Positions 1 to 64,000 of a DNA stretch of 64,000 bases are shown here, piece after piece. The DNA is taken from the NCBI GenBank assembly GCA_963674735.2, contig CAXXQS010000002.1:1184001-1248000 (forward strand), given 5' to 3'. The translations under genes and the position numbers were made by a program. Origin of the DNA: Myxococcota bacterium (lineage in GTDB: Bacteria > Myxococcota_A > SURF-8). The notes under the pieces were generated by a model. The model saw only the letters and a program-made list of their open reading frames with translations. It was not told the origin of the DNA and searched no databases. Numbering within the stretch: the stretch's first letter is position 1; each line of letters begins with the position of its first letter.

Positions 1-119
1 GATGTGTCTGTCGAGTTTTTTGGGGATACTGCGAGAGCTTACATTTGAAGTCTTTTTTGGGGGAGGCCACAAAAAACGGCGCGAGTAATCGCGCCGTGGC
101 CGTTTTATGGAGATGTGAA

Positions 120-446
120 TTACCTATCCATCCCGTATTCATCATCATAGGAATCGTCCGAGGCTTCTTCGGTGATATCCGGGCATTGTTCGTCAACGCA
201 GTCGAAGAAGGCTTCGCAGACATCCTGGCTTTTGCAGGCGAGGCACTCGGACGGAAAGTTGTTTGTCAGACAACTCGCGATGCAATCGTCTTGGTTCATC
301 GTTTCACTCGCCAATTCATCCAAACACTCGACGCCGAGCGCGCAGAGATCGCGGCAATCACTTTCGCTGGCGCCGTCATCGCCACCGCAGGCAGCCAGCA
401 ACACAATCAGGGTCAGCAGGAAGCCGGAAATAAAGATTCGTAACAT
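120..446 (-). CDS. Small cysteine-rich acidic lipoprotein (CxxxC family)
   Basis: Hydrophobic leader with LAAC lipobox; CRDLC..C, CIASC and further Cys; acidic tail. Confidence 0.8.
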   Translation of the reverse strand: MLRIFISGFLLTLIVLLAACGGDDGASESDCRDLCALGVECLDELASETMNQDDCIASCLTNNFPSECLACKSQDVCEAFFDCVDEQCPDITEEASDDSYDDEYGMDR

Positions 447-537
447 GGTGATGATCCTTTCAATTGTAAATAATCACGGCAGCTCCAAATTCATCCGACG
501 CGATTATAGCACCACGATTTCAAGCGACCAAGTTTGT

Positions 538-566
538 TTGACAAAGTTAAACGAGCCCCTTAGAAT
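538..566 (+). promoter_or_regulatory. Sigma70-type promoter for the 659..3034 gene
   Basis: TTGACA-N17-TAGAAT. Confidence 0.7.
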
Positions 567-658
567 CCTATTGTACTCGCCAAAGGTCACGGGGGACCAT
601 CTGAATGAGATGGGTCGTGGAGTTGTGCGTCTTTCGGGATTGCTCAGAGGAGGGTGTC

Positions 659-3034
659 ATGCGTTGGGTCGGGTTGATAGCTGGCTGGAGTGTGTTATTC
701 CTCATTCTGCAGGGCTGCAGCGGAACGCTCGAACTGGATTTCGAGCAAGGTGATGCCTGTACGCGCGACACTCAGTGCCCGGACGGATTTTGTGTGGACG
801 GTGAGTGCAAAAATTGGGAGTGCCGCGATTCCGCTGACTGCCCGCCTGGAGGCGTTTGTTTCGACCACGAGTGTGTCATAGGGGACGGCGATGCCGAAGC
901 GGATTGGCCGGTGGTTCCCGATGGAGATAAGGATCCGGACATCGTGGATGAGGAGGTTTGCCTCGGCGTTCCCTGTCTGACCGATGCTGATTGTTGCACG
1001 GGATATGTCTGTGACCCAACGTCGAAAGTGTGCAAGCCGGTCGAATGCGTTGCCGACGCAGATTGCTTGGTGTTCGGTTCACATTACAAATGCAATCTCG
1101 TCAATCATCAGTGCTATTACGAAGAATGCGAGAGCAGCGCCGATTGCGATGCGGGGGAAATTTGCGAGGCAGGGATTTGTGTGGAAATCGGCGGCTGTGC
1201 GTCGTTTGAGTTGTATATCAGACAAGGAAGCGGTGTCGTTGCAACCGGCCGAACGGTTCAATTATCGGTTGATCTGTTCAATCTGCGAGGGGAATGGATC
1301 AATAGCGAGGGATTTTTCTTCGATTGGGTTTCAGACAACCCAGCGGTGGTTTCGGTCGATCAGAACGGTTTGTTGACCGGGGGCGAAACTCCGGGCGAAG
1401 CGCGAATTACAGCTTCTCTATCGGACTGCCCGGCCGTTTCCGATACGGTGACCTGGCGCAACTTTTGGGGGCCGCCCGAGAATATTCGAGTGGTGGTCAT
1501 GGATGCACGAAGCGGCGAGGTGATCGACGGCGCGGTTGTGTTCGTTGAAGATCAAGGCCCCCATTTTTCACAGGACGGGGTGGTGGAATTCGATGGGCTC
1601 AGCTGCCCGGAGGGCTGCACCGTCCATGTTTTCCACGAGGATTATAGCAGTGTTTCGGTGTTTGGGCTCTACGTGCAGGATCTGTTGATCCCACTCTCGC
1701 CGGTGCGCGACCTTTCCAGAGCTGCCGGAGTTGTCGGGGTGCAGGATACCAGTCCGATTCCGGATACCCTGCGCGAAAACAGTGAAATTCAGGTGGGGCT
1801 TAGCGGTTTCGGCATCAAAGGATCGCTGCTGGATTGGTCGTTTGATTCGCTGCTTGAACCGCGTTTGATCGAAACGGTCATGATCGGCACTGTACTCGAT
1901 GAAGAATGGTGGATCCCAAGCGGCGCGGAAGCTTACTTGATGGAGGAACCGCTCAAAGGTGAATTCCAGGCGCTGGGCGATTCGGGAGATGCGATTTTAT
2001 GGGGAATCGGTGGGTTTGTGGATTTGTCGGATCTGCTGGAGCTGTTTGTGAGTCATATTACCGATGACGAGGTCGATTTCCCGGGCGTTTTAGCCGGGGT
2101 GATGCCCTGGGTGGCCGACTTCTATCATGGTGTCGTATCAAACATATCTCTTTCGTCCGTTCCACTTGTCGCCGATAGCGAGGATCTCAACGGTAATGGT
2201 CAGACCGACGATCTCGTGCCCGATTATGCCGCCTTTGAGGATATCGGTTCTTCACTCAGGCTCACCCAGGCGCAGACGCAGGAAGTCGATCTAAGCTTCG
2301 GAACATTGCCGGATTTGGGTGTGGAAGCGGCGGATTGTGTGGTGGCCGCTGCACTGGCCGAAACGACTCGGGGCGGGTTGATTCCGCTGGGCGTGACGGT
2401 TGCGCCGGATCAACGGAACCCGGACGATACCCCCGATGGCGTGGTGGGAGAGAACAACGATGGACAAGCGAAGCTGCCTTTTGCCCCGCAGCACGACGGC
2501 GTAGTTGGGGGGGATTATCTCGTGGCGGGGGTGGCCGTCTCCTCGGAGCGTGTGAGCCAATTGATTTTCAACAGCTTGGAATCGCCGGTTATGCCGGAGT
2601 TGAGCGCCGTTTCGGTGGTGTTGGTGCGCTCGGCAAATTCTCCGGAAAATGTCACCATGCCCGCGTTTCTCGACGCCATGACCGATGCCGTCTGGCTGGA
2701 GGAGAACAACGGATATTCCTTCTCCGCCTCACCCATTGCCGGAGCCGACTTTTATCGTGTTGCGTTGGTTCTGATCGATGAAGATACCCAGAGTGAATAC
2801 ATGTGGCACATCTATTGGCCGAGCCAATTCGGCGAGGCTTGCTTCGCGCTGCATGGATCGGCCACGTGGACGATTGAGCCGCAGCCTATCGAGCACATCG
2901 AATTTCAGGCCGTCGACTTGAATGCAGAGGTGAGTTACCAATCCCTTTTCGAATTCAACAATACGAATCTCAACAACATCAATCGCTATCTTGAGGGGTG
3001 GTCCACTCAGCCTCTGGCAACGGAGAACCGCTAA
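659..3034 (+). CDS. Secreted lipoprotein with Cys-rich repeats, an Ig-like (Big_2-type) domain and a large acidic C-terminal region
   Basis: ATG at 659 after GGAGG; LQGC lipobox; repeated CxxDxDC motifs; WVSDNPAVVSVDQNGLLTG fits Ig group 2. Confidence 0.8.
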   Translation: MRWVGLIAGWSVLFLILQGCSGTLELDFEQGDACTRDTQCPDGFCVDGECKNWECRDSADCPPGGVCFDHECVIGDGDAEADWPVVPDGDKDPDIVDEEVCLGVPCLTDADCCTGYVCDPTSKVCKPVECVADADCLVFGSHYKCNLVNHQCYYEECESSADCDAGEICEAGICVEIGGCASFELYIRQGSGVVATGRTVQLSVDLFNLRGEWINSEGFFFDWVSDNPAVVSVDQNGLLTGGETPGEARITASLSDCPAVSDTVTWRNFWGPPENIRVVVMDARSGEVIDGAVVFVEDQGPHFSQDGVVEFDGLSCPEGCTVHVFHEDYSSVSVFGLYVQDLLIPLSPVRDLSRAAGVVGVQDTSPIPDTLRENSEIQVGLSGFGIKGSLLDWSFDSLLEPRLIETVMIGTVLDEEWWIPSGAEAYLMEEPLKGEFQALGDSGDAILWGIGGFVDLSDLLELFVSHITDDEVDFPGVLAGVMPWVADFYHGVVSNISLSSVPLVADSEDLNGNGQTDDLVPDYAAFEDIGSSLRLTQAQTQEVDLSFGTLPDLGVEAADCVVAAALAETTRGGLIPLGVTVAPDQRNPDDTPDGVVGENNDGQAKLPFAPQHDGVVGGDYLVAGVAVSSERVSQLIFNSLESPVMPELSAVSVVLVRSANSPENVTMPAFLDAMTDAVWLEENNGYSFSASPIAGADFYRVALVLIDEDTQSEYMWHIYWPSQFGEACFALHGSATWTIEPQPIEHIEFQAVDLNAEVSYQSLFEFNNTNLNNINRYLEGWSTQPLATENR

Positions 3035-3051
3035 GAAGTTTTCTTCGGGAC

Positions 3052-3085
3052 AAAAAAAACCGCCGGAGTCGAGAGACCCCGGCGG
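3052..3085 (-). terminator. Intrinsic terminator after lon
   Basis: 11-bp GC stem with one G-U pair, followed by T8 on the minus strand. Confidence 0.8.
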
Positions 3086-3111
3086 GTGTGGATTCGAAAT
3101 AAGTCTGTTTT

Positions 3112-5526
3112 TTACATCGATGCGTGAGGCGAAGAAGAAGAATAGTCCTTGTCGGCGTCTTTTTCACGCATCCAGGGACTCACGAGGGCGGCGTCGAGCA
3201 CGTCCCCGATATCTTCCATGGGATGAATGTTGAGCGTTTTGATGACTGTCTTGGGCGCCTCGGTCAGATCGAGTTCGTTGGACTTCGGAATCAACACGTC
3301 ATGGATGCCTTCGCGGTGGGCGGCCAGCAGTTTTTCCTTCAAGCCGCCGATGCGCAGCACGCGGCCGTGCAGCGTGATTTCGCCGGTCATGGCCACGTCA
3401 TGACGCACGGGAATACCCGTTACGGCCGAAACCAGCGCGGTCACGATCGTCACACCGGCAGACGGCCCTTCTTTGGGTGTGGCGCCTTCCGGGGCATGGA
3501 TGTGGACGTCGAAAGTCTGGAAGAAGTCGGCTTTAAGACCGAGTTCATCGGCGTGCATGCGAACCCAGGATAACGCGGCTTGGGCCGATTCCTGCATGAC
3601 TTCGCCCAGCTTGCCGGTCAGCGTCACTTTGCCTTTGCCCGGTACGAGCGCTACTTCGATGGGCAGCATTTCTCCGCCGACCTCCGTCCAGGCCAATCCA
3701 TTGGCGTAGCCCACCCGGTCGGTCCGGTCCGCTTCATCGCGACGGAATTTGGGGACGCCCAGCATTTTGTGCAAAGATTGAGCGCCGATTTGGAAGGCGC
3801 TCTTTTCGCCGTTTTCCTTCAGCACGCGGACCGCCATCTTGCGTAAGAGTGTGGCGATCTCACGTTCGAGATTACGCACGCCCGCTTCGCGGGTGTACTC
3901 GCGAATGAGGGTCAGCACGGTGTTGTCGGAAATGCTGATCTGCAAGCCTTCCAGACCGTTGGTTTTGATCTGTTTGGGAATGAGATATTGGCGCGCGATG
4001 GCCAGTTTCTCGTCTTCGGTATAGCCCGGCAGATCGATGATTTCCAGGCGATCGCGCAGGGCGGGAGGAATGTTCTGCAAATAGTTGGCGGTCGTGACGA
4101 ACAGCACCTTCGACAGGTCGTAGTCCACATCCAGGTAGTGATCGTTGAAGGTATGGTTCTGTTCGGGGTCGAGCGCCTCTAGAAGGGCGGACGACGGATC
4201 GCCACGGTAATCGGAGGACAGTTTGTCTATTTCATCAAGTAGAATCAAGGGGTTGGCTGCGCCGGACTTCTTCATCATCTGGATCAGCTTGCCCGGCAGT
4301 GCGCCGATATACGTGCGCCGGTGGCCCCGGATTTCAGCTTCGTCACGTACGCCGCCCAAGGACAGGCGCACCATTTTGCGACCGGTGGTGCGGGCGATGG
4401 AACTGGCCAGAGATGTTTTTCCGACTCCCGGAGGGCCGACGAAGCAGAGGATGGGGCCTTTGATTTCGCCGACCAGGGTTTTCACGGCCAGGTATTCGAG
4501 GATGCGCTCTTTGGGTTTCTTCAAGCCGTAATGATCGTGTTCGAGTACGTCTTGGGCGAAGTCGATATCGGATACCTCTTCGGTTTCCTCATCCCAAGGC
4601 AACGAGATCATCCAGTCGAGATAGTTGCGCACCACGGTGGCTTCGGCCGACATGGGCGACATCATCTTGAGTTTTTTCAACTCTTTGAGGGCTTTGGTGC
4701 GTGCTTCTTCGGTGAGCCCCTTCGTGTTGATGGCGTCTTCCAACTCTTTGAGTTCGTTTTTGAATTCGTCTTGTTCACCCAGTTCCTTCTGGATGGCGCT
4801 CATCTGTTCGTTCAGGTAATACTCGCGCTGATTGCGCTCCATCTGCTTCTTGATGCGGCCTTTGATGCGGCGCTCCACCTGCAGAATTTCGATTTCGCGC
4901 TGCAGAATTTCGTACAGCTTTTCAAGCCGTGCGCGCGGTTCGACGATTTCGAGCAGTTCCTGGCGCTCGCGCAGCTTGAGGTTAAGCGACAGCACGATGG
5001 TGTCGGCCAGCTGCGACGGCGATTCGATATTCGCCAAAGATTTCAGGATGTCTTTGGGGATTTTCTTCGCATAATCGAGATAGGTTTCAAAGGCCGAGTA
5101 AACCGAGCGTTTCATGGCTTTGAGCTCGGTTACGTCGGCGTTCGGATCTCCTAACGTCTCGATATCACAGGCGAAGTATGGTTCTTCCTGGGTGTATCGT
5201 AGGATACGCGCCCGGTGCTTGCCCTCTACCAGGACACGTACCGTGCCGTCGGGGAGCTTGAGAATCTGGACAATGGCACCGACGGTGCCGACGTCGTAGA
5301 TATCGTTGACACCCGGTTCGTTGACTTTGGCTTGTTTCTGTGCGACGAGGAAAATGTCCTTGTCGTGTTTCATGGCTTCTTCCAAGGCCAGAATCGATTT
5401 GGGCCGTCCGACGAACAGTGGCACCATCATGTGAGGGAAGATCACCACATCGCGCAACGGCAACAGCGTAAAGCTCGATCCGGACTCGGGTTTGGAGTTC
5501 TTGTCATTGGGGTTGTTCACAAACAT
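3112..5526 (-). CDS. lon: ATP-dependent Lon protease
   Basis: [11 protein letters not shown]-domain, GPPGVGKT Walker A, PKEGPSAG catalytic Ser region, IGGLKEK. Confidence 0.98.
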
Positions 5527-5558
5527 GTTTTACCATCCCGTTTGGTTCGGCGGAAGAT

Positions 5559-6821
5559 TCAGGCCGTTTCCGCTTCATCGTTGTCGGCGTTTTTGTCGCC
5601 GGCCAGTATGATCATGGGTTGGGCGTTCTTTTCAACGACATCTTCGTTGATCACCACCTCGCGGATGTTGGGGCGGGACGGGATATCGTACATGATATCC
5701 AACATCACCGACTCCAGCACCGAACGCAAGCCGCGCGCACCTGAATGTTGGGCGTTGGCCTTGCGAGCCACGGCCCAGAGGGCGTCATCGGTGAATTTAA
5801 GAGCCACATCATCCATATCAAAAAGAGCCTTGTATTGTTTGACCAAGGCATTTCTCGGTTCGGTCAGAATTTGCACCATGGCGTCTTCCGAGAGTTCATG
5901 TAACGAGGCGACCACCGGCAAGCGGCCGACAAACTCCGGAATCAAGCCGTATTTAGTCAGATCTTCAGGCTGCACGAGATCGAAATATTCCCCGATCGAT
6001 TTCTCGTCGCGGCTTTTCACATCGGCCCCGAAACCCATTTCTTTGACGCCGACCCGTTGTTCGACCACTCGCTCCAGTCCGTCGAAGGCTCCGCCGCAGA
6101 TAAACAGAATGCCCGACGTATCGAGTTGGATGAAATCTTGCTGCGGGTGTTTGCGGCCGCCCTTGGGGGGCAGGTTCGCCACCGTGCTTTCCAGGATCTT
6201 CAAAAGCGCCTGCTGGACGCCTTCACCCGATACGTCGCGGGTAATCGAGGGATTTTCGCTTTTGCGGGCGATTTTATCGATTTCATCGATGTAGACGATG
6301 CCGCGCTGGGCTCGTTCGATGTCGTGATCGGCCACCTGCAATAGATTGACCAGGATATTCTCAACATCTTCGCCTACATAGCCGGCCTCGGTCAGGTTGG
6401 TGGCGTCGGCCAGGGCGAAGGGAACATCTAGAATACGGGCCAAAGTTTGCGCCAGGAGCGTTTTACCGGTTCCGGTGGGCCCGATGAAAAGGATGTTGCT
6501 TTTCTGCAGCTCGACGCCGCTTTTTTTGGAGTCGTGGTTAATACGCTTGTAGTGATTGTACACCGCCACCGACAAAATCCGTTTGGCGTCGTCTTGCCCG
6601 ATCACGTATTCGTCGAGTGTTTTCTTGATTTCGACCGGTTTCGGAAGTTTGAATCCATCGGCCTTGGCCGCTTCGAGTTCGATTTCTTCCGCAATGATAT
6701 CATTGCACAAGGAAATGCATTCGTCACAGATATAGGCCGAGGGTCCGGCGATCAACTTCTTTACTTGCCGTTGACTTTTTCCACAAAAGGAACAGCGCAG
6801 ATCTTTCATTGTTGTATCCAT
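5559..6821 (-). CDS. clpX: Clp protease ATP-binding subunit ClpX
   Basis: CSFCGK..CDEC zinc finger, [24 protein letters not shown]. Confidence 0.98.
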
Positions 6822-6839
6822 GTTGTTTTGGCCTCCCGT

Positions 6840-7445
6840 TTAGGCCTCCTCCAGATCTTTCGGTCGTTTTTCCAGCACTTTGTCGATCAGTCCGTAGGAA
6901 ACCGCCTCATCGGAACCGAGGAAGAAGTCGCGCTCCATGTCGTTATGCAGCTTTTTGAGCGACTGCCCGGTGTGGGTCGCCATAATTTCCGTCAATTGCT
7001 TTTTCGTCTTCAACATCTCCTTGGCGTGGATTTCCACGTCGGTGGTTTGCCCCTGGAAGCCGCCCCAAGGTTGGTGGATCATTACCCGTGAATGGGGCAG
7101 TGAGTACCGTTTCCCGTGGGCTCCGGCCGCCAGCAGAACAGCCCCCATCGAGGCCGCCTGTCCCATGCAGAATGTGCAAATATCGGGCCTAACGTACTGC
7201 ATGGTGTCGTAGATGGCCAATCCGGCGGTTACCACTCCGCCCGGCGAGTTGATATACAGATGGATGTCACGCTCGGGATCCTCGGATTCCAGGAACAGAA
7301 GCTGCGCCACGGCCAGGGATGCCACCACCTCATCAATGGCCGACCCAATGAAGATGATTCTCTCCTTAAGTAGCCGAGAATAGATGTCATATGAACGTTC
7401 GCCTCGGTGGCTCTGTTCGATTACGATGGGTACCAACGCCATCAC
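6840..7445 (-). CDS. clpP: Clp protease proteolytic subunit ClpP
   Basis: [30 protein letters not shown]. Confidence 0.98.
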
Positions 7446-7559
7446 TCACCTCGATTATTGTCTAGGGTCCGTTTCGTTTACGCCGGACATCATCCTCCCT
7501 GATAGGAGAGGTCGATCCCGTGGAACATTCCACGATTAATTCCCCCGGCATGATCGGCT

Positions 7560-7588
7560 ATTGTACCGCCGATAGTTCCCAGCGTCAA
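7560..7588 (-). promoter_or_regulatory. Sigma70-type promoter of clpP-clpX-lon
   Basis: Minus strand TTGACG-N17-TACAAT about 115 nt upstream of clpP. Confidence 0.7.
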
Positions 7589-7696
7589 TTTTCCGCACAG
7601 ACTGTCAGTGTTTCCGACACCCGCAGGCGTGACAAGGCTGTCGGAGTGCGCAAATATTGCGCAGATAGGAGGCTTCGCCGGATGGGCGTTGACCCC

Positions 7697-7724
7697 CAAA
7701 AAAAACGCGGGCCGAAGCCCGCGT
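7697..7724 (-). terminator. Intrinsic terminator (copy 1 of an identical 28-bp pair)
   Basis: ACGCGGGC-TTCG-GCCCGCGT hairpin ending in a T8 run on the minus strand. Confidence 0.85.
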
Positions 7725-7751
7725 GATCCAACCCGAGCAGATCCGTTAGTT

Positions 7752-8366
7752 CTAGCCGGCAACCTGGGTGACACATTCCGCGAAGTCATCACAGGTAGGT
7801 TCATCGACACATCCGATTATGTCGCTATTGACTGCCACTCCCGTATCTCTTCCGGCCGCTTCGCAGGCGTCATAGCAGGCCTGCAAAACCACTTCCGTGA
7901 TGGTACCGGTTTCGTCGCATTCTCTCGCTTTATCGCAGTAGCGTTTGCACTGAGCGACCAAGCCATTCGTGGGAGAACTGAAATCGAGGTTGCCTTCTTC
8001 GAAATCCATCATGCAGTCTTCGAGGTCGTTATAGGTGTCCTCGCAACTTTCGAGCGCCTCGATATAGGCATCGCCATAGACGTGGCAACGTTCATCCTCG
8101 TCGAGTTCGGTCGCGATGCAGGCTTGTGCTTCCGTGTAGGCATCCTGGCATCCGGCGGAGGCCAGTTTCTGCTGGCTGATGCGGCAGGAATTCTCGCATT
8201 CGTGGCGACTGAAAAGCCGGTCGGTCTCTACAGAACACCGTTCGGCAAGTGCGCATTCTTCTTTGCAGATTTCCGGCAAATCGTCGTCTTCGCAGGAAAC
8301 TGAAAGCAGTCCCGCCATCGCCAGTACTATTCCCAACCCCAACAAGCCGCTCCGCTGTTTCTGCAT
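7752..8366 (-). CDS. Two-domain cysteine-rich acidic lipoprotein (tandem paralogue 1)
   Basis: ATG at 8366 after AGGAAAGG; LSVSC lipobox; Cys spacing shared with neighbours. Confidence 0.85.
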   Translation of the reverse strand: MQKQRSGLLGLGIVLAMAGLLSVSCEDDDLPEICKEECALAERCSVETDRLFSRHECENSCRISQQKLASAGCQDAYTEAQACIATELDEDERCHVYGDAYIEALESCEDTYNDLEDCMMDFEEGNLDFSSPTNGLVAQCKRYCDKARECDETGTITEVVLQACYDACEAAGRDTGVAVNSDIIGCVDEPTCDDFAECVTQVAG

Positions 8367-8501
8367 CGTCCATCTACCTTTCCTGTTTGAGCAAACAACA
8401 CCGCCGAGACGCCGCCGGTCCACGGTACGGTCTAGGGCGAAGAAAACTGAGAAAATTCATTCCATATGGCGAATATTTGCAGAATGCGGCGAAAAAGTCC
8501 A

Positions 8502-8529
8502 CAAAAAAAACGCGGGCCGAAGCCCGCGT
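8502..8529 (-). terminator. Intrinsic terminator (copy 2, identical to 7697..7724)
   Basis: caaaaaaaacgcgggccgaagcccgcgt on the plus strand. Confidence 0.85.
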
Positions 8530-8552
8530 CGTTTGCAAGTCCAAACCCAGAA

Positions 8553-9221
8553 TTACATGGTGCCGGAATTCTGCAGACAGGTGAAAAAGCTGTCGCAGGT
8601 CGGTTCGTTCGCGCAGGCGGCCACTTCCGCCGGAACGGCCGAGCCGGAAGAGATGTCACAGGCGTCGTAACACTGCTGCAGGTAGCCGTCGGGAGTCGAA
8701 GGCGTGCACTCGACCGCCTTGTCGCAGTATTTACGGCAAGCCGCCGTGTTGGCCGGGTTGTCGCCATCGGGGTCATCGCCGTCCGGGTCATCGCCGTCCG
8801 GATCGTCGCCGTCGGGGTCATCGCCGTCGGCCGGACCGGAATTGTTGCCGTGGTAATCTTCCATGCAATCGTTGTAATCTTCGAAGTCGTCTTCGCATTC
8901 TTCGATGGCATCGGTGTAATCATCGTCGCTGGTGTCGCACCACTCGTCGTCGTCGAGTTCTTCCTTCATGCAATCGCGGGCTTTCTTGTAGTCTTCCTGG
9001 CAGTCGGCGAACTCGATCTTTTGCCATTGAATGCGGCAGTTTTTCTCGCATTCGTGTTGGCTGAAGAGGGTTTCGTTTTCTTCGGCGCACAACTTCGCGA
9101 TTTTGCAGGCTTCGGCGCAATCGCCGGGAAGGTCGTCGCTTTCGAAGAGGCAAGCCACCAGGGTAAAGGACGCCAGCACGGCTGTCAGAACGATCATCTG
9201 CCAGCTATTCATCCATTTCAT
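8553..9221 (-). CDS. Two-domain cysteine-rich acidic lipoprotein with DGDDP-repeat linker (tandem paralogue 2)
   Basis: ATG at 9221 after GGAGG; LVAC lipobox. Confidence 0.85.
   Translation of the reverse strand: MKWMNSWQMIVLTAVLASFTLVACLFESDDLPGDCAEACKIAKLCAEENETLFSQHECEKNCRIQWQKIEFADCQEDYKKARDCMKEELDDDEWCDTSDDDYTDAIEECEDDFEDYNDCMEDYHGNNSGPADGDDPDGDDPDGDDPDGDDPDGDNPANTAACRKYCDKAVECTPSTPDGYLQQCYDACDISSGSAVPAEVAACANEPTCDSFFTCLQNSGTM
8755..8828 (-). repeat. 15-bp coding tandem repeat, 5 units, DGD(D/N)P
   Basis: DGDDPDGDDPDGDDPDGDDPDGDNP in translation. Confidence 0.9.
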
Positions 9222-9390
9222 TCTATCCTCCGTTTCGGTTTCCATTTTTTCGCTGCGTTTCAAACGCCGGTCATCGCTTCGCGTGGTCGCCGTCTAAGGT
9301 CGTACCGGCAGCGAAATCAAACCAAACATTGATCCATTTCAAGCCGATTTCCGTTCCTGCGTGATCCGGCAGGTTGGGAATCGCGACGAA

Positions 9391-9765
9391 TTAACCCTGG
9401 TAGTCTTCCATGCAGTCGTGGAAATCTTCCCAGTCGTCTTCACATTCGTCGATGGCGTCGGTGTAATTGTCGTCACCGGTGTCGCACCAATCGTCGTCGT
9501 CGAGCTCTTCCAACATGCAGTTGCGAGCCGCTTTATAATCTTCTTCGCAATCGGCGAACTGCACCTTTTCGGTGTAAATACGACAATCTTCTTTGCACTC
9601 AAACTCGCTGTAGGTGACTTCGTTTTCTTCGGCACATATCTTCTGGATACGGCAGGCTTCTTTGCAGTCTCCAACCCAACCTTCGTCTTCACAGCCCATC
9701 GCCAGAAGCAAAACCACAACCGCCAGCGCCATCACCATCAACATTCCCAGATTCTTTTTCATCAC
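9391..9765 (-). CDS. Single-domain cysteine-rich acidic lipoprotein (tandem paralogue 3)
   Basis: AGGAGG RBS; AMGC lipobox; very similar to the N-domain of paralogue 2 (CAEENE, ELDDDxWCDT, YTDAIxECEDD, DCMEDY). Confidence 0.85.
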   Translation of the reverse strand: MMKKNLGMLMVMALAVVVLLLAMGCEDEGWVGDCKEACRIQKICAEENEVTYSEFECKEDCRIYTEKVQFADCEEDYKAARNCMLEELDDDDWCDTGDDNYTDAIDECEDDWEDFHDCMEDYQG

Positions 9766-9981
9766 TCCTCCTTAATGTTCGATGTTTGCCCCGTTTCGCT
9801 AGACTCAAACCTGTTCGAATATTCTTAACCATTCGAATTCAGGCTTTTACTCTGTAAATTGAATCCCGCTTTACGATAGGCAAAGGGTACTCGAAGAGCC
9901 GAAATAATCAAGTCTTTTTTGCAATTGTAAGCATTGAGACGCCCCTCGAAATACATTTAAGGTAGTATTCTGGAAATCTTC

Positions 9982-10009
9982 TTGACACAAGAGGCCGTCG
10001 GTGTAGTCT
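9982..10009 (+). promoter_or_regulatory. Candidate sigma70 promoter for the ParA-RHH pair
   Basis: TTGACA-N16-TAGTCT. Confidence 0.5.
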
Positions 10010-10070
10010 GGAATCGTTATATAAGCTCGTCACCCTGAGACCGTGTCGATTGGGTGGCCGGGAGGCATGT

Positions 10071-11111
10071 GTGGACATCCGGAAAAACAACTGGCAAACT
10101 TGCCAAGTCTGCCGTCGGCAGTTTGCGCCGCGTTTCAGTTACCAAACCGTCGGTAAAGGAGCCCAGGCGCACTACTTTTGCAGCCAGCGTTGCTTGCTCA
10201 AAGCGCGCGCCGCGTCGACAAAGGCGACCTGTTCCACCTGTGGAACGGAATTCACGCCTCAATACGCCTATCAGCGGGCGATGGTCGCCGGGAAACCGCA
10301 GTATTATTGTTCGGAACGCTGCGCGGATACCTATCGCGTCGAACGACGTCGGGCCATGGGCGTGCGCCGCTTGGCGGTGCTCAACCAAAAGGGCGGCACC
10401 GGCAAGACCACCACGGCGGTTAACTTGTCGGCCGGATTGGCCATGCGCGGGTATAAAGTGTTGCTGCTGGATATGGACGCCCAGGGTAACGTCGGGGTTT
10501 CGCTGGGGATCGTGGGCGAACTGGGCACCTATCACCTGCTGATCGAACAGGCCCCGGCGTCCGACTGCGCCGTGCCGATCCGCAACAACCTGGACATCAT
10601 CACCAGCAATGAAACCCTGGCGGCCGCCGAGATTTTGTTGGCCGGAATGGATCGCCGCGAAATGACGCTCAAAGACGCCTTGGTGGAGCGCGGGGGCGAA
10701 CAGGGCTACGATTACGTGATTCTCGACTGTCCGCCGTCCCTGTCGCTGGTCAACCAGAATGCGCTGGTTTACGCCGATGAGGTGCTGGTTCCGGTGAGTT
10801 GCGATTTTCTGGCCATGGTCGGCGTCAAGCAGATTTTGCGTACCCTCGACCGCATGAACAACCTCATGGGACAGCCGGTGTCGATCTGTGGGGTTTTACC
10901 GACCTTTTACGATGTGCGCACCCGGCTTAGCCAGGAAGTTTTGCGCAATCTGAACGAGTATTTCAAAGACAAAGCCCTGCCGCCGGTGCGAATCAGTACC
11001 CGTTTGAAAGAAGCACCGAGCCACAAGCAGACCATTTTCGAATATTCGCCCGGCAGTCACGCGGCGGAAGACTACCTGGCGCTGGTGGATCGACTGGTCG
11101 GTCGGGCCTAG
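10071..11111 (+). CDS. ParA/Soj-family ATPase with two N-terminal TRASH-like Cys domains
   Basis: GTG at 10071 after GGAGG; CQVC..YFCSQRC and CSTC..YYCSERC; NQKGGTGKTT, DMDAQGN, ILDCPPSL. Confidence 0.92.
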   Translation: MDIRKNNWQTCQVCRRQFAPRFSYQTVGKGAQAHYFCSQRCLLKARAASTKATCSTCGTEFTPQYAYQRAMVAGKPQYYCSERCADTYRVERRRAMGVRRLAVLNQKGGTGKTTTAVNLSAGLAMRGYKVLLLDMDAQGNVGVSLGIVGELGTYHLLIEQAPASDCAVPIRNNLDIITSNETLAAAEILLAGMDRREMTLKDALVERGGEQGYDYVILDCPPSLSLVNQNALVYADEVLVPVSCDFLAMVGVKQILRTLDRMNNLMGQPVSICGVLPTFYDVRTRLSQEVLRNLNEYFKDKALPPVRISTRLKEAPSHKQTIFEYSPGSHAAEDYLALVDRLVGRA

Positions 11112-11129
11112 CGCGGATAGAGAGGCGAT

Positions 11130-11486
11130 ATGGCAGGTAAAAAACGCAATCCGGCAATGGCCACCAACCCGCTGGGGAAGGACGATCTTCTGGCGGAGAC
11201 GTTCTTTCGCAAGGGCGATGAAAAAGAAGAAACCGTAAAGAAAAGTCCCGGTAAAACGACAAAACCGGCTCCGGCGACTTCTTCCAAAACGAAAACCGCG
11301 AAAACCAAGCCCAAGCCCGATCACTACAAGGTCTGCTGCATCTCTTTGTACACCGAAGATATCGAACGGCTCGAAGCACTGGTGGCGGAGTTGAAGCGAC
11401 GCGGGCATACCAAAGCGAATAAAAGCCAATTGATCCGCTTCGCCCTGGCGACGGTCGATCTGGACGATATGCCGAAAACCTATTAA
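11130..11486 (+). CDS. Small basic protein with probable C-terminal ribbon-helix-helix domain (putative ParA partner)
   Basis: GAGG RBS; strand KVCCISLY, then helices [13 protein letters not shown] and KSQLIRFAL. Confidence 0.75.
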
Positions 11487-11631
11487 TTTAATACGAATTC
11501 ATCTTCGCCGCTTCTCGTTTCGAAGGGTCTTCGCTTGTTTTGCCCGGATGCAAGAGGTATACTTTCTTCTTAGATCTCAGGTATGTTGTGTGCCGGGACG
11601 TCCGAATCAACCCGCGCCACGGGAGGCCGTC

Positions 11632-12003
11632 ATGACGTCGATGAAACGGGTTTTCGCCTGTTGTTTGGGGTTGGCCGGGCTATTGGCTTGCTCCGATAGC
11701 GGGATCGATCATCTCGACAGCGCCTGCCGACGCCTGGACCGTTACTGTGAAACCGGCGATTATGTCTGGGTCGACTACGGGCTGTCGGAGGTGACGTTGT
11801 GCAAGGCCGCGTTTTCGTGTGCGGCGGACTTCTTCGACGCCGACTGCCGCGAGGAACTGCAGGAAGCGGTGGATTGCCTGCACGAAGTGGAAGATCCGGA
11901 GGACTGCCGGCGTTGTCAGGATGAATTCATCGATCTGTCCGACAACTGTCCCTATCCCGCTCCCTGCTTCGACGTCAAAGGACTCAACGATATCCCGTTT
12001 TGA
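11632..12003 (+). CDS. Small cysteine-rich acidic lipoprotein
   Basis: ATG at 11632 after GGAGG; LLAC lipobox; about 10 Cys in the mature part. Confidence 0.8.
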   Translation: MTSMKRVFACCLGLAGLLACSDSGIDHLDSACRRLDRYCETGDYVWVDYGLSEVTLCKAAFSCAADFFDADCREELQEAVDCLHEVEDPEDCRRCQDEFIDLSDNCPYPAPCFDVKGLNDIPF

Positions 12004-12015
12004 GTGACGCGTCGT

Positions 12016-14895
12016 TTACTCCCGCTCAAACGTCAGCGCCATCGTCAATTCGCCGGTGCTTTGTGGCACGAAGTTGACACGCAGCACGCGTCCGCCGCCG
12101 TCGGTGGTTTCTTCATTGAATTTCAATCCCACCCCGGAATAGGCCGCTTCGTCGAAAACGTATCCCTCCGGCACGTAGAAGGCGTTTTGATAGGTGAAGG
12201 GCGCTTCGGGGGTGTCGACGGCCACATCCATGACCAGCGTCAAGGTGGCGCTTGTGTCATCCCAACTCGACGACTTCAAGACCGTGCCGCCCATGGAGAT
12301 CTGGCGGTTGAAACCCAAAAACTGCGGGACGCCGAGTTTGCGCCGCAAGCTGATTACCTGGGCGCTGTGGGACGCCACCTCGGCGGTCAGGCGGTTGGTG
12401 AGTTCGCCCAGAAAGCTTTGCGACCAGAATTCATAGGCCAGGTAAGGCTGACCGGCTGCGAGACCCAATTCACGCAGGTCGAGTTCGACGTTTCGCGCCG
12501 CGCCGTCGTCGGGGATATCGCTGTAGGGGTTAGTGGTCAGGTCGCGGTTGGCCCCCCAGTTGAATAGGCCAATCAAATCATAGACTTCGTCGTAGCCATC
12601 CAGGGTGTAATCCACCTTGAGATGCCATTGCTCGGCGAATTCGCGCTGCATCAGATCCAGCGGGCGCGCACCTTTGTCGTAAATCGGCACGAGTTTGCGA
12701 ATGACGTTGATTTCCGTTGCACTGAGATCCACCAGGCGGTCGCCCAGCTTGACGATGCCGCCCGAAAGGCCGACGAAGGTGGCGAAGGCTTTGGACTCGT
12801 TCAAGGTCACGCGCGGCCAGCTTTCGTCGCGCGTGTTGGAGCGGAAAAGCAGCAAATCCGGGTGGTTGATCCATACGCGGTTGTGCAGATAATAGCGTCG
12901 TGAGACGGTGCGCATGGTGGGCTTGAAGCCCTGCTGGTTCAGCGGGTCGTCGTCGGAGACGCCCGGAGCCCAGTCCCAGATGGGCGCGTTGTCGAGGGTG
13001 ATGCGGTCGGCATCCACCAGGCCGTAATTGGTGCCCATGATGGCCACCATCAGGAAAAAGGTATCGTCGCCGATGGCTTCCCGGATCAGGCCTACCGCTT
13101 CGCGCCAGGCCTCCTCGCGGGTTTTTGTGGGGTCGTGGAAATGCGTACCGAACAGCGCCCAGTAGGCGAAATCCATCTTCAGCCACTCGAAACCCCAATC
13201 CTGGCGGAAGGTGGTGAAAAGATCGCTGATGTAGGTTTTCACTTCCGGGTTGGTGAGGTCGAGCAACTCGTAGGAACTTGACAGAAGCAGCCCCGCCTCG
13301 GTTTTGTCGGCCAGCCAGTCGGGATGCTCGGTTGCCAGTTGGGAATCGGGGTCCGGGGTGAAGGGGGCGATCCACAGGCCGGGCTTGAGACCGCGTTGGC
13401 GGATCTGATCGGCCAGCCAGGCGGGGCCGTGGGGGAAGCGGTCGCTACGCCAGGTCCAATCGCCGTAGGCCGGTTCGTAGCCGTCGTCCACCTGGAACCA
13501 GTCGAAGCCCCAGTCTCTAAGCTGAGTGGCCATAATGTCTAGGTTTTCGAGGATGATCGTTTCATCGATGCCGGTGCCGTAGCCGCCCGTGCCGCCCGAC
13601 CCGCTCCAACTGTTCCAGCCGTTGGGGACGCGGTTTCCGGGTGCGCGTTCCTGCCACAGGGTGATGTCGAGCCATTGCTTGACTTTGCCGGTGTAACGCT
13701 CCAAGCCTTCGAAGACATCGGTTTCGGACGGATGGACATACATCAATTCCGAGGCCGCCACCGTTTGATCGTCCACCGGCTTGAGCTCGGGGAGGTAAGC
13801 GCCTTCCAGCGAGAAGTAATGGAAGCCCGCCCGCCCGTCGGAAGCTGCCGGGGCTTGTCCGGGGCTGTAGGACAGATTGACCACGGGAGTGGTGGCCTCG
13901 AAGCTCAAGGCTCCGGCGATCCACACGGCTGGAGAATCGAGGTCGACCACGGCGTGATTCCAATCGGAAACGGAATGTCCGATGTAGTCGCCCGGCGCCG
14001 CCGCCTGTAAGAAGGAATCGGGTTCGACATCGCCCGGATGAATCGCGACCACGTGGTCCACGATACCGAACGATCCGTTTTCCAGGATGCGATGATGGGC
14101 CGGATCGTCGCCCAGATAGAGTCCGCCTTCCTGATCGGGGCTGGTGCGCAGGGGAATGCTTTTAGCCAGCCAGATGCGTTCGCCGGTGTTGTTGGCGAGA
14201 CGCAATTTGAAAGTGTAGAATCCTTCCTCGAAATAGGCGGAGATTTGCCATAACAGGTCGGGTTCGTCTTCTTCGCCCGAAACCGTGACCGTCAGGCGGT
14301 CGGCGATGCCCAGGCGGTCGCGTTCTTGCTTGCGATCCAAACTGCGCACGCGATCCGCATCGGTGCTCAAAACCGTGGCGGCCTCGCCCAAACCTTCCAG
14401 TTCCACCAGCGCCACGGCGTTTTGAAGGATCGGGCGGCCGTCTGCGTCGTAAATCGACACCCGGCCGGTATCGTGGCGATAAACCAGTTTCGAATCCCCG
14501 GCATCGAGGTCCACGCGCTGGCCACCGGCGGCCACGCAGGTTTGCTCGACACACAGTTGCGATTCCGTACAATCCGCATCGTTTTGGCAGGACTCGGGCT
14601 CATCGCCGTCGGTAGGATTCGCCTCGTCCGTTTCCGGTTCAGCGTCGTTGTCGGTATCGCCATCGGGGTTCGTGCAAGCGCCCCCCTCGCACACCTTGCC
14701 CAACTCTTCGCAATTATAGAGCGTTTCCCAACGCTTGGTGCTGGAGTCGCAATACTGCAATAGATTGCCCTCTTGCCCGCCGCATTGATAGAGGCCCGGA
14801 TAGCAGATCATTTCATGGCCGTCGCTGCAGGCGAAGTTCCACCCCAGGCTGGAGAGCCAGACAAGCGTCCAAAAAGCCTTGCGCCAGATCGACAT
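12016..14895 (-). CDS. Lipoprotein glycoside hydrolase, GH36/alpha-galactosidase-like, with N-terminal Cys-rich modules
   Basis: FAC lipobox; GWNSW, FQVDDGY, GLKPGLWIAPF, LDLTNP, WLKMDF. Confidence 0.85.
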   Translation of the reverse strand: MSIWRKAFWTLVWLSSLGWNFACSDGHEMICYPGLYQCGGQEGNLLQYCDSSTKRWETLYNCEELGKVCEGGACTNPDGDTDNDAEPETDEANPTDGDEPESCQNDADCTESQLCVEQTCVAAGGQRVDLDAGDSKLVYRHDTGRVSIYDADGRPILQNAVALVELEGLGEAATVLSTDADRVRSLDRKQERDRLGIADRLTVTVSGEEDEPDLLWQISAYFEEGFYTFKLRLANNTGERIWLAKSIPLRTSPDQEGGLYLGDDPAHHRILENGSFGIVDHVVAIHPGDVEPDSFLQAAAPGDYIGHSVSDWNHAVVDLDSPAVWIAGALSFEATTPVVNLSYSPGQAPAASDGRAGFHYFSLEGAYLPELKPVDDQTVAASELMYVHPSETDVFEGLERYTGKVKQWLDITLWQERAPGNRVPNGWNSWSGSGGTGGYGTGIDETIILENLDIMATQLRDWGFDWFQVDDGYEPAYGDWTWRSDRFPHGPAWLADQIRQRGLKPGLWIAPFTPDPDSQLATEHPDWLADKTEAGLLLSSSYELLDLTNPEVKTYISDLFTTFRQDWGFEWLKMDFAYWALFGTHFHDPTKTREEAWREAVGLIREAIGDDTFFLMVAIMGTNYGLVDADRITLDNAPIWDWAPGVSDDDPLNQQGFKPTMRTVSRRYYLHNRVWINHPDLLLFRSNTRDESWPRVTLNESKAFATFVGLSGGIVKLGDRLVDLSATEINVIRKLVPIYDKGARPLDLMQREFAEQWHLKVDYTLDGYDEVYDLIGLFNWGANRDLTTNPYSDIPDDGAARNVELDLRELGLAAGQPYLAYEFWSQSFLGELTNRLTAEVASHSAQVISLRRKLGVPQFLGFNRQISMGGTVLKSSSWDDTSATLTLVMDVAVDTPEAPFTYQNAFYVPEGYVFDEAAYSGVGLKFNEETTDGGGRVLRVNFVPQSTGELTMALTFERE

Positions 14896-14953
14896 GGATG
14901 CGTTCCTTTCCTTGTGTCGTTCATTTGCCGGAAACGGAGCCGACGCTGGACGA

Positions 14954-16588
14954 TTAAATGCCTTTATACCAATCGAGGATACTGAGGAAGTAGAGCATCA
15001 CGGCATACGCCGCGATGACCACCGCCAGATACGCCACCATAATGGTTACGGTATTGCCGCTGAGCTCGATCCCGACTTCCTCTTCGCGCCGGGCATAGAT
15101 TTCCCGACCGATGCGAATGATCAAGGCCAACATCACCACCACACCTGAAAGCGCCAGTAAAAGGATCACGCTGTTGCGATGATCTTTTTGCTGTTTGGCG
15201 AAACCGCGCGTGCGATTGTCGCGGGTATCGAACAGTTCCGGCAAGATGAGGTAATCTTTCGGTAATTCTCGTAAAATCTGCTCGGCCAGCGCGGTCGGGT
15301 CGTAGCTTTTGTTTGCCAGCGACAGAGCATTGATCTTTTTTTGCCAGGTTTCCACGGTCGGCCGGGAAAGAGAGCGGTCGGCGTTGAGCAGGCTCCAGAG
15401 CTTTTTAAAGGGAGCCTCCAGGGCCAGATCCTGCCGTTTGGGGTCGTCCGGATCGCTGTTTTTCAGACGCGGGTCTTCGGGGTTGAGGACGGCCGTCGCC
15501 GGATCGTAAAGGTACAGGTAGAAGGTATCGAAAGCCGTGACCGGATTGACGACGTCGGATGCCACTTGCACCTGTACCAGCCCTTGAGTGCCGACCGGCA
15601 GAGTTAAATCCACCAGCATGGGAGCGCCGAGCATGTTCTGGCGCAGCGATGTCAGCCAGCGGCCGTGTTGGAAGACGTCGATATGCCAGGCTCCCGGACG
15701 CAGTGTTTCGAGGCGAAAACGGGGATTCTGATTGGCGGGAATGAAAAAGGCTTCGGGACGGGCCAGAACTTGAGCCCCGATCGGCCCCAATTTGACTTTT
15801 TGGCTATGGACGCCGCCCTTGCTGTCGGTCAACTCGATGTCGAGCTGTTCGGCTCCCATGCGATGCGGGTAGTGGTCGAAGCGCGCGAGACCCATGGCGT
15901 CGGTTTCCAGCGTCGCAATGGTTTTCCCGCCGCTCTTGATCGTGACGGCCAGACCATCGGCCGGTAGGTGGTCGGGCAGGGTTTCGGCGACGGCCAGAAA
16001 CGCATTGTTGACGTTCGGAACGAAGCGGCCCGAGTTGGCGATCAAACGCAGTTCCACCGGCGGCGTCAAATCATTGGCCTCGATAACGTCCGTGCGGCGC
16101 AGAAAACGCGGGTCGAGAACCTGGACGTCGATGGCCCGTGGCGGTGAGGTGGGCCGCAGCGCCAGATTGAATTCATTCTGTTCCTGTCCGTATTCGGCGA
16201 CCTCGGTGGTGAGTCGTGCCAGGTAATCGCCGGGGGGCAAATCACGGGGCAGCACTCCAAGAATATTCACGTAGTCGCGATCTCCCGAGTATCCTTCGAA
16301 GAGTGTCCAGGCGCGGTCGGCGCTGGGCTGAACCAGTTCCAAGCGGACACCGAAGCGGCTTAACGGGCGCATTTCGGTGGTGCCGATAACGACGATGCGC
16401 AAGTTTAGAAGATCGCCGGGCGCATAGGTGGTTTGACCGGAAACGCGGGTAAAGAAAGGCGTTTTCTGTTGAGCGATATGAATGGCGTAGATGGTCAAGG
16501 CGATGAAATAAAGTACCAGCGCGGCAATGAACCATTTCTTCCAGCGACGTCCCCGGATTTCGTCCGAAAAAGTTCCCAGATCTTCCAT
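14954..16588 (-). CDS. Membrane protein with MG2 (macroglobulin N-terminal)-like extracytoplasmic region
   Basis: One N-terminal and two C-terminal TM segments; YAPGDLLNLRIVV and TDAMGLARF resemble MG2 motifs. Confidence 0.65.
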   Translation of the reverse strand: MEDLGTFSDEIRGRRWKKWFIAALVLYFIALTIYAIHIAQQKTPFFTRVSGQTTYAPGDLLNLRIVVIGTTEMRPLSRFGVRLELVQPSADRAWTLFEGYSGDRDYVNILGVLPRDLPPGDYLARLTTEVAEYGQEQNEFNLALRPTSPPRAIDVQVLDPRFLRRTDVIEANDLTPPVELRLIANSGRFVPNVNNAFLAVAETLPDHLPADGLAVTIKSGGKTIATLETDAMGLARFDHYPHRMGAEQLDIELTDSKGGVHSQKVKLGPIGAQVLARPEAFFIPANQNPRFRLETLRPGAWHIDVFQHGRWLTSLRQNMLGAPMLVDLTLPVGTQGLVQVQVASDVVNPVTAFDTFYLYLYDPATAVLNPEDPRLKNSDPDDPKRQDLALEAPFKKLWSLLNADRSLSRPTVETWQKKINALSLANKSYDPTALAEQILRELPKDYLILPELFDTRDNRTRGFAKQQKDHRNSVILLLALSGVVVMLALIIRIGREIYARREEEVGIELSGNTVTIMVAYLAVVIAAYAVMLYFLSILDWYKGI

Positions 16589-16888
16589 ATGTAGGCCTCC
16601 CGGAATTGGGACGACCGTTGCGCTTGGCCAACGACCGCACCGCCTGAATCTTCGGTTGATCGATCTACCCGTTCATACCCCGGAACCTTGCGTCAATTCA
16701 AGCCTTTTATGCGAAGCATGGTTCCGTGAGGACGCTGCGATTAAAAAGCTTGCGGCGGAGAATTCTTTTAAGCTATGATGGCCGCACTAACACTTGTGTA
16801 ATTCCCGTATTACTCTTAGGAAAGTGCGGCGTGGGGCTTGCCGCGTCGGATGCCGTTTCAATACAGGTGGATTCTTGTCAGAAGGAAG

Positions 16889-18475
16889 ATGTATATGGAT
16901 AGGCTCAATCAGCTCATGAAGGTGGGACTCTCGGGGTTTATGTTGTGGATGATCTTCACGGCCGGAGGTTTCCTCGCATTTGACGCGCAGGCCGCACCGT
17001 TTCGCATGACCGGTTATGATACCGCGGCGATCGGGTCGGCCAACAGTGAGATCGTTTATGGAAGTAGTTACGGGGTGTTATCGACCAATCCGGCCTTGAT
17101 GTCCCGTTACGAGCCGTCGAGCAGTATCGAGTTTATTCTGATGAAACCTTCCCTGAAGGTCAATCTGATGGACCGGCCGCAAAACGCCGATATTTCCATC
17201 ATGCTGTACAACACGCAGATCGACAAATACAAAAACAACCCCGATGTGGCGTTGCCGACTTCCGAATTGCGCGAGTCCCGCGCCGATCACAACGTCGATG
17301 AGCTGCTCACCTATATCAGCACCGGCATCACCTATTCCTTCGGGATCAAAGGTTTTCGCGCCGGTGGTTTTCTGATTTTGCCGGTGATGGAGCAGATCGA
17401 TGCCAAATTGAAATACTACGACGAGCGCGAGTCGTTTTTCTCCAACACGGTGCATCTGGCCCGCTTCGGGGAGTGGTCGCCGCAGATTACCGGCATGCTG
17501 GGCGTTTCGTATTCGCCGATCAAATACGTGTCGTTCGGCGCGGCGTTGCAGGCCTCGGCCATGCTGGTGGCCGGTATGGACATCTACGTGCCCGATGCTC
17601 AGGTGCAGGATTACGCACTGACCAACGCCGAAACCACGGTCACCGGCAAGCTGCGCCCCATCATCGGCGTGCAGGTCGAGCCGCTCGACTGGATGGCTCT
17701 CGGTATCACCTGGAAATGGCGCTCCTATGCTGAAGTGGACGGCTCGGGCAAGATGCAGCTTTGGAACTTCCACGAAACGTTCGAGGCGGCCGAAGAAGCC
17801 CAAACCACGCCCAAACGTGTCACCATCGATTCCGATTTCGTGCTCGATTACGAACCGATGGAACTCACCGGGGGCTTGGGCTTTCGTTATGCCGGTTGGA
17901 ACATTCAGGGGGCGTTTACCTGGAATCGTTGGGTGGACTACCGCGACGATCATGCACAGCGACCGCAGGAATCCGCCGTTTATGCCTCCGCCGATCCGCG
18001 TTTCGACGAGGACGGTGTGTTGATCTATGGCCCCAGCTATTTCACCGGTGATGATTACAAGTGGAGCGATACTTTCTCGACCAATATCGGAACGAGTTGG
18101 CAGTACGTCGATTGGGCCAAGACCTCCCTAGGCTTCAGCTGGTACAATTCGCCGGTTCCCGCCCAGACGGGACGCACCAGCTACGCCGATTCCGACACCT
18201 GGTGCTTGGCGTTGGGGCAGCGTTTCGATTTCACCATTCTGGAGCAGAACTTCAACGCCGCCCTCGGTTTCCAGTTCTGGCAGATGATCCAGCGGACCGT
18301 CTACAAAAACGCCGGTCGCATTCAGGATGAATTTCCGGATGACTCGATTACCCCCATCGAGCTGGCCGAAGTCGAAGCGGCCAAGGGCCTGCAGACCAAC
18401 AACCCCGGCTTTCCGGGTTACACGGTCAAAGGCTGGATGATCGTCAGCAGTTTGTCGCTCGGTTTTGAGTTTTAA
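16889..18475 (+). CDS. Outer membrane beta-barrel, FadL/TodX-like
   Basis: AQA signal cleavage, NPALM motif near the N terminus, amphipathic strands, C-terminal F; start uncertain. Confidence 0.75.
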   Translation: MYMDRLNQLMKVGLSGFMLWMIFTAGGFLAFDAQAAPFRMTGYDTAAIGSANSEIVYGSSYGVLSTNPALMSRYEPSSSIEFILMKPSLKVNLMDRPQNADISIMLYNTQIDKYKNNPDVALPTSELRESRADHNVDELLTYISTGITYSFGIKGFRAGGFLILPVMEQIDAKLKYYDERESFFSNTVHLARFGEWSPQITGMLGVSYSPIKYVSFGAALQASAMLVAGMDIYVPDAQVQDYALTNAETTVTGKLRPIIGVQVEPLDWMALGITWKWRSYAEVDGSGKMQLWNFHETFEAAEEAQTTPKRVTIDSDFVLDYEPMELTGGLGFRYAGWNIQGAFTWNRWVDYRDDHAQRPQESAVYASADPRFDEDGVLIYGPSYFTGDDYKWSDTFSTNIGTSWQYVDWAKTSLGFSWYNSPVPAQTGRTSYADSDTWCLALGQRFDFTILEQNFNAALGFQFWQMIQRTVYKNAGRIQDEFPDDSITPIELAEVEAAKGLQTNNPGFPGYTVKGWMIVSSLSLGFEF

Positions 18476-18498
18476 CCGGCGTTTACGAGGAGGATTCC

Positions 18499-19896
18499 AT
18501 GCTGTTTAAACAGATTTCAATCGCCGTTTCCATCGTCGGGCTGGTCCTGGCGGCGTCGGCTTGTTCGAAGACCGAAGGACGCATGACCGACTACTCGGAA
18601 CTCGGCTATACCGAATGTTCGAGCAGCGATGACTGCCTGCCGTTCAGCTATTGCCGTATGACGGACGATGGCGGCGATAGCGGCCTATGCTGGGCGGACT
18701 GCCGCAATGTCGAAGATTGCCGGGCGATTTCAAGCGAATTGATCTGCAAAGACTTCGCCTGTGTCGACCCCGACACACTTGTAGATGGCGATGCGGATGC
18801 GGAGGATGATAGCGGTGGTGAGTGTGTCCCCGGAACCGAGACCAACCTCTCCTGTTTGTACATCGCGCCCGAAGCCTGTGAAGGGCAGGGCTGGGTGAGC
18901 AACTGTGCCGACCGTTATTGCTACGACAACGGCTTTCGCTATGCCTGCCAGAAAGTGGGCGAGGGTGAATGCACCACCCGTGAACCCTGTGAAGGTAAGT
19001 GTGTGGATATGTGTGTTGTGGACTTGATCGAAGGCGATGAGACGGCGGCCGACGGGGACGATCCTTCCGATGGCGAAGTGGCCGCCGGTGAGGCTTCGGC
19101 CTGGACGGGCGTATGGGGAATCATTTTCACGACCGCCGCCCGCACCACCGGCCTGCCGTTGGTCCCGCATCAAGATACCGTTTCCATTCACCATTCCCTG
19201 GTAAGGGTTTCGCAGGACGGCGATGATGTGGTGTTTTTATCCAATCTTTGCCTGCTTGAGATGCACAATTTCAAAGATGACAAGGTTTACGCCATCGGGG
19301 AAGACCTGGCCCAGATGGTGGTGCCGGACGCCTATTATCAGAATCTCGGGATGCTGAAGCACGTTTTAAAAGATGCCCCTGCGCTGGAGTCGGGTGTGGA
19401 ATTCGAAACAGAACGCTGGTGGGAGGTGCGTGGCGCCGAGATCGACGATCCGACTTGCACGGTCAAGGATTACGAGCAGGAGGATGTGTGCGGATCCGAT
19501 CTGCCGGATCGCGCCGCCTTCGAAGGAGGCGATGAGCGTGTCTGGGATATGGATTACGACGGATTCCCGGGGCAGACCACCCGCATGGTCGGGCTTCTTC
19601 CCGGCGACGTTTATTCCGACCAGCGCTGGTCGTCGCGGCTGGTGGGGACGGTGGCTGACGCGGATCATCTCTACGGCGTGGTGCCCAACACCAACCGGCA
19701 GTACCAGCTTGGGGCCAGTGATCCGGTGTTACTGTACGATACCATCACGGCGATCCATCCGGAGCAGAGCCGCAGCTATTTCCGCCTGTTGCGCATGAGC
19801 GACAACGCTACCTGCGAGGATGTAATGGAGCAGGCACATACACCGGGGAGTTGGCTGGAATTCACCGTGCATGTCGATGATCGCACCGAACCCTAA
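18499..19896 (+). CDS. Cys-rich lipoprotein in an operon with the FadL-like gene
   Basis: GAGGAGG RBS; ASAC lipobox; CSSSDDC motif, DGD linkers. Confidence 0.8.
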   Translation: MLFKQISIAVSIVGLVLAASACSKTEGRMTDYSELGYTECSSSDDCLPFSYCRMTDDGGDSGLCWADCRNVEDCRAISSELICKDFACVDPDTLVDGDADAEDDSGGECVPGTETNLSCLYIAPEACEGQGWVSNCADRYCYDNGFRYACQKVGEGECTTREPCEGKCVDMCVVDLIEGDETAADGDDPSDGEVAAGEASAWTGVWGIIFTTAARTTGLPLVPHQDTVSIHHSLVRVSQDGDDVVFLSNLCLLEMHNFKDDKVYAIGEDLAQMVVPDAYYQNLGMLKHVLKDAPALESGVEFETERWWEVRGAEIDDPTCTVKDYEQEDVCGSDLPDRAAFEGGDERVWDMDYDGFPGQTTRMVGLLPGDVYSDQRWSSRLVGTVADADHLYGVVPNTNRQYQLGASDPVLLYDTITAIHPEQSRSYFRLLRMSDNATCEDVMEQAHTPGSWLEFTVHVDDRTEP

Positions 19897-19922
19897 TTCC
19901 TGAAGCAATCGAAAATCACGCG

Positions 19923-19951
19923 CACCCGCCCCGAAAAGGCGGGTGTTTTTT
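19923..19951 (+). terminator. Intrinsic terminator
   Basis: CACCCGCC/GGCGGGTG stem then T6. Confidence 0.85.
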
Positions 19952-19953
19952 CG

Positions 19954-21597
19954 TCAAGGTGTCGGGGGTGTTTGGCTTCCGGGCGGAGGTCCGGCGATGT
20001 TTTGTACGGCCTTGAGGACGGCCTCTCTGATGGTTTCAAACAGCACGGCATGACCGGCGACATTGGGATGGGAGTCGCCGCTGGGGGTGCAGTTTTCGAC
20101 TCCGTCGATCAGCTTGCGTGCCACCAGCGGGACGAAACCGTTGTGGCTGGCGGCGGCGATCATGCGTGGATCGGGATCGCGCCCCATATCCTGCACGATC
20201 AGAGCGATTTTCGGGCCTTTAAACAAATGGGCCGCTTTCGCCAAGGTGATGTCCATCGCCTGAAAGCCCTCCGCTTCAAATTCTGGGATTCGTTCGGGGG
20301 TGGCGAGCGGCTTGAGCAAGATCATGCTTAAATACTTTGACGTATAGGGCATATGGGGGATTCGAATGTGCATGGGCCAACGGTAAACGATTTCGCCGTT
20401 TTCCAAGTAGGGGCGTAGGGTCATGATACTGTCGAGACCGCCGTCCTTTTCGTATCGATACGAGTTGTCTTTGGGGTCGGAAGGGTGGAATTGCCAGAGA
20501 AGAATGTCGGGATCGAAGGTCATGCACTCATGTTTGAAACGCAGATACTGCTGTGTGGTTCCGTAACCATAAGCGCCGAAGGCCAAAACCTGCACTCGAT
20601 AACCGAGCGTGTTCAGATACCGTTCCAGCAATTGAAAAAACGGCTTGCCATCCGAGACGGTGGCGGCGTCCGTCCAGGAATCGCCGAAGACGCAGATTCG
20701 CAGGGTGCCGGGTGGCTTGATCGATTTGAATTCCCGGGTACTGCGCATGCCGAGAGAATTATAAGTTCTGGTGACGTTGCCGTAGCACACCCGGTCTTCA
20801 TGAAACTGATTGGGCCCACGCACTACCCACCCGAAGACGGGATGGGTGATGCCACCGACATGGGAGTCGGCCAGTAGAATGGTTTTGACGGCGTATTCGG
20901 TCAGAGCCAGCAAGCCGAGCAAATAGACGGCAAACAAACACGATAATCCTATGCGCCGGAGCAAGGCAAAAAGGCGGCGCCTATCTCCCGAGATTCGTGG
21001 CCATAAAAGCCATACAAACGGAGTGCTGACGACCAGAAGCACGAACAAAATAGGTATGACGATAACGAGGACGCCGAAGGGCCCGTCAAGGATGGGGAAT
21101 TCATCTGTCCAGTACTGAGGCTTGGTTTTGAGTGTATTCAGGGTCATTTTCAACTGATCGGCGGTGTGTTGCAGGCTTTCACGCCGTTGAAATCTCGTTT
21201 GCAAAGATGTGAAAGGATTGACGCCGCCTTCGAGTTCGAAGGTCTTCAGGCGGGTTTCGATCGAGGCCAGAAGAGCGTCGTCCACTTCATGTCCGAGGCC
21301 GGCTTGCACGGCCAAGTCGCGGGTTTTGTAGCGACTCTGCGGAGCGTGCGCCAGCGGATTGATTTCGACAAGCGTTTCATCGCGACCATCGGTCAGGTGA
21401 AGCCGGATATATTCATGATGAACGTCGAGGGTGGTGAGGGACCATTCGTCCACCTTCTCGCCGCTTTGAAAGGGGAACGACGAGGCGTCCCAGGGCTCGC
21501 TGAAAAGCGGATGGATCCAATACAGGGCAGCTGCGAGGGCTGCAAGCAGGATTGCTATCCCGCCGACGAGTATCCCGCGCACGATTTTAGTTTTCAT
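19954..21597 (-). CDS. Membrane-anchored SGNH/GDSL-family hydrolase or acyltransferase
   Basis: VFGDSW, GAYGYG, DSHPNVAGH; three TM segments. Confidence 0.8.
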   Translation of the reverse strand: MKTKIVRGILVGGIAILLAALAAALYWIHPLFSEPWDASSFPFQSGEKVDEWSLTTLDVHHEYIRLHLTDGRDETLVEINPLAHAPQSRYKTRDLAVQAGLGHEVDDALLASIETRLKTFELEGGVNPFTSLQTRFQRRESLQHTADQLKMTLNTLKTKPQYWTDEFPILDGPFGVLVIVIPILFVLLVVSTPFVWLLWPRISGDRRRLFALLRRIGLSCLFAVYLLGLLALTEYAVKTILLADSHVGGITHPVFGWVVRGPNQFHEDRVCYGNVTRTYNSLGMRSTREFKSIKPPGTLRICVFGDSWTDAATVSDGKPFFQLLERYLNTLGYRVQVLAFGAYGYGTTQQYLRFKHECMTFDPDILLWQFHPSDPKDNSYRYEKDGGLDSIMTLRPYLENGEIVYRWPMHIRIPHMPYTSKYLSMILLKPLATPERIPEFEAEGFQAMDITLAKAAHLFKGPKIALIVQDMGRDPDPRMIAAASHNGFVPLVARKLIDGVENCTPSGDSHPNVAGHAVLFETIREAVLKAVQNIAGPPPGSQTPPTP

Positions 21598-21610
21598 GAG
21601 CCACCTGATT

Positions 21611-21643
21611 AAAAAAAACGCGCCGGTCGTGAAACAGGCGCGT
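21611..21643 (-). terminator. Intrinsic terminator after the TPR lipoprotein
   Basis: ACGCGCC/GGCGCGT stem with T8 on the minus strand. Confidence 0.7.
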
Positions 21644-21664
21644 GGGAAAACGGATTAGGGTCGC

Positions 21665-22759
21665 TTATTCGTCGGCACCCTCAAGCTGCTGAAGCTCGGT
21701 TTCGTCCACCTCGCGAAACTGGATCAGTCCCGAGGGAGACCGTTCATCACCGGCTTCGGTCCAGCGGACGCGTTGCTTGTACTGCAACGTGCTGGTAATG
21801 TCGGCACCCGGATTTTCTTCCCAGGCTTCCATCTCGACGAGCTTCTGTTCCACCTTGGCCATGCTGGCCGAATCGCCTTTTTGTTTGTAAAGCTGGTAGA
21901 GAACCTTATAGTTTTCCAGGTCGTGCGGATTCATTTTAATGGCTTTACGCATGGCGGCAATCGAGTTGTTGTAGCGCTTGGCGGCCATTTCGAAAGCCGC
22001 ATATTCTTTGGCGAATTCCGCGCTGGGATTGGTGGCCATCACCTGCTTGAAAATCGGCGTGGCGCGTTGGCCCGCTCCGGAGGCGCAGGCGCTGCGCCAG
22101 GCGTTCATCAGCACCATGCCCTTTTCGTCTTTGCTCAGCTTGCCGGTACCGAGGAATCCCACTACTACGGCGACGTTCAGGGTCAAGGTTTTTTTGCCGT
22201 CATCCTCGCGGTTGAGAACGAAGAACGTATAATTGCCGAGAAGCTTTTCGGGCACTTTGCCGAACTTGCGGACGGCGAATTCTTTCATGGCGCGTTCGTA
22301 GATTTCGCCCTGGCATTTTTCGTGGCGAGCGCGGAAGGTGGGCGCTTTGCAGACATGTTTGAAGTTGGCCGAAACCATATACTTCATTTCGCGCAGGGCC
22401 TCCTGGTCGCGATTGGTCTGGACAGTGGCCACCATGCCGCCGTCTTGCAGGGCTTTCGCGCCGAGCACCTTGGCGTCGATTTCTTCCACCTGTTCGGTTT
22501 TGAACATTTCGTAGGGACCGACCCGCAGATAGGTAAACTCGATGGCGCGCGGTTTGGTCAGTGCGGCCGCTTCCAGAAGCGCTTGGTGAGTGGCGATTTC
22601 CTCGGCGTTTTCGCCCCAGCCGTAACCCTTGGTGAAAACCTGTGGGAAGGGTCTGATTTTTTTGTATTCCACCTTGGGAACACCCGAACAGCCGATGAAA
22701 GCAGTCGCCAGAACGGCAACGAACACAGCCGTCAACGCGGTCATTACGACCTTATACAT
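21665..22759 (-). CDS. Lipoprotein with C-terminal TPR repeats
   Basis: FIGC lipobox; AMRKAIKMNPHD TPR-like helices. Confidence 0.75.
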   Translation of the reverse strand: MYKVVMTALTAVFVAVLATAFIGCSGVPKVEYKKIRPFPQVFTKGYGWGENAEEIATHQALLEAAALTKPRAIEFTYLRVGPYEMFKTEQVEEIDAKVLGAKALQDGGMVATVQTNRDQEALREMKYMVSANFKHVCKAPTFRARHEKCQGEIYERAMKEFAVRKFGKVPEKLLGNYTFFVLNREDDGKKTLTLNVAVVVGFLGTGKLSKDEKGMVLMNAWRSACASGAGQRATPIFKQVMATNPSAEFAKEYAAFEMAAKRYNNSIAAMRKAIKMNPHDLENYKVLYQLYKQKGDSASMAKVEQKLVEMEAWEENPGADITSTLQYKQRVRWTEAGDERSPSGLIQFREVDETELQQLEGADE

Positions 22760-22902
22760 ACCAACCTCCTTTTATCCCCGAAAAGGCATTTCAATATCTG
22801 ATGTAAATGTCTCGATTGTGCACCCTCATTGTATTCTCCCTTATACTCTTTGTCCGACGAGACTGTCAAATATTGTCGTGGCTGTGGGAACGGGAGGGCG
22901 GG

Positions 22903-24360
22903 CTAATCCAACTCGCTGCCGCGCATCAGGCGGCGGATGCGTTCGGGTTCGGCGGAGACGCGCAGGGACTTGTGCCCCGATAGAAGCACCTGGCCGGGAG
23001 GGGCGTTTTTGGCTTTTTTCAGCTTGCGCACGCGGGCGTAGATCACCTCGACCGGTCCGCCGCGCGCTTTGGAGTAATGCGCCGCCAGTGTGGCCGCATC
23101 GATGAGCGTTTCGGGATCGAGTTGTGCGCCGCGTGCCATGGGCACCACCACGTGCGAGCCGGCGTAGCCCGAGGCGTGCAGCCAGAAGTCGTCGCCGCGA
23201 CTGAGGCGGAAGGTGAGCAGGTCGTTGTCCTTGCCGGAGCGGCCCACGCGGATCTCGCGTCCGGTTTCGGAGGTGAAGCGCCGGAACGGTTGTCGTTCCG
23301 ATGGTTTACGGCGTTTGGCCGATATGTTCGAGGCCGCGTCCAAACCGAGTTCGGCCCAGACGGCTTCAAGTTCCTCGGGGTCGTCGCTTTTCATCCGAGT
23401 AGCCAGGTCGTCGAGACGCGCGCCTTCGGCCTCCAGTTCGGCCAGCCGGGCGGCGGCGCTGGACTGGCCGCGCTCGCCTTTTTTGGCTTTGGCGTAGTAG
23501 GCGGCCATGTTGTCGCCGCGACTGCGCGCCGGATCGAGAGTAACGCGTAGCGGCTCGCCACCATCGATCAGGTCGTCGAGGATTACCTCGCGTTGACCCG
23601 GCTTGAGGGCGTGAAAATGCACCTGCAGCAGGTCGCCGATTTTGCGCCACTCGGGGGCGCGCTCGCAGGTGGCCAGGTCGCGTTTGACGGCCTCGATGGC
23701 GCGCCGGTTGCGTTTGCGCAGACGCCGCAGCGTGCGAGCGGCTTGGTGTTGGCGGCTGTCCTGCGATTGCCCGCCCGACAGTGCGCCGTAATGTTGTGCG
23801 GCTCCGGCGTTGGCGGGGAAGGGGGCGTCGTCGCAGGCGTCGAAACGCAATTCCGGTGTTTTGTCATAGGGATGCGCTGCCGGGGGCTGGTAGATCTGTC
23901 CCGTCGTCAGCGGTCGCTTTTGCGAATGATTGGGGCGCAGGCTGCCCAGAATCACGCCGTCGGCATCGAGCAGGAAGAGATTGGCGTGCCGTCCGGTTAA
24001 CTCGGCTACGAGCCGGTAATCGCGAATCGTTTCGTCGTTTCTGGTGCGGAAATCGAGGGTGACGACGCGCTCGCCCGCTTCGCTGGTAAGCGCCATCAGG
24101 CGCGACGGAAGGATGCGGCTGCGATTCAACATGGCGAAAGCGAAGGGCTTGGGCGGGTTGGGCGGACGGCGCTCGATGAGGTGCAGGCGCGAGAGGTCGT
24201 CTTCGGCGCTGATCAGCAGCAGACCGTTTGCGCCCGGGATGCGCAGATCGAGAATCAGTGCGCCGGGGCTCGGCTGGTGGATGCCCTGCACCTGCGCCCC
24301 TTCGAAGTGGGCCAACTCGGCGCACACCGCCGCAATCTCAAGCCAATTCATCGCCGCCAA
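22903..24360 (-). CDS. rqcH: NFACT/FbpA-family ribosome quality control protein RqcH
   Basis: LVAELTGRHANLFL, YYAKAKK, VGRSGKDNDLLT, WLHASGYAGSHVV, AATLAAHYSK. Confidence 0.9.
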   Translation of the reverse strand: MAAMNWLEIAAVCAELAHFEGAQVQGIHQPSPGALILDLRIPGANGLLLISAEDDLSRLHLIERRPPNPPKPFAFAMLNRSRILPSRLMALTSEAGERVVTLDFRTRNDETIRDYRLVAELTGRHANLFLLDADGVILGSLRPNHSQKRPLTTGQIYQPPAAHPYDKTPELRFDACDDAPFPANAGAAQHYGALSGGQSQDSRQHQAARTLRRLRKRNRRAIEAVKRDLATCERAPEWRKIGDLLQVHFHALKPGQREVILDDLIDGGEPLRVTLDPARSRGDNMAAYYAKAKKGERGQSSAAARLAELEAEGARLDDLATRMKSDDPEELEAVWAELGLDAASNISAKRRKPSERQPFRRFTSETGREIRVGRSGKDNDLLTFRLSRGDDFWLHASGYAGSHVVVPMARGAQLDPETLIDAATLAAHYSKARGGPVEVIYARVRKLKKAKNAPPGQVLLSGHKSLRVSAEPERIRRLMRGSELD

Positions 24361-24363
24361 GGG

Positions 24364-25629
24364 TCAAGCTCCTGTTTGAGAGGGGGAGGGTTTCAGCGAA
24401 TCGAGGATGCGTTGATCGAGTTGTTGGGTCAGCGCATCCATATTTTGGCATTTCGGATCGTTCGCCAGTTTGTCAATCACCGCCAGAAGAATTCTACGGC
24501 ACATCGAAAGAGCTTCCATGCGGAAGGTTTCGGGGTTTTCAATGAGTTGTTTCTTGTTTTTCTTTATCTCTTCGATCTTTTTACCGTTGTGAACGATTTC
24601 GCTTCGGATATCGTAAAGCCGTTTTAGGAATTCCATCGTTTTTCCGGGATTATCCCGTTCCAGCAAAGCGGCCCCCCGAAGGCTTAATCGGTATTTCAAT
24701 TCATCATGTGTTCCATGAAGCAGCAAAGATTCGAGTGCAATCGTAATATCGATGACGCTGTCTTCCACGCGAAGCCGAGAATAAGCAAAGGAAAAGCGGC
24801 TGAGTGGGGTTTCAAGTTTATCGCCGATTTTTCCAAGATCCCGGTAGGTTTGGCGGATGCGATTGAGCTTGGTAGTATCTAGTGTGAAATTCGGACGGAG
24901 ATTTGAATACTGTGAAATCATGAATTCTGGAGGAATAATTGAAATGCCTAGGCTTCTACTTTTAGCGCATGTAAAGTAATGTTGGCGTTGAAAAATAATA
25001 GGAAATATCCCCCCAAAAACCTCGTCATTATCTAAGCTTATTCTTATTGAACGCAATAACAGTACAATATCTGGGATCAAATATTTATCGTATATTGCAT
25101 TTTTAGAGCTCGAAAAATCATGAATAATATTGTATTTTGCTTCGGAAAAAGAAAATATCGATAAATGGCCTCCTGAAACGAAATGATCAATTATTCTTTG
25201 CTTTTCGTATTCAGCTAGTTCAGATATGTAAAAATCATCAATAATTTTATATTCTTCGTTCGCAATTCCCTTTAATCCTTGTATTGGAATGATTAGCCGA
25301 TAATCAACATGATCTGATATGAGATATTCTCGATATTCCTTTAATGCTCTGTGAACAATATCTGGATCGAAATTGCTAGTTGGATTTAGTGAGATAATCC
25401 TGTCGACTAAATATTGTGGGAGCGCAGGGAAGCCGTTATTAGCGAATTTCTCTAATTCGGATCGTAAACTTATTGCAGTATTCTGATTGAAAAAATTGGT
25501 ATCTTCTCTTTTCAGCTTTGCACAAAAAAACGATTCTTCATCCGTAATATCCGGCCTATCCCAGGTGTGCGAATACTTTTCGTAGTATTCCCGCACGAAT
25601 TCGATCAATTGGGGGAGCAGCTCGGACAT
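24364..25629 (-). CDS. ApeA-like HEPN domain protein (putative RNase, defence-type)
   Basis: DITIALESLL..ELKYRLSLRGA..LYDIRSEIVHNG with RxxxxH motif; low GC. Confidence 0.8.
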   Translation of the reverse strand: MSELLPQLIEFVREYYEKYSHTWDRPDITDEESFFCAKLKREDTNFFNQNTAISLRSELEKFANNGFPALPQYLVDRIISLNPTSNFDPDIVHRALKEYREYLISDHVDYRLIIPIQGLKGIANEEYKIIDDFYISELAEYEKQRIIDHFVSGGHLSIFSFSEAKYNIIHDFSSSKNAIYDKYLIPDIVLLLRSIRISLDNDEVFGGIFPIIFQRQHYFTCAKSRSLGISIIPPEFMISQYSNLRPNFTLDTTKLNRIRQTYRDLGKIGDKLETPLSRFSFAYSRLRVEDSVIDITIALESLLLHGTHDELKYRLSLRGAALLERDNPGKTMEFLKRLYDIRSEIVHNGKKIEEIKKNKKQLIENPETFRMEALSMCRRILLAVIDKLANDPKCQNMDALTQQLDQRILDSLKPSPSQTGA

Positions 25630-25825
25630 ACCGACCGCCTTTCCGTTGTTTTGTGAGGAACGCTTTTCGATTTCCTCGACATCAAACCCGGCTTGTTTGA
25701 CCTCACCCGCCGGTCTTCGGTTGTCCGCGAAGCGGAGGGGTGAGAGTGCCGAAACCGTGCCATTCCCAAAGCAAACACGGCCCGCCGGTGGGGCGGACCG
25801 CGTGTGTCGAATCCGTGAATATCCT

Positions 25826-27016
<1,191 letters not shown>

Positions 27017-27061
27017 CCTGCGCTCCTTTGAGTTGTGAACGACGGCATAAAAGCCCTGCGG

Positions 27062-28105
27062 TCAGAGGTTCAACACCACCTTGCCGCAGCGGCCGGTTTG
27101 CATAAGCTCGAAGCCTTTTTCGTAGTCGTTGAAGTCGAATTGGTGCGTCACCAGCGGCTCGACGTTCAACCGCCCCGAGCGCAACAGTCCGCGCATCTTG
27201 AACCACGAGTCCCAGATGCGTCGCCCGGTGATGCCGTAAATGGACAGCGACCGGAAGACTACATCCTCGGCGAAGTTGACGGGAATGTCGGAATTGGGGA
27301 TGCCGATCATCACCACTTCGCCGCCTAGTTTGGCCGACTTGATGGCCGCCTGAATCGAGGCCCGCGCCCCGGCGATTTCCAGTACCACGTCGGCCCCGAA
27401 GCCGCCGGTTGCGCCCATGACATACTCCACCGGGTCGTGCTCGGTGACCTTCACCACGTCGTCGGCTCCGGCCTGGCGCGCAAGGCCCAGGCGGTAGTCG
27501 TTGTCGAGTCCGAAGACGATGATACGCGCTGCGCCGATGGCTTTCAGGATGGCCACGGCCAGCAGTCCGACGGGGCCGTCGCCGAAGACGACCACGGTCT
27601 TGGCGACGCAGTCGGTGCGGAAAACGGTGTGGATGGCGTTGCCCAGCGGATCCTGAACCGCTGCCACGTGCGGGGGTAGCTCCGGATCGTTCTTCCAGAT
27701 GTTGCGTTCGGGTAAAACGAAGTATTCGGCGAACACGCCGTCGACGTCGTAACCGATGCCTTTCCAGGAATAGCAGACGTGTCCGAGACCCGTGCGGCAG
27801 TTGTCGCAGCGTCCGCAGACCAGATGGCCTTCGCCCGAGACGTATTCACCCACTTTCGTATGGTGCACTTCCGGACCGAGAGCGGCCACCTCGGCGGCGA
27901 ATTCGTGGCCGATGATGCGCGGTGTCTGCACCCGGTGTTGCGACCAGGCGTCCCAATTGTAAATGTGCAGATCGGTGCCGCAGATGGCGACGCAGCGGTT
28001 TTTCAACAGCACCTCGCCCACGCCCGGCTCGGGGATCGGAACGTCTTGAAATTCCAGCCCTCCGGGTTGCGGATGGGCCTTGACGATGGCTTTCATCATA
28101 CTCAT
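27062..28105 (-). CDS. tdh: L-threonine 3-dehydrogenase
   Basis: ICGTDLHIYNWD, GHEF, Zn-binding Cys cluster; adjacent to kbl; ATG at 28105 after GAGG. Confidence 0.93.
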   Translation of the reverse strand: MSMMKAIVKAHPQPGGLEFQDVPIPEPGVGEVLLKNRCVAICGTDLHIYNWDAWSQHRVQTPRIIGHEFAAEVAALGPEVHHTKVGEYVSGEGHLVCGRCDNCRTGLGHVCYSWKGIGYDVDGVFAEYFVLPERNIWKNDPELPPHVAAVQDPLGNAIHTVFRTDCVAKTVVVFGDGPVGLLAVAILKAIGAARIIVFGLDNDYRLGLARQAGADDVVKVTEHDPVEYVMGATGGFGADVVLEIAGARASIQAAIKSAKLGGEVVMIGIPNSDIPVNFAEDVVFRSLSIYGITGRRIWDSWFKMRGLLRSGRLNVEPLVTHQFDFNDYEKGFELMQTGRCGKVVLNL

Positions 28106-28303
28106 CGATTTACCTCGTTGCGGTGGGAATGCCTTGCGCAAACCCTTCAACATCCCTTGTTTGGCCGATCAGCGGTCGACGCGCCGCCATTCTACCCCAA
28201 GCGCAAAACGAGTCAAACGAAAACGAAGTCCGTTTCGAGTGAGGGAAAGCGATGGTTTTTCGAAAATCGACAGCCTCATTAGTGGGTCCGGGATTGGATC
28301 GGC

Positions 28304-29284
28304 TTAGAGATCGGGCGGGGTTCCGACGCCTTCATTGACCAGTTTCTGTGTGACGATCGCATCTTTCTGTTCGATCAGGTAGTCCACCACTTCGGGGCAT
28401 TTCGTGATGCGTTGGGCACAACCCTTGTTGTTTCCGCCGATTATGGTTTCGTAGTGGGCCAGTGTATGATCGATGCCCTTATGCAGCAGACTCGTCCCGG
28501 CCCCATCCGGAAGCGCCTGCGCCTGTTCTTTGAGTGCGGCGATCATCGACTCGCCCGACGCATAATCGCAGAGCAGATCGATTTCCATGCTGGCAAGCAG
28601 GCGGCACGACTCGAAGTGGTAAAGCTGCGCATCGGAAGGAATGTCGCCGATTCCGCGAACGGCCTGCGCGCAGTTTCCGGCGTAAGCCGCCGCTTCGGAT
28701 TGGTTGTTGAGGCACATGGAGATGAGTTGTCCCAGGCGTTCGTACTCTTTAAAGGCGCGCAAAATGGCTTTGCAGCGCTCCGCCTGCTCCGTCGTCCGAC
28801 CCGCCATGAAATAGCGGAAAAAATAGGCGAGTTCGGCGGTCATGTCCGCGCAGTCGCTTTGAGTGGCCGACTGTTTGTGGATCTCGGTCAGCCAGTCGTC
28901 TATTTTGCGAGACGAGCAGGTGCTGTCGCCGGCTTGCAGGCAGATGCCCAGGCGGCGGATCAAAAGCAGTCGCCGTTCTTTGGGATCGAGCTTGGTTTGG
29001 GCCTCGAACGTGTCGATGCGGACCAATTCCTCTTTGGCCAGCTGATGGCGCAATGAATTCGGCTGCTGACTCCAGAATCCCCGCGGGCGCGGCGCCCGTT
29101 CCCAACTGGTGGATTGGTTCAAAAATTCGGTCAGTTCGCTTGATAATTCCGCATCGGCCTGCTTGGCTGAATCCTTGTCGGACAGCCGGGACGACGGCGA
29201 CTCCAGCCACCATGAAACGGCGGCAGCCAGGAGCAAACCGGCCACAACCACGACTGACAGAATCGCTGCTTGGCGTTTCGTCAT
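28304..29284 (-). CDS. Hypothetical N-terminally anchored helical protein with several Cys
   Basis: N-terminal TM segment; 3 nt after the nitroreductase stop; GGAG RBS. Confidence 0.65.
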   Translation of the reverse strand: MTKRQAAILSVVVVAGLLLAAAVSWWLESPSSRLSDKDSAKQADAELSSELTEFLNQSTSWERAPRPRGFWSQQPNSLRHQLAKEELVRIDTFEAQTKLDPKERRLLLIRRLGICLQAGDSTCSSRKIDDWLTEIHKQSATQSDCADMTAELAYFFRYFMAGRTTEQAERCKAILRAFKEYERLGQLISMCLNNQSEAAAYAGNCAQAVRGIGDIPSDAQLYHFESCRLLASMEIDLLCDYASGESMIAALKEQAQALPDGAGTSLLHKGIDHTLAHYETIIGGNNKGCAQRITKCPEVVDYLIEQKDAIVTQKLVNEGVGTPPDL

Positions 29285-29287
29285 GGC

Positions 29288-29803
29288 TTATCTCTCCGTT
29301 TTGCGGGGTTGACCATAGCGATCGGCGAATACTTTCGTCGGGTCGTACTGGCTGCGCGCGGGCGGGTTTTCGGCGGGATAGCCCAGCGGGATCAACGCCG
29401 CCGGAAGCTTGTCGTCGGGCAGCCCGATGGCGGCGCGGACGCCCCGGATGCGGTCGGCATCTTTCATACCCAGCCACACCGCGCCCAGTCCCATCGTGGT
29501 GGCGGCCAGCAGCAGGTTTTCGATGGCGGCGGCGACGTCCTGTTCCCAGTATTTGTGTGTCGGGTCGGAGGCGATCACCGCGATGGCCACCGGTGCTTCC
29601 GCAATCATTTTCCCGTAGGGATGCGCCTGGGCGACGGCCTGCCGGACGGCGGGATCGCGTAACACGACGAATTCCCAATCCTGTCGGTTGTTGGCCGAAG
29701 GCGCGGCCATGGCGGCTTGTAAAAGATCGGTTACCATTGTATCCGATATGTCCCGCTCGGTGTAGCGCCGGATCGAGCGACGTTTGTAAATCCAGTCCAA
29801 CAT
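29288..29803 (-). CDS. Nitroreductase family protein
   Basis: RRSIRRY, APSANNRQ, ENLLLAATTMGLGAVW, LGYP. Confidence 0.93.
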   Translation of the reverse strand: MLDWIYKRRSIRRYTERDISDTMVTDLLQAAMAAPSANNRQDWEFVVLRDPAVRQAVAQAHPYGKMIAEAPVAIAVIASDPTHKYWEQDVAAAIENLLLAATTMGLGAVWLGMKDADRIRGVRAAIGLPDDKLPAALIPLGYPAENPPARSQYDPTKVFADRYGQPRKTER

Positions 29804-29836
29804 GGGGTGTTCTCCTGCAGAGTCGGGTCGGAGCCG

Positions 29837-31204
29837 TTACTTGTCGATGCGATACTCTTTGATTTTGTACAGCAGGGCGCGGTGACTGATCTCCAGCAGT
29901 TTGGCGGCCGCGGTACGGTTGCCGCCGGTTTTGTCGAGCGCCTTGCGGATCAGGGTGTTTTCGATGGCGTACACCGCTTTCTTGATCGACAGGTTATCTG
30001 CCGAAAGTCCGGCCGGATGTAGCGGAGACAACTCCGTCACTTTGGCCGGAAGGTCGTCACAGTCGATCCGGTCGGCGTCGCACAGCACCATCGCGCGTTC
30101 GATGATGTTTTCGGTCTCGCGCACATTTCCCGGCCAGTGATAGGCCTGGAGCTTGGCGATAGCCTCGGGGGTGGCGCTTTCGATGGAGAGTCCGAGCCGT
30201 TCGTTGTTGCGTTCGATGAAGAAATCCACCAGGCGCGCCACGTCGCCCTGGCGTTCACGCAGCGGCGGGACATGCAGATGGACGACATTGAGGCGATAAT
30301 AAAGGTCTTCGCGGAATCCGCCGGTTTCGATTTCCTTGGCCAGATCCTTCACGGTGGCGGCAATCACACGCAGGTCCACTTTGATATCGCGATTTCCACC
30401 CACCCGGCGTATTTCCTCTTCCTGCAACACGCGCAGCAGCTTGACCTGCATGGACGGGGGCAGCTCGCCGATCTCATCCAGGAACAGGGTGCCGCCGTCG
30501 GCTTCTTCGAGCAGGCCTTTGCGCATGCGATGAGCGTCGGTGAACGCCCCTTTTTCGTGGCCGAACAATTCGCTTTCGATGAGGTTTTCGGGAATGGCAC
30601 CGCAATTGACGGCGACGAAGGGTTTCTCGGCGCGGTCGGAGTTGGAATGGATCGCGCGGGCGAACAGCTCTTTTCCCGTGCCCGAATCGCCCGTGATAAG
30701 CACGGTGGATTTGAAGCCGGATACTTTACGGGCCAGTTTAAACAGCTTTTCCATCTCCGGATCGCCGGAAATGATGCGTGCAAAATCATGGTCCTCGTTG
30801 AGACGGCGCTTGAGGCGGCGGTTCTCACGGCGCAGGCGTTCGCGTTCCTGGGCTTTGCGGATGGTCAAGACCACTTCGTCGGGCCGGAAGGGCTTGTTGA
30901 GGTAGTCGTATGCGCCCTGTTTCATGGCTTCGACCGCATTTTCGATGCTGCCATAGGCGGTGATCATGATGACGGTGGTCTGAATGTCGCGCGCTTTGAG
31001 CGCGTCCAGCAATTCGAACCCACCCATTTTGGGCATATTGATGTCGCACAGGACGATGTCGGCGGGTTGGCTTTCCAGTTGGGCCAAGGCCTGCTCGCCA
31101 TTGGCGGCGGTGCTGCAATCGAATCCGGCTTTGCCGAGTACGACGCTCAGCATGTGCCGAATATTTTCCTCGTCGTCTACGATCAACACGCTATTGATGT
31201 CCAC
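29837..31204 (-). CDS. Sigma54-dependent response regulator (NtrC/AtoC type)
   Basis: REC domain, GDSGTGKE, ESELFGHEKGAFTDA, WPGNVRE, Fis HTH; GTG at 31204 after AAGGAG. Confidence 0.95.
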   Translation of the reverse strand: MDINSVLIVDDEENIRHMLSVVLGKAGFDCSTAANGEQALAQLESQPADIVLCDINMPKMGGFELLDALKARDIQTTVIMITAYGSIENAVEAMKQGAYDYLNKPFRPDEVVLTIRKAQERERLRRENRRLKRRLNEDHDFARIISGDPEMEKLFKLARKVSGFKSTVLITGDSGTGKELFARAIHSNSDRAEKPFVAVNCGAIPENLIESELFGHEKGAFTDAHRMRKGLLEEADGGTLFLDEIGELPPSMQVKLLRVLQEEEIRRVGGNRDIKVDLRVIAATVKDLAKEIETGGFREDLYYRLNVVHLHVPPLRERQGDVARLVDFFIERNNERLGLSIESATPEAIAKLQAYHWPGNVRETENIIERAMVLCDADRIDCDDLPAKVTELSPLHPAGLSADNLSIKKAVYAIENTLIRKALDKTGGNRTAAAKLLEISHRALLYKIKEYRIDK

Positions 31205-31365
31205 CGGCGGCTCCTTGGCTGAGGTCGTTACAGGTGCGCAATGGGCCTCAGTGTACGCCGGAACGGCCGGGATTGGCAAGGGATTGGGCGTGAATTGCGG
31301 TTTCTCCGTTGACTTGGCGCGGAAGCTGCGGTACGACGGAAACGCCAGACTTCAAGGAGGTACCG

Positions 31366-32280
31366 ATGAATCACCAGCCTTATCCCGATTACCTGTTCGA
31401 TGCGGACACGCGGCACCTGATGGTTTTTGCGCATCAGGATGATGAAATCAATTATACCGGCTTGATCCAACGCTTCGGCGCGGAGACGGATTTTATCTGG
31501 GTGACCAACGGCGACGGTCTGGCCCCCTTTGAAAATGCCGATCCGAAAACCTACGCGGAGATGCGCAAAGCGGAAACCGACGCCGTGCTTGAAACCGTCG
31601 GGCGGCCGCTCGAACGGCGCGAGTGTCTGGACTTTTCGGAAATCGAGATCTACGACAACTTCGTGGAGCTGACACTCAACCCCGGCAACAAGCCGCAGGT
31701 GATCGATTTCATGTACCGCATCGGCTGCGAGCTGTACCGGCGCATCAAGGCCTTGAAACCGCAGGTCGTCTGGACGTGCCAGTACCAGAACGGGCACCCC
31801 GAACACGATCTGACCCACATTCTGACGGCCTATGCGCTTCGGCAACTGGAACGGGAAGAGGGCCACAAGGCCGCGCTTTACCAGGTGCCGGAATACGAAT
31901 ACACCATCCTCATTCCCATGCGTTTCCATCCGCTTTACAAAGATCCGGTCCACCGGATCGAGTTGACGGCGGAAGAGATGCGAATCAAGCGTAGCGCCTT
32001 CGATTGTTATCCCAGCCAGAAGAAGTTGTTCGACAAGTTCGAGCGGGTGATCGGTGGGATCAACACCCTCGGGCGTCCTTTCGGTAAGCCCGCCACCACC
32101 GAAGGTTTTCTGGGCCGCGAATTTTTCGGACCGGTTTCCGAAACCCTCGATTACAGCCGATCCTTCCATGTTTTCGAGTGGGCCAATTACATGTTCGATA
32201 AAAACAAGGGCATCAAAGTGCGGCACGACAAGCATCTGGGCGTGATCGCCGCCGAGTTGCGCGAGCGGCCCTTCGCCTGA
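31366..32280 (+). CDS. PIG-L/LmbE-family deacetylase
   Basis: FAHQDDE, VTNGD, GHPEH; AAGGAGG RBS. Confidence 0.85.
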   Translation: MNHQPYPDYLFDADTRHLMVFAHQDDEINYTGLIQRFGAETDFIWVTNGDGLAPFENADPKTYAEMRKAETDAVLETVGRPLERRECLDFSEIEIYDNFVELTLNPGNKPQVIDFMYRIGCELYRRIKALKPQVVWTCQYQNGHPEHDLTHILTAYALRQLEREEGHKAALYQVPEYEYTILIPMRFHPLYKDPVHRIELTAEEMRIKRSAFDCYPSQKKLFDKFERVIGGINTLGRPFGKPATTEGFLGREFFGPVSETLDYSRSFHVFEWANYMFDKNKGIKVRHDKHLGVIAAELRERPFA

Positions 32281-32308
32281 TCAGTCTTGCTGTAATGGTG
32301 CTGAATCG

Positions 32309-32617
32309 TTATTGATTTTGTGCTTCGATGGCGGCCTCGATCGGGTCGATCCAGCAGGCTTCCACAATTGCGCCGAATCCATCGTCGCAGGGGCGGGCGA
32401 GTACGCAATCGACCATGCGGCTGGTGAAGCCGGTGTTTTCGCAGTCGAGGTGGCAGGCGTCCCATTCCTCGTCGGACAACGAGGGGTCGCAGTTGCGATA
32501 TTTATCGCAGAAATCGCGGCAGGCGAAGGGGTCTTCCTCGATGCCGCAGGCGGTCACAACTCCGCTGACCAGCAGCAGAATCAGGGCAAAGACGGTTGGC
32601 CGTTTGGGCGCGGGCAC
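32309..32617 (-). CDS. Small cysteine-rich lipoprotein (CxxxC family)
   Basis: GTG at 32617 after GAGGAG; VTAC lipobox; CRDFCDKYRNC..CHLDC..C..C. Confidence 0.75.
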   Translation of the reverse strand: MPAPKRPTVFALILLLVSGVVTACGIEEDPFACRDFCDKYRNCDPSLSDEEWDACHLDCENTGFTSRMVDCVLARPCDDGFGAIVEACWIDPIEAAIEAQNQ

Positions 32618-32802
32618 GGCGATCTCCTCGTAAGTAAGTTGCTTTACGCTAGCAGGGGAGACTCGCGGCGTCAAGATGTCTCTTTTTGTATTCGAGACTG
32701 TACGTAGGTCGCTGCTCCGGCTGCGGTTCGGGGCGGGGTTCGTTTGCGCCGTTTGGGCGTCCTGTGCTATGCTATGGAATCCTTGCGATATATGGGAGTA
32801 GC

Positions 32803-33777
32803 ATGCGCCGATTTCGGATGACAAACACAATGCATGGACGGTTTTGGCCGTGGTTGCCGTTGATGATGGCCTTGATTGTTTTCGGGCTGGAAGGTCAAGC
32901 CCTGGCGGCTCGCATCGCCGTGGTGAAAAGCTCCGGTTTGCCCTCTTACAACGAAGCCGTTACCGCTTTTACCGTTGCTTCGCGCGACGAAGTGGTTGAA
33001 TACAACATGGACGGCAAGGTGGAAAAGGCCAAGCAGGTTGTGTTGCAATTAATCAAAAAGCAGCCCGATCTGGTCTTGGCCGTCGGGCCTCTGGCCGCGT
33101 CGCTGACCGTCGAAAACCTGAAGAAAATCCCGATCGTGTTTTGCATGGTGCCCACCTTCGCGGCCACCCAGCTCGAAGGCGATAATGTCACCGGGATCAG
33201 CCTCACCCTGCCGTTGAAAACCCAATTGAAAACGCTGAAACTCATGGCGGAAAACGTCACCCGCGTGGGCCTGGTTTACCATGAAGCCAGTTCGGGTCCG
33301 CGAGTCGAGCAGGCGCGCAAAATCGCCGCCCGGCTCGGGATGACGTTGGAAACCCGAAAGGTGAGAAACAGCGCCGGAGTCGTCGGGGCGCTGGGCGAAT
33401 TGCGCGGGAAAATCGACGCCTTGTGGGTGGTTCCCGATAAGATGGTCCTCACCGCCGCCGGACACGCCGCTTTGGTGGATTTCGCCATCCGCTCGAAAAT
33501 TCCTTTCTTTTCACTGACACCCAAGCTGGTCAAGGCGGGGGCTTTGGTGTCGTTGTCGGCCGACTACGCCGCGATTGGCCGTCAGGCCGCCCAACTGGTG
33601 CGAAAAATCATCACCGACCGCATCAGCCCCTCTCTGATTCCCGTCTCGCCGCCCGAAGGCCTTGAAATTGCTATGAATCTCGGGACCGCCAAGAAAATCG
33701 GGGTGGAATGCGATATTGCATTGGCGGTTTTCACCTATGCGGCAACCCAAGGATATCCGATCAAGGTTTGCAAATAG
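32803..33777 (+). CDS. ABC_sub_bind-type periplasmic substrate-binding protein (orphan)
   Basis: ALA signal peptide; PIVFCMV, NVTGISL, DALWVVPD, GALVSLSADYAAIGRQAA. Confidence 0.8.
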   Translation: MRRFRMTNTMHGRFWPWLPLMMALIVFGLEGQALAARIAVVKSSGLPSYNEAVTAFTVASRDEVVEYNMDGKVEKAKQVVLQLIKKQPDLVLAVGPLAASLTVENLKKIPIVFCMVPTFAATQLEGDNVTGISLTLPLKTQLKTLKLMAENVTRVGLVYHEASSGPRVEQARKIAARLGMTLETRKVRNSAGVVGALGELRGKIDALWVVPDKMVLTAAGHAALVDFAIRSKIPFFSLTPKLVKAGALVSLSADYAAIGRQAAQLVRKIITDRISPSLIPVSPPEGLEIAMNLGTAKKIGVECDIALAVFTYAATQGYPIKVCK

Positions 33778-33868
33778 TGAATGTTCGAGCATTTATTAAT
33801 CCGATTGGCCGGGTCAAGGAACTCATGGACAATGGTTCTTTGGCAAGCTTGGCCTTTTCAGTCGGCGC

Positions 33869-34516
33869 ATGTTTGGCAAGGGCTCGGCAAGGAAGGGCGC
33901 TGTGACGACCCGAGATGAAAGACTCGAACAGGTGGTCGTCCGCTGCCGCGAAGGAGAGCAGGCCGCCTTTTCCGAGTTATTCCGCCTGATTCGCACCGAT
34001 ATTCTGCGTATCGTGGTGAGTACGGTCGGTCCGGATGCGGAGTTGGAAGACATCGTTCAGACCGCCTCGCTTGAAGTTTTCCGTTCCATTCGCCGCTTCA
34101 AAGGCCAAAGCAAATTCTCAAGCTGGCTTTACCGTCTGGTGGTCAATGTGGCCCTGCAGCATTTGCGCCGCCGCAAAACGGTGCCCAGGCCGATTGATGT
34201 CGGCGGATTGGCCGACGTGCTGGTGGCTGCGGATGAGGATCCCGAAAGCGTAAGCGTGCATCGTGAGCGATTGCGTTCGATTCGGGAAATCATTCAGGAA
34301 ATCGCACCGAAGAAACGGGCCGTGTTTCTGATGCATGAGGTGGACGGTTTTACACCGGAGGAGATTGCCGACAAATTGGGCGTATCGAGGTTGACGATCA
34401 AGTCCCGCCTGTTCTACGCCCGAAAAGACTTTCAGCGCAAACTCCGCCAGCAGGCCATGCTCATGGCCAGCCGTGAAAAAACGGCGAAATTGAGCGAAAG
34501 CGATGAAGAAGTATGA
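33869..34516 (+). CDS. ECF sigma factor
   Basis: EDIVQ..FKGQSKFSSWLYRLVVN region 2; EIADKLG..TIKSRLFYAR region 4; alternative GTG start at 33902. Confidence 0.93.
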   Translation: MFGKGSARKGAVTTRDERLEQVVVRCREGEQAAFSELFRLIRTDILRIVVSTVGPDAELEDIVQTASLEVFRSIRRFKGQSKFSSWLYRLVVNVALQHLRRRKTVPRPIDVGGLADVLVAADEDPESVSVHRERLRSIREIIQEIAPKKRAVFLMHEVDGFTPEEIADKLGVSRLTIKSRLFYARKDFQRKLRQQAMLMASREKTAKLSESDEEV

Positions 34517-35871
34517 CCCGGCAAAAAATCGATGCTGATCTGATCGAGCGGGTCGCCAAGGGGACGGCGACGGCGACGGAATGCGACCACCTGGAAAAGG
34601 CGGCCGCCATCGATCCGGTGTTACGTGAACAATTGGCGCTTTACCGTGCTTTGCCGGAAGCGGTTCGTCCGCCTCAACTCGACGAGGCGGACTGGATGCG
34701 TCTTGAGAGGCGCGTAATGGCCGCCTGGGAGTCCGAGTCCCCCCGAACGCCGGTCCGAGTTCCCGCTTGGGCCTTTTCCGCCTTTTACGGGGCGCTGGCG
34801 TTGGTCTTGGTAATCATGGGTGCCATGTTGGTAAATCGGACCGACCTACCGACCGAATCCGATACGGCTTTCAAACTGACCGCTCCCCCGCAGCCTTTCG
34901 ACACCGGTTTCCCCGGACCGCGCGGTTTGACCGCCGCTGTAACCATCGATGAACGCAAGGGAAATCCCTATGTGGGCATTCACAGCCTGGCGCGGGGTTG
35001 GGTGCAGGGCGGCGACGAGATCGTCACGGCCGCCGACGAGCAGGTCACGCTAAGTCTGGGTAAACGCGCCACTTTCACTTTAAAGGCCGAGTCGGCGCTA
35101 CGCTTTCACGAGTACAAAGGCCGTGTATCGCCTTATCTGGCTTACGGCGAGATCGACTGCCGGATTCAGCACGACCCGTCCCGTCCGTTCATTCTGCTGA
35201 CCCCCGAGGCGCGCTTGATCGATATCGGCACGGAGTTTACGGTCGTGGTCGATCCCGAAAACGATACGCATCGGGTCTCGGTGCGCGAAGGAGCGGTGCG
35301 GGTGGAGCGGCGTGGAGCGACGGCGGAGGTGCATCCGGGTGAGGAAGCCGATTGGAGCTCGAAGCGGCGCGGCGTGCGGGTTCGGGCGGTGCCGCCGCCG
35401 ACCAAGCCGGAGGTTCGTCCGCCTCAGGTGAGCGGAATTCCCGATCGGCCCGAACGCGAACCGGCTAAGCAGCCGCGTATCGAACCGGCGCCTGCGAAAC
35501 CGCAAGTCCCGCAACCCCGGATGGACGAACCGGCTCAGGTGCAGGTGACGCGGACTTCCTGGCAACGAACCCTCGAAGCGCTGCCGACGCCCGTACGTGG
35601 TCGGATCGTTCGATTCTACGACACGGTGGAGCGGCAGATGGGTTCCGGATACACGCAACGGGCCATTCTCAATTTGGAGAATTTCCTCGATCGCCAGCGC
35701 GGTCCGGAACGGGAAAAGGCCGAATTTCTTTTGAGTGAATGCCATTATCAGCTTCAGGCGTATGCGAAAGCACAGGCCGCCTTCCTGCATTACATCCAAA
35801 CCTATCCCGACGGCACCTGGTCGGAAATGGCGCGTTTCCGTTTTGCCGAGCTAAGCCGAAAAACGCGTTGA
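34513..35871 (+). CDS. FecR-family anti-sigma factor with Pro-rich linker and C-terminal TPR
   Basis: ATGA overlap with the sigma gene; TM segment; DIGTEFTV..VSVREGAVRV; YIQTYPDG. Confidence 0.85.
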   Translation: MTRQKIDADLIERVAKGTATATECDHLEKAAAIDPVLREQLALYRALPEAVRPPQLDEADWMRLERRVMAAWESESPRTPVRVPAWAFSAFYGALALVLVIMGAMLVNRTDLPTESDTAFKLTAPPQPFDTGFPGPRGLTAAVTIDERKGNPYVGIHSLARGWVQGGDEIVTAADEQVTLSLGKRATFTLKAESALRFHEYKGRVSPYLAYGEIDCRIQHDPSRPFILLTPEARLIDIGTEFTVVVDPENDTHRVSVREGAVRVERRGATAEVHPGEEADWSSKRRGVRVRAVPPPTKPEVRPPQVSGIPDRPEREPAKQPRIEPAPAKPQVPQPRMDEPAQVQVTRTSWQRTLEALPTPVRGRIVRFYDTVERQMGSGYTQRAILNLENFLDRQRGPEREKAEFLLSECHYQLQAYAKAQAAFLHYIQTYPDGTWSEMARFRFAELSRKTR

Positions 35872-35956
35872 TCCCGATCCATTCGGATTCGAAAAATCGG
35901 CGAACCGACCGGAATGAGGGAGGAAAATGCGGGCGGCAGTCAATAGCGCCTCTGCG

Positions 35957-37402
35957 TTAATTTCCCTTTTTCTCCAAACCGAAGATCGAGGCGCCGCGCA
36001 CGTTTTCGTCGATGACATGCGGGCTCAGGATGGAGGGAAAGGCGCGTTCGGAGCAGTCCATGCGTTCGCACAGGCGGCAGGTGACGCCGATGGGGACGGC
36101 GGCGTCCGGGTTGTCGAGGTCAACGCCGTCGCTGTAAATCATTTCACGGGCGTAACTGATTTCGCAACCCAGATCGATGGCCTGCATGGCTTGATGGGGC
36201 GAATAGACGCCGCTGCTTTTGTGAATGGTGCGCGCCACCGAAAAATAGGTGGATCCGTTGGGCATGCGCGAGACCTGGGTTTGGATATGTCCGGGCGTGA
36301 GCAGGGCCGAGAAGACGTTCCACTTGGCGCAGCCTCCTGAAAAGCGGGCGAAGCGGATACCCGAACCGGAAAACTTTTTCGAGATGTTGCCGGCGATATC
36401 GACGCGGATGAAGTAAAAAGGCAGCGCTTCCATCCCCGGGCGGCGCAACGAGGTGAGGCGCTGACACACCTGCTCGAAACCGGTATAGAACTGCCGTGCC
36501 AGGTATTCGATATCATAGCGACTTTCACGCGCGATCTTGTAGAAACGCTCGTACGGCATGATGATCGCCCCGGCGAAATAATTGGCCAGGGCCAGCTTGG
36601 TGAGCTTGCGCGATTGATCGGTGGTCAGATTGGCGTCGTGGGTGAGGAATTCCAGCGTCTCTCCCTGGGAAAGGAACGACAACTGATGCGCCAGATGAAA
36701 AATCTGGCTACGCGGCGGAATCGTCTCGCTAAGCGTCAGGGTGCGTGTTTCCGGATCGTAACGCCTTAAAAATTCTCCCGTTTTTCGACTGCTGCGTGTC
36801 TCGACTTTAACCCCGAACGCCTCTTTCAAGTAGTTCATCAAACCGAGATACAGGTTGTGGCGGTCGAGCTTGGCCTCCTGCCAGATGCGTTCCGCGCCCT
36901 CTTCCAGCGTGGGGAAGTAGTTCATGTGTTGCTGGAACATGTCGCTCACTTCCTCGGAAGGCAGGGTGGAGCGATCCATGCCGGAATAGTCGTCCGAATC
37001 CGACAGGCGGGCGGCGAGGGTCTGAGCCGATTCGCGAGTGCCCTGGTAGGAGCGGTAGAGAATTTTGATGGCCGCCGAAATACTGGGGGAAACCGTCACG
37101 ATTTCGCGAATGTCGCTGGTGGTGAGGCGCTGGTCTTCGAAGATGGGATCGGAAAAGACTTCGATCAGATCGGAAATCAGGCGCGCATTATCGTCCATCG
37201 CCAAGGATTGAATATCGAGATTGAACAACTTGGCAAGCTTGATGAGCAGCTCGGCCGACATGGGGCGGCGGTTGTTTTCGATGAGGTTCAAGTAGCTTAC
37301 CGAAATTCCAAGACGCTCGGCCAGTTGCTTCTGCGTCAGGTTTTCACGACGGCGCAACGCCCGCACTCGGACACCCAACCTGACGGAACTTTTTTCCTTC
37401 AT
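35957..37402 (-). CDS. ramB: XRE-family short-chain acyl-CoA regulator (RamB/PrpR/ScfR type)
   Basis: N-terminal HTH (SYLNLIENNRRP), RVDIAGNISK, CRLCERMDCSERAFP; divergent from aceBA. Confidence 0.85.
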   Translation of the reverse strand: MKEKSSVRLGVRVRALRRRENLTQKQLAERLGISVSYLNLIENNRRPMSAELLIKLAKLFNLDIQSLAMDDNARLISDLIEVFSDPIFEDQRLTTSDIREIVTVSPSISAAIKILYRSYQGTRESAQTLAARLSDSDDYSGMDRSTLPSEEVSDMFQQHMNYFPTLEEGAERIWQEAKLDRHNLYLGLMNYLKEAFGVKVETRSSRKTGEFLRRYDPETRTLTLSETIPPRSQIFHLAHQLSFLSQGETLEFLTHDANLTTDQSRKLTKLALANYFAGAIIMPYERFYKIARESRYDIEYLARQFYTGFEQVCQRLTSLRRPGMEALPFYFIRVDIAGNISKKFSGSGIRFARFSGGCAKWNVFSALLTPGHIQTQVSRMPNGSTYFSVARTIHKSSGVYSPHQAMQAIDLGCEISYAREMIYSDGVDLDNPDAAVPIGVTCRLCERMDCSERAFPSILSPHVIDENVRGASIFGLEKKGN

Positions 37403-37429
37403 CGATCCACTCCTGAAACTCGATACACA

Positions 37430-37467
37430 TTTACATTGTGTTACTTTACAAGTTTTACAGCTTTACA
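37430..37467. promoter_or_regulatory. Four TTTACA direct repeats, candidate operator of the RamB-type regulator
   Basis: TTTACA at 37430, 37445, 37454 and 37462. Confidence 0.6.
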
Positions 37468-37610
37468 GCAAGAGATTTTTTCAGGATACGCACAGTTTTT
37501 TTATCGCGGTAACGTAAAGCCAGGAATTTTCCTGCTGCCGAAACCATCGTAACATACTGTGATATGACAATTGTCACACCCATTTAATGGATCAGTTTAA
37601 GGAGACGGCC

Positions 37611-39224
37611 ATGAGCATGACCCGCAGCGGAACAGGGATCGAAGTCCTGGGTCCGATAAATAATACCTTCAATGAGATCTTAACTCCCGAAGCCTTGGCT
37701 TTCGTGGCCGATCTTTCACGCCGCTTCAGTCCGCGGGTGGAGGAACTGCTTGAACGCCGCAAGGTTGTTCAGGCGGGTTTGGATGCCGATGACAAACTCG
37801 ATTTTCTTAGTGAAACCGAAGACATTCGCAATGGAGACTGGACGGTGGCGCCGGTTCCGGAGGACATTCAAGACCGGCGCGTGGAAATCACCGGACCGGT
37901 CGAACGGAAAATGATCATCAATGCGCTGAACTCCGGGGCCAATGTATTCATGGCCGATTTCGAAGACGCCAATGCTCCCACCTGGGACAACCTGTTGCAG
38001 GGGCAGATCAACCTGCGCGACGCCGTAAACGGAACCATCGATTACACCGACCCGATCAAGGGGAAACACTACAGTCTCAACGATCGGCGGGCCGTTCTTT
38101 TCGTTCGCCCGCGTGGGTGGCATCTGGCGGAACAACACCTGCATGTGGATGGCAAAGCGGTGCCGGGCGGACTGTTCGATTTCGGACTTTACTTCTTCCA
38201 CAACGCGAAAACGCGGGTCGAGAAGGGTACGGCTCCCTATTTTTATCTTCCCAAGCTGCAAAGCCACCTGGAGGCGCGTCTTTGGAATGATGTGTTCGTC
38301 TACTCCCAACAAGCTCTCGGCCTGCCGAACGGGACCATCAAGGCCACGGTTTTGATCGAAACTCTTCCGGCGGCGTTCCAGATGGATGAAATCCTATATG
38401 AATTGCGCGACCATTCGGCCGGACTGAATTGCGGGCGTTGGGACTATATCTTCAGCTATATCAAAACCTTCCGCAACCACCCGGCGTATGTCATTCCCGA
38501 TCGCGGCTTGGTGACGATGGAACAACCCTTCATGCGTGCTTACACCCAGAACCTGGTGAAGACCTGCCACCGGCGCAACGCCTTCGCCATGGGCGGCATG
38601 GCGGCTTTTATCCCGATCAAAAACGACCCGGCGGCCAACGAAGAGGTCATGGAACGCGTGCGGCAGGACAAGCTGCGTGAAGTGACCGATGGTCACGACG
38701 GCACCTGGGTGGCGCATCCGGGTCTGGTGGCGCTGGCGCGCGAAGTCTTCGATGCCCACATGACGACGCCCAACCAGTTGCACGTCAAGCGCGAAGACGT
38801 CCAGGTGACCGCAGCCGACCTGCAGCGTGTACCCGAGGGTGCGCGCACGGAAGCGGGTCTGCGCAACAACACGCGCGTGGGCGTGCAGTATATCGAGGCC
38901 TGGTTGGGTGGCAATGGTTGCGTTCCGCTCTATAACCTCATGGAGGATGCCGCCACCGCCGAAATCGCCCGCACCCAGGTGTGGCAGTGGATCCACCACA
39001 AAGCCACCCTGGACGACGGGGCTCCGCTGACGCCCGAACGCTTCCGAGCCGTTTTGAATGAAGAGATGGAGGTGATTCGCTCCGAAGTGGGAGATGCCCG
39101 GTTCAAGGCGGGGCGTTTCGAGAAAGCACGCGATCTTTTCGAACGGTTGTCCACCTCGGAAACCTTCGACGAGTTTCTGACGCTCCCGGCTTACGAATAT
39201 ATCCTGACGCCGAATGCCTCGTAA
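37611..39224 (+). CDS. aceB: Malate synthase A
   Basis: DRRVEITGP, VRPRGWHL, GLNCGRWDYIFS, LMEDAATAEI. Confidence 0.97.
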   Translation: MSMTRSGTGIEVLGPINNTFNEILTPEALAFVADLSRRFSPRVEELLERRKVVQAGLDADDKLDFLSETEDIRNGDWTVAPVPEDIQDRRVEITGPVERKMIINALNSGANVFMADFEDANAPTWDNLLQGQINLRDAVNGTIDYTDPIKGKHYSLNDRRAVLFVRPRGWHLAEQHLHVDGKAVPGGLFDFGLYFFHNAKTRVEKGTAPYFYLPKLQSHLEARLWNDVFVYSQQALGLPNGTIKATVLIETLPAAFQMDEILYELRDHSAGLNCGRWDYIFSYIKTFRNHPAYVIPDRGLVTMEQPFMRAYTQNLVKTCHRRNAFAMGGMAAFIPIKNDPAANEEVMERVRQDKLREVTDGHDGTWVAHPGLVALAREVFDAHMTTPNQLHVKREDVQVTAADLQRVPEGARTEAGLRNNTRVGVQYIEAWLGGNGCVPLYNLMEDAATAEIARTQVWQWIHHKATLDDGAPLTPERFRAVLNEEMEVIRSEVGDARFKAGRFEKARDLFERLSTSETFDEFLTLPAYEYILTPNAS

Positions 39225-39295
39225 GGGCCGGGCGTAAATCTGTGGGAGAAATCCATTTCCGGCAATGAATGAGAGTTAATCAAAGGAGATACACG

Positions 39296-40561
39296 ATGAG
39301 CAAGGCGACCTGGAAAAGCTATGAAGAACTGGCACCGGCCCGGTTCGAAGGGATTGTACGGCCTTATTCCGCGGCGGATGTCGAACGGCTCAGGGGTTCG
39401 ATGAAGATCGAATACACCTTGGCCGATCAGGGCGCCAAGCGTCTGTGGGAGTTGATCAACAACCGCGATTACGTTCACGGTCTGGGCGCCATTACCGGCA
39501 ATCAGGCGGTGCAGATGGTTCGGGCGGGTCTGGAAGCCATTTATCTCAGCGGCTGGCAGGTGGCGGCCGACGGCAATCTGGCGGGACAAACCTATCCCGA
39601 CCAGAGTTTGTATCCTTCGAATTCGGTTCCGGCCATGGTCGGTCGCATCAACCGCGCCCTCCAGCGCGCCGATCAGATCGACCATAGCGAAGGGAAAACG
39701 GGTACTTATTGGTATGCCCCGATCATCGCCGATGCCGAAGCGGGTTTCGGAGGACCGCTCAACGTATACGAGATGATGAAGGGCATGATCGAGGCCGGGG
39801 CCTCGGCGGTGCATTACGAAGACCAGTTGTCGTCGGAGAAAAAATGCGGCCATCTGGGGGGGAAGGTGTTGATTCCCACCAGCCAGTTCATTCGCACGCT
39901 CGTGGCGGCGCGTCTGGCGGCGGACGTCATGGATGTCCCCACCGTCCTGATCGCCCGCACCGATGCGGAGGCGGCCAAGTTGCTGACCTCGGATATCGAT
40001 GAGGCCGATAAACCTTTCCTGACCGGCGAACGCTCCCCCGAAGGTTTCTATTACATCAAAAACGGTCTCGAAACGGCCATTGCGCGTGCCGTGAGCTACG
40101 CGCCCTATGCCGACCTGCTTTGGTGCGAAACCCAGACTCCGGACCTGGAGGCGGCCAAGCAGTTTGCCGATGGCGTGCACGACAAATATCCCAATCAGGC
40201 GCTGGCCTATAACTGCTCGCCCTCCTTCAACTGGAACAAACATATGGATGACGCCCAGCTGAAAGTTTTCCAGCGCGAACTGGGGGCTATGGGGTACAAA
40301 TTCCAGTTCATCACCCTGGCCGGTTTCCATTCGCTCAATTACGGAATTTTCGATCTGGCCAAGAAATACACCACCGAAGGCATGTGGGCCTACGGGCGTC
40401 TGCAGCGCTACGAGTTGGAAGCGGAAAAGGAAGGCTACACCGCGACCAAACACCAGCATGAAGTGGGCACCGGCTATTTCGACGAAGTGGCTTCCGTGAT
40501 CAGTGGCGGCAAGGCGTCCACCCTGGCGCTCAAGGAATCCACCGAGACCAAGCAATTCTGA
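39296..40561 (+). CDS. aceA: Isocitrate lyase
   Basis: [29 protein letters not shown]. Confidence 0.98.
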
Positions 40562-40602
40562 TCCGGATATCGGGCGCTTACGTCTGATTCACCCTCAAAC
40601 AC

Positions 40603-40642
40603 ATCCGGGTTCCCTCAAAAAGAGGGAGCCCGGATTTCTTTT
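40603..40642 (+). terminator. Intrinsic terminator after aceA
   Basis: 14-bp stem ATCCGGGTTCCCTC/GAGGGAGCCCGGAT then TTCTTTT. Confidence 0.85.
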
Positions 40643-41078
40643 ATGAAATCCTGTTTCATTTCGCCAAACTGTGCGATTTATCCATCCCATCCACAAGTTA
40701 TCAACACTCTAAAAGAGACCAAAAATAGTTATATTCAGATAGGTTTGATTTCAGACAATAAAGACAACCTAAGTAATTTTCTTGTATCTATCTGATTTTA
40801 TACACTTTATCGTGATATTTGCATCGCCTGCAGGTTCGGCCTGGTTGATTTGCTGGCAAACGGGCAATGGGGCAAAAATGAAGATAATTGTATCGAATGG
40901 CGAAATGTGAATAGCCTTGGTTTGGCAGTGAACGGCTTTCTGTCGTTTATTCGCGACGATGCTGGTGTTGCCCGATGGGTCCGGCGATAAGCGATTGACT
41001 TTCCTGTCGTTGGCTGATATGTCCAATAGATACGGAATGTCCCGAATTTTATTGAGAATAGGTAAACAGGGGTATGGA

Positions 41079-41648
41079 ATGATCGAAGCCATATGGCCTT
41101 TCCGGCGTCTTATGTTGCCGACTCGGAAAAACGGTCCGGTGTGGGTGTTGATGCTTGTTTTAGGAGCATTGATGTTTGGACCGGGAACGGCGGAGGCAAA
41201 GCAGGGTGAATTTGGACTGTCGTTGTCTGCGGGCACGGGCGTGCTGGTTGGAACGACGTCCAGCGATACCGCCACCTCCGATACCATTCTTACGCGGCAG
41301 CCGACCCTGCTGGATCTGGACTTTCAATATGAGGTGCTTGGCTGGCTGGCTCCGTCTTTGCGGGTAGAGATGACCGTCGAGCAAGGCGAAGCGCTGACTT
41401 TAGTGCCGGGTGTGGTGTTCGATACCGACGGCGATCAAGTTTCTTTCTTCGGGCGTGTCGGTTTGGCGGTTCGACTGGAGCCCAACTACTATGGGTTGGA
41501 TCTGGGCGGCGGTTTGGTTTGGCATTTCCTGCGTCACTTGGGACTGGTGGCGGAATTGCACGTGGAACCCCTGTTTCTGGGCGACGAACTGACCGGCGGT
41601 GTGGTCGCTCCCTTCTTTTTCCTGGCCGGATTGCGGGGGAACCTGTGA
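41079..41648 (+). CDS. Small outer membrane beta-barrel protein
   Basis: AEA signal cleavage, about 8 amphipathic strands; start uncertain. Confidence 0.65.
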   Translation: MIEAIWPFRRLMLPTRKNGPVWVLMLVLGALMFGPGTAEAKQGEFGLSLSAGTGVLVGTTSSDTATSDTILTRQPTLLDLDFQYEVLGWLAPSLRVEMTVEQGEALTLVPGVVFDTDGDQVSFFGRVGLAVRLEPNYYGLDLGGGLVWHFLRHLGLVAELHVEPLFLGDELTGGVVAPFFFLAGLRGNL

Positions 41649-42832
41649 TGGCGCGACGCAAGCAACAAGCCGGTCTCGGTTTCCTGGTCATCGCCTGCCT
41701 GCTGGTTTTTTCCGGAAGCGTCCATGCGCAGGTGGAAACCTCCGTGGCGGTGCTGCCGGTGCAATCGGCCCAGCGGCTCGGCGTCCTTGAAGACAAAGAG
41801 ATCGTCCAGGCGCTGACAGCTCCCTTGGCTGAACGTGAGGATTACACGATTGTACCGCCGCGTGTGGCGGCCGTGCGGCTGGGTATCATCACCCAAGCGA
41901 TCACCGACCCCGCCTTCATGCAGAAGGCCGGAGAACGACTGGATGTAAAACAGGTGGTTGCCTGCCGTCTTTCTTCCAGTGCCGCCTCCCGCGAAGATCG
42001 GAAAAACTATCGGTATTCGCTGGCCTATTACGATGTGGACGGTCGTGCCATGATGGCGATGAGCGAGGGCCAGTGCAGTATTTGTTCGCCCCCCGAACTG
42101 GGACGGAAAATCGCCTTGGAAACCAAACGCTTGTATGCCGGTCCCTATCCGCTTGGCCTCGATACGGAGCCGTCCGGAGCGGTGGTTTACAATAAAGGCG
42201 AGAGTTGGGGACAAACACCGATTCGGCGCCCCTTGCCGGAAGGCAGCTATAAAGTCGTTTTGGCCCGCGATGGCTATAAGCGTATGGAGGTCGAATTCCC
42301 CATGCCCGGCGATCGTCCGCTTTACGCAACCCTGCCACTCGAAAAAGATCCCAACTGGACAGGCCCCATTCCGGTTGCCGTCGCGCCGGTTTCCCCGGCG
42401 GAAACCGCGCCGACCCAGCCCATGGAAGCGAATGCTCCGCCGTCGGGTGAAAGTCCGGCGTTCGAAGCCACTCGGCCAAGCGAGGTTTCCCGGGTTGAGG
42501 AAGCCATGTCGCCGCAACGGGCCTGGGGTTGGCGCAGCATCGGTTTGTCGGCTGCGACCTTTGCAGGCGGACTCGGTTTGACGCTGGCTTCTTTGCATGC
42601 CGATGACAAAGCGAGCGATACGCGGCTTCTGTCCGATACCCGCCAGGGCTATGCGGATCGACGGGACGGCTACGCAATCGGTTCCTATGTCATGTACGGT
42701 CTGGCCGGTGCGGCGTTGACCACCGGTCTGGTGCTGATCCTGACCGATCAACCACCCGACAGCGCCCGCGTGTCGATTGCGCCCGTTCTGGCTCCCGATG
42801 GCGCGGGCGTGCAGGCTCTTGTGCGCTATTAG
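41648..42832 (+). CDS. PEGA domain protein with C-terminal hydrophobic segments
   Basis: TGATG coupling; DTEPSGAVVY..GQTP..LPEGSYKVVLARDGY PEGA signature. Confidence 0.85.
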   Translation: MARRKQQAGLGFLVIACLLVFSGSVHAQVETSVAVLPVQSAQRLGVLEDKEIVQALTAPLAEREDYTIVPPRVAAVRLGIITQAITDPAFMQKAGERLDVKQVVACRLSSSAASREDRKNYRYSLAYYDVDGRAMMAMSEGQCSICSPPELGRKIALETKRLYAGPYPLGLDTEPSGAVVYNKGESWGQTPIRRPLPEGSYKVVLARDGYKRMEVEFPMPGDRPLYATLPLEKDPNWTGPIPVAVAPVSPAETAPTQPMEANAPPSGESPAFEATRPSEVSRVEEAMSPQRAWGWRSIGLSAATFAGGLGLTLASLHADDKASDTRLLSDTRQGYADRRDGYAIGSYVMYGLAGAALTTGLVLILTDQPPDSARVSIAPVLAPDGAGVQALVRY

Positions 42833-42849
42833 AAGTCGCGGAGGTCAAG

Positions 42850-45800
42850 ATGTTCGATTACACGAATTACGTCAGTCGAGGGAATGAAACCATGTGGCGT
42901 CTCCCTGAATGGATAAGCGTCGGGATTCTGACTTTGTTGGTGGGGTTGTTCACGCTGGGTTGCGATCCGATGAACAAGCTGGCCAATCTGGTGACGGGCG
43001 AGGGAGATTGCGAACGAGCGGTGGGGCATCTCGATGAATGTTGCCGGGACACCGCCTCCGCCAGCTACCCGGCCGCCTGTTCCGCCTTCAATGCCGGTGT
43101 CAGCGAAGCGCTTCTCAACTCCCTGATCATGGTCTGCGAGGAAGCGGGGGCCGAGTTCATAGGTGAGGACGGCGCACGTTTGTCCGCCTCCGATGCCGCC
43201 GGACTCGACTGCGAGTCGTTTCTGTCGAGACTGGAGGAGATTTACGGCTCCAGCGATGGCGACACGGATGGGGATGAGGATGGCGATACCGACGAATTTG
43301 AAATTCCCGAGCAGGAAACGGATGAGGATGTCGACGGGGATAAGCCCGCCTGCAATGAGGGGCAAGGTTGCGACGACAACGATCCTTGCACCGAAAATGA
43401 TATGTGTGAGGACGGCCTTTGCGAGGGATCGCCGCTCGATTGTAGTTCGTTTGAAGATCTCTGTAACGATGCGGCCTGCGTAAACGGTGCGTGTGTCAAA
43501 ACGCCGATCAACGATGGGGCGTCCTGTGGCGAGGGTCCCGACGCCTGTGTGCCGCTGGTCTGTCAACAGGGCGATTGCGTTCAGGAACCGCTGGCCGACG
43601 ACAGCCTCTGCAACGATGAAGATCCCTGTACACAAGACGACCATTGCGTGGAATCGGTTTGCACCGGAACGCCGAAAATCTGCGCCGACACGAATGCCTG
43701 TACCGCCGATTCCTGCGACAGTACGACCGGCGACTGCGTGTTCGACCCGGTCGCGATGAACAGTGAAAGCTGCAACGACAACGACGCCTGCACCGTTAAC
43801 GACGTTTGCGCGGCCGGAATCTGCGCCGGGGCGGCCAAGGATTGTTCCGGTTTGGACGACGCGTGCAACGAAGGCGTCTGCGGAGACGGCGGGATCTGCG
43901 AAAAGAGTCCGACCAACCAGGGGGGAAACTGCAACGACGGCAATCTCTGCACCGAAAACGACAGCTGCGATTCGGGTATCTGCGCCGGGACGGCGAAAGT
44001 CTGTGCCGACAGCGAGTTCTGCACCTCGGATTACTGCAATGAGGCGACCGGTTTGTGTGTTTTCAACGGGGATCTGATGGAAAACACGGGTTGCAACGAC
44101 AATGATGCCTGCACGGTGGGGGATCGCTGCACGGGTGGAAGCTGCGTGCCGACGGGGCCGAAAGATTGTAGCGCTTTCGATGACGACTGCAATGAAGGCG
44201 TTTGCAACGAAGGTACCTGCTCGGCCAGTCCGATCAATGAAGCGGGAGAGTGCAACGATAACAACAAGTGCACCTTGAACGATACCTGCGAACAAGGGGT
44301 GTGCGGCGGAGATGCGAAGAACTGCGACGACGGCAAGTTCTGCACCAGCGATTCCTGCGAGCCATCTTCCGGCAACTGCCTGAACAATCCCTTCCCCATG
44401 CAAGGGGAGGATTGCGACGACGAGGACGATTGCACCGTCGGTGACCGCTGTGTGAGCGGCGCGTGTCTGCCGACCGGTCCGCGGGATTGTTCGGCTTTCG
44501 CCGATGCCTGCAACGATGGTGTTTGCGAAGAGGGAAGCTGTTCGGCGCAGCCCAAAGAAGATCTGACGCCATGCAACGACAAAGATTCCTGTACGGTCGG
44601 TGATCGCTGCGTGAGCGGAGACTGCCTACCGACCGGTCCCCTGGACTGCAGCGCGTTTGACGACACCTGTAACGAAGGAGTGTGCAGCGGCGGCGTCTGC
44701 TCGGCCAGCCCAATCAACGAAGAAGGCGATTGCGATGACGAGGACGATTGCACGGTCGGTGATCGCTGCGTGAGCGGAGACTGCCTACCGACCGGTCCGC
44801 TGGACTGCAGCGCTTTCGACGACGCCTGCAACGAGGGTGTGTGCAGCGGCGGTACCTGTTCGGCCAGCCCAATCAACGAAGAGGGCGGCTGCGACGACGA
44901 GGATGATTGCACGGTGGGTGACCGCTGCGTGAGCGGCGACTGCCTGCCGACCGGTCCCCTGGACTGCAGCGCTTTCGACGACGCCTGCAACGAGGGTGTG
45001 TGCAGCGGCGGTGTCTGCTCGGCCAGCCCGATCAATGAGGCGGGCGAGTGCGACGATGACGATGATTGCACCATCGGTGATCGCTGCGTGAGCGGAGACT
45101 GCCTGCCGACCGGTCCCCTGGACTGCAGCGCGTTTGACGACACCTGCAACGAGGGTGTGTGCAGCGGTGGTGTCTGCTCGGCCAGCCCGATCAATGAGGC
45201 GGGCGAGTGCGACGATGACGATGATTGCACCATCGGTGATCGCTGCGTGAGCGGAGACTGCCTGCCGACCGGTCCGCTGGACTGCAGCGCTTTCGACGAC
45301 GCCTGCAACGAGGGTGTGTGCAGCGGCGGCGTCTGCTCGGCCAGCCCGATCAATGAGGATGGCGAATGCAACGATGACGATGATTGCACCATCGGTGATC
45401 GCTGCGTGAGCGGAGACTGCCTGCCGACCGGTCCGCTGGACTGCAGCGCTTTCGACGACGCCTGCAACGAGGGTGTGTGCAGCGGCGGCGTCTGCTCGGC
45501 CAGCCCGATCAATGAGGATGGCGAATGCAACGATGACGATGATTGCACCATCGGTGATCGCTGCGTGAGCGGCGACTGCCTCGGCGACGCCGTGGACTGC
45601 TCGGCGTTTTCGAACCAGTGCAACGACGGAATCTGTGTGGACAACCTGGGCGCGCCGCAGTGCGTGGCGGATCCGCTGCCGGAAGGCACGCCCTGCGACG
45701 ATACCGATCCGGGCACCTTCAACGACGCCTGCGACGAAACGGGCCTGTGCGCCGGCGACACGCTGCCGCAGAGCACCGACCCGACTTCCGGGCGGCTGGC

Positions 45801-48390
45801 ACTGACCCTGCCTGTCGAGGCCGGTCCACTGGTCGATACGGTCTGTATTCACGTCACGCTGAGTGGCGCGGATCTGTCGAGTGCGGGCGTGGAATTTACG
45901 AGTGCGGAAGGAACCCTGCTCGATCCGCCGCTGGCCGATCATCCGGCGGCCGTCTCACCGCTCGACATCGAACTCGAAAGCACGCAATTCGCAGGTGAGG
46001 AACGTGCGGGAGATTGGGTGCTCGAAGTTCAGGTAGACGACCCCGGCGTCCCGGCGACGGTCGACGTCTTCACCCTCGATTTCGCCGCCTGCCCGGTGAT
46101 CGACGGCGATATGGATGATGAACTGGAGCTTGAGGACGAGCTTGAGGATGAGTTGGAGCTTGAAGACGAAATCGAAGCCGAGCCTGAAACCGACGGCGAT
46201 GCGGAGGTTGAAACCGAGACCGGCCCTTTTTTCGTTCCCATTGAGGCGGGGTCTTTCTGGATGGGCAGCCCTAGCGGTTGCCCGGGACCGGACGGTTATC
46301 CCGGCGATTGCACGGCCGAGTTGGGGCGAGAATCGGACGAGACGCTGCATTACGTGGAGTTGACCTATGACTTCGAGTTGATGACTACGGAGGTTACGCA
46401 GGGCCAGTGGCGTGCTGTTGCCCAAGCGGAAGGTTGGGGCGAAGACCCGAGCTACTATTCTGCTTGTGGCGACGACTGTCCGGTGGAACTCGTAAGCTGG
46501 TTTGAGGTATTGGAATACGCCAATGCGTTAAGTCGAAATGCTGGACTGACGGAATGTTACGTTCTTTCTGGTTGCACGGGGACCATCGGTTCGGGATGTG
46601 GCGGCAACTATTACTGCTATGACGGTTATAGCTGTACGACCGTGAGCTTGAACGGTGTGACGAAACCGCAGGACTGTGAAGGGTACAGATTGCCGACAGA
46701 AGCGGAGTGGGAATATTCGATCCGAGCAGGAACGACAACAGCGTTTTATAATGGTGGGATAACCCAACAATACCGAGATCCGTTAGATCCCAATCTGGAT
46801 GAAATCGGGTGGTATGGCGGCAATTCGGGAGTTGACTATTCTGGAGGGTGGAACTGTAGTGGCTGGTATCCGGGTTCAACGACTTGCGGCACCCATCCTG
46901 TAGCGTCTAAAGCACCCAACGCCTGGGGTTTGTATGACATGAGCGGCAACCTTTGGGAGTGGACCTGGGACTGGTATCAGAGTGCGTATCAGAACGATTT
47001 AGATACTGACCCAATAGGACCGAGTACAGGCTCGTACCGCGTCGATCGTGGCGGCAGTTGGGGCCACTACGCGTGGTACTGCCGGTCGGCGGGCCGTCTT
47101 TACTACTCGCCCGGCGCTCGCAGCAACCGCGTCGGTGCCCGTCTCTGTAGGTCGATTTCGGGCGGCACGCCCGACGGTGACATGGATGAAGAACTGGAGC
47201 TCGACGACGAGCTTGAACTCGAAATCGAACAGGAAGAGGAAATCGACGGCGACGCGGACGAAGAATTTGAGCTTGAGGACGAGCTTGAGGACGACCTCGA
47301 CATCGAGTGGGAAAACGACCTCGACACCGACGGCGATGCGGAGCTTGAGGACACCGAGTTCATTTACGCCACCGGCTTCTGCGACACCAACCTCTGCTGG
47401 CCCGTCCTGCCCACCAACCAGGACGGCTGCTTCAGCACGTCGAGTTCCATCACCTGCCCCGACACGGCGGGTTCGGAAACCTGTGGAACAACCGATTACT
47501 GCGGCCAGGACGCGCAGTATTCCCACAACTCGCGCACCTTCGACTGTTACGACGCCCTCGGGGCGCTGCAAGACCCCTGCGACGAAACCGCCGACGTCGA
47601 CGAGGTAGTGGTCGATACCTTCACCGGCCTGATGTGGCAGCGCCAGCTACCCACACTTTACGACGGCTGCACGGGCGGCACCACCAGCGGAACCTACTGC
47701 AAATGGCAGGAGGCGCTCGATTACTGCGACGGGCTGGACTACGGCGGCTATCAGGACTGGCGGCTGCCTGCGCCGCACGAACTCTACAGCCTCATGGACG
47801 CCGCGACGCGCGGCGTCGCCATCGATCTGGACGTGTTCGTAGGGACGCCCATGACGCTTTTCTGGACCTCCGCGCCCTACGCCGGCAGTTCCTCGAATGC
47901 GTGGTACGTCAATTTCTCGCGGGGCATCGTCGACTATACGAGCAAAACGTATACGAGCAAGGCCCGCTGCGTCCGCGGCGGCCCGGCGGAATCGGACGCC
48001 CCGGCAAGCGAGCGCTGGGTGGTGTCGGGCGAAGTGGACGAAGAGATCGTGACGGATCGGCTCACCGGCCTGATCTGGCAGAAAACCATCCCGGCGAGTC
48101 GATACTGGACGGAAGCCCTGGCTTACTGCGAAAGCCTTACTTACGCCGGGCGCAGCGACTGGCGCTTGCCGACGGCACACGAGCTGCAAAGCCTGGTCGA
48201 TTACGGGTTGGACCATCCGGCCTCGACGCTGCCCGGCATGGCGTCCTCCACCGTGTTCTGGTCTTCGACCACCAGCGTGGACTACGCCGATACGGCCTAT
48301 TACATGCGCGTGTCCAGCGGTGGGTTGGGCGACACTTACGACAAGACCATCAATCAGTACTGGCCGCGCTGCGTCACCGGCGGGCCGTAA
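42850..48390 (+). CDS. Giant modular lipoprotein: Cys-rich repeats, P-proprotein-like domain, FGE/SUMF1-type domain, two DUF1566/Lcl-type domains
   Basis: TLGC lipobox; CNDxxxCT repeats; RLPTEAEWEY and NAWGLYDMSGNLWEW; TGLMWQ/TGLIWQ..DWRLP twice. Confidence 0.92.
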   Translation: MFDYTNYVSRGNETMWRLPEWISVGILTLLVGLFTLGCDPMNKLANLVTGEGDCERAVGHLDECCRDTASASYPAACSAFNAGVSEALLNSLIMVCEEAGAEFIGEDGARLSASDAAGLDCESFLSRLEEIYGSSDGDTDGDEDGDTDEFEIPEQETDEDVDGDKPACNEGQGCDDNDPCTENDMCEDGLCEGSPLDCSSFEDLCNDAACVNGACVKTPINDGASCGEGPDACVPLVCQQGDCVQEPLADDSLCNDEDPCTQDDHCVESVCTGTPKICADTNACTADSCDSTTGDCVFDPVAMNSESCNDNDACTVNDVCAAGICAGAAKDCSGLDDACNEGVCGDGGICEKSPTNQGGNCNDGNLCTENDSCDSGICAGTAKVCADSEFCTSDYCNEATGLCVFNGDLMENTGCNDNDACTVGDRCTGGSCVPTGPKDCSAFDDDCNEGVCNEGTCSASPINEAGECNDNNKCTLNDTCEQGVCGGDAKNCDDGKFCTSDSCEPSSGNCLNNPFPMQGEDCDDEDDCTVGDRCVSGACLPTGPRDCSAFADACNDGVCEEGSCSAQPKEDLTPCNDKDSCTVGDRCVSGDCLPTGPLDCSAFDDTCNEGVCSGGVCSASPINEEGDCDDEDDCTVGDRCVSGDCLPTGPLDCSAFDDACNEGVCSGGTCSASPINEEGGCDDEDDCTVGDRCVSGDCLPTGPLDCSAFDDACNEGVCSGGVCSASPINEAGECDDDDDCTIGDRCVSGDCLPTGPLDCSAFDDTCNEGVCSGGVCSASPINEAGECDDDDDCTIGDRCVSGDCLPTGPLDCSAFDDACNEGVCSGGVCSASPINEDGECNDDDDCTIGDRCVSGDCLPTGPLDCSAFDDACNEGVCSGGVCSASPINEDGECNDDDDCTIGDRCVSGDCLGDAVDCSAFSNQCNDGICVDNLGAPQCVADPLPEGTPCDDTDPGTFNDACDETGLCAGDTLPQSTDPTSGRLALTLPVEAGPLVDTVCIHVTLSGADLSSAGVEFTSAEGTLLDPPLADHPAAVSPLDIELESTQFAGEERAGDWVLEVQVDDPGVPATVDVFTLDFAACPVIDGDMDDELELEDELEDELELEDEIEAEPETDGDAEVETETGPFFVPIEAGSFWMGSPSGCPGPDGYPGDCTAELGRESDETLHYVELTYDFELMTTEVTQGQWRAVAQAEGWGEDPSYYSACGDDCPVELVSWFEVLEYANALSRNAGLTECYVLSGCTGTIGSGCGGNYYCYDGYSCTTVSLNGVTKPQDCEGYRLPTEAEWEYSIRAGTTTAFYNGGITQQYRDPLDPNLDEIGWYGGNSGVDYSGGWNCSGWYPGSTTCGTHPVASKAPNAWGLYDMSGNLWEWTWDWYQSAYQNDLDTDPIGPSTGSYRVDRGGSWGHYAWYCRSAGRLYYSPGARSNRVGARLCRSISGGTPDGDMDEELELDDELELEIEQEEEIDGDADEEFELEDELEDDLDIEWENDLDTDGDAELEDTEFIYATGFCDTNLCWPVLPTNQDGCFSTSSSITCPDTAGSETCGTTDYCGQDAQYSHNSRTFDCYDALGALQDPCDETADVDEVVVDTFTGLMWQRQLPTLYDGCTGGTTSGTYCKWQEALDYCDGLDYGGYQDWRLPAPHELYSLMDAATRGVAIDLDVFVGTPMTLFWTSAPYAGSSSNAWYVNFSRGIVDYTSKTYTSKARCVRGGPAESDAPASERWVVSGEVDEEIVTDRLTGLIWQKTIPASRYWTEALAYCESLTYAGRSDWRLPTAHELQSLVDYGLDHPASTLPGMASSTVFWSSTTSVDYADTAYYMRVSSGGLGDTYDKTINQYWPRCVTGGP
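44413..45580 (+). repeat. 159-bp (53-aa) tandem repeat, 7 full units plus a partial unit
   Basis: Units start at 44413, 44572, 44731, 44890, 45049, 45208, 45367 and 45526. Confidence 0.95.
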
Positions 48391-48412
48391 GGGCGTGAGA
48401 ATTTCCCACCCA

Positions 48413-49486
48413 TCACGAAAGAATCGGTAGATCCGAGCGGCATCCGGCGGCGGGGGCCATGTACGTCAACCTGTCGGTGAAATGCGTCGCCGGTTCAGAT
48501 CCGAGGCAGACCGCTGCGGTAAGGGTTGCGCGGTCGCAATCCGCATACGTATCGAGTGCCCAGATCGCCTGGAACTGCTCGGGTTTCCCGATCAGGGCGA
48601 CGCCCTCGTTTCCGGCAACGGCATCCAAGGTCTGTTTGGCGTCGAAGCTTCGCATCAGCAGCGTGCGTTTACCCCAGAACACGGCGCTCGCCAACTGGCC
48701 GAGCAACCCCAGATCGTAGGCCGGTAAATTGGCGATAATGCAGGCCGCGTCTTCCAAACCGATGGCCCCGATCAGCATGTTGGAATACGAGATGCTTCGA
48801 TGAGACAGCGTGTGTAGGGTTGGCTTTTTCTCTGTTCGGGTGACCAGCTGCGCCACAGCCGGATCGTCTTCATCGATTTCCATGCCACGCATCGTGAAGC
48901 GATTCAGGACGTCCGAATCCATCCCCTTTTCATACTCCGCTTTCGCAAATATCCGTGCGTCCTCGATAAAGCTTTCACCCGCGATGCAACCGGCGGGCGG
49001 GTCGGCGGTGCCGAAACAGATCAGAGTTTCAAGTGCCGGGCAGGCCGCTTTTAAGTTGTCTGCAAAGTCGGGTTCACGGGAGGGCAGGTCGCCCTCGATC
49101 GCGCAGGCCTTGACCGTGAGCTCGGCCACCGCATCCGCAAGCATTTGGAGATCGGTTTGAGGGTTCAAAACCAGGTATAGAGCGCCGATTTTCAAGCAAC
49201 TGTAGGCCAAGAGCGCCTGCTCCGCCTGCATCGGCAAATAGGAGGCAAACACATCGCCTTTCTCGAATCCCAGATCGATGAGTTTGGCGGCAATGGCCGT
49301 GGTCGTCTGTTCGAATTCTTGCCAGGTGTACGACACCCCGCCGACGGCATCGGTCAAGGCGATTGCCTGCGGTTGGGTTTCCGCTTGGTTGGCCAAGGCC
49401 TCGTCGAGCAGGTGGCGGTCGGCAAAGTCTCGTTCGTAGTTGTCCCGGGTCAATTCCGTCCATCCGTTTTGATTGGAGCGTGTCAT
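48413..49486 (-). CDS. Truncated, degenerate AMP-binding (acyl-CoA synthetase-like) protein
   Basis: N-terminal adenylation-domain pattern (SYTWQEF, LGFEKGD, LKIGA) with a degraded P-loop and no C-terminal part. Confidence 0.65.
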   Translation of the reverse strand: MTRSNQNGWTELTRDNYERDFADRHLLDEALANQAETQPQAIALTDAVGGVSYTWQEFEQTTTAIAAKLIDLGFEKGDVFASYLPMQAEQALLAYSCLKIGALYLVLNPQTDLQMLADAVAELTVKACAIEGDLPSREPDFADNLKAACPALETLICFGTADPPAGCIAGESFIEDARIFAKAEYEKGMDSDVLNRFTMRGMEIDEDDPAVAQLVTRTEKKPTLHTLSHRSISYSNMLIGAIGLEDAACIIANLPAYDLGLLGQLASAVFWGKRTLLMRSFDAKQTLDAVAGNEGVALIGKPEQFQAIWALDTYADCDRATLTAAVCLGSEPATHFTDRLTYMAPAAGCRSDLPILS

Positions 49487-49684
49487 CTGCAACCTCCGTA
49501 GTACGAATCGTCACGTGTCAGATCCGACTGTACCAAATAACCGACAATAAACAAGTAAAAGTATGAAATATGCTTTTCAGGGTCGGAATCCGGCTCTTTT
49601 CTTACCCCTTGCCTTGTTCTTCGACTTCTGTTAGCTTACATTCAGTGTAGGATTTGACTTCACCCCGTAGGCAAGGAGGCGAAC

Positions 49685-50635
49685 ATGCCCCGGTACGGTC
49701 GTTTTATCGGATCGCTTCTCGTGTGGGCGACGTTGATCGCCTTGACTGTCATGGCCTGCAGTGCGGCCGATCTCCATCGTAAACGCGCCGATCGCTTTTT
49801 CACGCGCGGCTTGTATGCCAAGGCGTTACCCGAATACCGATCCGTTATGGAGAAAGCCGGTCCGAGCTTCGACGTGCACTATTCCGTGGGTGTTTGCCAT
49901 CTCAGGTTGAAGGAATATGCGGCTGCTTGCGAGGCCTTCGAACAGGCACGGGCGCTGCAGCCGGACTTCCCCGATACCTATGCGCATCTGGCGGCCTGCT
50001 ACGGCGGGCAGAAGCGGATGGACAAGGCCACCGCTGCCTGGGAGGCGTTGCTGGCAATCAGTCCCGAGCATGTGCAGGCCAACCTGGAGCTGGGGGGTAT
50101 TTATTACGACCAGGGACGCTACAGCGACGCCGAGAAGTGCTATCGTGCTTACCTGAAGCAAAAACCCGACGATGTGGCCTTGCGGTCGTCCTTGGGCGCC
50201 TCGTTGATCGCCCAAAAGCGTTACGAGGGAGCGATTCAGGAACTGAAGACGGCGTTGGCCGTCAATCCGAAGTATCTTTCGGCCCATTACAATCTGGGGG
50301 TGGCCTATCTGTCGGCGGGCCGAACCGACGACGCCCTGCGTTCGTTCATCGTGGTCACCGAAATGTCGCCCGCCTACCAGGAAGGCTGGGTCAATCTGGC
50401 GGCCACCTATTGCCGCCAAGGTGATGGACTTCGCGCCATCGATGCCTTGGCGCGCGCCAAAGAAAACGGGTTCACCGATTGGGCGCGCATCGAAAAAGAT
50501 GGGGATTTCAGAATCATCGTCAACCATCTGCGCTACCGTGAACTCAAGCTGGGGCGGCCCATCGAGAGTGAGGAAGAAGCAGTTCCGGTGGACGATCCCG
50601 ATACGGCGAAAAATGGTGAAGCGAAAAGCGAGTGA
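49685..50635 (+). CDS. TPR repeat lipoprotein
   Basis: AAGGAGG RBS; VMAC lipobox; about 7 TPRs (AHYNLGVAY). Confidence 0.88.
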   Translation: MPRYGRFIGSLLVWATLIALTVMACSAADLHRKRADRFFTRGLYAKALPEYRSVMEKAGPSFDVHYSVGVCHLRLKEYAAACEAFEQARALQPDFPDTYAHLAACYGGQKRMDKATAAWEALLAISPEHVQANLELGGIYYDQGRYSDAEKCYRAYLKQKPDDVALRSSLGASLIAQKRYEGAIQELKTALAVNPKYLSAHYNLGVAYLSAGRTDDALRSFIVVTEMSPAYQEGWVNLAATYCRQGDGLRAIDALARAKENGFTDWARIEKDGDFRIIVNHLRYRELKLGRPIESEEEAVPVDDPDTAKNGEAKSE

Positions 50636-50729
50636 CCCTTTTTCTCCATTGTGTGAAATAATTTCCAATGTCGTGGGAATCATTTGTGGCGTTTGGTGCT
50701 CTCTCCACTTGTGAAAGGAGAGTGCCGCC

Positions 50730-50873
50730 ATGCCTCATCAACGTCCCTTACGTCCTCGTGCCGCTGTTTTTACCGCTGCCCATGAAGCCGCCGTTATCCG
50801 TCTGGCCTTTGCCGCGATTACGGGTTCCGGCGTCGCTCTGGCTTTCATCATCCTTTGGCGATTGGCTCTTTAA
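50730..50873 (+). CDS. Candidate 47-aa single-pass membrane peptide (below the ORF track cutoff)
   Basis: AAGGAG 9 nt upstream; MPHQRPLRPRAAVFTAAHEAAVIRLAFAAITGSGVALAFIILWRLAL. Confidence 0.55.
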   Translation: MPHQRPLRPRAAVFTAAHEAAVIRLAFAAITGSGVALAFIILWRLAL

Positions 50874-51080
50874 TCTGAGTGATTACAGGGCTGTCTTCTA
50901 CCCCTTTCTCTGGCCGTCGTCCCTTAAAATTCTTGCGCCTTTTAAGCAAGCGTGCTAACCATAGTGAGATGAATTCTGTGGTTAAAGCGCGTTTTTAGGT
51001 CATCCAGCCGACAGGGAGGTTTGCAATAAGTATGGCCGGGTTGATCGAAGGGACGCTTCCGCGATGAAGGGGAGATATCC

Positions 51081-52193
51081 ATGAGAACATTCGGTTTGCA
51101 CTTATTTCTCGCGTTTGTGTTATTCATGACGGCCTGCGCCTCCGGTGACGTTAAGAATGACCCCAAAGGGGATGGTGCCGCAAAGGCGGCCATAGCGGGG
51201 GATGATGGTAACAAGGTCAATGTCTTGTTCCGCGAACTGGAACATTTCATCGGCGAGCGCTATTTCGATATCGATTCAAAACCCATTATCAAGGTTTTCA
51301 TGCGCGATGTGTCGGTAACGGGCACCGAGGAAGCCTTCGGAGCCTACATCAAAGTGCTGATCAACGAGCGCTTTGAGAAAGCCCCGCAATTTGAGTTGGT
51401 GGATACGCCCGATACGGATGTGGATGCCATTGTGGGCGTTCATGTTATTCCGCACAGAGATACGGCCGGTTTCGATGTCCTCAACACCGTCATCGAACCC
51501 TCCCAGGATTCGGTCGTTTTCGCCTCGCTTCACGACAGCCGCCTCGACGAGTTCGAGCCGGATATGTATGTCTACTTCAAGCAGCGCAATTGGCGCGAAC
51601 TGGTGAAGCCCTCCATTTCCCATCTGACCGTCAAAGCGATCATCCAGGGAAAGAGCATCAAGGAAAAAGACCGCTACGGCAAAACCACCACCGTCGGGGG
51701 GGCGGCTTCCTGGGGCAGCAGCGGCAGCAGCTCACGCGGGGAAGGCTCCAGCAGCTACAGTTCCAAAGGGGGAATGGCCTATAGCGGATCTAAAACCGAA
51801 AGCTACGGCAAAGTCGATATGGGGTTCAACTCCTGGTATCCGGCCGAGATCGAACTGGTTGTCAACAACAAACCCTACACCAAAGACCAGGAAGGCATGT
51901 TCTTCAATGGGACGGTCAAGCCCGGGCGTTACGAGTTTATCGCCTCCTTCAAAGAAGGCATGTGGGACGCCTACAACCGTTACCAAAGCGTGGGTAAACG
52001 TCATCGGAAAAAGGCCTTGGTAGCCGTACGCAAAGGGGAGCATTTCCTGATCGATATCTTTTTCAACTACGACGGCGAGACTTACGAACCCGGCGAAAAG
52101 GATATCGTGTTCAAGGCTTACAAGCTGGAACTGGTCAATAATCAGATGAAGAAGATTCCAGTCAAGATCACCGAGATCGAAATGTATTATTGA
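51081..52193 (+). CDS. Hypothetical lipoprotein
   Basis: GGAG RBS; MTAC lipobox; Gly/Ser-rich internal segment; own terminator. Confidence 0.8.
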   Translation: MRTFGLHLFLAFVLFMTACASGDVKNDPKGDGAAKAAIAGDDGNKVNVLFRELEHFIGERYFDIDSKPIIKVFMRDVSVTGTEEAFGAYIKVLINERFEKAPQFELVDTPDTDVDAIVGVHVIPHRDTAGFDVLNTVIEPSQDSVVFASLHDSRLDEFEPDMYVYFKQRNWRELVKPSISHLTVKAIIQGKSIKEKDRYGKTTTVGGAASWGSSGSSSRGEGSSSYSSKGGMAYSGSKTESYGKVDMGFNSWYPAEIELVVNNKPYTKDQEGMFFNGTVKPGRYEFIASFKEGMWDAYNRYQSVGKRHRKKALVAVRKGEHFLIDIFFNYDGETYEPGEKDIVFKAYKLELVNNQMKKIPVKITEIEMYY

Positions 52194-52224
52194 TTTCGAT
52201 TCGCTGTCACAAGCCGATTGATCG

Positions 52225-52249
52225 ACGCGGGGTTCGCCCCGCGTTTTTT
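52225..52249 (+). terminator. Intrinsic terminator
   Basis: ACGCGGGG-TTCG-CCCCGCGT then T run. Confidence 0.88.
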
Positions 52250-52339
52250 ATTATTTTCAGATGTGAAAACGCGCAAAAAAGGTTCTAATCCCAAAACCGG
52301 GGGGCAGAACGAATCAGAAGAAATCCACAAGGCCCACCA

Positions 52340-52582
52340 TCAAGGAAAGGGTTTCCCTTCCTCCTGCCGTCACCTGCCACGCACCATCTAGCGGCTTTTA
52401 CCGGGGAGCGCACGGCCGTCAAGGCTATATGAACGTCGCTGCGCTCCGGCCTTGACTGCCGCAGGCTGACACCCCGGGATCCCAAGCCTCATGATGCGAG
52501 GCGGCTCCGTCGGGGAAGGGAAAGCGAAGCTCCCGAAATTGTTCGTTCGAAGCGAGCAGGCTCCCCATGAAAGGGGAGTTGA
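52340..52582. other. Hairpin-rich intergenic element (Frpo-like or structured RNA)
   Basis: Several inverted repeats including GTCAAGGC/GCCTTGAC. Confidence 0.4.
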
Positions 52583-52597
52583 ACCCAAAGAAACGGT

Positions 52598-54496
52598 TTA
52601 CTTCTGCTGCCCGGACAGCTCGAACTGCAGGTGTTGCAGGTCGGCATCGCCGGGCCGCTGGGCCGCTGCTCGATCGAGTACGATACGCGCCTGCTTCCGC
52701 TCGCCAAGCCGGAACAGGGCTTCTGCAAGTCCGAGTAAGGCGTCGAAATGATCGGGTTTGCGTGCGAGGACGCGGCGAAAAAAGGTGCTTCCCTCGGTAA
52801 GCCGTCCGGTTTCGACCAGCAGCCGACCCAGGCGAGTCAAGGTATCGCGATCATCGGGTTGGAGGGCGATGGCGCATCGATAGGCGGCGATGGCCGTCTC
52901 GGGGTCGTTGATTTGTTCGCCCAGGCGACCGATAGCCCGATGCAGGCTGGAATCGCCGGGGTCCAGTTCGGTGGCTCGTTGATAGTCCGAAAGGGCATAG
53001 CCGGGTTGTCCGAGAGAGAGATGCGCTTTGGCGAGGGAGCGTGGAAGTTCGGTAAAACCTCTGGCATCGGTAACGCCCGCTAATTCGGTATTTGTCAGGG
53101 TCAGCAGCGCGCCCAGCACCATGCCGAGTCCGATCAGCCGTTGGCGATCGGCGGCCAAAACAAGGGCGGCTAAAGCCATACTGGCCGCCGCTGCGAAGAT
53201 AGACAAAACGGCGACCAATACCAGCCGGTTTTGGGCGGTAGTGTAAAACACCCACAACACCACGGCCTGGGAAAGAATGAACAACATTAACAGCCGCGTC
53301 CGGCGGTTATGGGGTAGGCGCAGCAATCCCAACAAACCCAAGGGGATAATCCACAGCGGACCGACCCCCATCAGCAAACGTAGGCTGGGGGCGTAACGTC
53401 GGCTTACGTCCGTGAGGTCGAGGTTGAACGGAATTTCATAGGCATTGACCAGGTAATAGAACTTGTTCAAGCCCAGCCGCAAGCTGCGTAACGGATCGGC
53501 GACCAGCCAGGCCAACGCCCTTCCGCCCCAATAGGCCGAAACGGCGTTTCGCTCGAGCGGATGTCCCAGCTCTTCTTCCGCCACGGTTTGTGCGTCAGAC
53601 AAACGGGAGTGGATTTTCCACGCGGTGCTTTTCCGTGACGAGATGGATGCAGGCGTTGAATGTGAAACAGGATGCTGCACTCTCGCCGTTCCGACCTGTG
53701 AATTGCCCATAAAGAAAGCCACACCCGCCTCCTCGGGGAAGGGCAGCGCGTCATCCGTCGAAAACAGGAAGGACGGGAGCAAGGGCAACAGAAGACCGAG
53801 CGCCAGAACGGCGGTACAGGTCATGTGCTTGCGAGTTGTAACTCGCGTCGAATCGCTGAATGTCCAGGCCAAAGCGAATGGGGCGAACAGGAGCATGCCC
53901 GGCCGCAAGAAAATAGATAGGCCCAAGGCGATACCGGCCGCCAGAAAACGGCGTTTTTGCCCGCGGTTGTCGATCAGCCAGCACAAGGCGGCCAAGTCCA
54001 GGACGATCTCCAGGGTGTGCGGCAGGATAAGCAGGTCGGTGGCGACTTTGGCTCCGGCGGTGGCCATGATCAAGCCGGCCACCAATCCCACTCCGCGCCC
54101 ATACAAGCGGCCCGCCATCCGTCCGGCCAACATGGCCGCCAGGACTCCCAGCAGGATCTGCAAGACGATCGCCGTACCCAGTGGAGGGAGGCCGGTTTTG
54201 AAAATCAGACTGAGTAACCACGGGTAAAGCGGGGTGTTTACGAGCGGCGGAACCAGTTCCGGAGTGGATGCGATGGCTTCGGCCAGTCGCCAGTTGGCCA
54301 GCATATCGCCGAAAAAAGGCTGCCAGACGGCAGTATCGGCCAGATCCGCCCACAGAACGATACGAGCCACCAAGGCGGCTCCGGCGATCAGTGCAAAATC
54401 TCGTCTGAGAACGAGAGCAGACCTCCGGACTGTTTTATCCAATCCAGGCATTCGGTTTTGGCTCCCAATTTGTCTCGACCCGCGCATTATAACCAA
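52598..54496 (-). CDS. GT-C (PMT/ArnT-like) polytopic glycosyltransferase with C-terminal TPRs
   Basis: PLYPWLL, LGLSIFLRP, FFMGN, many TM segments, TPR tail; start may be 54451. Confidence 0.75.
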   Translation of the reverse strand: MVIMRGSRQIGSQNRMPGLDKTVRRSALVLRRDFALIAGAALVARIVLWADLADTAVWQPFFGDMLANWRLAEAIASTPELVPPLVNTPLYPWLLSLIFKTGLPPLGTAIVLQILLGVLAAMLAGRMAGRLYGRGVGLVAGLIMATAGAKVATDLLILPHTLEIVLDLAALCWLIDNRGQKRRFLAAGIALGLSIFLRPGMLLFAPFALAWTFSDSTRVTTRKHMTCTAVLALGLLLPLLPSFLFSTDDALPFPEEAGVAFFMGNSQVGTARVQHPVSHSTPASISSRKSTAWKIHSRLSDAQTVAEEELGHPLERNAVSAYWGGRALAWLVADPLRSLRLGLNKFYYLVNAYEIPFNLDLTDVSRRYAPSLRLLMGVGPLWIIPLGLLGLLRLPHNRRTRLLMLFILSQAVVLWVFYTTAQNRLVLVAVLSIFAAAASMALAALVLAADRQRLIGLGMVLGALLTLTNTELAGVTDARGFTELPRSLAKAHLSLGQPGYALSDYQRATELDPGDSSLHRAIGRLGEQINDPETAIAAYRCAIALQPDDRDTLTRLGRLLVETGRLTEGSTFFRRVLARKPDHFDALLGLAEALFRLGERKQARIVLDRAAAQRPGDADLQHLQFELSGQQK

Positions 54497-54596
54497 CGTT
54501 TCAGATAAGGCCAGTGTTTCGGGTACAAAATCAGGGAAACAGGCGAACGACTCTTCCCTTCTCGTTTTTTGCTGGGGTTACGGAAATGACCCATAG

Positions 54597-54644
54597 TTGA
54601 CAAAGCGTAGAGCGGATGCTATCAATAGCCATTCCGTGAGTCAA
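54597..54644. promoter_or_regulatory. Overlapping opposite-strand sigma70 promoters
   Basis: Plus TTGACA-N17-TATCAA (54597..54625); minus TTGACT-N17-TAGCAT (54644..54616). Confidence 0.55.
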
Positions 54645-54743
54645 GGCAAGGGGAACCAGTGGGTCGGTGCTGGATGGATCATGGATCGCCGAATTGCAGG
54701 CAGGAACAAGCGCTTGCCTGATAACGGAAGTTTGGAGCAAGCG

Positions 54744-56474
54744 ATGGAAAAGACGCTGGCTTTGGTGATTGACGACCAGGAATCGATCCGAAAAACCTTC
54801 CGGTTTTTTCTGGAAGAGGAGGGTTATGAGGTCGCCACAGCCGGAACCTACGAAGACGGGATGGCGGTGATTGCCGAGCGTACTCCATCGGTCGCCTTGA
54901 TCGATATCATTCTCGGCAGTCGTAGCGGCGTTGATTTTCTTCGTGAAATCAAACATTTCGAGATGGAGTTCCCGGTTGTCATGATCACGGGGGAACCCAA
55001 TCTGGAAACCGCCACCGATGCTCTGCGTCTCGGAGCCTTCGATTATCTAGCCAAGCCGGTCGATAAGCGCAAGTTACTCGATGTCACGTACCGTGCCACA
55101 CGCTACAACGAGCTTCTGGCCGAACGTCGCCGTGCCCAGGAAGACCGCGAACACGCCCGGCAGCAACTTCTGGCTGTTTTCAATGGTGTGGGCGAAGGTT
55201 TGATTCTCATCAACGGTGAGGGGCGGGTACGCGAAATCAACCAGGCCACCTTGCAACTGCTGGGTTTTCCCCGTGATGAAGCGATCGACCGTCCGCTGGA
55301 GCAGTTGTTTCCGCGTGTGGCGGATGTCATGAACGACGGCCTCCAGGATGTCTTGAAAAGGAACAAACAACAGGCCGAAGCAACGGTCGATGATCCTTTC
55401 CGTCGGGGTGGCAAGGAAGTGTTTCATGCCAAGATTTCGCCTTCAGCCGAACGCGCCGGGCAACGAGGTGCGGTGGTCGTTTTACGCGACATCACGCGCC
55501 TGCGCGCTTTGGAGCAACATGTCAGCGAGCGGACGCGGGTGCATAATCTGATCGGTAAAAGCAAACCGATGCAGGAGATCTACCACTTGGTGGAAGTGCT
55601 GCGCGATACCGATACCACGGTTCTGATTCAAGGGGAGAGTGGTACCGGAAAAGAACTGGTGGCCGCCGCTTTGCATTACCAGGGTCCGCGAGCGCGGGGA
55701 CCGTTTATTCCGGTCAACTGTACGGCGCTCAACGAGCAACTGCTTGAGTCGGAGCTTTTCGGACACGCCAAAGGCTCGTTTACCGGAGCGATCGCCAACA
55801 AAATCGGTCGCTTCGAAGCGGCGGAGGGGGGGACGATTTTCCTCGACGAAATCGGTGATGTCTCTTCCAAATTGCAGACGAAATTATTGCGTGCGCTGCA
55901 GGAGCGAACCGTTGAACGAGTCGGTGAATCCCGTCCACGCAAGGTGGATGTGCGTGTCGTGGCCGCCACCAATGTCGATCTTGACGCCAAGGTGAAGGAA
56001 GGGGCCTTCCGTGAGGACCTTTTTTATCGTCTCAACGTGGTGCGCGTCATGATGCCCGCCCTGCGCGATAAAAAAGAAGATATCCCCCTTCTGGCCGAAC
56101 ATTTTCGGCAAAAACTACTGACACGTTTAACCAAACCGATTGAGGGCTATACCGACGAAGCGTTCCGTCTGATGCTGATACACGAATGGCCGGGGAATGT
56201 GCGTGAGTTGGAAAACGCTGTGGAACATGCCTTTATCATGAGCAACGGACCCCTGATCGATGCCGTGCATCTGCCTAAAACCGTTCGTGAACCCAGCGAC
56301 TTGCTTAATGCCGGTCGCGGTGCGGGTGGCATGAGCGAACGTGAGCAAATTCTTGAAGCCTTGGTAAAAAGCGCCGGAAATCGCAGCAAGGCCGCCAATA
56401 TGCTGGGGATCAACCGCACTACGCTTTATCGACGCATGCAGCGTTGGAATATCGCCGATCCGACCCGCCTCTAG
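54744..56474 (+). CDS. Sigma54-dependent activator, REC-PAS-AAA+-HTH
   Basis: IDDQ REC domain, PAS (EGLILIN..VLRDIT), GESGTGKE, ESELFGHAKGSFTGA, Fis HTH. Confidence 0.95.
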   Translation: MEKTLALVIDDQESIRKTFRFFLEEEGYEVATAGTYEDGMAVIAERTPSVALIDIILGSRSGVDFLREIKHFEMEFPVVMITGEPNLETATDALRLGAFDYLAKPVDKRKLLDVTYRATRYNELLAERRRAQEDREHARQQLLAVFNGVGEGLILINGEGRVREINQATLQLLGFPRDEAIDRPLEQLFPRVADVMNDGLQDVLKRNKQQAEATVDDPFRRGGKEVFHAKISPSAERAGQRGAVVVLRDITRLRALEQHVSERTRVHNLIGKSKPMQEIYHLVEVLRDTDTTVLIQGESGTGKELVAAALHYQGPRARGPFIPVNCTALNEQLLESELFGHAKGSFTGAIANKIGRFEAAEGGTIFLDEIGDVSSKLQTKLLRALQERTVERVGESRPRKVDVRVVAATNVDLDAKVKEGAFREDLFYRLNVVRVMMPALRDKKEDIPLLAEHFRQKLLTRLTKPIEGYTDEAFRLMLIHEWPGNVRELENAVEHAFIMSNGPLIDAVHLPKTVREPSDLLNAGRGAGGMSEREQILEALVKSAGNRSKAANMLGINRTTLYRRMQRWNIADPTRL

Positions 56475-56475
56475 C

Positions 56476-56518
56476 GCAACACTAGTGTTGCACCAACCTG
56501 TTGCACTATCTGCAACAC
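56476..56518. promoter_or_regulatory. Candidate enhancer (bEBP binding sites)
   Basis: GCAACACTAGTGTTGC palindrome and TGTTGCA-N5-TGCAACA about 105-150 bp upstream of a sigma54 promoter. Confidence 0.65.
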
Positions 56519-56622
56519 TTCACTCCGGATATCCCTGTATGCCTCGTTCAATTTTTTGTCTTTAGTTGTGTAAATCCTTGTAATTACTTATCATTGTTTG
56601 TAAAACGACCTTTACGTGGTTG

Positions 56623-56639
56623 TTGGCACACATATTGCT
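56623..56639 (+). promoter_or_regulatory. Sigma54 (-24/-12) promoter
   Basis: TTGGCAC-ACATA-TTGCT with exact GG-N10-GC spacing. Confidence 0.8.
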
Positions 56640-56649
56640 TAGAGTTTAC

Positions 56650-57020
56650 TTGGAATTGATAACCTCTACTTTCAACCAAGCGACCCAGCCATCCGAGAAC
56701 GCCGTCTTGCTGGAGTGTTTGGTTTGTAACCGACGCGTTTTTACACATCTTTTGGTGAACATTGGTTCTTTGATTTGCAGTTGCAAATATTACTCTTTTT
56801 GAGTGTAATGTTTGGTGTGTTTTGAGCGCTTGGCGGAACCGCACGCCGTCTCGTCGCAACGGGCTCCTCGGATCCTCGACCCACTTCAAACCCAGTCCGA
56901 TCCCGGAAAAGCCGGGGAAGCCTGAAATCCTCCCAAGTGGTTTGTGCGGAACTCCTAAGGTTAATTCCCTCCCTGTGTGTGCCCCCTCCACCCGATTGGT
57001 GTGAGGGGGCGCTCTCTTTT
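56650..57020 (+). ncRNA. Candidate sigma54-dependent small RNA or long leader
   Basis: No credible CDS between the sigma54 promoter and a GC hairpin plus T-rich tail; clustered CCTCC/CTCCT motifs. Confidence 0.55.
56981..57020 (+). terminator. Probable intrinsic terminator
   Basis: GCCCCCTC..GAGGGGGC stem followed by GCTCTCTTTT. Confidence 0.6.
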
Positions 57021-57186
57021 AATTTGTTGCAGATCGTTGTTTGGGATAAACGCAAAAAATGCGCTTCGCGTCTGAGGGAAAACCGGCTTGGGACGATCAA
57101 TTCGATTAATTTTCAAAAGTAGCGGAATGTCATGGATATCCTGGCTATCTAGCAACACATATAGCTGTTGCCTAAGGAGATGTTGG

Positions 57187-57639
57187 GTGAGATTAACAAA
57201 AGCGAGTGATTACGCCCTGCGCCTGATGACCAGTTTGGCCATGGTAGAAAGGGATGCAATTGTCAGTATTCGGGAAATGGCCATGCGTACCGATGTTCCG
57301 CGAAGCTTTTTGGCGAATATCGCCCAGAAGTTGTCGGCGGCCGGTTTGATCGATAGTTCGAAAGGGGCGCGGGGGGGGCTAAAGTTAAAACGCAAGCCGG
57401 ATGAGATTACGGCTCTGGATATCATCGAGGCGATCGAAGGACCGTTGGAGTTTTCCACCTGCCAATCGATGGATGGGTGCCGCCATGAGGATTATTGCAG
57501 TGTCCGCCCATTGATGGAGACTTTGCGCGAGCAGGTAGCCGAAACGCTCGGTTCAACGACCTTGTCCATGTTGGTGGAACAGGGGAGCGGGCAGTTCTGG
57601 GGTGCTTTCTCGCTTATGGATTCCTCTTCCGGGTCGTAA
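57187..57639 (+). CDS. Rrf2-family regulator with three Cys (Fe-S type)
   Basis: GTG after AAGGAG; SDYALR, GARGG, DIIEAIEG, C-x5-C-x5-C. Confidence 0.92.
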   Translation: MRLTKASDYALRLMTSLAMVERDAIVSIREMAMRTDVPRSFLANIAQKLSAAGLIDSSKGARGGLKLKRKPDEITALDIIEAIEGPLEFSTCQSMDGCRHEDYCSVRPLMETLREQVAETLGSTTLSMLVEQGSGQFWGAFSLMDSSSGS

Positions 57640-58441
57640 GTCCGGTTAAAAGTTCCTCCAACTCATTCAGGTCGATCATGCAAGATGCATCGGAGAGCGC
57701 CTTTTCCGGGCTGTCGTGCACTTCCAGAAACAATCCGTCGATACCGAATGCCACCGCCGCCCGCGCGAGCGGTTGAACGAAAAGCGGGCTACCGCCGCTT
57801 TTTCCGGTGGCGGCCGATGGCCGTTGCACCGAGTGGGTGGCGTCGAAGATTACCGGTGCACCCAATTCCCGCATCCAAGCAAAAGAGCGAAAATCCACGA
57901 CCAGATCGTGGTAGCCGAAGGCGGTTCCCCTCTCGGTCAGCAGGACGTTCGACGCACCGGCGGAGCGGGCTTTCTCCAAGGCGTATTGCATGTCGGGTGG
58001 CGCGACGAATTGCCCTTTTTTCAGGTTGATCGTGCGACCCGTGGCGGCGGCGGCGACGATCAGGTCGGTTTGGCGGCTGAGAAAAGCTGGGATTTGAATG
58101 ATATCGAGAACTTCAGCTGCCGGGGCTGCCTGACCGGGCTCGTGGATATCGGATAAAATCGGTAGCCCGGTGCGGTGTTTGACGCTTTCGAGAATGGCCA
58201 GACCGCGTTTCAATCCCGGACCGCGATAGCTGTTCAGGCTGGTTCGGTTGGCTTTGTCGAACGACGCCTTGAAGATCAGAGGAATTTCATAGCGTTGGGC
58301 GATGTCGGCGAGATGGTCGGCCATCATCAACGCATGCGCCTCCGATTCGATGACGCAGGGACCGGCGATCAGAAAAAGCGGCGCACCCTCCCCGGCGGAT
58401 ATACCCGGGGCGATCTTGAATGCGCGTGATTCAGCGTGCAT
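57614..58441 (-). CDS. kdsA: KDO-8-phosphate synthase
   Basis: IAGPCVIES, KASFDKANRTS, QIPAFLSRQTDL, FDATHSVQ. Confidence 0.97.
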   Translation of the reverse strand: MHAESRAFKIAPGISAGEGAPLFLIAGPCVIESEAHALMMADHLADIAQRYEIPLIFKASFDKANRTSLNSYRGPGLKRGLAILESVKHRTGLPILSDIHEPGQAAPAAEVLDIIQIPAFLSRQTDLIVAAAATGRTINLKKGQFVAPPDMQYALEKARSAGASNVLLTERGTAFGYHDLVVDFRSFAWMRELGAPVIFDATHSVQRPSAATGKSGGSPLFVQPLARAAVAFGIDGLFLEVHDSPEKALSDASCMIDLNELEELLTGLTTRKRNP

Positions 58442-59165
58442 GGAAAATCCTCCGTACGCGTTCCAGGTCGTCAGGCGTGTTGACTTCTTCCACCTCGAAT
58501 TCCGGCAAGGTGGCCACGGCCAGCTTTTTTCCCGCTTCCAACCAGCGCAGTTGTTCCAATTTCTCGCGTCGTTCCCCCGAAGAAGGAGCGAGGGCGGCAA
58601 AATCGGCCAACGCCTGGGGATGGAAGGCGTAGAGTCCCACATGTCGCCATGGATCCCCCTGATCGCCGAGTGATGCGCAATGGCGCGCAAAAGTGAGGGC
58701 TTCGCCTCGATCATCGATCCATACCTTCACGACCCCGGGATTCTGCCGTTCCCCTTCGTCACGCAAAGGAACGGCCAGAGTGCTCATCCGGGCCGCGTTC
58801 TCCTCTTGCAAAGGGGCGAGCAAGGCGGTGATGGCGCGGTCGGTCAGACCCAGAACATCCGCCTGCAGATTGATGATCCACCCGGCTTCGGGGACATGGA
58901 CGGCCGCCTCGGCGCAGCGGTCGCTGCCGCAGGGATGTTCGCCCGTCAAAACCGCTTCCGCTCCGGCCTGATTGGCCGCCGCTTCGATATCCGGGTCGTC
59001 GGTCGCGACCACGACCCGGTCCACGGAATGCAAATCCAGCGCTTGGCGGACGACGTGGAAAATCAGCGGGTGACCGTCGATGAGGGCTAAAGGTTTGTTG
59101 GGCAGGCGTGTCGATCCGGCACGAGCCGGAATAACGGCCACTATTTGTGATCGGCGCAGCGGCAT
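58431..59165 (-). CDS. kdsB: CMP-KDO synthetase
   Basis: IPARAGSTRLPNKPL, VATDD, GSDR, EKLEQLR. Confidence 0.95.
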   Translation of the reverse strand: MPLRRSQIVAVIPARAGSTRLPNKPLALIDGHPLIFHVVRQALDLHSVDRVVVATDDPDIEAAANQAGAEAVLTGEHPCGSDRCAEAAVHVPEAGWIINLQADVLGLTDRAITALLAPLQEENAARMSTLAVPLRDEGERQNPGVVKVWIDDRGEALTFARHCASLGDQGDPWRHVGLYAFHPQALADFAALAPSSGERREKLEQLRWLEAGKKLAVATLPEFEVEEVNTPDDLERVRRIFHAR

Positions 59166-59350
59166 GGGTTCTCCCGTTCAAAGCAAGCGTGGCTCACCAT
59201 AACAAAGCCTCGTATCAAGTGAAATCAAAATCGACCATAACGGGTTGCAGCAGACGTAGGATAGCGGAAAAACATTAATAATTTATTTTTTACTTGATTT
59301 TTTTCTGTCCGCATTTATCATGTTGCACCGGATCTCGGGATGTAAGGGTG

Positions 59351-59376
59351 AGTGGGCTTTGGCCCACTTTTTTATT
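59351..59376 (+). promoter_or_regulatory. rimP leader attenuator-like hairpin
   Basis: AGTGGGC-TTTG-GCCCACT then T run upstream of rimP, matching the widely conserved rimP leader. Confidence 0.7.
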
Positions 59377-59424
59377 GGTTTCAGGTTTTGGCGAGGCGAA
59401 TGGGTGAGTGAAGGTTCGGGCAAC

Positions 59425-59937
59425 ATGGAGCAACGTTTGGCGGCTTTGTTCAAACCGGCCGTCGAAGCCGAAGGGCTGACGCTGTGGGCGTTGTCTCTGA
59501 CGGGAGAGCGTGGCCGTCGTAAGTTGCGTGTGTTGCTGGACAAACCCGATGGCGTATCCCTGGGTGACTGTGCACGCATCAGCCGATCCCTGAGCGCTCT
59601 GGTGGATGTCGAAGATCCCATCGCGGGCGCGTACTCGCTTGAGGTGTCGAGTCCGGGCGTCAATCGACCGCTGATTGAGCCGCGACATTTCGCTCATTGC
59701 GTCGGCCAGCGGATCAAACTGAAAACGATCCAGCCCTGTCGCAAATCGGCGAAAACCTTTTGCGGCATGCTCGAACGCTACGATGACGACCCGCCCCGAA
59801 TCGTCCTTCAGGACGAAGAAGGGGCGTTGACGATTGAATTGGATAATATATCGAAGGCCAACGTGGAGTACGTTTTCGACGACCCGGTGAAAAAGGGTGA
59901 TCGTCGCGCGAAACGCCCCCCCAAGAAGGAGAGATGA
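59425..59937 (+). CDS. rimP: Ribosome maturation factor RimP
   Basis: DCARISR..DPIAGAYSLEVSSPGVNRPL; start may be GTG at 59404. Confidence 0.95.
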   Translation: MEQRLAALFKPAVEAEGLTLWALSLTGERGRRKLRVLLDKPDGVSLGDCARISRSLSALVDVEDPIAGAYSLEVSSPGVNRPLIEPRHFAHCVGQRIKLKTIQPCRKSAKTFCGMLERYDDDPPRIVLQDEEGALTIELDNISKANVEYVFDDPVKKGDRRAKRPPKKER

Positions 59938-59940
59938 GCA

Positions 59941-61638
59941 ATGCTGCCCAACCTCAATTACCTGATCGAGCAGGTTGGCAAGGATAAAGGCATTCCTAAA
60001 GAGATCATCATCGCCACTCTGGAAGAGGCGATGCTCAAAGCCGCCCAGAAAACCTTCGGTATCGACGAGGATATCGAGGCGCAGTACAACGAAGATCTGG
60101 GAGAGGTGGAGCTGTTTCAATTCAAAACAGTGATGGAAACAGTGATTGATCCGCAGACGGAAATCAGCCTGAAAGAAGCGCAGGAGTTGGATCCTGAAGC
60201 GTTGGATGGGGATTCCATCGGGATCAAGCTGGCTTCCGAAGAGTTTGGCCGGATTGCCGCTCAGGTTGCCAAGCAAGTCATTATCCAGCGCGTGCGATCG
60301 GCTGAACGTGAACAGATCTATAACGACTACAAAGACCGCAAGCACGATCTCATTGCCGGAACTGTCAGGCGAGTGGAACGCGGAAATATCATTGTGGATC
60401 TGGGCCGCACGGAAGCGATTCTGTTGGCCAAAGATCAATCGCCGCGTGAAACCTATCGTCCCCACGACCGCATTCTCGCTTTCGTGGAAGACGTCACCAC
60501 CAGCACCAAAGGTCCGCAGATTATTCTGTCGCGTACCAACATCGGGCTCTTAATGAAGCTTTTTGAAATGGAAGTACCTGAAATAGCGGAAGGAATCGTT
60601 CAAATCGTTTCCGCCGCGCGTGAATCGGGCGCCCGTTCCAAAATTGCCGTCATTTCGCGCGATCCCGATGTCGATCCGGTCGGTGCCTGTGTCGGCATGA
60701 AGGGAACGCGTGTACAGAACATCGTTCAGGAACTGCGCGGTGAGAAAATCGATATCGTAACCTGGAATCCGGATCCGGTTCGCTATGTCTGCAATGCTTT
60801 GGCTCCGGCTGTGGTCAGCCAGGTGTTGATCGATGAAGAAGCCAACACGATGGAAATCACCGTGCCCGACGACCAGCTTTCATTGGCCATCGGCAAGCGC
60901 GGCCAGAATGTCCGGCTCGCCTCCCAGTTGGCCGGTTGGCGGCTCGATATTCAGTCTGAATCCAAGGTCGAGCGCATGGCCGAAGTGGCTCGCGAGCTCT
61001 TCCAGCGCATTGAAAACGTGGATGAAGATCTGGCCAGCACCTTGACGCGACTTGGATTCCTGACGCTTGAAGATATCGTTCGTGCCGATGTGGATGACCT
61101 GAAAATCATCCCGGGTTTGAACCTCGAGCGCGCCCAGAGTTTGGTCGAGCAGGCGCAGCAGTTGCAAGATGAGCTCGATCAGGAAAAAGAGCGTGAGGAC
61201 GAGGAGTATGAGGAGCGTGCCGCCGAGCGCCGTAAGGCCAAAGCGGTCAAGCCCAAGCCTGTTGCGCAGCCCGAGGACGACCGTCCTGAGCTGATGCGCT
61301 TGAAAAATATGGACGATGAGTTGATGCAAAGGCTCAACGAGGCGGGTTATTATTCCGTCGACGATATTCTCCAGGCGGACTTCGAACCGCAGGCCTTCTC
61401 CGAGAAGTTCAATGTTTCCATGCGCAAAACGCGCGCTATCCTGCATTCGGCCAAACAGCGGATCGCTCAGCCGACTGAAGGAGAAGAAGGGGAGCAGAGC
61501 GCGGACGAAGAAGCGAGTCCCGCGTCCGTGAACCCGCTGGATGCTCTGGATGCCCCGGCGGCGGATACAGCGCTGTCCGAAGCCCCGGCGGAGTCGGCCG
61601 CGGAAATGGAAGCGGAGGACGATGGCGAAACGGTCTGA
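59941..61638 (+). CDS. nusA: Transcription factor NusA
   Basis: [39 protein letters not shown], acidic C-terminal extension. Confidence 0.98.
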
Positions 61639-62266
61639 AGCGGCTTCGCAACGGACCTGCGTCGGCTGTAATCGTACGGCCGATGCGGCGAAGATGGTTC
61701 GGCTGGTGTGTTCACCCGAGGGCACCTTGGAGTTGGACCTCCGGCGGCGGTTACCGGGACGCGGTGCTTGGCTTTGTCCGAGTCGGGATTGTTTCGATGC
61801 CGCCCGAAACGGGCGTGGTTTCCGACGTTCTTTGAAGATGACGACTTTTACTTACGACGCGGAGGGTCTCTGGAACCGCTTGGTTCGGACCAACCGCGAG
61901 AGATTGATGGAAGATGTACGCCTGGCTTTAAAAGCCGGGGCGGTTGTCTCGGGTGGAAACAACGTCGAGATAGCCTTTAAACGCGGTAACGTATGTGCGG
62001 TCCTGGTCGCCGACGATGCCGCGGAAAACAGTGTTCAGAAATTCGCTCAGGCGGCCCATGCGCATGGCGCAACGGTGATACGGGCGCTGACGAAGGATGA
62101 ATTGGGTCGGGTGCTCGGCAAAGAGAAGCGGGCGGCGGTGGCAATCACCCACCCCGCATTCGCCGAGCGACTGGTACGGGATGTATGGTTCTACGGCATG
62201 ATTATGAACCGACCCGAAGACAGGGTAACACGAGGAGTGGTTGATGGGGAAGCGGCGAGCACATGA
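61622..62266 (+). CDS. YlxR (DUF448)-YlxQ (L7Ae) fusion protein
   Basis: RTCVGC..GRGAWLC followed by [19 protein letters not shown]. Confidence 0.88.
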
Positions 62267-64000
62267 GCTCACAAAGGAACTCGGGCTGGAGTTGAAGGAT
62301 CTGATCACCATTGCCCAAAGAGCGGGCGTGGTGATTCGGAACACCATGACCAGTGTCGAGGATGAAGACGTTCAAAAGATCGTCTCGGCGATGCAGTCCA
62401 CCACTCAAGAAAAAGTGGTGGAAAAACGCGTCGGTAAAAGCATTATCCGTCGACGCTCCGTTGTGCGAAAAAAGAAAGAGGCAGTTCCCGAAGAGGCTGA
62501 ACCGGCTGAGAAAGTCGAGACCGCCGAAGCGGCTGAACCGGCCGGACCTGATACAGACGCTGCACCGGAAGTGGAAGCTGCCGCAGTGAGCGGAGAACCT
62601 GCTCCGATGTCGGAAGCCGAAGCTGCGGTCGAGCCCGAGCCGGTGGTCGAACCCGAGGCTGCGGTCGAGCCTGAGCCGGTGGCCGAGCCTGAGCCGGTGG
62701 CCGAGCCTGAGCCGGTGGCCGAAGCGGTACGTGAGCCGGAAGAAGAAATCGCTTCCGAGTCTGTCGCCGAAGAGGTTGAAGCTGAACCGGCTGAGCCGGT
62801 TGAGGTTGAAGCACCGCAGACGGAGCCTGAGCTCCAATCGGGGAAAGCGGCCACCGCCGTTCCCGAAGGTGAGGTCGAAGCGAAAGACAAACCCAAGCGC
62901 AGACAGATTTCGCGCATTGTCAAACATATTGATCTTGAAGACTTGAAGCCGGCGCATAATGCGAATCAGCCTGCCGGTCCGCGCGGCGGGAGTCAGCCCC
63001 GACGTCCGGCGCCTGGGCGAAACCAGAGAGTCAGCTCGCCGGGACGCGGCAATAGTCCCGCTCCGGTCGATATCATTCAGCCTATTCTGGATCAACCGGG
63101 ACGTAAGCGCGGAAAAGGTTATGACAAAGCCGGTGCCGAGAGCGGTGATTCCGGCCGCGGCAAGCGGGGATACCGCAAGCGTCAGATCATCGACGACAGC
63201 TATATGGAGCGCCGCAACCGGGGCGGTCGCAAGAAAAAGAGCAAAGCCGCGTCGCAGCCCACTCCCGTAACGGCGATGAAAGCGTCCAAACGCGTGGTGA
63301 AAGTGGCCACCGACACGATCATCGTGTCCGATCTTGCCAAGCGTATGGGCATCAAAGCCGCCGAGATTATTTTCAAGCTCATGCAGATGGGTTTACAGGT
63401 CAATGTCAACCAAGCCATCGACCTGGATACCGCGACCCTGGTTGCCGATGAATTCGGTTATGAAATCGAGAATGTCGGTTTCGAAGAAGAAAACATCCTG
63501 GTCACCCATGTTGAGGGTGGTGTCGAAAATATGGTCCCGCGCGCACCGGTCGTGACGGTCATGGGCCATGTCGATCATGGTAAAACCAGCATCCTCGACT
63601 GTATTCGGAAAACCAACGTTACCGCCGGTGAGGCGGGTGGCATCACCCAGCATATCGGTGCTTACCAGGTGAAGCTCGGTGGCGGGTCCATCACCTTCCT
63701 CGATACGCCCGGCCATGAGGCGTTCACCTCCATGCGTGCCCGTGGCGCTCAGGTTACGGACATCGTGATTCTGGTTGTCGCCGCAGACGATGGTGTGATG
63801 CCGCAGACCGCCGAAGCCATCAACCATGCCAAAGCCGCCAATGTTCCCATCATCGTGGCGGTCAACAAAATCGATAAACCTGATGCCAATCCGAGTCGCG
63901 TACGCCAGGAGCTGATGCAATTTGAGCTGCTGGAAGAAAATCTGGGCGGCGATACGATCATGATCGACGTCTCGGCCAAGATGGGCAAAGGAATCGATAC
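62244..64000 (+). CDS. infB: Translation initiation factor IF-2 (partial, runs off the window)
   Basis: ATG at 62244 after GAGGAG; in-frame MGHVDHGKT at 63561, [22 protein letters not shown]. Confidence 0.97.

Follow-up and report, generated by a model that had tools for sequence, protein, structure and literature searches.

What is encoded between the gene for a sigma-54-dependent activator and an Rrf2-family regulator gene in this Myxococcota genome: a regulatory RNA, a leader of the downstream gene, or a small protein? The locus lies within a 64,000-nt stretch of DNA, here called the window, and all positions are counted from its first base. We conclude that a ~370-nt non-coding RNA, dependent on sigma-54 and on the activator, is probably encoded by a self-contained gene at positions 56476-57025. 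A stand-alone, sigma-54-driven gene for an undescribed RNA is the best reading because the layout recurs in a second genus, rpoN is present, no Rfam family matches and no open reading frame is conserved. The source genome is referred to as G000, a genome of another genus as G004 and one of a sister genus as G003.

Activator gene, candidate enhancer sites and promoter

The upstream part of the locus comprises the following features.

54744..56474, + strand: gene for an enhancer-binding protein with REC, PAS, sigma-54 AAA+ and HTH_8 domains (Pfam scan)
56476..56491, no strand: putative upstream activator site 1, GCAACACTAGTGTTGC, a perfect 16-bp palindrome with half-sites GCAACACT/AGTGTTGC
56499..56517, no strand: putative upstream activator site 2, TGTTGCACTATCTGCAACA, of the form TGTTGCA-N5-TGCAACA
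56521..56622, no strand: AT-rich spacer between enhancer and promoter, 36% G+C vs 56% for the genome
56624..56639, + strand: sigma-54 promoter, TGGCAC-N5-TTGCT = TGGCACACATATTGCT, with GG at 56625-6 and GC at 56637-8

The reading frame of the activator is already open from TTG 54597, and the ATG at 54744 (576 aa) is favored by orthologs and by a ribosome site. The stop codon is a TAG at 56472-56474. The Sigma54_activat domain was identified by Pfam scan (PF00158 at 1.1e-69), and its AAA+ loop reads GSFTGA, compared with GAFTGA in the orthologs. Orthologs with 66% identity are encoded in G004 and G003. Searches of the protein against metagenome contigs and against genome contigs returned one 48%-identical paralog each. 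The three genomes tested (G000, G004, G003) all encode RpoN (PF04552 above cut-off) and CsrA, and Hfq was found in 0 of the 3.

As the original prediction held, two palindromes built from TGTTGC/GCAACA half-sites directly follow the activator stop. Site 1 is centered ~140 bp upstream of the sigma-54 promoter. Its counterpart in G004 is GCAACACTTCTGTTGC, again directly after the activator stop, and the position of site 2 is occupied there by TGTTGCACTGCAACA. The clustered, conserved half-sites span -148 to -107 and are candidate activator sites; we infer that the activator binds them at 56476-56517. Palindromes of the GCAACA/TGTTGC type are not enriched genome-wide (17 vs 13 in a reversed control), and 3 of these 17 fall within 700 bp at the sRNA locus. 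The 8-mer half-site GCAACACT/AGTGTTGC is present in 78 genomic copies, which cluster within 300 nt at two loci only: the sRNA locus and one other with clustered GCAACACT sites (G000:C2:1333078-1333760).

Typical sigma-54 promoters combine a GG at -24 with a GC at -12, in the spacing of TGGCAC-N5-TTGCW. The near-perfect promoter proposed earlier (placed at 56623..56639) matches this consensus at 56624-56639, with a predicted transcription start near 56650; the G004 counterpart is TGGCAT-N5-TTGCA. Sites of the form TGGCAY-N5-TTGCW occur 18 times in the genome vs 9.3 expected, those of the strict form 13 times vs 5.2 expected, and a pyrimidine precedes 18 of 18 TGGCAY-N5-TTGCW sites. Four of the 18, the sRNA promoter included, closely follow an activator gene and share its strand; such a layout is therefore usual in G000. 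The AT-rich spacer may help DNA looping; no good IHF site was seen in it by eye.

Fold and coding content of the RNA unit

The predicted transcript and its elements are as follows.

56650..57025, + strand: predicted non-coding transcript of ~375 nt, its ends placed from promoter and terminator
56650..56835, + strand: 5' half, U/G-rich, 43% G+C, ~40% column identity to G004
56839..56844, + strand: outer stem P0, 5' strand CCGCAC, pairs with GUGCGG at 56944-56949
56862..56871, + strand: stem P1, 5' strand GGCUCCUCGG, pairs with 56912-56922 and includes the previously noted CTCCTC
56872..56911, + strand: C-rich apical loop of ~40 nt with the invariant words CCUCGACCC and UCCGAU
56912..56922, + strand: stem P1, 3' strand CCGGGGAAGCC, in the folds of both species
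56944..56949, + strand: outer stem P0, 3' strand GUGCGG, inside the conserved block UGUGCG
56965..56974, + strand: C-rich linker before the terminator, UUCCCUCCCU (CUCCCCCCUU in G004, 7/10 conserved)
56979..57025, + strand: intrinsic terminator, a 10-bp G+C-rich stem (56979-56988/57003-57012) and an interrupted U-tract

The transcript is predicted to fold stably (MFE -126.2 kcal/mol, z=-2.96), and none of 100 shuffles was as stable. In the G000/G004 alignment, conservation at the locus peaks at 56870-56919, with 36 of 50 columns identical vs ~40% elsewhere. Folding places this core unpaired atop nested stems in both RNAs, a loop-on-stem design that the comparison establishes at the level of predicted structure. 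The probability of being unpaired is 0.70 in G000 and 0.69 in G004 for the apical loop, and 0.60 and 0.42, respectively, for the linker. Both strands of P0 are conserved in sequence in G004, according to single-sequence folds of each species and the alignment. The inner 6 bp of P1 pair in every cell (12 of 12) and contain a two-sided and a one-sided change; its outer 4 bp adopt different pairing registers in the two species. As a covariation signal, the P1 result (6/6 pairs kept, one two-sided change) is uninformative with n=2 sequences, its score being reached by 246 of 500 shuffles. In both RNAs, the 3' half contains more C than G (64 vs 46 in G000, 66 vs 40 in G004).

At the 3' end, the GC hairpin and T-rich tail that had been described consist of the stem at 56979-56988/57003-57012 and the tract TCTCTTTTAATTT after it. 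A simple terminator scan flags the inner part only (57003-57016). G004 has a hairpin and U-tract at the same place, with three two-sided changes in the terminator stem. Because the U-tract is interrupted, transcription in G000 could continue into the Rrf2 gene.

Could the unit encode a peptide, either by itself or as a dual-function RNA that also has a regulatory 3' end? Fifty codons are open from TTG 56650 and include CxxC and CxC, 60 codons are open from TTG 56822, and in an analogous unit of G003 an ORF of 81 codons is served by a strong ribosome site. Nevertheless, a six-frame comparison of G000 and G004 identified no frame conserved beyond what nucleotide identity gives, in neither genome does the frame that matches best have a start codon ahead of the core, and the ORF in the 5' half has neither a G004 counterpart nor a ribosome site. 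The ORF of G003 is an orphan, with no Pfam family and present in 1 of 10 class genomes (itself). A gene finder based on codon usage calls nothing in the RNA unit, in agreement with the earlier statement that its ~370 nt hold no credible ORF. We consider a protein product extremely improbable.

Recurrence in a second genus and the Rrf2 neighbor

The order of activator gene, sigma-54 promoter and sRNA, central to the original prediction, recurs behind the 66%-identical ortholog of G004 in another gene neighborhood. The G004 module consists of half-sites, a sigma-54 promoter, ~390 nt and a hairpin with U-tract. Its flanks all differ: an MMPL transporter is encoded upstream, and convergent genes for a nikR-like protein and a glycosyltransferase lie downstream. 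Only the activator and the RNA are common to the two loci. The RNA appears to travel with the activator, rather than to be a leader, because the G004 neighbors differ. As far as sequence comparison can establish it, both the module and its independence from neighboring genes are clear.

In G000, the unit is followed by two features that bear on the possibility of a leader.

57152..57171, no strand: third palindrome, GCAACA-N8-TGTTGC, 16 nt before the Rrf2 start
57187..57639, + strand: Rrf2-family regulator gene (Pfam) with its own AAGGAG ribosome site, a neighbor in G000 only

The sigma-54 promoter might drive the Rrf2 gene via a long structured leader, with the hairpin as an attenuator. The gene is on the same strand, 165 nt past the hairpin, and the third palindrome precedes it; the U-tract is interrupted; and a simple scan of 56000-57700 identified no sigma-70-like promoter. 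Set against this are the presence of only convergent genes after the G004 unit, the location of the G004 Rrf2 ortholog elsewhere with a different upstream region, the retention of the terminator hairpin in both species, and the gene's own ribosome site. We consider a leader very improbable. The unit is better read as an independent RNA gene because the G004 flanks all differ and there is no same-strand gene downstream of the RNA there.

The third palindrome was not part of the original prediction. It might serve the activator as a further site, acting on the Rrf2 gene. A role as an Rrf2 operator was rejected, as the G004 and G003 Rrf2 orthologs have no such site in their upstream regions.

The RNA has a narrow distribution in the genomes searched. 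A 23-base core pattern has exact matches in 2 of 401 phylum genomes, G000 and G004, both at the syntenic site. When up to 2 mismatches were allowed across the 401 genomes, a match in G122 was attributed to chance, as it is inside high-G+C coding sequence. A looser 21-base pattern gave 0 matches in metagenome contigs (one pattern scan), and blastn of 56476-57187 matched 0 of 40 relatives. The covariance model (R1), run on 10 class genomes, recovered only its two source sequences and one match in G006 (E=0.23), which was taken for noise. Where contigs of runs X1 and X3 overlap the window, they match it exactly and so add no variation. The Rfam search that had been suggested as a check matched no family: across the 64-kb window, 0 hits reached the gathering score, and three weak matches (E 1.8 to 7.4) were unrelated.

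There is no such RNA beside the activator ortholog of G003, and the covariance model found none there nor in 7 other class genomes. The analogous unit of G003 is unlinked, ~460 nt long, and contains the 81-codon ORF mentioned above. This unit was rejected as a homolog of the sRNA, since it is unalignable beyond the promoter.

Candidate modes of action and known counterparts

If the locus is an independent RNA gene, a signal received by the REC and PAS domains would lead the activator to bind the GCAACA/TGTTGC sites at 56476-56517, loop over the AT-rich spacer and open the sigma-54 promoter at 56624-56639. Transcription would stop at the hairpin and U-tract (56979-57025). The functional part would be the 3' domain, in which two nested stems may display the ~40-nt C-rich loop (56872-56911), with a second C-rich single-stranded stretch (56965-56974) 3' of the loop domain. 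Tentatively, we suggest that the loop and linker could pair, independently of Hfq, with G-rich mRNA such as ribosome-binding sites. The chief alternative to base-pairing is that the loop serves as a dock for a protein.

The original prediction was more specific: six pyrimidine motifs in the 3' half, complementary to Shine-Dalgarno sequences, would occlude ribosome-binding sites and make the RNA a translational repressor. All six motifs are present at the positions given. In favor of this model, the 16S rRNA 3' end has the canonical CCUCC, and none of the three genomes tested yielded an Hfq. Hfq-independent sRNAs that direct C-rich loops against ribosome sites are known (RsaE/RoxS). The motifs at 56873, 56928 and 56965 are predicted to be mostly unpaired (probabilities of 0.76, 0.77 and 0.60), but those at 56864 and 56982 are buried in stems (0.04 and 0.00). 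Conservation in G004 is seen for 56873 (4/5) and 56965 (7/10) but not for 56928 (3/7) or 56952 (3/5). Only 2 of 6 motifs are therefore both accessible, by prediction, and conserved, and the repressor claim did not hold up in this form.

In G000, 14 anti-Shine-Dalgarno-like pentamers occur in 56840-57000, vs 2.8 in mononucleotide shuffles (P=0.001) and 6.1 in dinucleotide-preserving shuffles (P=0.01). The excess is confined to G000: G004 has 2 vs ~4 expected (P=0.82 to 0.89). UCCC occurs 4 times in G000 and 5 times in G004, vs ~2 expected (P=0.15 and 0.06).

We searched for targets among the 61-nt start regions of 3,892 self-called G000 genes. Paired with these start regions, the loop, the linker and the inter-stem stretch gave duplex energies no different from those of shuffled or intragenic controls; the linker did worse than each of 3 shuffles. 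Of 87 genomic complements of the invariant CCUCGACCC (GGGTCGAGG sites), 0 fall close to a start codon, and the linker 9-mer has no start-region complement in G000. Perfect complements of at least 13 nt occur at chance level, the longest being one AT-rich 17-mer outside called genes. An invariant 8-mer has 2 complements near start codons in G000. The single candidate target obtained with it, an acyltransferase gene (C1:690313-691902), was rejected since the site is missing in the G004 ortholog (67% identical). Neither the activator's own start region (both species) nor the Rrf2 start region shows notable pairing with the RNA. On this evidence, repression through the six motifs appears unlikely.

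Alternatively, the RNA could act as a decoy for an RNA-binding protein, like CrcZ for Hfq/Crc and RsmZ/CsrB for CsrA, with the loop as docking site. CrcZ and CrcY carry several A-rich (AANAANAA) Hfq/Crc-binding motifs; in contrast, AANAANAA occurs 0 times in the G000 and G004 RNAs, no Hfq was found, and the functional element of the G000 RNA is apparently one long C-rich loop with no repeated motifs. CsrA is encoded in 3 of 3 genomes, but GGA, the motif considered for CsrB/RsmZ-type sponges, is not significantly enriched (7 in G000 and 6 in G004 vs 4.3 and 3.6 expected; P=0.12 and 0.13), and A(N)GGA occurs 0 times in G000 and twice in G004. The RNA would be a poor sponge because one loop gives one site. 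A long invariant loop that lacks a detectable mRNA complement does fit recognition by a protein, and the RNA agrees with CrcZ (PMC6296734) in its size of ~370 nt and in lying behind the activator gene. Overall, a decoy function is improbable.

The layout has known counterparts, to which the RNA is similar in arrangement. The Qrr sRNAs are driven by LuxO (REC-AAA+-HTH) and sigma-54, and a conserved single-stranded stretch pairs with several mRNAs. They are ~100 nt long, Hfq-dependent and multicopy, unlike the G000 RNA, which is single copy, ~370 nt, without an Rfam match and from a genome in which no Hfq was found. Pxr of Myxococcus is a developmental sRNA under a sigma-54-type promoter and an NtrC-like activator; the G000 RNA differs from it in size and structure and matches no Rfam family, and the covariance model of GlmY also gave no match. 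LuxO and its sRNAs in Vibrio appear in two papers (PMC4878744, PMC11407668).

Parallels in arrangement also come from Pseudomonas and Azotobacter, where the ~400-nt sRNA genes crcZ/crcY lie directly downstream of the gene for the activator CbrB, and the CbrB enhancer upstream of crcZ consists of several short subsites (TGTTAC/GTAACA) with variable spacing (PMC6296734). These subsites, as given there, are one base apart from the TGTTGC/GCAACA half-sites of the sRNA locus. The G000 activator differs from CbrB by an extra PAS domain, and the RNA has no Rfam match to CrcZ/CrcY. In Desulfovibrio vulgaris Hildenborough, each of two response-regulator-type activators, DVU0653 and DVU0679, controls an 'ncRNA downstream of' its own gene; this ncRNA is the only or main target listed and is assigned to post-transcriptional regulation (PMC4641369). 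These ncRNAs are from a different phylum and are likened to the G000 RNA by layout, not by sequence; no Rfam family covering them matched. The description of the RNA as undescribed is thus accurate for the family, which has no Rfam match, but not for the principle, as such modules were already known.

A broader reading joins these observations into a portable two-gene signaling cassette, made of the orphan REC-PAS activator and its RNA, with a new type of loop surface for recognition, an RNA-only regulon and an exchanged output in G003, in a lineage that has so far yielded no Hfq. Taken as a whole, we consider it distinctly unlikely. Within it, the ~40-nt near-invariant loop would be a multi-target seed or a protein dock, and not a simple anti-Shine-Dalgarno element. 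The regulon of the activator may be small and made up solely of orphan sigma-54 RNA units, and in G003 the output may have been exchanged for the unlinked ~460-nt unit with the orphan 81-codon ORF.

To our knowledge, hardly any regulatory RNAs have been described beyond a handful of model phyla. In the collection searched, the class of the source genome has only ten members, and Hfq was detected in none of the three tested. Because the pattern has been published for Pseudomonas and Desulfovibrio, the gain from the independent RNA gene proposed here is incremental unless the loop works in a new way. The locus would add a data point to the recurrence, across phyla, of sigma-54 activators with an adjacent RNA target instead of a protein operon. 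An sRNA under signal control that displays a long, conserved C-rich loop would, if true, be an entry to post-transcriptional control in this class.

A putative activator-linked sigma-54 unit

The gene preceding the unit encodes a protein with REC, PAS, Sigma54_activat and HTH_8 domains (Pfam) and an Rrf2 gene follows the unit, in keeping with the original prediction. ATG at 54744 is the most likely activator start, over the first TTG. Features of the locus, with genes, promoter and RNA on the plus strand, are:

54744-56474, activator gene (stop codon TAG, 56472-56474)
56476-56491, palindrome 1, GCAACACTAGTGTTGC, perfect, 16 bp
56499-56517, palindrome 2, TGTTGCACTATCTGCAACA
56624-56639, sigma-54 promoter TGGCAC-N5-TTGCT
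about 56650-57025, predicted non-coding RNA
56979-56988 with 57003-57012, terminator stem, 10 bp, G+C-rich, then TCTCTTTTAATTT
57187-57639, Rrf2 gene

Two TGTTGC/GCAACA palindromes had been described right after the activator stop, then an AT-rich spacer, a sigma-54 promoter, about 370 nt without a credible open reading frame (ORF), and a GC hairpin with a T-rich tail. All of these were recovered, and the spacer between palindromes and promoter has 36% G+C. A simple terminator scan detects only the inner part of the terminator stem. The approximately 370 nt 3' of the promoter hold short ORFs only, and a codon-usage gene finder calls none of them. Six-frame comparison of the source genome (G000) with G004, a genome of the same class, gave comparable short matches in every frame across conserved nucleotides. 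In neither genome does the best-matching frame have a start codon ahead of the core, and the G000 ORF in the 5' half of the RNA lacks a counterpart in G004. The predicted RNA is single-copy, and none of 100 shuffles folds as well as its full length (z = -2.96).

TGGCAY-N5-TTGCW occurs at 18 sites in the genome (9.3 expected), always preceded by a pyrimidine (18/18) and mostly shortly upstream of ORFs. Four of the 18, including the RNA promoter, lie just downstream of a same-strand activator gene. The rpoN gene was found in G000, and RpoN in 3/3 whole genomes (G000, G004 and G003, the last from a sister genus). The textbook arrangement and its conservation point to probable sigma-54 activation of the RNA. 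On this model, the REC-PAS activator would occupy the GCAACA/TGTTGC subsites upstream of the promoter and from there, over the AT-rich spacer, activate sigma-54 RNA polymerase. The 6-mer GCAACA/TGTTGC palindromes show no genome-wide enrichment (17 versus 13 in a reversed control); three of the 17 fall inside 700 bp at the RNA locus. The 8-mer half-site GCAACACT/AGTGTTGC has 78 copies in 5.26 Mb and clusters at just two loci.

At 56625-56708 the Rfam model of the narK motif (RF03032) matches weakly (14.5 bits, E=5.5) and aligns solely via the promoter letters GGCACA..UUGCU. This suggests that the narK model includes a sigma-54 promoter; the match is uninformative on the RNA.

Recurrence and predicted fold of the putative RNA

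In the collection searched, the class comprises only 10 genomes, and two of these (G004 and G003) encode orthologs of the activator with 66% identity. For the remaining activators, identity across the common AAA+ and HTH part does not exceed about 44-50%. Matches to the activator at E<=1e-60 number about 11-27 per genome (G000, G004, G003). Directly 3' of the G004 ortholog the module recurs:

G004 module: GCAACACTTCTGTTGC and TGTTGCACTGCAACA, AT-rich spacer, TGGCAT-N5-TTGCA, about 390 nt, hairpin
G004 terminator: 13-bp hairpin, then UUUCCCUUUUU

The G004 surroundings are otherwise different, with an MMPL transporter upstream and convergent nikR-like and glycosyltransferase genes downstream, and the Rrf2 ortholog is elsewhere in the genome. 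Thus, we infer that the unit travels with the activator. The reading of the unit as a 5'UTR of the Rrf2 gene, which the original prediction had named as its own possible refutation, is contradicted by this neighborhood, and we reject an Rrf2 leader.

A third palindrome (GCAACA-N8-TGTTGC, 57152-57171) precedes the Rrf2 start codon by 16 nt. The upstream regions of the Rrf2 orthologs of G004 and G003 lack it and have a common, different palindrome of the type GTTAGAC..GTCTAAC; this comparison rejects the third palindrome as an Rrf2 operator. The Rrf2 gene (plus, end 57639) and a convergent DAHP_synth_1-family gene (minus, end 57614) have a 26-nt 3' overlap (57614-57639); a CMP-KDO-synthetase-like gene comes after the latter.

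Windows of 25 columns across the 5' half of the RNA are about 40% identical to G004, a level that is alignment noise. Identity peaks at 56870-56919 (36/50 columns), with a lesser peak at 56945-56994 (29/50). A 23-base pattern from the peak has exact matches in G000 and G004 only among 401 genomes of the phylum, both syntenic. Folded singly, the 3' domains of the two species have one common design:

P0, outer stem: conserved blocks CGCAC and GUGCG, in the folds of both species
P1, inner stem: 56862-56871 with 56912-56922, 10 bp and a bulge
apical loop: about 40 nt, CCUCGACCC..UUC.AA.CCA.UCCGAU, predicted unpaired 0.70 and 0.69 in the two species
C-rich linker, then terminator: 3' of the nested stems, both species

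The P1 strands differ in sequence between species and keep their pairing. Its inner 6 bp pair in 12/12 cells and include one two-sided and one one-sided change; the outer 4 bp are paired in both, in registers two columns apart. The terminator stems differ by three two-sided changes. Covariation had been suggested as a check: the pairs are indeed kept, and the P1 covariation score, from two sequences only, is matched by 246/500 shuffles and is not statistical proof.

Mode of action

The unit had been proposed to encode a repressor with six pyrimidine motifs complementary to Shine-Dalgarno sequences (anti-SD). All six motifs are where they were reported, and anti-SD-like pentamers are in excess at 56840-57000 (14 versus 2.8 to 6.1 expected, P=0.001 to 0.01). 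Of the six motifs, two lie inside stems and a further two show no conservation. Accessibility and conservation come together only for TCCTC at 56873, which belongs to the invariant CCUCGACCC, and for the linker motif at 56965. The excess is absent in G004 (2 versus about 4 expected, P=0.8). Against the start regions of 3,892 self-called genes, the loop, linker and inter-stem stretch pair with energies no different from those of shuffled queries or intragenic controls. None of 87 genomic complements of CCUCGACCC is near a start codon, the sole 8-mer target candidate is not conserved, and no feedback site was found on the activator or Rrf2 mRNAs. The repressor mechanism is thus not supported as stated.

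Both RNAs have clearly more C than G across their 3' half (64 versus 46; 66 versus 40), and UCCC and CCC words occupy homologous unpaired places. Hfq (PF17209) was found in 0/3 whole genomes (G000, G004, G003). Because of the C excess, these unpaired words and the lack of a detected Hfq, we tentatively retain, as the likeliest mechanism, pairing of the C-rich loop with G-rich segments of mRNAs. Docking of a protein on the loop ranks second; CsrA is present in 3/3 of the same genomes, and the RNA lacks a CrcZ-type or CsrA-sponge motif pattern.

Other candidate sigma-54 units and known systems

The only other 8-mer half-site cluster of G000 consists of two AGTGTTGC-N9-GCAACACT sites (C2:1333621-1333760, minus). 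An orphan sigma-54 promoter (C2 minus 1333078) lies 545-680 nt downstream on the same strand, and after it come a non-coding unit (about 210 nt), closed by a hairpin and U-tract, and a 27-codon ORF. This locus (C2:1332880-1333760) is a possible second target for the REC-PAS activator. Elsewhere in G000 (C1:~1838400-1838700, minus), an orphan sigma-54 promoter, TGGCACCATGTTTGCT, and an activator gene (C1:1839365-1840303) are divergent. About 300 nt lacking ORFs come after the promoter, with four to five CAGCAGUAUCG repeats and a strong terminator; the unit looks like a second sigma-54-dependent RNA of repeated motifs.

The G003 activator has a nearly identical HTH, and the RNA is absent beside its gene. 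An unlinked sigma-54 unit in G003 (L043:1330-1990; C2:~1545270-1545930) has a promoter, TGGCATGAAGATTGC, nearly identical to that of the G004 module, and TGTTGC/GCAACA half-sites at -171, -159 and -130. The unit spans about 460 nt, with an orphan 81-codon ORF behind a strong ribosome site, and ends in a C-rich-loop hairpin and terminator. The ORF falls into no Pfam family and lacks homologs among the 10 class genomes; the unit cannot be aligned with the RNA.

Rfam gave no match at gathering score across the 64 kb and three unrelated matches (E>1) in the region, in line with the prediction of an undescribed RNA; by this test the RNA does not belong to CrcZ, Qrr, Pxr or GlmY. DNA similarity search returned no match in 40 relatives. 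Across the 10 class genomes, a covariance model built on the 3' domain recovered only its two source sequences. The likening of the layout to cbrB-crcZ holds: an activator gene followed by an sRNA is a known kind, and the excerpt of PMC6296734 places crcZ downstream of cbrB, with CbrB subsites TGTTAC/GTAACA upstream of crcZ. These words are one base off GCAACA/TGTTGC, and spacing is variable in both systems (PMC6296734, excerpt). For the Desulfovibrio vulgaris activators DVU0653 and DVU0679, the target listed in the excerpt of PMC4641369 is an 'ncRNA downstream of' their own gene. The sequence comparisons support a putative sigma-54-driven, activator-linked, undescribed sRNA gene. The RNA is a new family of two members, with a layout of known kind.
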